Source of the DNA: an uncultured virus (IMG/VR IMGVR_UViG_3300025073_000045)
Lineage: Duplodnaviria > Heunggongvirae > Uroviricota > Caudoviricetes
Strand: one strand, 5' to 3'
Virus record (IMG/VR): IMGVR_UViG_3300025073_000045
Coordinates: 57,452-77,451 of that record
Length of the DNA stretch: 20,000 nt
The position numbers and the translations under genes were made by a program. The notes beneath the pieces were generated by a model that worked only from the letters and a program-made list of their open reading frames with translations, ran no database searches and was not told the DNA's origin. Shown piece after piece: positions 1 through 20,000 of this stretch (its first letter is position 1; every line of letters begins with the position of its first letter).

Positions 1-142
1 TACCTACGTATCCTATTCCCTCTAATTGATGTTGACCATAGCCTAGAAGTGCTAATTTTAGTTTGACTTTGTTTACTTTTAAACAAGTTTTCTCATCTTC
101 AATCATACCTAAATATGTATTAACTACTCTGTTTGATTCCAT
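1..142 (-). CDS. Hypothetical protein, partial (runs off the left edge)
   Basis: Translated by hand: ATG at 142, open frame MESNRVVNTYLGMIEDEKTCLKVNKVKLKLALLGYGQHQLEGIGYVG... to the window edge. It overlaps the 3' end of the 120..314 ORF, like the other genes in this run. Confidence 0.6.
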   Translation of the reverse strand, partial: MESNRVVNTYLGMIEDEKTCLKVNKVKLKLALLGYGQHQLEGIGYVG

Positions 143-314
143 TTTTCTTAGCCTTAAATAATAAATATTTATTAAATTTTCTTTTAACCTTCCAAGCAAA
201 ATATATTGCTGTTATGTTTTGAAAATAATGTAACCCTATAAATGATGCAAATGGAGAAGATGCTATCTCATATAATAAAAATTCAGAAACTTGCTCTTTT
301 TGTTCTTGTGTCAT
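120..314 (-). CDS. Small hypothetical protein (64 aa)
   Basis: ATGA overlap with the stop of 311..2434; co-oriented with the gene run. Confidence 0.6.
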   Translation of the reverse strand: MTQEQKEQVSEFLLYEIASSPFASFIGLHYFQNITAIYFAWKVKRKFNKYLLFKAKKNGIKQSS

Positions 315-2434
315 AATTTATCTCCCAATTCTAAGAATCTTTTTGCAACATTAATCCAAGATAAGTTCTTAGACTGTTCTAATCCTTTTTGATGATAATC
401 ATACCAGTCAATATCATTGGTTAATAAATGTTTAACAGCATTTATAAAATTTTCTCTATGGTCTTTATTTTTTATCCAACCATCAACAATAATACCGGCA
501 TTTCCAACTCTTTCTCTCAAACAACCCCAATCTGAAGCAACTGCTGGAGTTCCTGCTGCTTGAGCTTCAATGGCTGTAATACAAAATGTTTCTAACCATG
601 TGCAAGGATATAACCATAATTTACTAGACATATATTCTTTTGCAAGATCTTTCTGATTATGATATCCTCTATAAATTAATCCAGGTGTTTCTTTCCAATA
701 ATTTGGATGTTTTCTAATATTATCTGGATAGTATCCAAAAACATGTAATTCTAATCTATTATCCCATTTTTTTAGTTCTTCAAAAATGGGTATCAACTCA
801 GTCATGCCTCTATCTGGATTACTTGAATATATTAATTTTGTAGGTATTCTTTCTACTTTTTGGTTAAATCTTGATAAATCTAAACCATTAGCAAAAATCT
901 CCATTTTACTAGTAGGTATAAATGGATATGCAGCCGTAAAGAATCTATAATGATATCTTGATAACACTAAAAATTTATCAAAATAGTTTATATTAATAGG
1001 ATTAATCCTGTTATAATAGTTTAAATCATGAGCCCAAAAATAAACTTTAGTCTTTGGATTCACAAATCTAAATTCTGGTAATCTTGACACTATTAAAGTA
1101 TGTATTTCATTTATCTTTTCAAAAGCATCAAATTTCTCTATAGGTTCCCAAGCTACACCATCAATGATTTTTGGATTACCACAATTATTAAAAACATAAA
1201 CTAAGTGACCTAATTTAGCAAGTTCTTTTGAAAGTTGTATTACTGCAATTTCAGATCCGCCAATTCCTTTCTCAGTGTTATCTGCGTCCCAAGTATGCCC
1301 AGCATCAGGTTTTACATAGAAAACTATTAACTGTTGTTTTCTTTTTACAACTTCATAAGTGTCTCTTTGAGCAGTTAAATATTCATACCTTGACCTAACA
1401 TCATCATAAACTTCTAGATTAACTAATGGTTTAAAAAACTCAGATCCTTCTGAGAATCGACCAGTCTGATCATAACAACTACTTAAATATGCATATGCTT
1501 GATGTATTCCTGCATAAGCAGCTATTTTAAGATATGGAATAGCTTCTGCATATTTAATTTCATTAAAAAGCTTAATTCCGTTATTAAAATTAATAATTCC
1601 CCAATCTACCATTTGTCCTTGTAGTTTTTTTGATTTTAATTCAATGACTGCTTTTAAAGGTGTTTTATTTTCTGGTACAGGCATTGAATATCTTTCAATC
1701 AAAGTAGCACTTAATAGTTCTGCATTACCTTCATTAAATCTAATAGTATCAGTAGAATTGGTATATTTGTCAAGTATTGATAAATTACCAAACCTTTCAA
1801 TCAAGAAATTGGTAAAATCATTAATGGGTATCGCTTTATCCGTTGATTTTCCAACCAAATGATTGATTTCCATAGTAGAATCTACTAATATTAAGAAATT
1901 TTCTCGTTCAGCAAATAATGCAAAATCTAAATCTAATCCGCCATGAAAGTAATTTAATTTTTTCCCTTTTAAACCTTTTAAGAAAGCTTTTACAAATGAA
2001 TTTGACAAAACTGCAGATTGCAAATCAGAATATCTAGTGAGAAATATACCCTTTTGTGTAATTCTCTGGGGAGATATAAATCCATTAAGAGTGTCATTAA
2101 CCTTTGTTGTGACTATACCAATATTATCAGCATGATTAATCAAATTTAAGAATTTATCTAAGTAATTATATTGTAAATCCAAAACACAATCACTATTTAA
2201 AAGCCAATATCCAGCATAATCTTCTTTACAGCTTAACCATTTTAATACAGTTTGATCGAATCCAAGATTACGGGTGCTAAGTTCAGTAGCTTCTGTCATC
2301 TTATTTGAAGAACTATTATCCCAAATAGTTAAATCAAACTTTGATTCATCAAATGTCTTAATTTGATTCATTAAGTTTTTTGTTAATTCTGGGGTTTCAT
2401 AATTAATTACTAAAATTGCAATCTTATTTTTCAT
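311..2434 (-). CDS. Multidomain glycosyltransferase: N-terminal GT2-like (GT-A), central TPR-like helices, C-terminal GT4 (GT-B)
   Basis: N-terminal IAILVINY...DNSS...NLGF...YWLLNSD is a GT2 pattern. YAEAIPYLKIA...AYAYLSSCY is TPR-like. C-terminal GIGGSE, YSSNPDRG and ETFCITAIEAQAAGTP (E-x7-E) are typical of GT4. Confidence 0.85.
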   Translation of the reverse strand: MKNKIAILVINYETPELTKNLMNQIKTFDESKFDLTIWDNSSSNKMTEATELSTRNLGFDQTVLKWLSCKEDYAGYWLLNSDCVLDLQYNYLDKFLNLINHADNIGIVTTKVNDTLNGFISPQRITQKGIFLTRYSDLQSAVLSNSFVKAFLKGLKGKKLNYFHGGLDLDFALFAERENFLILVDSTMEINHLVGKSTDKAIPINDFTNFLIERFGNLSILDKYTNSTDTIRFNEGNAELLSATLIERYSMPVPENKTPLKAVIELKSKKLQGQMVDWGIINFNNGIKLFNEIKYAEAIPYLKIAAYAGIHQAYAYLSSCYDQTGRFSEGSEFFKPLVNLEVYDDVRSRYEYLTAQRDTYEVVKRKQQLIVFYVKPDAGHTWDADNTEKGIGGSEIAVIQLSKELAKLGHLVYVFNNCGNPKIIDGVAWEPIEKFDAFEKINEIHTLIVSRLPEFRFVNPKTKVYFWAHDLNYYNRINPININYFDKFLVLSRYHYRFFTAAYPFIPTSKMEIFANGLDLSRFNQKVERIPTKLIYSSNPDRGMTELIPIFEELKKWDNRLELHVFGYYPDNIRKHPNYWKETPGLIYRGYHNQKDLAKEYMSSKLWLYPCTWLETFCITAIEAQAAGTPAVASDWGCLRERVGNAGIIVDGWIKNKDHRENFINAVKHLLTNDIDWYDYHQKGLEQSKNLSWINVAKRFLELGDKL

Positions 2435-4299
2435 ATTTTTTTCCTTAGATATTCAAGGTTTGCAGGATTTTGTTTGTCAATTGTATACCAGTCTGCTTTT
2501 CCTGTTCTTAAATCATGAGTATCTTTAAAATATCTTTTAAACATTTCTTTTATGTTCTCTAACCCATAATTTTCAACAGCATATTTTCTTATCTTTTCTG
2601 GATTAAGCTTCTCAGATGATTTACAAGCCCAGTAAATATCATTCATAGTTTTACATCTATAACCAGTTATTCCATGGAGGTTTGTTTCAACAAAAGCTCC
2701 ATAGTCACTGGTAATAATTGGAGTACCACATAACATGGCTTCAATTGGAGCATGACCAAATGGCTCAACATATAGACTAAAATAGATTAGAGCTTTAGCT
2801 TTTGATAAGTATTTAACTTTTTGCTTAAGTGGTAATACTCCTACTTCAACTACATGATCAAATACTTTATATACTGAACCCGCTTGAATGTCAGGATCAA
2901 ATATACTACCACCGCCTATAACTACAAGTTTTTTGCCTAATTGGTGAGTGACATCAATAGCAACTGATAAGCCTTTACCCCAAGTTTTCCTTCCCAAGAA
3001 TACATAATAATCATCTTTCTCTGCTTCAAATGGGTAATCATCTACATTAAAATATGCTGGGATAACATAATCATAGTTGTTTGGAAAATATGAGGGAGAG
3101 TTTTTATTCCACCTATAGTAACAAGCTGTTGCCCATGTGTATGATTCAAAAATTCTATCCGGTAAATATGATCCACCATGTCCTATTCCAGGTTCAATAC
3201 AAATACAATGAGATGCATAGACATCTGTGATAGGTCTAAAAGCATCCCCAAAGAAATTTAGAATAAAATCATGCTTTTTAACTCTTGACTCAAGACTTTC
3301 AATTGTATTCTTAATAAAAGCTTCAAAATCAAGACCTTCTTGATTAGTTAGATGGTCAAGAGCATTTTTATCTCTTTTGCCATGTATTTTATTATGCATG
3401 CTCTCAGAAACAACAGAAACAAATTCATCAATCTTCTCATCAATTTTGCTTCCTTCAACACCATAAACAATTACTTTATAGTCTAATTCTTTAAGCATCC
3501 TGCACATATAAATAATTTTAGTATTGAATGGATTATTAGGTGCTTCTTCCCATCCAAGTTTATAATCTGCTAAGCCTAATAGGTGAAACGTTGGTTTTTC
3601 TGGTTCTTTCAATTTTGTTTCAATAACTGAATTCACTATATACCCAACATGCCATGACATTTCATTGTTAGCAGCGGTTATAGTATCTGTAATAACCATA
3701 CCTAGTTTTTCAAGATCCTCAATTGATATCTGGTTAATATGCTCAGATCCTTCATCTGCTGGATTTCCAGTAACTCCTGGCCACATATGTTCTTCTCTTG
3801 GTATAGTTATTAATAAAAGTCCATTATCAGATAACCAAGATTTAACTTTATTAATTGTCTCAGCTGGATTGATTAAATGTTCAATAATCTCTCCCATTAT
3901 GATAACATCAAACTTTTCAAATGTTTTATATGTTTCAACATCTGCATTGATGTAGGGTAAAGCATATCTAAATTCTCCTAAGTGACATGCCTTTACATTT
4001 AATTCAAGACATTGAACTTTATTATAACCCAACATTTTAAGCTCATTTGAAAACAAACCAGACCAAGCTCCAATATCAAGAATTTTGATATCTTTACCTT
4101 TTACAGCACTAAGAGTTGATACTGCATTTTTTACAAAATCAAGTCTAGGTCTTATTAAAGGATTATTTGCTGAATCAAGCCATACATTCTCATTACCTCT
4201 ATAATATTCTTTAACAATCTCTCTATTATGAGGGGTATTTATACCTTTCATTATCTCTGAAGTAGCTTTCTTGAATTGTTCAGTACTTATTTTATTCAT
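2431..4299 (-). CDS. Class I SAM-dependent methyltransferase fused to a GT4 glycosyltransferase
   Basis: N-terminal ILDIGAWSG and FDVIIMGEIIEHL motifs (small-molecule/sugar MTase type). C-terminal FHLLGL..., FLGRKTWGKG and EPFGHAPIEAMLCGTPIITSDYGAF (GT4). Confidence 0.85.
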   Translation of the reverse strand: MNKISTEQFKKATSEIMKGINTPHNREIVKEYYRGNENVWLDSANNPLIRPRLDFVKNAVSTLSAVKGKDIKILDIGAWSGLFSNELKMLGYNKVQCLELNVKACHLGEFRYALPYINADVETYKTFEKFDVIIMGEIIEHLINPAETINKVKSWLSDNGLLLITIPREEHMWPGVTGNPADEGSEHINQISIEDLEKLGMVITDTITAANNEMSWHVGYIVNSVIETKLKEPEKPTFHLLGLADYKLGWEEAPNNPFNTKIIYMCRMLKELDYKVIVYGVEGSKIDEKIDEFVSVVSESMHNKIHGKRDKNALDHLTNQEGLDFEAFIKNTIESLESRVKKHDFILNFFGDAFRPITDVYASHCICIEPGIGHGGSYLPDRIFESYTWATACYYRWNKNSPSYFPNNYDYVIPAYFNVDDYPFEAEKDDYYVFLGRKTWGKGLSVAIDVTHQLGKKLVVIGGGSIFDPDIQAGSVYKVFDHVVEVGVLPLKQKVKYLSKAKALIYFSLYVEPFGHAPIEAMLCGTPIITSDYGAFVETNLHGITGYRCKTMNDIYWACKSSEKLNPEKIRKYAVENYGLENIKEMFKRYFKDTHDLRTGKADWYTIDKQNPANLEYLRKKI

Positions 4300-4310
4300 T
4301 ACTATTTCCT

Positions 4311-4607
4311 TTAATTTTTATTTATAATATCATTAATTGATTTAATTGATTTATTATCACTAACATTTTTTAAAATACCATATACCAAGCTTTCTAATGA
4401 CATCTCTTTTTCAATTTGTGTAATGTAAACTAATCTTATTACTAGAAAAAGTGCTACTAATACATAATAAATTGTACTTATTACTGTAGATGGGTTAAAC
4501 TTATCTAATATTAACCATGTTATCAATACTTGACTTAAATAAAAACCTTTCCGTATTGAATTACTCTTTAGCTTATATTCTGATATAATCTGGACATTAT
4601 TTCTCAT
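4311..4607 (-). CDS. Small predicted membrane protein (about 2 hydrophobic segments)
   Basis: Hydrophobic stretches FYLSQVLITWLIL and VISTIYYVLVALFLVIRLVYI; ATGA coupling to the upstream gene. Confidence 0.65.
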   Translation of the reverse strand: MRNNVQIISEYKLKSNSIRKGFYLSQVLITWLILDKFNPSTVISTIYYVLVALFLVIRLVYITQIEKEMSLESLVYGILKNVSDNKSIKSINDIINKN

Positions 4608-5626
4608 GACTCTTTTTCCAAATACTTTTTTACTTGTTTTAGAATATATTCACCAACTTGTGGTACAATACCTTTCCCTATCTGATCTAATACTTTATTT
4701 TCGCTTCCAATAAACAAGAAGTCTAAAGGTAGTCCCATAAGGCATGCTGATTCTCTTCCTGTAAGGAGTCTATGTTCCCAAGGATGTATGTACCTAGTTG
4801 CTGAAGACATGATAACTGGACCACATTTTGTTGAGTCCAGTCTTTTGTTGTTGATTCCTCCGTAGAGACCTTCTCCAGGACGAATACGAGACATTTTTTC
4901 AATTTTTTCTTCTGAATGTTTTGGAAAATGATCATTATGTAAAGTAACACCTTGTCTTCTAAGGTCATCAAGTTCTTCAAAGATAGGCCCAATAGATAGT
5001 TCAGCTCTATAATCTTTTTCTGGTGGTTCTAACATAAACCTAAAAGGAAATCTACTACCAATTGTAAATAGCCTATCTCTCACTTGAGGTATACCAACTT
5101 CAGTTGGGGTAATCCTATGCTCTTCAATATAATAATCATACAGAGGAACTTCTTCTTTTGAGATTTGATGCTTTAATATAAATCCAGCAGGAGTAGAATT
5201 AAATTGAACAAAGTTTTTCACAGAAGGTATATTTTCAAGAATGAATACTTTTGGTTTTCTAGCAATAATTTCTAATATAAATCTTACATATTCAAAATCT
5301 TGAAATTCTTTCATAGCCATAGTTTTTGCATTCTTGGAATTTCTAGAACTTGATGATATCTCTCCACAACTTGGACTTCCCCAAATAACATCAACTGGGT
5401 ATTGATGAAAAGCTTCCAGTTCACTTGAATACATAATAGATTGAAAATTGCTACGGAAAGTTTTTATATTAAAATAAGGTCGTGGTTCTAGACCCCATCT
5501 AGCATTCATACCTGCCCAAAGTGCTCCTAAAATAGGAAAACCTGCTCCACAATAGATACTACCAAAAGAAACTTTCGATATTGGATGTGGTATTAATTCA
5601 TCTTTAGTGCTTAGAATTTTACTCAT
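4604..5626 (-). CDS. DNA cytosine-C5 methyltransferase-fold protein, divergent (paralog 1)
   Basis: Motif I-like SIYCGAG, IV GSPSC, VI LENI, VIII PQVRDR, IX RLLTGRESACLMGLP, X QIGKGIVP. Confidence 0.85.
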   Translation of the reverse strand: MSKILSTKDELIPHPISKVSFGSIYCGAGFPILGALWAGMNARWGLEPRPYFNIKTFRSNFQSIMYSSELEAFHQYPVDVIWGSPSCGEISSSSRNSKNAKTMAMKEFQDFEYVRFILEIIARKPKVFILENIPSVKNFVQFNSTPAGFILKHQISKEEVPLYDYYIEEHRITPTEVGIPQVRDRLFTIGSRFPFRFMLEPPEKDYRAELSIGPIFEELDDLRRQGVTLHNDHFPKHSEEKIEKMSRIRPGEGLYGGINNKRLDSTKCGPVIMSSATRYIHPWEHRLLTGRESACLMGLPLDFLFIGSENKVLDQIGKGIVPQVGEYILKQVKKYLEKES

Positions 5627-5921
5627 TTCTAATACTTTTCCATAAGATTAAATAATTTATTAAATCTTTGATAGTATCATTTACTGATTCATTTGCAACA
5701 ACTTTGTTTGGATTATTAGTTAATTCTCTTAATCTTGCAAGCTTAGTACCAATTAGTACTTTACAAGATTGCTCTTGTGTAACTCCAGCAAAATCACCGG
5801 AATATTTAAAATTAGAAAGACCATCAATCTCTGCAGCATAGTCATTCCCCTTTTTTCTTAATGTTTCCAAACACTCTGAAAAATCTGATTCCGCTAATTT
5901 AATTATGTCAGCAATTAACAT
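5619..5921 (-). CDS. Nucleotide-modification-associated domain 1 (Nmad1/DUF1599-like, all-alpha NTP-PPase superfamily)
   Basis: Pattern KKGNDY...NF...KLARL...NESVNDTIKDLINY. Confidence 0.75.
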   Translation of the reverse strand: MLIADIIKLAESDFSECLETLRKKGNDYAAEIDGLSNFKYSGDFAGVTQEQSCKVLIGTKLARLRELTNNPNKVVANESVNDTIKDLINYLILWKSIRNE

Positions 5922-6672
5922 TCTTTAACCTCTCTATAGTATAAGAAATAGCATTATGATTTATGTCACACCCAATGAAATCTATATTTAATTCTTTTGC
6001 AACAACAACAGAAGTTCCTGAACCAACAAAAGGATCAAAGAATACTCCATCACTTGGACAACTTGAGTCTATAATTGGATATAATAAAGATTTTGGCTTT
6101 TGAGTAGGGTAACCAGTTCTCTCTGTTTTATCATTTTGACCTAGAATTGAAATGGTCCATACATCGTCTAATATTTTACCTCTTTGATCATAATATTTTT
6201 CTTTATCATAACCTCTTGGTGCAGTTTCTGAATATGGTTGTCTTACATATTTAGAATCTGGGTTGAAATAATAGTTCTCAGTTTTTGTATATCTTAATAT
6301 AGTATCATGTCTTTTTCCAAAATCTTTTTTCTTACGAGGTGCAGAATTATAGTACCATATTATTTCATTTCTGAAATTATGATCACCAAAAATACCATCA
6401 ATAAGTATTCTTATCCAATGGGAAATGATTGAATCACAATGAAAGTATAATAAACCAGTTGGTTTAAGAACCCTATGCATTTCTATTAATCTTGGAGTAT
6501 AGAATTCCAATATGTCTAATCTCACAGGTTTTAAATCTTTAAACTCCTTAAAATCTTTTCCAGTACCAAATAACACATCCCCATATATCAAATCTATACA
6601 CTTACTTGGTAATTCTTTGAGTAAGTATAGATTATCACATTGATAAACTTGATTTACTAGGATTTCATTCAT
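5908..6672 (-). CDS. Beta-class DNA amino-methyltransferase (N6-A/N4-C) with a variant catalytic motif
   Basis: IDLIYGDVLF at the DPPY/F position, RVLKPTG, NEIIWYY, YPTQKP, and motif I DPFVGSGT. Confidence 0.85.
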   Translation of the reverse strand: MNEILVNQVYQCDNLYLLKELPSKCIDLIYGDVLFGTGKDFKEFKDLKPVRLDILEFYTPRLIEMHRVLKPTGLLYFHCDSIISHWIRILIDGIFGDHNFRNEIIWYYNSAPRKKKDFGKRHDTILRYTKTENYYFNPDSKYVRQPYSETAPRGYDKEKYYDQRGKILDDVWTISILGQNDKTERTGYPTQKPKSLLYPIIDSSCPSDGVFFDPFVGSGTSVVVAKELNIDFIGCDINHNAISYTIERLKNVNC

Positions 6673-6979
6673 AAGAAATTATCTTATCATTACGTAAGAA
6701 ATTTAATTCTCTCGCACTTAATTCATATTCCTTTTCATTTGGAATAAAATCTATTAAAACTTGACAGAAGTTAACAGAGTCATCTATTTTCAATAACTCA
6801 AAATCTTTCTTTTCTTTAATAAGTTGACGATCGTCTGCATTAAGATGGCCTCTTCTTAAATCTTCCATTTGTTCAGCTAATTTAGCTGCAACAGTTTGTA
6901 ATAATACCATTTTTCTAGAAGCCATCTCTTTAATTCTAGAACCATTAATTGTTATTAGTATCGATTGAAAATTACTCAT
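6665..6979 (-). CDS. Hypothetical protein (104 aa)
   Basis: Overlap-coupled to both neighbours; no recognisable motif. Confidence 0.7.
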   Translation of the reverse strand: MSNFQSILITINGSRIKEMASRKMVLLQTVAAKLAEQMEDLRRGHLNADDRQLIKEKKDFELLKIDDSVNFCQVLIDFIPNEKEYELSARELNFLRNDKIISYE

Positions 6980-7965
6980 CCTATAACTCCTAAATCAATA
7001 TTTCTTTCATAATTGTATTTAATCTCACTTGCTATATGAGCAGCAACTTGTACTGGTATACTTCTACCAATTAAATCCAGCTTTGTTGAAAAACTTATAT
7101 GCCCAAATTGAAAATCTAATGGGAATCCTTGAAATGTAGCCGCTTCTCTTGGTGTAAGTACTCTATCATGCCAAGGATGTACATATTGAGTTTTTGATGA
7201 TGCAATAACTGGGCAAATCTTTTCAGGATCTAATCTTTTATTATTTTGAGTTCCATAAAAACTATCACCTGGTAAGAGCTTATTAAAACCTTGTTTTCTT
7301 TCTTCAGAATGATTAGGATGTTCATCATCATATAATTTTCTATCTTTTCTTAAAAGATCTAATACAATTAAAACTTCTCCAGCTTTTTTACCAGCGAGCA
7401 TTGTAGAAGGTTTAAGATACATAAAATCTAAATTCTTTAGCGAAAAGAAAATAAATAAACGTTTTCTAGACTGTGGCGTTCCATATATTTGTGAATCAAC
7501 ATTAACAATTTGAACACGATAATGATCTGGATATGAGAATGATTCTTTTGTTGATATACAATAAAGTTCATTATGCCTTACTTCAAAAAACCTAAGGAGA
7601 GAAGGTAAATATTCCATAACAATATATGGAGCATTTGTATAAAGTAATTTTACTAGAGCATGATAAAATTCAAAATCTTTAATGCCAAGAGTCTTTAAAC
7701 TTGAACGATCCTTTCTTTTCACTCCTAATGCAGAAATTTGACTACAGGATGGAGATGATATTAAAACTGTTGGAGTAGGATAATTTACTAATCCATCATC
7801 AAAATCATTACTAATACTTATATTAGGGAAATTATCATAAAAAGCTACCTTACCTTTATGTATAAACTCTCTATTATCCACATTAAAAAGCACATTATAA
7901 CCTTCTAATTGGAAGCCTAATAAATTACCTATGCCGCATTGAAAACCACCAACAGAAAATTTCAT
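6976..7965 (-). CDS. DNA cytosine-C5 methyltransferase-fold protein, divergent (paralog 2)
   Basis: Likely start is the ATG at 7965 (GGAG upstream, ATGA overlap with the previous stop) rather than 7998. Motifs: I-like FQCGIG, IV SSPSC, VI MEYL, VIII PQSRKR, IX RVLTPREAATFQGFP, X LIGRSIP. Confidence 0.85.
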   Translation of the reverse strand: MKFSVGGFQCGIGNLLGFQLEGYNVLFNVDNREFIHKGKVAFYDNFPNISISNDFDDGLVNYPTPTVLISSPSCSQISALGVKRKDRSSLKTLGIKDFEFYHALVKLLYTNAPYIVMEYLPSLLRFFEVRHNELYCISTKESFSYPDHYRVQIVNVDSQIYGTPQSRKRLFIFFSLKNLDFMYLKPSTMLAGKKAGEVLIVLDLLRKDRKLYDDEHPNHSEERKQGFNKLLPGDSFYGTQNNKRLDPEKICPVIASSKTQYVHPWHDRVLTPREAATFQGFPLDFQFGHISFSTKLDLIGRSIPVQVAAHIASEIKYNYERNIDLGVIG

Positions 7966-8606
7966 TGTTTCTCCATTAAATGAAGTGCTCTTACCCATTT
8001 ATTTCCATCATAATACATGAATGAGTTTAATATTTCAGATTGATAAATATCTTCTTTGATTGCTTTCCTTTTACATGTTTTTAGTAAAGCTTCTTTACCT
8101 TCATAAGAGATTCTAAATCCATTATTTTTATCAAATACATAATATGAAGGCCAAACATATAAAAGATTTGAGTCAATATCATTAAATTGATAATAACTTG
8201 AGTCTTTATATTGAAGATTAGATTTATGAGACTTTACTAATTCATGTAAAAAATTCTGATTTTCTAACCAAAAGGGTTCTTTAAAATAAGCATGTCGTGC
8301 TGTATAACAATATTCTTCAAAGAAGCTCATATACTTATGTATAGTCTTTATAGCACTTTTTGATTGAAAAGCTTTACAACATTCAAAACCATATCTTGCT
8401 AAAAGATTCTCTGAGCTCATCCACATTTGAACCACAGGATGACTCAAATATCTACCAGTTCCTTTTATTAAAATTTGTAAGATTTGGTATGCTTCAAGAA
8501 TTTGTTTATTTAAACGCTTATTATCAAGAAATTCTAAGCCTTTACATAAGTCTTTGAAATAGATAGTTTCAGCAAATTCTTTATCAGACAATAAAAAAGT
8601 TTGCAT
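7962..8606 (-). CDS. Pyrimidine-dimer DNA glycosylase/endonuclease V-like protein (MSMEG_6728-type)
   Basis: MQTFL...LDNKRLNKQILEAYQIL...HPVVQMW...SHKSNL..KD..YY...YVWP family pattern. Confidence 0.75.
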   Translation of the reverse strand: MQTFLLSDKEFAETIYFKDLCKGLEFLDNKRLNKQILEAYQILQILIKGTGRYLSHPVVQMWMSSENLLARYGFECCKAFQSKSAIKTIHKYMSFFEEYCYTARHAYFKEPFWLENQNFLHELVKSHKSNLQYKDSSYYQFNDIDSNLLYVWPSYYVFDKNNGFRISYEGKEALLKTCKRKAIKEDIYQSEILNSFMYYDGNKWVRALHLMEKQ

Positions 8607-9112
8607 TATATACTCGGTATTTCTATATTTGAATTATCTGAATTATTTATTGAAATAATCTTAATACCCTCATTTTCAAGTACTTTAACTACTTCAAAAT
8701 ACATGGTTTGAATTTTTAATATTTCATCTAAACTGAAAAGTTTTTCTGTTCTGACAAGTTTTCTTCTCTCAATAGAGTTTGAATCAGCATATACAAAGAA
8801 AACTTTTACAAATGGATCTTTTAAAGCTTCCATTATATATGTTTTATCATATTCTCTTTCAAAGAAAGTACCATAAACAAGTGATGAAAGTAATGACCTA
8901 TCAACTGCCACATTAATAAGTTCTCTTATTGGCCATATAGTAAGCCAAAAGAATTTTTGTAATTCTTCAATTAAATTTGTAAGTAAGAATTCTTTTGACA
9001 TCCCCAATACATCAAAACGTTTTTTAATGAGTGGAATGTTATTCTTTTTTGAAAAGGCTTCAGCTAACGTTGTTTTTCCTGATAAATCTGAGCCTTCAAA
9101 GATATAAATCAT
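8606..9112 (-). CDS. dNMP (thymidylate-kinase-like) P-loop kinase
   Basis: IFEGSDLSGKTT Walker A and VDRS motif; adjacent to the TS homologue. Confidence 0.8.
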   Translation of the reverse strand: MIYIFEGSDLSGKTTLAEAFSKKNNIPLIKKRFDVLGMSKEFLLTNLIEELQKFFWLTIWPIRELINVAVDRSLLSSLVYGTFFEREYDKTYIMEALKDPFVKVFFVYADSNSIERRKLVRTEKLFSLDEILKIQTMYFEVVKVLENEGIKIISINNSDNSNIEIPSI

Positions 9113-9138
9113 GTAATTAATCCCTTAATTTTACAAAA

Positions 9139-9146
9139 CAAATATA
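9139..9146 (-). promoter_or_regulatory. Candidate TAnnTTTG (-7 type) promoter element
   Basis: TATATTTG on the minus strand in an intergenic gap, 26 nt upstream of the ATG at 9112. Confidence 0.4.
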
Positions 9147-9157
9147 ATTCAGCTTTG

Positions 9158-10051
9158 TTAGAGTAAAAGAATTTTAAATTCATTTATAATTTCAGACCCT
9201 TTTAATAAAGCATTTTTCTGATAAATATATATGAGAGCATTTGCATATTGTTGACCAAAGGAACTGAGTTCATGATTATGATAGTAAAAAAAGCCTTCAC
9301 CTCTATCAAGTCTAAAAGCTATATTAGTTATTTCTAATCTTTCTTTCTCACCAAATCTCCAATCATCACAATAATCAAGGGAAGAGGTTTTTGATAATGC
9401 ATTTAGAGTATTTTGCACACTACCTGTAACATCTCTTTTCTTTTGATAGTACCCAAATGAAGCATTAAAGTTAAAATTTCCTAATTCAATTCCTAATACA
9501 GAGGCTAAATATCTTTGTAGCATTGTGTGATGAAAAACATCATATGGTAATAGATTCATTATATCAACAGTACGCATATATACAGAACAATGTAACTTAT
9601 TCTGAATTTTGAAGAAGTGAATATTTAATGTACAAGGCCTTCTATCCATTTCTTTTATGTAAAGATACTCAGGTTTCCACATTGTTAAAATAGCTTCTCG
9701 ATCTGCTGAAAGTTTTAATTTTTTTAAGATGTGTGGAATTTGTATTGTATATTCCTCACCATAACTATAATGAAATTCTCCATTTTCTTTTTCAAGTTTT
9801 CTTTTCCAAGCAGGTCTAAAAGTCCATGCTGATCCAGGATTTTGCATTTCCTTTTCCTCAAAAGCCAACCTGTTTGCTAGTTCAACAAAAGCCCATGACC
9901 AGTTTTTCTTATGGTTAATTAATGATAAAACAGGATTTGTAATTGTAAAACTAATTGGAGTAATTGTCTTAGCTTTTGCCCACAAAATACCTTCGTCTAA
10001 AGTTTTTTGAAGAATCTTTATATAAATTTCTTGAAAATTATCTGATGTCAT
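9158..10051 (-). CDS. Thymidylate-synthase-fold enzyme, dCMP-type (hydroxymethylase/methylase-like)
   Basis: RRPC140 catalytic Cys and YMRTVD. Asp171 lies 31 residues after the Cys, at the position of E. coli ThyA Asn177. Confidence 0.8.
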   Translation of the reverse strand: MTSDNFQEIYIKILQKTLDEGILWAKAKTITPISFTITNPVLSLINHKKNWSWAFVELANRLAFEEKEMQNPGSAWTFRPAWKRKLEKENGEFHYSYGEEYTIQIPHILKKLKLSADREAILTMWKPEYLYIKEMDRRPCTLNIHFFKIQNKLHCSVYMRTVDIMNLLPYDVFHHTMLQRYLASVLGIELGNFNFNASFGYYQKKRDVTGSVQNTLNALSKTSSLDYCDDWRFGEKERLEITNIAFRLDRGEGFFYYHNHELSSFGQQYANALIYIYQKNALLKGSEIINEFKILLL

Positions 10052-10104
10052 TTTTTCTCTTGAGTTTTAATTCTTAATCAAATAAATTGATGCAATTTAA
10101 TAAA

Positions 10105-10362
10105 TTATAAAACCTCATGTGGAAACTTCCGTGAAAAAAGTATATCTGCTTTTGTCATCAATTTATTGATATAATAACTTGAATAAGTTTCTAAAGCTTT
10201 ATTAAATTCTAAACTTCTAAATAGCATTGATACAAATGATTTATTATTCATAATAATAGTATTTGTATCTTCAAAGAAGTAAAAACCTGCAGTAACATTA
10301 TTTGAGACTATAACTTGCTTGTCTATAAATCGTTTATAGATTCCTTCAGACATATTTATCAT
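10105..10362 (-). CDS. Hypothetical protein (85 aa)
   Basis: ATGA coupling to 10359..10619. Confidence 0.6.
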   Translation of the reverse strand: MINMSEGIYKRFIDKQVIVSNNVTAGFYFFEDTNTIIMNNKSFVSMLFRSLEFNKALETYSSYYINKLMTKADILFSRKFPHEVL

Positions 10363-10619
10363 GATGTTATATCTTTTGGTTGTTCATCTAATGATGGATC
10401 TATAATTGCTAATTCTGGAAAAGATCCGGTATTTTTGTACTCATCAATAAGATTAATAGTTACTTCTTCTAGTCTTGCTTTTAATTTGCTTAAATCAATA
10501 AAAACAGTTGATGGGATTGAAATAGCCATCGATTGAGAAAATTCTTGTCTCTGTACACCTTTTTGTTGAAAAATAACTGTGATCATGCTTTCATATTGGT
10601 CAACTGCTGTTCTTGCCAT
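10359..10619 (-). CDS. Hypothetical protein (86 aa)
   Basis: Strong AAGGAG RBS upstream of the ATG. Confidence 0.7.
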   Translation of the reverse strand: MARTAVDQYESMITVIFQQKGVQRQEFSQSMAISIPSTVFIDLSKLKARLEEVTINLIDEYKNTGSFPELAIIDPSLDEQPKDITS

Positions 10620-10639
10620 TTTAAACTCCTTTATAATTT

Positions 10640-10661
10640 AGGCCCTCAACTTAGAGGGCCT
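10640..10661. other. GC-rich stem-loop (8-bp perfect stem, 6-nt loop)
   Basis: AGGCCCTC-aactta-GAGGGCCT; no adjacent 3' U-tract on either strand. Confidence 0.7.
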
Positions 10662-10684
10662 GTGCAAAAAATAACTCTACCAAT

Positions 10685-10711
10685 CTATCTATACATTTCG
10701 ATTATAGATAG
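10685..10711. repeat. Inverted repeat (9-bp stem, 9-nt loop)
   Basis: CTATCTATA-catttcgat-TATAGATAG. Confidence 0.6.
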
Positions 10712-10732
10712 TTTTTAAGTCATAAGATCTCC

Positions 10733-10966
10733 TTATGTTATTGGATAAATCTTTCCTCCATGAGAGCCACAATCTGGACTTATGCATTCACCTTTTGAGT
10801 TAACTTGTATGTATCCACCTTGTATTTTACAACCTTCGCATAATACAACTGGATATAATTCATTTTTATCATCTTCAGGAGTGCTTAAACCATAAAAATC
10901 ATACTTAGTTGAATCCTCAAGAGGTTTAAATAATTTATCATGACATTGTTTACAAAAATCAGCCAC
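10733..10966 (-). CDS. Small Cys-rich putative Zn-binding phage protein
   Basis: CKQC, CEGC and C-x4-C-x2-H motifs; GTG start with GGAGG upstream. Confidence 0.7.
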   Translation of the reverse strand: MADFCKQCHDKLFKPLEDSTKYDFYGLSTPEDDKNELYPVVLCEGCKIQGGYIQVNSKGECISPDCGSHGGKIYPIT

Positions 10967-11204
10967 TTAACCTCCCATAACCATAATCAACTAATTCTTT
11001 TACAGTGAAAAGATTTTCAACATCCCCCTCTGGTATAGAAATATCAAAAAGTGATTCACACTCCATTAGAATTTCTATAACATCTAGTGAATCAGCACCT
11101 AAATCATTTATTAAGTGTGAGCTTTCTGTAATTTCAGAAAAATGAACACCCAACTTATTCTCTAAGATACTCTTAAATTTCAAAAGTATAGCATCTCTTT
11201 CCAA
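10959..11204 (-). CDS. acpP: Acyl carrier protein
   Basis: Acidic 81-aa protein with the DLGADSLD phosphopantetheinylation motif and FDISIP; TTG start with AGGAGG RBS. Confidence 0.9.
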   Translation of the reverse strand: MERDAILLKFKSILENKLGVHFSEITESSHLINDLGADSLDVIEILMECESLFDISIPEGDVENLFTVKELVDYGYGRLSG

Positions 11205-11213
11205 AACAACCTC

Positions 11214-11864
11214 CTAATATTTAGATTCAATTCTAAACTGGTTTACGTTTGATTTTCTAAAGTAAAGATTAAGAATTTCAAGTGGTTCCATTATTTCAAG
11301 CATAAGAACAATATAAGCCTCATATGCTAATAAATAGTGTTTCTTGAATTTTGCTTCATCTGTTGGATATTGAGAGCATTTCCAAGGTTTATTCTTCAAA
11401 CAATTCATTGTAATACCAAGTCTCAAAACAAAATCAGTAACAGCTTCATCAATACTTACAACCTCTTTAGCTTGATGTACTACTTTTTCAAGTGAAATAT
11501 TAATATCAGTATGTTTTATACCTGAAAGTATACCCAATTCTGTTAAGAAATGTAAGCCATCTGCAAGTTCTTCTTTTGCATGTAAAAGTTGCTCATTTTG
11601 AGTTTCAACATTCTCACTATCATCAAACCATGCTTCAAGTGATTCTCCAATCTCCTCCATTGTTCTCCAAGCCATATCTTTCAATTGTGCTTGGCCTTTT
11701 CCATCATGAATATTGACTGGCATATCTTGAGTCCATCTTAAGCCATTCTGGTGTTCAAGAGGTGTATATTTTTGAGCTAATTGCTCTTGTCTATCAAAAA
11801 TAAGTTCATATATCTTTGATAAGTGTTCTTCATTAAATTGATCTGGAAAATCATATACGTTCAT
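11214..11864 (-). CDS. All-alpha (dimeric dUTPase/dCTPase-like) dNTP pyrophosphatase
   Basis: EEIGE...EELAD acidic metal-binding motifs, KNKPWK, and C-terminal YFRKSNVNQFR. Start placed at the ATG at 11864 because AGGAG lies upstream (the ORF track starts at 11903). Confidence 0.75.
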   Translation of the reverse strand: MNVYDFPDQFNEEHLSKIYELIFDRQEQLAQKYTPLEHQNGLRWTQDMPVNIHDGKGQAQLKDMAWRTMEEIGESLEAWFDDSENVETQNEQLLHAKEELADGLHFLTELGILSGIKHTDINISLEKVVHQAKEVVSIDEAVTDFVLRLGITMNCLKNKPWKCSQYPTDEAKFKKHYLLAYEAYIVLMLEIMEPLEILNLYFRKSNVNQFRIESKY

Positions 11865-11868
11865 TTTA

Positions 11869-12090
11869 CTACTCCTGGTTTGGTAATTTATCACATTTTT
11901 CACATAAGACTAATGAATCATTATCAAGAATTTTTCCTTCTTTACCTTTAAATGATTCTACATATGTATGTCCACAACTTAATTCATACATATAATCTGT
12001 TTTCATACTACTGCAAAATTCTTCATTAGATACCTTTCCACAAATTCCTGAACTTCCACCATACATAAATCTTTTGACAGTTCTTAACAT
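11869..12090 (-). CDS. Small putative Zn-ribbon protein
   Basis: LSCGH...CEKC motifs; tightly packed in the gene run. Confidence 0.6.
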   Translation of the reverse strand: MLRTVKRFMYGGSSGICGKVSNEEFCSSMKTDYMYELSCGHTYVESFKGKEGKILDNDSLVLCEKCDKLPNQE

Positions 12091-12091
12091 C

Positions 12092-12460
12092 TTATACCTG
12101 ATTAATACTTTTTAATGTTAATATATTTATTTCATCTCTTAATTTTTGAAAGGCTTCTGTCAATTGTTGCTTTTCAATTTTAATATTTATACTTCTAGTA
12201 ATAAATAATTCTATCTCTTGTGTAATCTTGCCTTTGTATATATACCCAAGAAATTTTTTATTCAAGTGCTTGCTAATCCTTACTTCAAAAAAACCATGTA
12301 TTGGTTTTACATACCAACATACTTTACTCTCCCTAATTACCTCTGACATAACAATATATTTATCATCATCTTGTCCACCAGACCAATATAATAAGAATTC
12401 CTTGTCAGGATTTTTAAGCATATAGCTTAATACCAATTTTTCTTTTACTGCATCAAACAT
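12092..12460 (-). CDS. Hypothetical protein (122 aa)
   Basis: Abuts both neighbours; no recognisable motif. Confidence 0.65.
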   Translation of the reverse strand: MFDAVKEKLVLSYMLKNPDKEFLLYWSGGQDDDKYIVMSEVIRESKVCWYVKPIHGFFEVRISKHLNKKFLGYIYKGKITQEIELFITRSINIKIEKQQLTEAFQKLRDEINILTLKSINQV

Positions 12461-13363
12461 TTAATTATTAAACCGGGTTTCAATTTTTTCAGTTAACAAA
12501 TTTAATACGTCTGTTTTTATTTTAAGATTGCTAAAATTCTCAATAAGATCAGAAGGACTAAAAGCTTTAATTTCAGAATCTCTTAATACCATGGAGAGTT
12601 TCAATCTGTCTGGATTTGGCATTTTAATATCTTCTCTTTCAAGATAATTAATTTTCACTTTTGGATTCTTTAAATCAACCAATTCTAGATTAAGCTTAAT
12701 TCTTTGAAAATCTGCAGGAAATAATTGATTAAGTTTATTCATCAAATCTGGATGCTCATCAATCAATTTTGCTGTCTTGACCGGACCAAATCCATATAAT
12801 CCAATAATGTTATCAGATTTATCACCAACAATAGCAAGATATTTTGGTATATCTGCTTTTGATACTCCAAATTCTTCCATTACCATTTGTTCATTATATT
12901 TTATAAGTCCTTTCTTACCGGGTCTAACAATATTTATATTTTTACTCTCATCCATTAATGAAAGTAAATCTTTATCTCCAGATATAACTGTGATATCTCT
13001 ACTAAACTTTTTTACTATAAAGGCAATTATGTCATCTGCTTCATAAGTTAATTTATCAATTTGAACTATTCCACAATGCGTTAGTACTTCCTTTAGTATC
13101 CTAAAAGACTCTTCAATACGCATTTTTTCAAATTCTTCATTTTCCTTTCTGGATTCTTTATATGCAGGATAATATATCTTTCTCCAATAGGGTTTTTTGT
13201 CCCAAGTAATTACAATACTAGAGCCAAACCTATTAGCATAAGAATTAAGGATAGATAAAAACCCATATAACATACCCGTAGGTGCGCCACCACTTGATTC
13301 AAATTGAATAAAAGTATGGTATGCTCTATAAGCAAGATTAGAACCGTCAATAACTGTTATCAT
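12461..13363 (-). CDS. 5'-3' exonuclease / flap endonuclease (PolI N-terminal-like)
   Basis: IDGSNLAYR, YPAYK, EADD, SGDKD, GDKSDNI and GFGPVKT (H3TH). Confidence 0.93.
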   Translation of the reverse strand: MITVIDGSNLAYRAYHTFIQFESSGGAPTGMLYGFLSILNSYANRFGSSIVITWDKKPYWRKIYYPAYKESRKENEEFEKMRIEESFRILKEVLTHCGIVQIDKLTYEADDIIAFIVKKFSRDITVISGDKDLLSLMDESKNINIVRPGKKGLIKYNEQMVMEEFGVSKADIPKYLAIVGDKSDNIIGLYGFGPVKTAKLIDEHPDLMNKLNQLFPADFQRIKLNLELVDLKNPKVKINYLEREDIKMPNPDRLKLSMVLRDSEIKAFSPSDLIENFSNLKIKTDVLNLLTEKIETRFNN

Positions 13364-13842
13364 TGCTGCGCCTTTATAATTTTCAAGTAGCGTTTTCCAT
13401 CAAGCATAGTATCTTCAATTAGGTTTTTCATGGTTAATTCTTCAATAACTTTTCTCAATCTTGTTCTTGGAGATTGACCATATTTACTATATTCAAACTT
13501 GACATCTACAGTATCATATAGCTCTTTATAAAAGATACCATTCTTACTTTCAAATATAGTTTTTACTATAAATGATTTTTTTGATTCTGTTGGATTCTCT
13601 TTATTTCTTTGAATTGAATATTTTACATTCTTCATTAGTTGAAATTCATTTACCATATTCATGTATTTTGAATATACTAAATCTAAGAAAGGTTCCCCAT
13701 CTTCAATATGATCAGGCATTTCTAAATCAAATTCCTCTTTTACTAAAGCAAGTCTCTGAGAAAAAGGTAAATCATAGTTTAGAACACATCTTCTAAAATC
13801 CTCTTTCCCAATTATTTTTACTGAATTATTATCAGTAGACAT
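13360..13842 (-). CDS. Hypothetical protein, possible C-terminal winged helix
   Basis: 160-aa ORF with AAGGA RBS. The C-terminal RLRKVIEELTMKNLIE...GKRYL resembles a wHTH (weak). Confidence 0.65.
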   Translation of the reverse strand: MSTDNNSVKIIGKEDFRRCVLNYDLPFSQRLALVKEEFDLEMPDHIEDGEPFLDLVYSKYMNMVNEFQLMKNVKYSIQRNKENPTESKKSFIVKTIFESKNGIFYKELYDTVDVKFEYSKYGQSPRTRLRKVIEELTMKNLIEDTMLDGKRYLKIIKAQQ

Positions 13843-13865
13843 AATAAATCCTTTTTATTTATTTA

Positions 13866-13873
13866 CAAATATA
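13866..13873 (-). promoter_or_regulatory. Candidate TAnnTTTG (-7 type) promoter element
   Basis: TATATTTG on the minus strand in an intergenic gap, 23 nt upstream of the ATG at 13842. Confidence 0.4.
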
Positions 13874-13878
13874 ATATA

Positions 13879-14280
13879 TCATTGATTTTTATTTCCTTGT
13901 TCCATTAATTTTTTATGATATTGAAACTTATAGTCTCTTAAAAGATTTCTAGCCTCAATCCAAGTTGGATCCTTACTATCAACTAATTCTTTAATCTTTT
14001 GACTAACAAGTTCTACTAACCATTTGGTTATTGGGGGTTTTCTATCAACTTTTTCTGTTCTATATGTGAGCATTAAATATAAAGCAAAAGTTTGAAATGC
14101 TTCTACATTCATTTTGGGTATATTAACTTTAAGTTGATGATATCTTTCATTCTTCTTTCTGTTGGTTCTTAAGCCAATTCCACTAATAAAAAATGATTCT
14201 ATACCTTTCTTTTCAAGTAAAAATTTATCAATGTCTTGTTCAAATTCATTCTTAGTATTAATTTTTCTTTTATTCTCCAT
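13879..14280 (-). CDS. Hypothetical basic protein (133 aa)
   Basis: Abuts the helicase stop codon, with GGAG upstream. Confidence 0.7.
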   Translation of the reverse strand: MENKRKINTKNEFEQDIDKFLLEKKGIESFFISGIGLRTNRKKNERYHQLKVNIPKMNVEAFQTFALYLMLTYRTEKVDRKPPITKWLVELVSQKIKELVDSKDPTWIEARNLLRDYKFQYHKKLMEQGNKNQ

Positions 14281-15801
14281 CTATAATTCTCCATTAAAAA
14301 ACTTATTTATATAATCAATAAAGTCTTCCTCAGTTTCAACAATTTTAATTATTGATGCTTTAGTCTTTTTATAAATATCTAGTCTTTCCTCAGAATGTTT
14401 TCTTAAATGTCCTACTTTTGTAATCCATTTATATTCTTCTTTTTGAATCTTATTAACTCCATCATCATCATAAGTGTCAATAAGCAATACTTTACCTTTA
14501 GTCTTAGTAACTCTTGCTCCTCTTCCTTTTTCTTGTACAACTAACCTCTCTGATTTTTTAGCAGAACCTCTTACAATAGCATCAACACTTGGGATATTGA
14601 GACCTTCTTTTCCCACAGTTAATACTATATTATTGATTTCCTTATTTTCTAGCTGAGTATATATTCTTTTTCTTTCTTTTAATTTAGTATCACCCGTTAC
14701 TTCAATAATCTCATCGCTTATCTGCCTTAATAAATCTAACTGGAATTTTTTACTATCAATCATTAACAAGCTTGTTCCATCATGTTGATTAATAGTCTGA
14801 ATAGCTTTTAAAAGCATATAATTTCTATTTTCATTTAAATAAATATTATTCTTTGTGGCTTCTTTCTCATCTTCATAGAAAGGAACTTTATGCTTATAGA
14901 TTAATATATAAGGTTTTGCCAATCTACCAATTGATATTAAATAATCTTCATCAATTTGTATTAGCTTTTTACCACAGACAGCTTGAATGAATAATTCACT
15001 TTCTTCTGGAGTTGCTGAAAAACCAAATCTATTCTCAGCAGGACAAGCCATTGCAATTTTATAGTAACCAGTGTATCCTTGAGGAATTCTTCTAATAATC
15101 CTTCCACCTTTCTTTATAATTTTTGCTTTAGTAAAATTAGCATGATGTGCTTCATCTAACATAATTGTATTAAATTGTTCTAACCAGCCATTAGAAACTA
15201 ATTCATCAAATGAAGAATCGAGTGTATCAACACTAGCAACTTTAATTCTGCTTTGAGAAGCATAAATAGATTCTTTACCAATGATAAAATCAATATCTTC
15301 ATTTAATGCATTAAATATATCAAATCCTATTTGTTCAACTAAATCAATACTGGGTACTATAACAAGTGCTTTACCTTTGAAATGTCCTAGCAACGTAGCA
15401 ATAATAGTAGTTTTTCCTCCTCCAGTAGCAATATGATAATAACCTCTTCTATTTTCAATCCCAATATCAATAGCTAGTTTTTGTTTATCATAAAAATCAT
15501 AATCAAATTTAGCGTGTTGTTCCTCAATTATATCCTTATAATTTCTTTCATCAATTATATTTAATTCAATTGATTCTGGTACTTCTTCAACAACTTTGTT
15601 AAACAAGCCTGTAGGAAATTTTCTTAAATTCAAATTTGCTAAACATAAAGATTTATCTTGATGGATTATCTCTCCATTACCTCTGTGAAATGCAGAATAC
15701 TCAAATTTACATGCTTGTTGCACATAGTTATACATCTCATATGGATTCTCTTCTTTATTAATAGAGAAATAAGTATAATTATGTTGTATTCTTAGATTCA
15801 T
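14281..15801 (-). CDS. Superfamily 2 DExH helicase (UvsW/ResIII-like)
   Basis: ATGGGKT, LDEAH, SATP, EGLNIP and QEKGRGAR motifs. Confidence 0.92.
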   Translation of the reverse strand: MNLRIQHNYTYFSINKEENPYEMYNYVQQACKFEYSAFHRGNGEIIHQDKSLCLANLNLRKFPTGLFNKVVEEVPESIELNIIDERNYKDIIEEQHAKFDYDFYDKQKLAIDIGIENRRGYYHIATGGGKTTIIATLLGHFKGKALVIVPSIDLVEQIGFDIFNALNEDIDFIIGKESIYASQSRIKVASVDTLDSSFDELVSNGWLEQFNTIMLDEAHHANFTKAKIIKKGGRIIRRIPQGYTGYYKIAMACPAENRFGFSATPEESELFIQAVCGKKLIQIDEDYLISIGRLAKPYILIYKHKVPFYEDEKEATKNNIYLNENRNYMLLKAIQTINQHDGTSLLMIDSKKFQLDLLRQISDEIIEVTGDTKLKERKRIYTQLENKEINNIVLTVGKEGLNIPSVDAIVRGSAKKSERLVVQEKGRGARVTKTKGKVLLIDTYDDDGVNKIQKEEYKWITKVGHLRKHSEERLDIYKKTKASIIKIVETEEDFIDYINKFFNGEL

Positions 15802-16457
15802 GATAATGACTTAGTGATATAATCTATAAATTTAGAATTTATAGAAGAAGTATTAATATCAACATTATGAAACATTGCTCTTATCTTTTTCATAGGTTTT
15901 GCAATACCATTTCGTCTACTATAACCAATGATTTTTGCGATAGTTTCTCTTTTCATGTTTGGAAACATAAGTTTTAATTGAAAGATATTACCAATTTTTT
16001 GACCAGACTTCCCTCTAAAAACTCCTTGTATTTCTTTTATAAATTTTATAAGTGTACCATCTGATACATAAACCCTAATATCAAAATCCATTGGAACTTC
16101 AATCTCAATATCATAATTTTCAATTTCTAAATTTGGGTCCATATGAGAATTTATAACCATACCTGATTTTTTAAAAATTGAAATAATTTCTTTAACCACT
16201 GCTTGTTTTACAAGCATATATATCCATGCGTGTGGAGAGTTATTTTTTAATGGATTATATGTTTTTAATGCTTTTATATAACCAAAATAGGCAATAGATT
16301 CAAAATCTTCTTTTAATAATATTCCTGATTTATCCTCATAATACTTTAAATACCAAGATCTTTTTAGTTTATAAAAGTAGTAACATAATTCTTTATCAGT
16401 TACTTTACCTTCTTGATATTTTGCACAAAATTTAACTAATTCCTCATTTTCTATCAT
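15798..16457 (-). CDS. Phage sigma70-family sigma factor-like protein
   Basis: Region-2-like EDFESIAYFGYIKALKTYNP...HAWIYMLVKQAV and C-terminal HTH RETIAKIIGYSR. The start may be the ATG at 16457 or the TTG at 16469. Confidence 0.7.
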   Translation of the reverse strand: MIENEELVKFCAKYQEGKVTDKELCYYFYKLKRSWYLKYYEDKSGILLKEDFESIAYFGYIKALKTYNPLKNNSPHAWIYMLVKQAVVKEIISIFKKSGMVINSHMDPNLEIENYDIEIEVPMDFDIRVYVSDGTLIKFIKEIQGVFRGKSGQKIGNIFQLKLMFPNMKRETIAKIIGYSRRNGIAKPMKKIRAMFHNVDINTSSINSKFIDYITKSLS

Positions 16458-17793
16458 TTTGAGTCTCAATATTAGAAGATGGTTGACTTAGACCTTTTTT
16501 CTTAATACCTTGATTACTTGGATCTTTTGAAATAAATTTTCCTATGTCTTCTTGGAAAGGAATATCCATCTCAAATAATGGCCCATTATTTTGTTTTGCA
16601 ATGATCCATGTAATGTTTGATTCTACTAATTTTCTATCATGAGCTTTTGGATAATGTAAAAAGAATACTGTTCTTGCAACTTCTTCATATGCTCCAGAAT
16701 CTTTTAAATCAGATAGTTGTGGAATCATACTCTTTCTTTTAGTAAGATCTCTATTTAATTGTACTATAACACAAATATGTATATTTAATTCTTTTGCAAT
16801 AGCAAGCATCTCAGTTAAACACTTTGTTACTTGTTGAGCTTTATTTGATGTACTATTTACAACATCTTTTATTCTATCAAATAAATCAAAGAATGCAATT
16901 TCAATACCTTTTCTCTTTAGCATTCTTAATTCACTTTTTATCTCAGCGAGAGATTTACTTATACCTTCAATTAAATGGTAATTCCAAGTAGCAATCTTTT
17001 CTCTTGCTTCCATTAATTTTATCTTTCTAAAATCTGTATCTTCCCATATGTGGCAATCTACAATAAATTGACCAGGTATCCCACTGACTAAAGATTCTAG
17101 TCTATCAGATTCAACTTCCATTGTTTGCTCAAGAGCATAGTTTACTACACCTACTCCTTGCTCACACATATTTTTAATTAGATTAGTTTTTAGGGCAGAT
17201 TTACCATTTGAGGGTCTTGCAGCAATTACTGATATTTCCCCCCTTGATATTTTATAGGTTAAAATATTATCAATTTCTTCAAAGCCTGTAAGAATCCATT
17301 TTCTTTCTCTTTTTTCTTTATCCTGTTGAGCTCTAAACTCAAGATAGTTTGTACCTGAGACTACATTTGATGAATAAGTCTTTGTATCAAAAACTGAATC
17401 AATATCTCTTATAATAGTATCAAAAGAAGTATTATCATTATTAAGCCTTTTTGATACTTCTTTTAATTTTTGATCTGTAATTCTTCTGTTCTTCTTATCA
17501 TGTAAAATCTCAATAATAGAATCAAACTTCTCTTCAACATAGAATTTGTCTTCAATATTGAATAGTTCTTCAAGACTCAAAGGTTTTCCCATATTCTCAA
17601 GCATTGAATTTACTGAGAATATATCAACTTCTTTTTGCTGCTCAATAACTTTTCTAATTGCTCTAAATACTACGATAAAATTTGGATTTGCAAAATCTCC
17701 ATCATCTAATTCACCAATTCCTTTGAATGCAGCTTCTCGGCTATTAAGCATTAAACCAACTGCTAATTGCTCGGATAAAAAATCTTCAATCAT
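16444..17793 (-). CDS. dnaB: Replicative DNA helicase, DnaB family
   Basis: DnaB-like N-terminal domain, AARPSNGKS Walker A, ALEQ, QLNR, LSDLKDSG and IIAKQNNGP. Confidence 0.93.
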   Translation of the reverse strand: MIEDFLSEQLAVGLMLNSREAAFKGIGELDDGDFANPNFIVVFRAIRKVIEQQKEVDIFSVNSMLENMGKPLSLEELFNIEDKFYVEEKFDSIIEILHDKKNRRITDQKLKEVSKRLNNDNTSFDTIIRDIDSVFDTKTYSSNVVSGTNYLEFRAQQDKEKRERKWILTGFEEIDNILTYKISRGEISVIAARPSNGKSALKTNLIKNMCEQGVGVVNYALEQTMEVESDRLESLVSGIPGQFIVDCHIWEDTDFRKIKLMEAREKIATWNYHLIEGISKSLAEIKSELRMLKRKGIEIAFFDLFDRIKDVVNSTSNKAQQVTKCLTEMLAIAKELNIHICVIVQLNRDLTKRKSMIPQLSDLKDSGAYEEVARTVFFLHYPKAHDRKLVESNITWIIAKQNNGPLFEMDIPFQEDIGKFISKDPSNQGIKKKGLSQPSSNIETQNDRK

Positions 17794-18311
17794 ATTGTGC
17801 CCTTGGACTTGATCAGGATGTTTAATGAGTGGTTTGAGATTAATTTCTGTAAAGATTTAGGGGCAAATTCCCAATCTTCACTTGATGGGACATTTAGTAT
17901 GATTAATTTTGTCTGATTATAAATAGTCTCAATATAATTATTTAATGCTTCTTTTTGTATATTATTATATAATGAAAATTCTAAATTGTCAAGAAGCCTC
18001 ATATCATATGTAGATCGACTTAATTCTCTTATGCTGTCATACTGCCAACTATTTGTTATTCTTACGCATTTAGTACGTATGAATTTACTTTCCATAAAGG
18101 TAGTAATCAAGTAATTATAGATTAAATTTCCAATAAATGTATCACCTGTAAAAGATATGATTTTTGGGTCTACATCTGGAAAACTATTAATTACTTTATT
18201 TAATGCTTCCAAGCTGGCTTCACTTAATGAAGATTCAATAAGTGATGGATCAGTTAAATTAAGGTACCTTAAATTCCAGTCTTCTTCATATTTTTTAAGA
18301 CCATCTGTCAT
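17790..18311 (-). CDS. Degenerate DnaC/IstB-like helicase-loader homologue (putative)
   Basis: Lies between the initiator and DnaB. GDTFIGN sits at a Walker-A-like position, DMRLLDNL is Walker-B-like, and IETIYNQTKLIILN resembles the DnaC/IstB RY...PTIITSN region. Confidence 0.5.
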   Translation of the reverse strand: MTDGLKKYEEDWNLRYLNLTDPSLIESSLSEASLEALNKVINSFPDVDPKIISFTGDTFIGNLIYNYLITTFMESKFIRTKCVRITNSWQYDSIRELSRSTYDMRLLDNLEFSLYNNIQKEALNNYIETIYNQTKLIILNVPSSEDWEFAPKSLQKLISNHSLNILIKSKGTI

Positions 18312-19102
18312 AAAAATTTAATCCCATGAGAATTAGAAGTTCTATTTGCTGCTTTAATCTGTACTAAGCCTTTAAAGAAATTTTTCTGGAGAGTAGTACA
18401 ATCAATAATAACTTTCTGCCAGAAATTTGTGTGGCTTGTAAAATAATCAACTACTTTTTGATATTCTTCCAATGATACAGAAGGATTAGCTTTCACAAGA
18501 GTAAATATTTTTCTTATCTCACTATTTCTATCTTTAGTAGTGAGATATACTTCTCTTATATTTTTTTCCTTTAATTTTAAATACAAATATTCAACTACAT
18601 CAATTGCCAAGATAAACTTTGGATCTTTCATCAATTCTGCTTGCTCTTTCTTTCTTTGTTTTCTACGCTCTGTTTTAGTTGTGCATTTGATTTTTGAAGT
18701 AGCAGGTATACTTAACTGTTCTAGTTTTTTAGTATATATATTCTGAGGTATATATACTTGCTCTATCAATCCTTCAATAGTAGTTAAATCATTTTCAAAT
18801 ATAGTAGATTGCATATCAATAATTTGATCATTTGTCCAATCTTCAACATGAAAAGATACAAATCCAGAAGGGAATAAAACACCTAATTCATTTTTATTAA
18901 TATTATATTCAAAGTGTTCTGCTGCTTCAAGTTTATTTAATAGAAAAAATACTTGTTGATGGCTACCATCAAATGATTTCTTAATAACATTTAAATTAAA
19001 TTGTGAGGATATATTGCTGCGACAAAGAAAGAGGTAGAATAAAAGTTTAGCCTCTGAATTACTCAGACTAGTAAATTGTTCTGGTGAAATTATATTAATC
19101 AT
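18308..19102 (-). CDS. Putative phage replication initiator (lambda-O-like C-terminus)
   Basis: N-terminal wHTH-like segment. C-terminal NFWQKVIIDCTTLQKNF resembles the FW..N.LSP.KLR..F/W pattern of O-type initiators. First gene of the replication run. Confidence 0.5.
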   Translation of the reverse strand: MINIISPEQFTSLSNSEAKLLFYLFLCRSNISSQFNLNVIKKSFDGSHQQVFFLLNKLEAAEHFEYNINKNELGVLFPSGFVSFHVEDWTNDQIIDMQSTIFENDLTTIEGLIEQVYIPQNIYTKKLEQLSIPATSKIKCTTKTERRKQRKKEQAELMKDPKFILAIDVVEYLYLKLKEKNIREVYLTTKDRNSEIRKIFTLVKANPSVSLEEYQKVVDYFTSHTNFWQKVIIDCTTLQKNFFKGLVQIKAANRTSNSHGIKFL

Positions 19103-19131
19103 ATTGAAAATTTACTCCAAAATTGATGTGA

Positions 19132-19139
19132 CAAAATTA
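19132..19139 (-). promoter_or_regulatory. Candidate TAnnTTTG (-7 type) promoter element at the head of the gene run
   Basis: TAATTTTG on the minus strand, 29 nt upstream of the ATG at 19102. Confidence 0.35.
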
Positions 19140-19171
19140 AACAATCAGTTACTCCATTGGTGCGAAATTAA

Positions 19172-19339
19172 TTGAATCCAGAAGAATATAAGATATTGTT
19201 TGAAGAATTAGTTTCACTACTAAATGATCCAGAATTTAACTTATGGTTAAAATCTCAGGAGAATGAAGATAATTTTACAGATTGTATAGAAACACTATCA
19301 AATATGATTGAAAACTATAAAAGAGATAAGGTTAATTAA
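19172..19339 (+). CDS. Small acidic hypothetical protein (55 aa, absent from the ORF track)
   Basis: TTG start with GGTG upstream, translating to MNPEEYKILFEELVSLLNDPEFNLWLKSQENEDNFTDCIETLSNMIENYKRDKVN. The stop overlaps the next ATG (TAATG). Confidence 0.65.
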   Translation: MNPEEYKILFEELVSLLNDPEFNLWLKSQENEDNFTDCIETLSNMIENYKRDKVN

Positions 19340-19563
19340 TGGATGAGAAAGAGATTAAAATAACGTCCAATACCCCTGTTGAGCAACTTATAGAAAAAAT
19401 TGCTTTAGGCGAACTCCAATTAGAGGGTAGAGGTTATATCAATAAAAACTCCGGAGTTGTAGGATTGATGATATATGTAAAGGATTCTCCCAGTGAAATA
19501 ATTGATATCTACTATGAAAATTATCTTGAATCTGATGGAAAGCTACTTAAGATTGGTGGCTAA
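19339..19563 (+). CDS. Hypothetical protein (74 aa)
   Basis: Coupled to the upstream small ORF; does not overlap any other gene. Confidence 0.65.
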   Translation: MDEKEIKITSNTPVEQLIEKIALGELQLEGRGYINKNSGVVGLMIYVKDSPSEIIDIYYENYLESDGKLLKIGG

Positions 19564-19755
19564 TAATCTCAATAAAATAAAGTATACTCAGAGTTGCGGA
19601 AAATTCCAATATATTTAACTAAAAAGCTATTTAACTTATTTTAGTTTTAAATTATTAACCTTATTTATATATAATATATTAGGATTTTCGAACTCGGTGT
19701 TCTTCAAATTGAGAGTTTTAAACTTTTTACAGATTGATTTTTGAACCGCCAGAAA

Positions 19756-19785
19756 AAGTCAAAACACACAAGTTACTTTTGACTT
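19756..19785. repeat. Inverted repeat in the non-coding tail
   Basis: AAGTCAAAA-12 nt-TTTTGACTT. Confidence 0.5.
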
Positions 19786-20000
19786 GTTATATGACATATT
19801 CACTAATGAAGTCAACGGTTCAACGGGTGTTTTTAAATTAAATTTGAATTAAATTATGGTAAACAAGATCTTAACATTTATATTATTAACATTCTGATAT
19901 AAAATATAAAAGCAACTACGGGCGAGCGCATTGGAAAGAAGTTTATTTATTAGAATATTTTGATTATCAATTATTTCACTAATAAGATACATTTTATATT

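What the first reader, a model, noticed from the sequence alone, without database searches (positions are those of the whole stretch)
311..11864. Candidate undescribed phage cytosine-hypermodification system
Seen: a co-oriented block of about 11.5 kb encodes a dNTP pyrophosphatase, an ACP, a dCMP-type TS homologue, a dNMP kinase, a glycosylase-like protein, two C5-MTase-fold paralogs, an amino-MTase, Nmad1, an MTase-GT4 fusion and a GT2-TPR-GT4 fusion. Established: T4 uses dCMP hydroxymethylase, dNMP kinase, dCTPase and glucosyltransferases to replace C with glucosyl-hmC, and Nmad1 is associated with base-modification clusters. Inference: this looks like the same logic with extra layers (atypical C5-MTase folds, ACP, a methylated multi-sugar glycan). 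A pre-replicative C5-modifying enzyme next to two post-replicative C5-attacking enzymes is paradoxical, because both target C5. That suggests sequential, non-methylation chemistry or partial substitution.
Basis: partly seen in the sequence, partly recalled or inferred. Interest (0 to 1): 0.88.

Follow-up and report, generated by a model that had tools for sequence, protein, structure and literature searches.

The report
Phage cytosine-replacement kit with odd methyltransferases
An uncultured phage carries enzymes that probably swap the cytosine in its DNA for a modified form, tightly linked to unusual methyltransferase-like enzymes whose chemistry is unknown, while the neighbouring sugar-adding enzymes may decorate either the DNA or the virus particle.

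Summary
The gene block is real: 14 co-oriented, tightly packed genes on the minus strand inside the replication module of a 121-kb phage contig. It comprises an all-alpha NTP pyrophosphatase, a thymidylate-synthase homologue and a dNMP kinase. The synthase homologue has the dCMP-type Asp, a MilA-like fold and Arg at the ThyA-143 position. The core also holds two C5-methyltransferase-fold paralogs that have Lys/Arg where canonical enzymes have the motif X Asn.

Across IMG/VR, 20 of 22 loci with this methyltransferase family carry an Asp-type synthase homologue within 8 kb. The two exceptions are cut by contig ends. None of 54 loci with canonical Asn-type relatives has one. The phage also has ThyX, so the homologue is not needed for dTMP.

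I read this as pre-replicative replacement of dC, most likely by 5-hydroxymethyl-dC, followed by undescribed post-replicative chemistry.

The ACP, DenV-like protein, amino-methyltransferase, Nmad1-like protein and both glycosyltransferase fusions are lineage-specific cargo. Close homologues of one glycosyltransferase domain sit in tail-fibre or capsid modules, so the sugar target is open.

The scan has met this locus before on other DNA (e1-1163941). No paper describing the pairing was found.

The parts
11214..11903 (-). All-alpha NTP pyrophosphatase (dUTPase_2/MazG-like), 229 aa. It is the predicted dCTP-clearing enzyme. The likely true start is the ATG at 11864.
   Evidence: Pfam dUTPase_2 at 29.4 bits. 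PHROG 12184 at E 5.5e-26. Homologues occur in 5 of 12 related loci. No BLAST similarity to T4 gp56.
10959..11204 (-). Acyl carrier protein, 81 aa, with a DSL serine motif. Lineage-specific cargo.
   Evidence: Pfam PP-binding. NCBIfam NF002148 at 75.1 bits against a cut-off of 71. Matches in 0 of 12 related loci.
10733..10966 (-). Cys-rich 77-aa protein of unknown function.
   Evidence: PHROG 2210 at E 5.9e-11. Matches in 0 of 12 related loci.
10105..10619 (-). Two small ORFs (86 and 85 aa) of unknown function.
   Evidence: No family above threshold.
9158..10051 (-). Thymidylate-synthase homologue 'TS297' with a MilA-like fold. It has Cys140, Asp171 (ThyA N177), Asp163 (ThyA D169), Arg137 (ThyA L143), Thr161 and Arg118. 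Predicted dCMP C5-hydroxymethylase.
   Evidence: AF2 model with pLDDT 92.4. Foldseek ranks 1-7 are MilA, TM 0.73-0.78.
8606..9112 (-). P-loop dNMP/thymidylate-kinase-like protein, 168 aa.
   Evidence: Pfam Thymidylate_kin at 26.9 bits against a cut-off of 27. PHROG 761. BLASTP homologues in 4 of 12 related loci, and Thymidylate_kin-type genes by Pfam in others.
7962..8606 (-). DenV/Pyr_excise-like protein (MSMEG_6728-like), 214 aa. Lineage-specific cargo.
   Evidence: Pfam Pyr_excise at 40.9 bits, residues 24-78 only. NCBIfam NF038085 at 74.8 bits against a cut-off of 100. Matches in 0 of 12 related loci.
6976..7998 (-). C5-methyltransferase-fold paralog b, 340 aa. Motif IV is SPSC, motif VI is EY, and motif X is Gly-Arg.
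   Evidence: Pfam DNA_methylase at 81.3 bits. Alignments. Orthologues in L008, L012 and L029.
6665..6979 (-). Helical 104-aa protein conserved between the two paralogs.
   Evidence: Homologues in the same position in L008 and L012. No family. The Atlas model is helical.
5908..6672 (-). N6/N4 amino-methyltransferase, 254 aa, with DVLF in place of DPPY. Lineage-specific cargo.
   Evidence: Pfam N6_N4_Mtase at 151.8 bits. Matches in 0 of 12 related loci. 104 of 120 homologues have D[IV]L[YF].
5619..5921 (-). Nmad1/DUF1599-like 100-aa protein, below threshold.
   Evidence: Pfam DUF1599 at 23.6 bits against a cut-off of 25. PHROG 6802 at E 1.6e-11.
4604..5626 (-). C5-methyltransferase-fold paralog a, 340 aa. 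Motif IV is SPSC, motif VI is EN, and motif X is Gly-Lys318.
   Evidence: AF2 model with pLDDT 90.4. Foldseek gives 3g7u first and CmoX 8yf3 second.
4311..4607 (-). 98-aa protein with two hydrophobic helices.
   Evidence: Read from the sequence. No family.
2431..4299 (-). Fusion of a class I (UbiG/BioC-like) methyltransferase and a GT4/GT-B glycosyltransferase, 622 aa.
   Evidence: Homologues of the GT domain lie in structural modules.
311..2434 (-). Fusion of a GT2-like domain, a helical linker and a GT4 glycosyltransferase, 707 aa.
   Evidence: Pfam Glycos_transf_1. The N-terminus is GT2-like by the ESM Atlas only. The best annotated homologue lies beside a major capsid gene.

Best explanation
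The window is part of the replication module of an uncultured phage of about 121 kb. I read its contents in three parts.

(1) A conserved pre-replicative kit replaces dC. The all-alpha NTP pyrophosphatase turns dCTP into dCMP. The Asp-type, MilA-fold thymidylate-synthase homologue adds a one-carbon group at C5 of dCMP, most likely giving 5-hydroxymethyl-dCMP. The dNMP kinase starts its phosphorylation so that the phage PolA can build it into DNA.

(2) Two paralogous DNA C5-methyltransferase-fold enzymes then act on phage DNA. They keep the catalytic Cys, Glu and Arg residues and the adenosyl-binding residues, but have Lys/Arg instead of the motif X Asn. Their family occurs essentially only beside Asp-type TS homologues. 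I therefore think they most likely rework or extend the C5 substituent made by the TS route, or add a non-methyl group, and are not ordinary methylases.

(3) ACP, the DenV-like protein, the amino-methyltransferase, the Nmad1-like protein and the two glycosyltransferase fusions are lineage-specific cargo. The glycosyltransferases build a methylated glycan either on the hydroxymethyl base or on virion proteins.

What is shown: gene content, active-site residues, folds and gene linkage. What is inferred: substrates, products and order of action.

My sub-odds:
- Pre-replicative dC replacement: 0.75.
- The product is 5-hydroxymethyl: 0.55.
- The methyltransferase-like enzymes act on the TS-derived base: 0.45.
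- The glycan is on DNA: 0.4.
For: - The Asp at ThyA-177 is invariant in 24 of 24 family members, and Cys146 and Asp169 are retained.
- The TS297 model (pLDDT 92.4) matches the CMP hydroxymethylase MilA at Foldseek ranks 1-7 with TM 0.73-0.78, including the five-helix C-terminal extension. ThyA structures give about 0.55-0.60.
- The MilA ribose markers Ala176 and Lys133' are Thr161 and Arg118 here, which is the deoxy type (criteria from passages of PMC5175136).
- The phage has its own ThyX and dCMP deaminase.
- The closest relatives L008 and L012 keep the order pyrophosphatase - TS - kinase - paralog b - 104-aa protein - paralog a.
- Of 76 IMG/VR loci found with the methyltransferase alignment, 22 hold family members. 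Their 27 ORFs have motif X K in 24, R in 1, S in 1 and unresolved in 1. Of these 22 loci, 20 hold an Asp169/Asp177 TS homologue within 8 kb. The other 54 loci hold distant relatives (39 Asn, 15 unresolved, 0 Lys/Arg) and have none.
- The family falls into 15 clusters at 70% identity. The TS-methyltransferase gap is 0 nt or less in 14 of the 20 loci.
- In a search of 1.84 billion representatives, the 34 best scorers have no Asn at motif X (20 K, 4 R, 7 C, 1 S, 1 A, 1 gap). Of the other 116 listed, 98 have Asn.
- The Lys column aligns with M.HhaI Asn304. That position is Arg350 in CmoX, where it holds the carboxymethyl group (PMC12783734, section 10).
- C5-methyltransferases can chemically derivatise 5hmC in DNA (PMC7176277 passage).
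Against: - No DNA chemistry was measured.
- ThyA-143 is Arg. It is not the Asp/Glu of tested 5-hydroxymethyl-dCMP synthases, nor the Leu of methyl-forming enzymes, so the product cannot be read from published signatures (PMC13326640, sections 24 and 28).
- Engineered Lys/Arg methyltransferases still methylate with SAM (PMC13288465 passages), so the paralogs could be plain methylases.
- Seven of the 34 best family representatives have Cys, and one each has Ser or Ala, at motif X. A cationic residue is therefore not universal.
- One of the three search patterns required G[KR], which biases motif X counts, though not the TS contrast.
- Many of the 22 loci are related phages and are not independent.
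- If replacement is complete, a C5-attacking enzyme has no ordinary substrate. That fits my reading, but it equally fits incomplete replacement.
- The pyrophosphatase shows no similarity to T4 gp56, and its nucleotide preference is unknown.
Confidence: 0.5

Rival explanations
1. The two paralogs are conventional or carboxy-SAM-dependent transferases acting on unmodified cytosine at specific sites. They would make 5mC or 5-carboxymethyl-C, as CmoX does. The TS route would replace dC only partly or serve another purpose, so the two routes run in parallel and not in sequence.
For: - All SAM-adenosyl and catalytic motifs are conserved.
- Lys/Arg at this position confers carboxy-SAM use in engineered enzymes, which keep SAM methylation (PMC13288465 passages). 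CmoX has Arg there (PMC12783734, section 10).
- CmoX 8yf3 is the second-best structural match of the paralog a model.
Against: - No CmoA was found. TIGR00740 found nothing in the 87.5%-complete bin, and no CmoA-type hit appeared on the contig.
- No AsnB-like CmoY is present.
- Motif IV is SPSC, not the SPPC used to define CmoX.
- The family profile scores lower on CmoX (81.8 bits) than on HaeIII (107.8 bits) or HhaI (93.6 bits).
- The near-obligate linkage to Asp-type TS homologues is unexplained if the two routes are independent.
Confidence: 0.25
2. The two glycosyltransferase fusions do not touch DNA. They would build a methylated glycan on virion proteins, for example the 1036-aa collagen-repeat fibre or the capsid, or on a host envelope polymer. 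They would simply be inserted in the early-gene region.
For: - Homologues of the GT domain of the 622-aa fusion lie in structural neighbourhoods in 4 of 4 non-self contexts, and 0 of 4 have a TS gene. The contexts are S-CAM7 between the baseplate and tail-fibre genes, L023 beside a 1026-aa beta-helix protein, L024 near a capsid gene, and L025 after an 1821-aa collagen protein and before a gp38-like adhesin.
- The best annotated homologue of the 707-aa protein follows a major capsid gene, inside a cluster of glycosyltransferase and methyltransferase genes.
- The contig encodes a 1036-aa collagen-repeat protein.
- The cassette is absent from the closest relative L008, where paralog a abuts the primase gene.
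- There is no similarity to T4 beta-GT.
Against: - The cassette overlaps or abuts the modification genes in one co-oriented early block.
- Different sugar genes recur in the same module of relatives. L012 has a GT2-methyltransferase fusion. L015 has UDP-glucose dehydrogenase plus a GT2-GT4 fusion. L041 has GT25, and L041 and L044 have a cellulase-like protein, a 2OG oxygenase and a TylF-like methyltransferase. Varied sugar genes around a constant base-modification core are the pattern of hypermodification clusters.
- GT-B enzymes resembling BshA/MshA act on 5hmC DNA, and GT-B hits are linked with ThyS and dCMP deaminase (bioRxiv 10.1101/2023.12.21.572611, sections 8 and 9).
- More distant homologues in phiM7 and DLP6 lie in early regions.
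Confidence: 0.5
3. The TS homologue is a dCMP methylase, so the phage builds 5-methylcytosine DNA as Xp12 does, and the paralogs top up residual C to the same 5mC.
For: - Asp at ThyA-177 is shared with dCMP methylases (PMC13326640, section 24).
- This would dissolve the paradox, because both routes would give one product.
Against: - ThyA-143 is Arg, not the bulky hydrophobic residue linked with methyl products.
- The fold and the C-terminal extension match the hydroxymethylase MilA, not ThyA.
- The loss of the motif X Asn across the methyltransferase family is unexplained.
Confidence: 0.12
4. There is no system. The block would be ordinary nucleotide-metabolism genes and orphan anti-restriction methylases that happen to be neighbours.
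For: Phage replication modules often hold TS, kinase and methylase genes. The promoter and terminator scans gave no sign of a dedicated unit.
Against: - The linkage is 20 of 22 loci against 0 of 54.
- TS and methyltransferase genes abut or overlap in 14 of 20 loci.
- ThyX makes the TS homologue redundant for dTMP.
- The Asp177 signature is invariant.
Confidence: 0.05

Closest known systems
Phage T4 glucosyl-hydroxymethylcytosine pathway (gp56 dCTPase, gp42 dCMP hydroxymethylase, gp1 dNMP kinase, alpha/beta-glucosyltransferases)
   Same: It follows the same logic of clearing dCTP, modifying dCMP at C5 with a TS homologue that has Asp at ThyA-177 and Asp at ThyA-169, and then phosphorylating the product. 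GT-B-fold transferases lie nearby.
   Different: - ThyA-143 is Arg here and Asp in gp42.
- TS297 has a MilA-type C-terminal extension that gp42 lacks.
- There is no sequence similarity to gp56 or beta-GT.
- T4 has no C5-methyltransferase-fold partner.
MilA, the CMP 5-hydroxymethylase of mildiomycin biosynthesis (PDB 5JNH, 5B6D, 5B6E, 5JP9)
   Same: It is the best structural match, TM 0.73-0.78 over 308-328 columns, including the five-helix C-terminal region. It is also specific for cytosine through the Asp (PMC5175136 passages).
   Different: The ribose-preference residues Ala176 and Lys133' are Thr161 and Arg118 here, as in deoxynucleotide enzymes. MilA has Asp at ThyA-143 (PMC13326640, section 24), and here it is Arg. 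The context is phage replication, not antibiotic synthesis.
CmoA-CmoX-CmoY of Synechococcus phage S-B43 (5-carboxymethylcytosine and its glycine amide; PDB 8YF3)
   Same: It has a DNA C5-methyltransferase fold with a cationic residue at the M.HhaI Asn304 position. CmoX is the second-best structural match of paralog a.
   Different: No CmoA or CmoY is present. Motif IV is SPSC and not SPPC, and paralog a has Lys where CmoX has Arg. The family is linked to Asp-type TS homologues, which the CmoX paper does not list among the gene neighbours it reports (section 13).
ThyS-associated glycosyltransferase gene clusters surveyed in phage metaviromes (Pyle et al., bioRxiv 10.1101/2023.12.21.572611)
   Same: GT-A and GT-B enzymes lie near a TS homologue, a dCMP deaminase, a DNA polymerase and methyltransferases. 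The GT-B enzymes resemble BshA/MshA.
   Different: That survey does not describe the non-Asn C5-methyltransferase family or its linkage to the TS homologue in the sections I read. Its supplementary tables were not available to me, so this locus type may be listed there.
5-hydroxy-dCMP synthases of RB69 and DLP3 with arabinosyl transferases (PMC13326640)
   Same: A TS homologue with Asp at ThyA-177 makes a hydroxyl handle for sugars before replication.
   Different: The diagnostic Asp169-to-Asn change is absent, since Asp163 is invariant in 24 of 24 members. The flavin enzyme 9IQC ranks only 34th structurally.

Membership tests
T4-type 5-hydroxymethyl-dCMP synthase (gp42-like) | TS fold with the catalytic Cys and with Asp at ThyA Asn177 | tested here: met
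   Cys140 and Asp171 are present. Asp is invariant in 24 of 24 family members.
T4-type 5-hydroxymethyl-dCMP synthase (gp42-like) | Acidic residue at ThyA Leu143 (criterion from PMC13326640, section 24) | tested here: not met
   Arg137 is invariant in the family, while T4 gp42 has Asp in the same column.
5-hydroxy-dCMP synthase (RB69 gp48 type) | Asp169-to-Asn substitution (PMC13326640, section 28) | tested here: not met
   Asp163 is retained in 24 of 24 members.
MilA-type cytidylate hydroxymethylase | Fold with a five-helix C-terminal extension | tested here: met
   Foldseek ranks 1-7 are MilA, TM 0.73-0.78. The model has five C-terminal helices.
MilA-type cytidylate hydroxymethylase | Ribose-preference residues Ala176 and Lys133' (PMC5175136) | tested here: not met
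   Thr161 and Arg118 occupy these positions, mapped through the T4 gp42 alignment.
Canonical DNA C5-methyltransferase (HhaI/HaeIII type) | Motif I GxG, motif IV catalytic Cys, motif VI Glu, motif VIII RxR | tested here: met
   G27, G29, C87, E131, R183 and R185 are invariant in 20 orthologues of paralog a and across the 12-member family alignment.
Canonical DNA C5-methyltransferase (HhaI/HaeIII type) | Pro-Cys dipeptide in motif IV and Asn in motif X (Gly-Asn). That these are canonical is recalled knowledge, and it matches the PDB alignments. | tested here: not met
   Both paralogs have Ser-Cys. Motif X is Gly-Lys in paralog a and Gly-Arg in paralog b, aligned to HhaI FGNSV and HaeIII IGNAV.
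CmoX DNA carboxymethyltransferase system | SPPC motif plus an Arg equivalent to R350 (PMC12783734, section 13) | tested here: not met
   Both paralogs have SPSC. Paralog a has Lys and paralog b has Arg.
CmoX DNA carboxymethyltransferase system | Phage-encoded carboxy-SAM synthase CmoA and, often, the amide ligase CmoY nearby | tested here: not met
   No such Pfam or NCBIfam hit appears on the 121-kb contig. TIGR00740 is absent from the whole bin, which is 87.5% complete.
Methyltransferase + 5mYOX/TET + glycosyltransferase post-replicative pathway | A TET/JBP-type 2OG dioxygenase next to the methyltransferase | tested here: not met
   Pfam found no Tet_JBP or 2OG-oxygenase among the 177 proteins I scanned out of the 180 ORFs I called on the contig. 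The two ORFs that cross locus boundaries were not scanned.
T4-type DNA glucosyltransferases | Sequence similarity to T4 beta-glucosyltransferase | tested here: not met
   BLASTP gives E 2.7 and 0.16. The alpha-GT was not compared.
ThyS-associated glycosyltransferase gene cluster (Pyle et al.) | A GT-A or GT-B enzyme within about ten genes of a TS homologue, with a dCMP deaminase nearby | tested here: met
   The GT fusions lie 7 and 8 genes from TS297, and the dCMP deaminase lies 3 genes beyond them.

The most novel reading that the evidence does not exclude
The non-Asn (Lys/Arg/Cys) C5-methyltransferase-fold family is a new class of DNA base-tailoring enzyme. It would use Cys-C6 covalent catalysis on 5-hydroxymethylcytosine, or on another TS-derived base, already in phage DNA, and would swap or extend the C5 side chain. 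It would be obligately paired with a new Arg143/Asp177 clade of thymidylate-synthase homologues. In this phage the product would then carry a methylated oligosaccharide. The result would be a cytosine hypermodification of a kind not yet described.
Probability: 0.3. Interest if true: 0.85.

Novelty: new variant of a known kind. Interest (0 to 1): 0.66.

Why it matters
Phage DNA hypermodifications decide whether restriction enzymes, CRISPR systems and sequencing chemistries can read a genome, and each new pathway has supplied new enzymes for epigenetic tools. Here a gene pair recurs in many uncultured phages and joins a dCMP-modifying enzyme to a DNA enzyme that attacks the same carbon. That arrangement makes little sense under known chemistry.

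The question can be tested directly by expressing three or four genes in E. coli and weighing the nucleosides. If the methyltransferase-like enzymes act on 5-hydroxymethylcytosine, they would be the first natural enzymes of this fold to do so. They could also serve as reagents for labelling that base. If they are plain methylases, the result would show that TS-based replacement is incomplete in these phages.

Tried and rejected
- Megablast of the whole window against 50,697 phage records found nothing. Protein searches found only relatives below 40% identity.
- The idea that the fused methyltransferase domain is CmoA was rejected. Its best NCBIfam hits are UbiG and BioC types, and no CmoA model matched.
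- The idea that the pyrophosphatase is a gp56 orthologue was not supported by BLASTP, E 15.
- The GT2 call for the 707-aa N-terminus failed in Pfam. BLASTP against the GT2 fusions of relatives gave E 0.063 and 0.16. Only the ESM Atlas supports it.
- The 104-aa conserved protein gave no family and no usable Atlas feature hit.
- The promoter scan found 78 sites against 79.8 expected. The terminator scan found 2 against 3.4 expected. Neither is informative.
- Literature searches for Nmad1 and DUF1599 found nothing relevant to DNA modification.
- Searches for a description of a TS homologue paired with a C5-methyltransferase found none. This is my basis for calling the pairing undescribed, within that library only.
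- I considered that 'PSC' defines the family. I rejected this because the residue before the Cys is P in 10, S in 10 and D in 9 of the 34 best representatives.

Full report
**Setting.**
- The window is positions 45246-65245 (reverse strand) of a 121,445-bp contig. The contig sits in a 739-kb, 75-contig bin of about 30% G+C.
- I called 180 ORFs on the contig. I scanned 177 of them with Pfam: 28 from the window, 23 from the downstream stretch and 126 from the rest. Two ORFs that cross locus boundaries were skipped.
- The contig encodes capsid, tail-tube, lysozyme, collagen-repeat fibre, DnaB, DnaG, PolA, RecA, ligase, ThyX and dCMP deaminase proteins. I saw no ribosomal or other clearly cellular genes.
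- I take the contig to be a phage genome or most of one. It shows no terminal overlap. It may be a passenger in the bin, which is rated 87.5% complete at 0.74 Mb.
- An IMG/VR contig carries the same locus at 100% protein identity.

**The observation.**
- From 11903 down to 311, fourteen genes plus two small ORFs run on the minus strand. Gaps are at most 113 nt and many stop and start codons overlap.
- The kinase (26.9 bits against a cut-off of 27) and Nmad1/DUF1599 (23.6 bits against 25) fall just below Pfam cut-offs.
- The 'glycosylase-like' protein matches Pyr_excise only over residues 24-78.
- The GT2-like N-terminus of the 707-aa protein is seen only by the ESM Atlas, not by Pfam.

**The TS homologue.**
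- Alignments with B. subtilis ThyA, 23 relatives and T4 gp42 place Cys140 at ThyA Cys146, Asp163 at Asp169, Asp171 at Asn177 and Arg137 at Leu143. All four are invariant in 24 of 24 sequences.
- Sections 24 and 28 of PMC13326640 give the meaning of these positions. Asp at 177 marks dCMP use. Asn at 169 marks the flavin-dependent 5-hydroxy-dCMP synthases. Position 143 tracks methyl products (bulky hydrophobic residue) against hydroxymethyl products (Asp/Glu).
- The window enzyme is therefore dCMP-type and not the 5-hydroxy type. Its Arg at 143 fits no tested class.
- A confident model (pLDDT 92.4) matches the CMP hydroxymethylase MilA at Foldseek ranks 1-7, TM 0.73-0.78. The match includes a five-helix C-terminal extension that ThyA and gp42 lack.
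- MilA's ribose-preference residues, Ala176 and Lys133' (passages of PMC5175136), are Thr161 and Arg118 here, which is the deoxynucleotide pattern.
- The phage also has ThyX and a dCMP deaminase. Taken together, the most economical reading is a dCMP C5-hydroxymethylase feeding DNA synthesis, with the product still unproven.

**The methyltransferase-fold paralogs.**
- Both keep motif I, the motif II acid, the catalytic Cys, the motif VI Glu and the motif VIII RxR. They therefore look active and bind an adenosyl cofactor.
- Two features depart from the canon. Motif IV is Ser-Pro-Ser-Cys. The motif X Asn is Lys in paralog a and Arg in paralog b.
- The profile alignment puts this column on M.HhaI Asn304. 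That position is Arg350 in the natural carboxymethyltransferase CmoX, where it holds the carboxymethyl group (PMC12783734, section 10).
- Engineered Lys/Arg variants at this position gain carboxy-SAM use while keeping SAM methylation (passages of PMC13288465).
- The paralog a model (pLDDT 90.4) matches a prophage methyltransferase first and CmoX second.
- By sequence, however, the family is no closer to CmoX than to HaeIII or HhaI. No CmoA or CmoY is present on the contig or in the bin.

**Linkage.**
- Thirteen IMG/VR loci hold relatives of the TS homologue, and one of them is the twin contig.
- BLASTP finds the methyltransferase family in 7 of the 12 others. Extended loci from the same contigs add three more (L041, L044, L045), giving 10 of 12. 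One locus ends 65 nt after a TS gene, and one distant locus shows none.
- The closest relatives, L008 and L012, share the order pyrophosphatase - TS - kinase - paralog b - 104-aa protein - paralog a.
- More distant relatives carry a second Asp-type TS of about 245 aa, also with Arg at 143. It lies directly upstream of a single family member.
- Searching from the methyltransferase side gave 76 loci.
  - In the 22 loci with family members, 20 have an Asp169/Asp177 TS within 8 kb. The two misses are cut by contig ends.
  - In the 54 loci with distant relatives, none has a TS. Motif X there is Asn in 39, unresolved by my pattern in 15, and Lys/Arg in 0.
- The family members form 15 clusters at 70% identity. 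The TS-methyltransferase gap is 0 nt or less in 14 of 20 loci.
- Caveats: one of the three search patterns demanded G[KR], and the phages are related to each other.
- In 1.84 billion representatives, the 34 best scorers have no Asn at motif X (20 K, 4 R, 7 C, 1 S, 1 A, 1 gap). Of the next 116, 98 have Asn.
- The trait that defines the family is thus the loss of Asn, not 'PSC' and not strictly a cation.

**Mechanism.**
- The steps shown are the residues, the folds and the linkage. The rest is inferred.
- I infer this sequence. The pyrophosphatase supplies dCMP and removes dCTP. The TS homologue makes 5-hydroxymethyl-dCMP. The kinase and host enzymes raise it to the triphosphate, and PolA incorporates it.
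- The paralogs then flip the modified base and attack C6 with the Cys. The enlarged or cationic motif X pocket lies beside the C5 side chain, and the enzymes change that side chain or add a non-methyl group.
- C5-methyltransferases can perform substitution chemistry on 5hmC in vitro (passage of PMC7176277).
- The main rival is that the paralogs methylate or carboxymethylate ordinary C while TS-based replacement is partial.

**Cargo genes.**
- ACP, the Cys-rich protein, the DenV-like protein, the amino-methyltransferase, Nmad1 and both GT fusions have 0 of 12 BLASTP matches in related loci.
- The slot between the paralogs holds other genes elsewhere, such as AdoMet decarboxylase and DUF3326 in L008.
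- Evidence for a virion target of the GT fusions:
  - Homologues of the GT domain of the 622-aa fusion lie in tail-fibre, collagen-protein or capsid neighbourhoods in 4 of 4 non-self contexts.
  - The best annotated homologue of the 707-aa protein follows a major capsid gene.
- Evidence for a DNA target:
  - Different sugar genes recur in the same module of relatives (L012, L015, L041 and L044).
  - The Pyle et al. preprint reports GT-B enzymes associated with ThyS and dCMP deaminase (sections 8 and 9).
- I leave the target open at roughly even odds.

**Comparison and novelty.**
- The system works like the T4 pathway at the nucleotide stage, but it fails membership tests for gp42 (position 143), gp56 and beta-GT.
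- It resembles MilA in fold but not in sugar preference. It resembles CmoX in the motif X idea but lacks CmoA, CmoY and the SPPC motif.
- My literature searches found no description of the TS-methyltransferase pairing. The supplementary tables of the Pyle preprint were not available to me.
- Earlier notes of this scan describe the same locus on other DNA (e1-1163941). They also describe Lys-type methyltransferases tied to Asp-type TS homologues in other phages (e1-6029943, e1-5940917 and others). I used them as leads and re-derived the linkage independently.
- I class the finding as a new variant of a known kind, with interest 0.66.

Noticed in passing
L015:12043-13989 (same gene as L048:5863-7809): The second Asp-type TS homologue of this relative is interrupted by an intein. 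Pfam finds Intein_splicing and LAGLIDADG_3 domains. The insertion is exactly at the catalytic Cys, giving a 648-aa ORF.
   Followed up: partly
L008:13226-14618: In the closest relative, the slot between the 104-aa protein and paralog a holds an S-adenosylmethionine decarboxylase (AdoMet_dc, E 2.5e-13) and a DUF3326 protein (E 6.6e-76). The window has the amino-methyltransferase and Nmad1 in that slot. A SAM-derivative enzyme between the two paralogs may bear on their cofactor.
   Followed up: no
window 5908-6672 (-): The N6/N4 methyltransferase has Asp-Val-Leu-Phe where this class normally has Asp-Pro-Pro-Tyr. Of 120 listed homologues, 104 have D[IV]L[YF], so this is a large subfamily trait and not a local defect.
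   Followed up: partly
G000 contig C38:36361-37266 and 66748-67206: The phage encodes ThyX and a dCMP deaminase as well as the ThyA-family homologue. In relative L012, ThyX lies directly upstream of the TS homologue.
   Followed up: yes
G000 contig C38:107995-111105: A 1036-aa protein with seven collagen triple-helix repeat stretches lies in the structural module. It is a candidate protein target for the glycosyltransferases. L025 has an 1821-aa collagen protein directly upstream of a homologous GT.
   Followed up: partly
L041:4736-6405 and 11320-12150; L044:2639-3379 and 4577-6502: More distant relatives carry a cellulase-like sugar-binding protein (PF12876), 2OG-Fe(II) oxygenases, a TylF-like O-methyltransferase and a GT25 enzyme in the same replication module as the TS-methyltransferase pair.
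   Followed up: no
L018:12685-15240, L032:7992-10415, L041:12384-14807, L044:11534-13969: In these relatives the family A DNA polymerase carries an N-terminal uracil-DNA-glycosylase-superfamily domain. The window phage's 1005-aa PolA showed no UDG hit.
   Followed up: no
G000 (whole bin): The bin is 739 kb and rated 87.5% complete, yet 121 kb of it is this phage contig. The phage may be a binning passenger, so the bin is not good evidence for the host.
   Followed up: no
G000 contig C38:44877-45134, and L018, L032, L041, L044: A small histone H1-like Hc1 protein is encoded next to the replication genes in the window phage and in four relatives.
   Followed up: no
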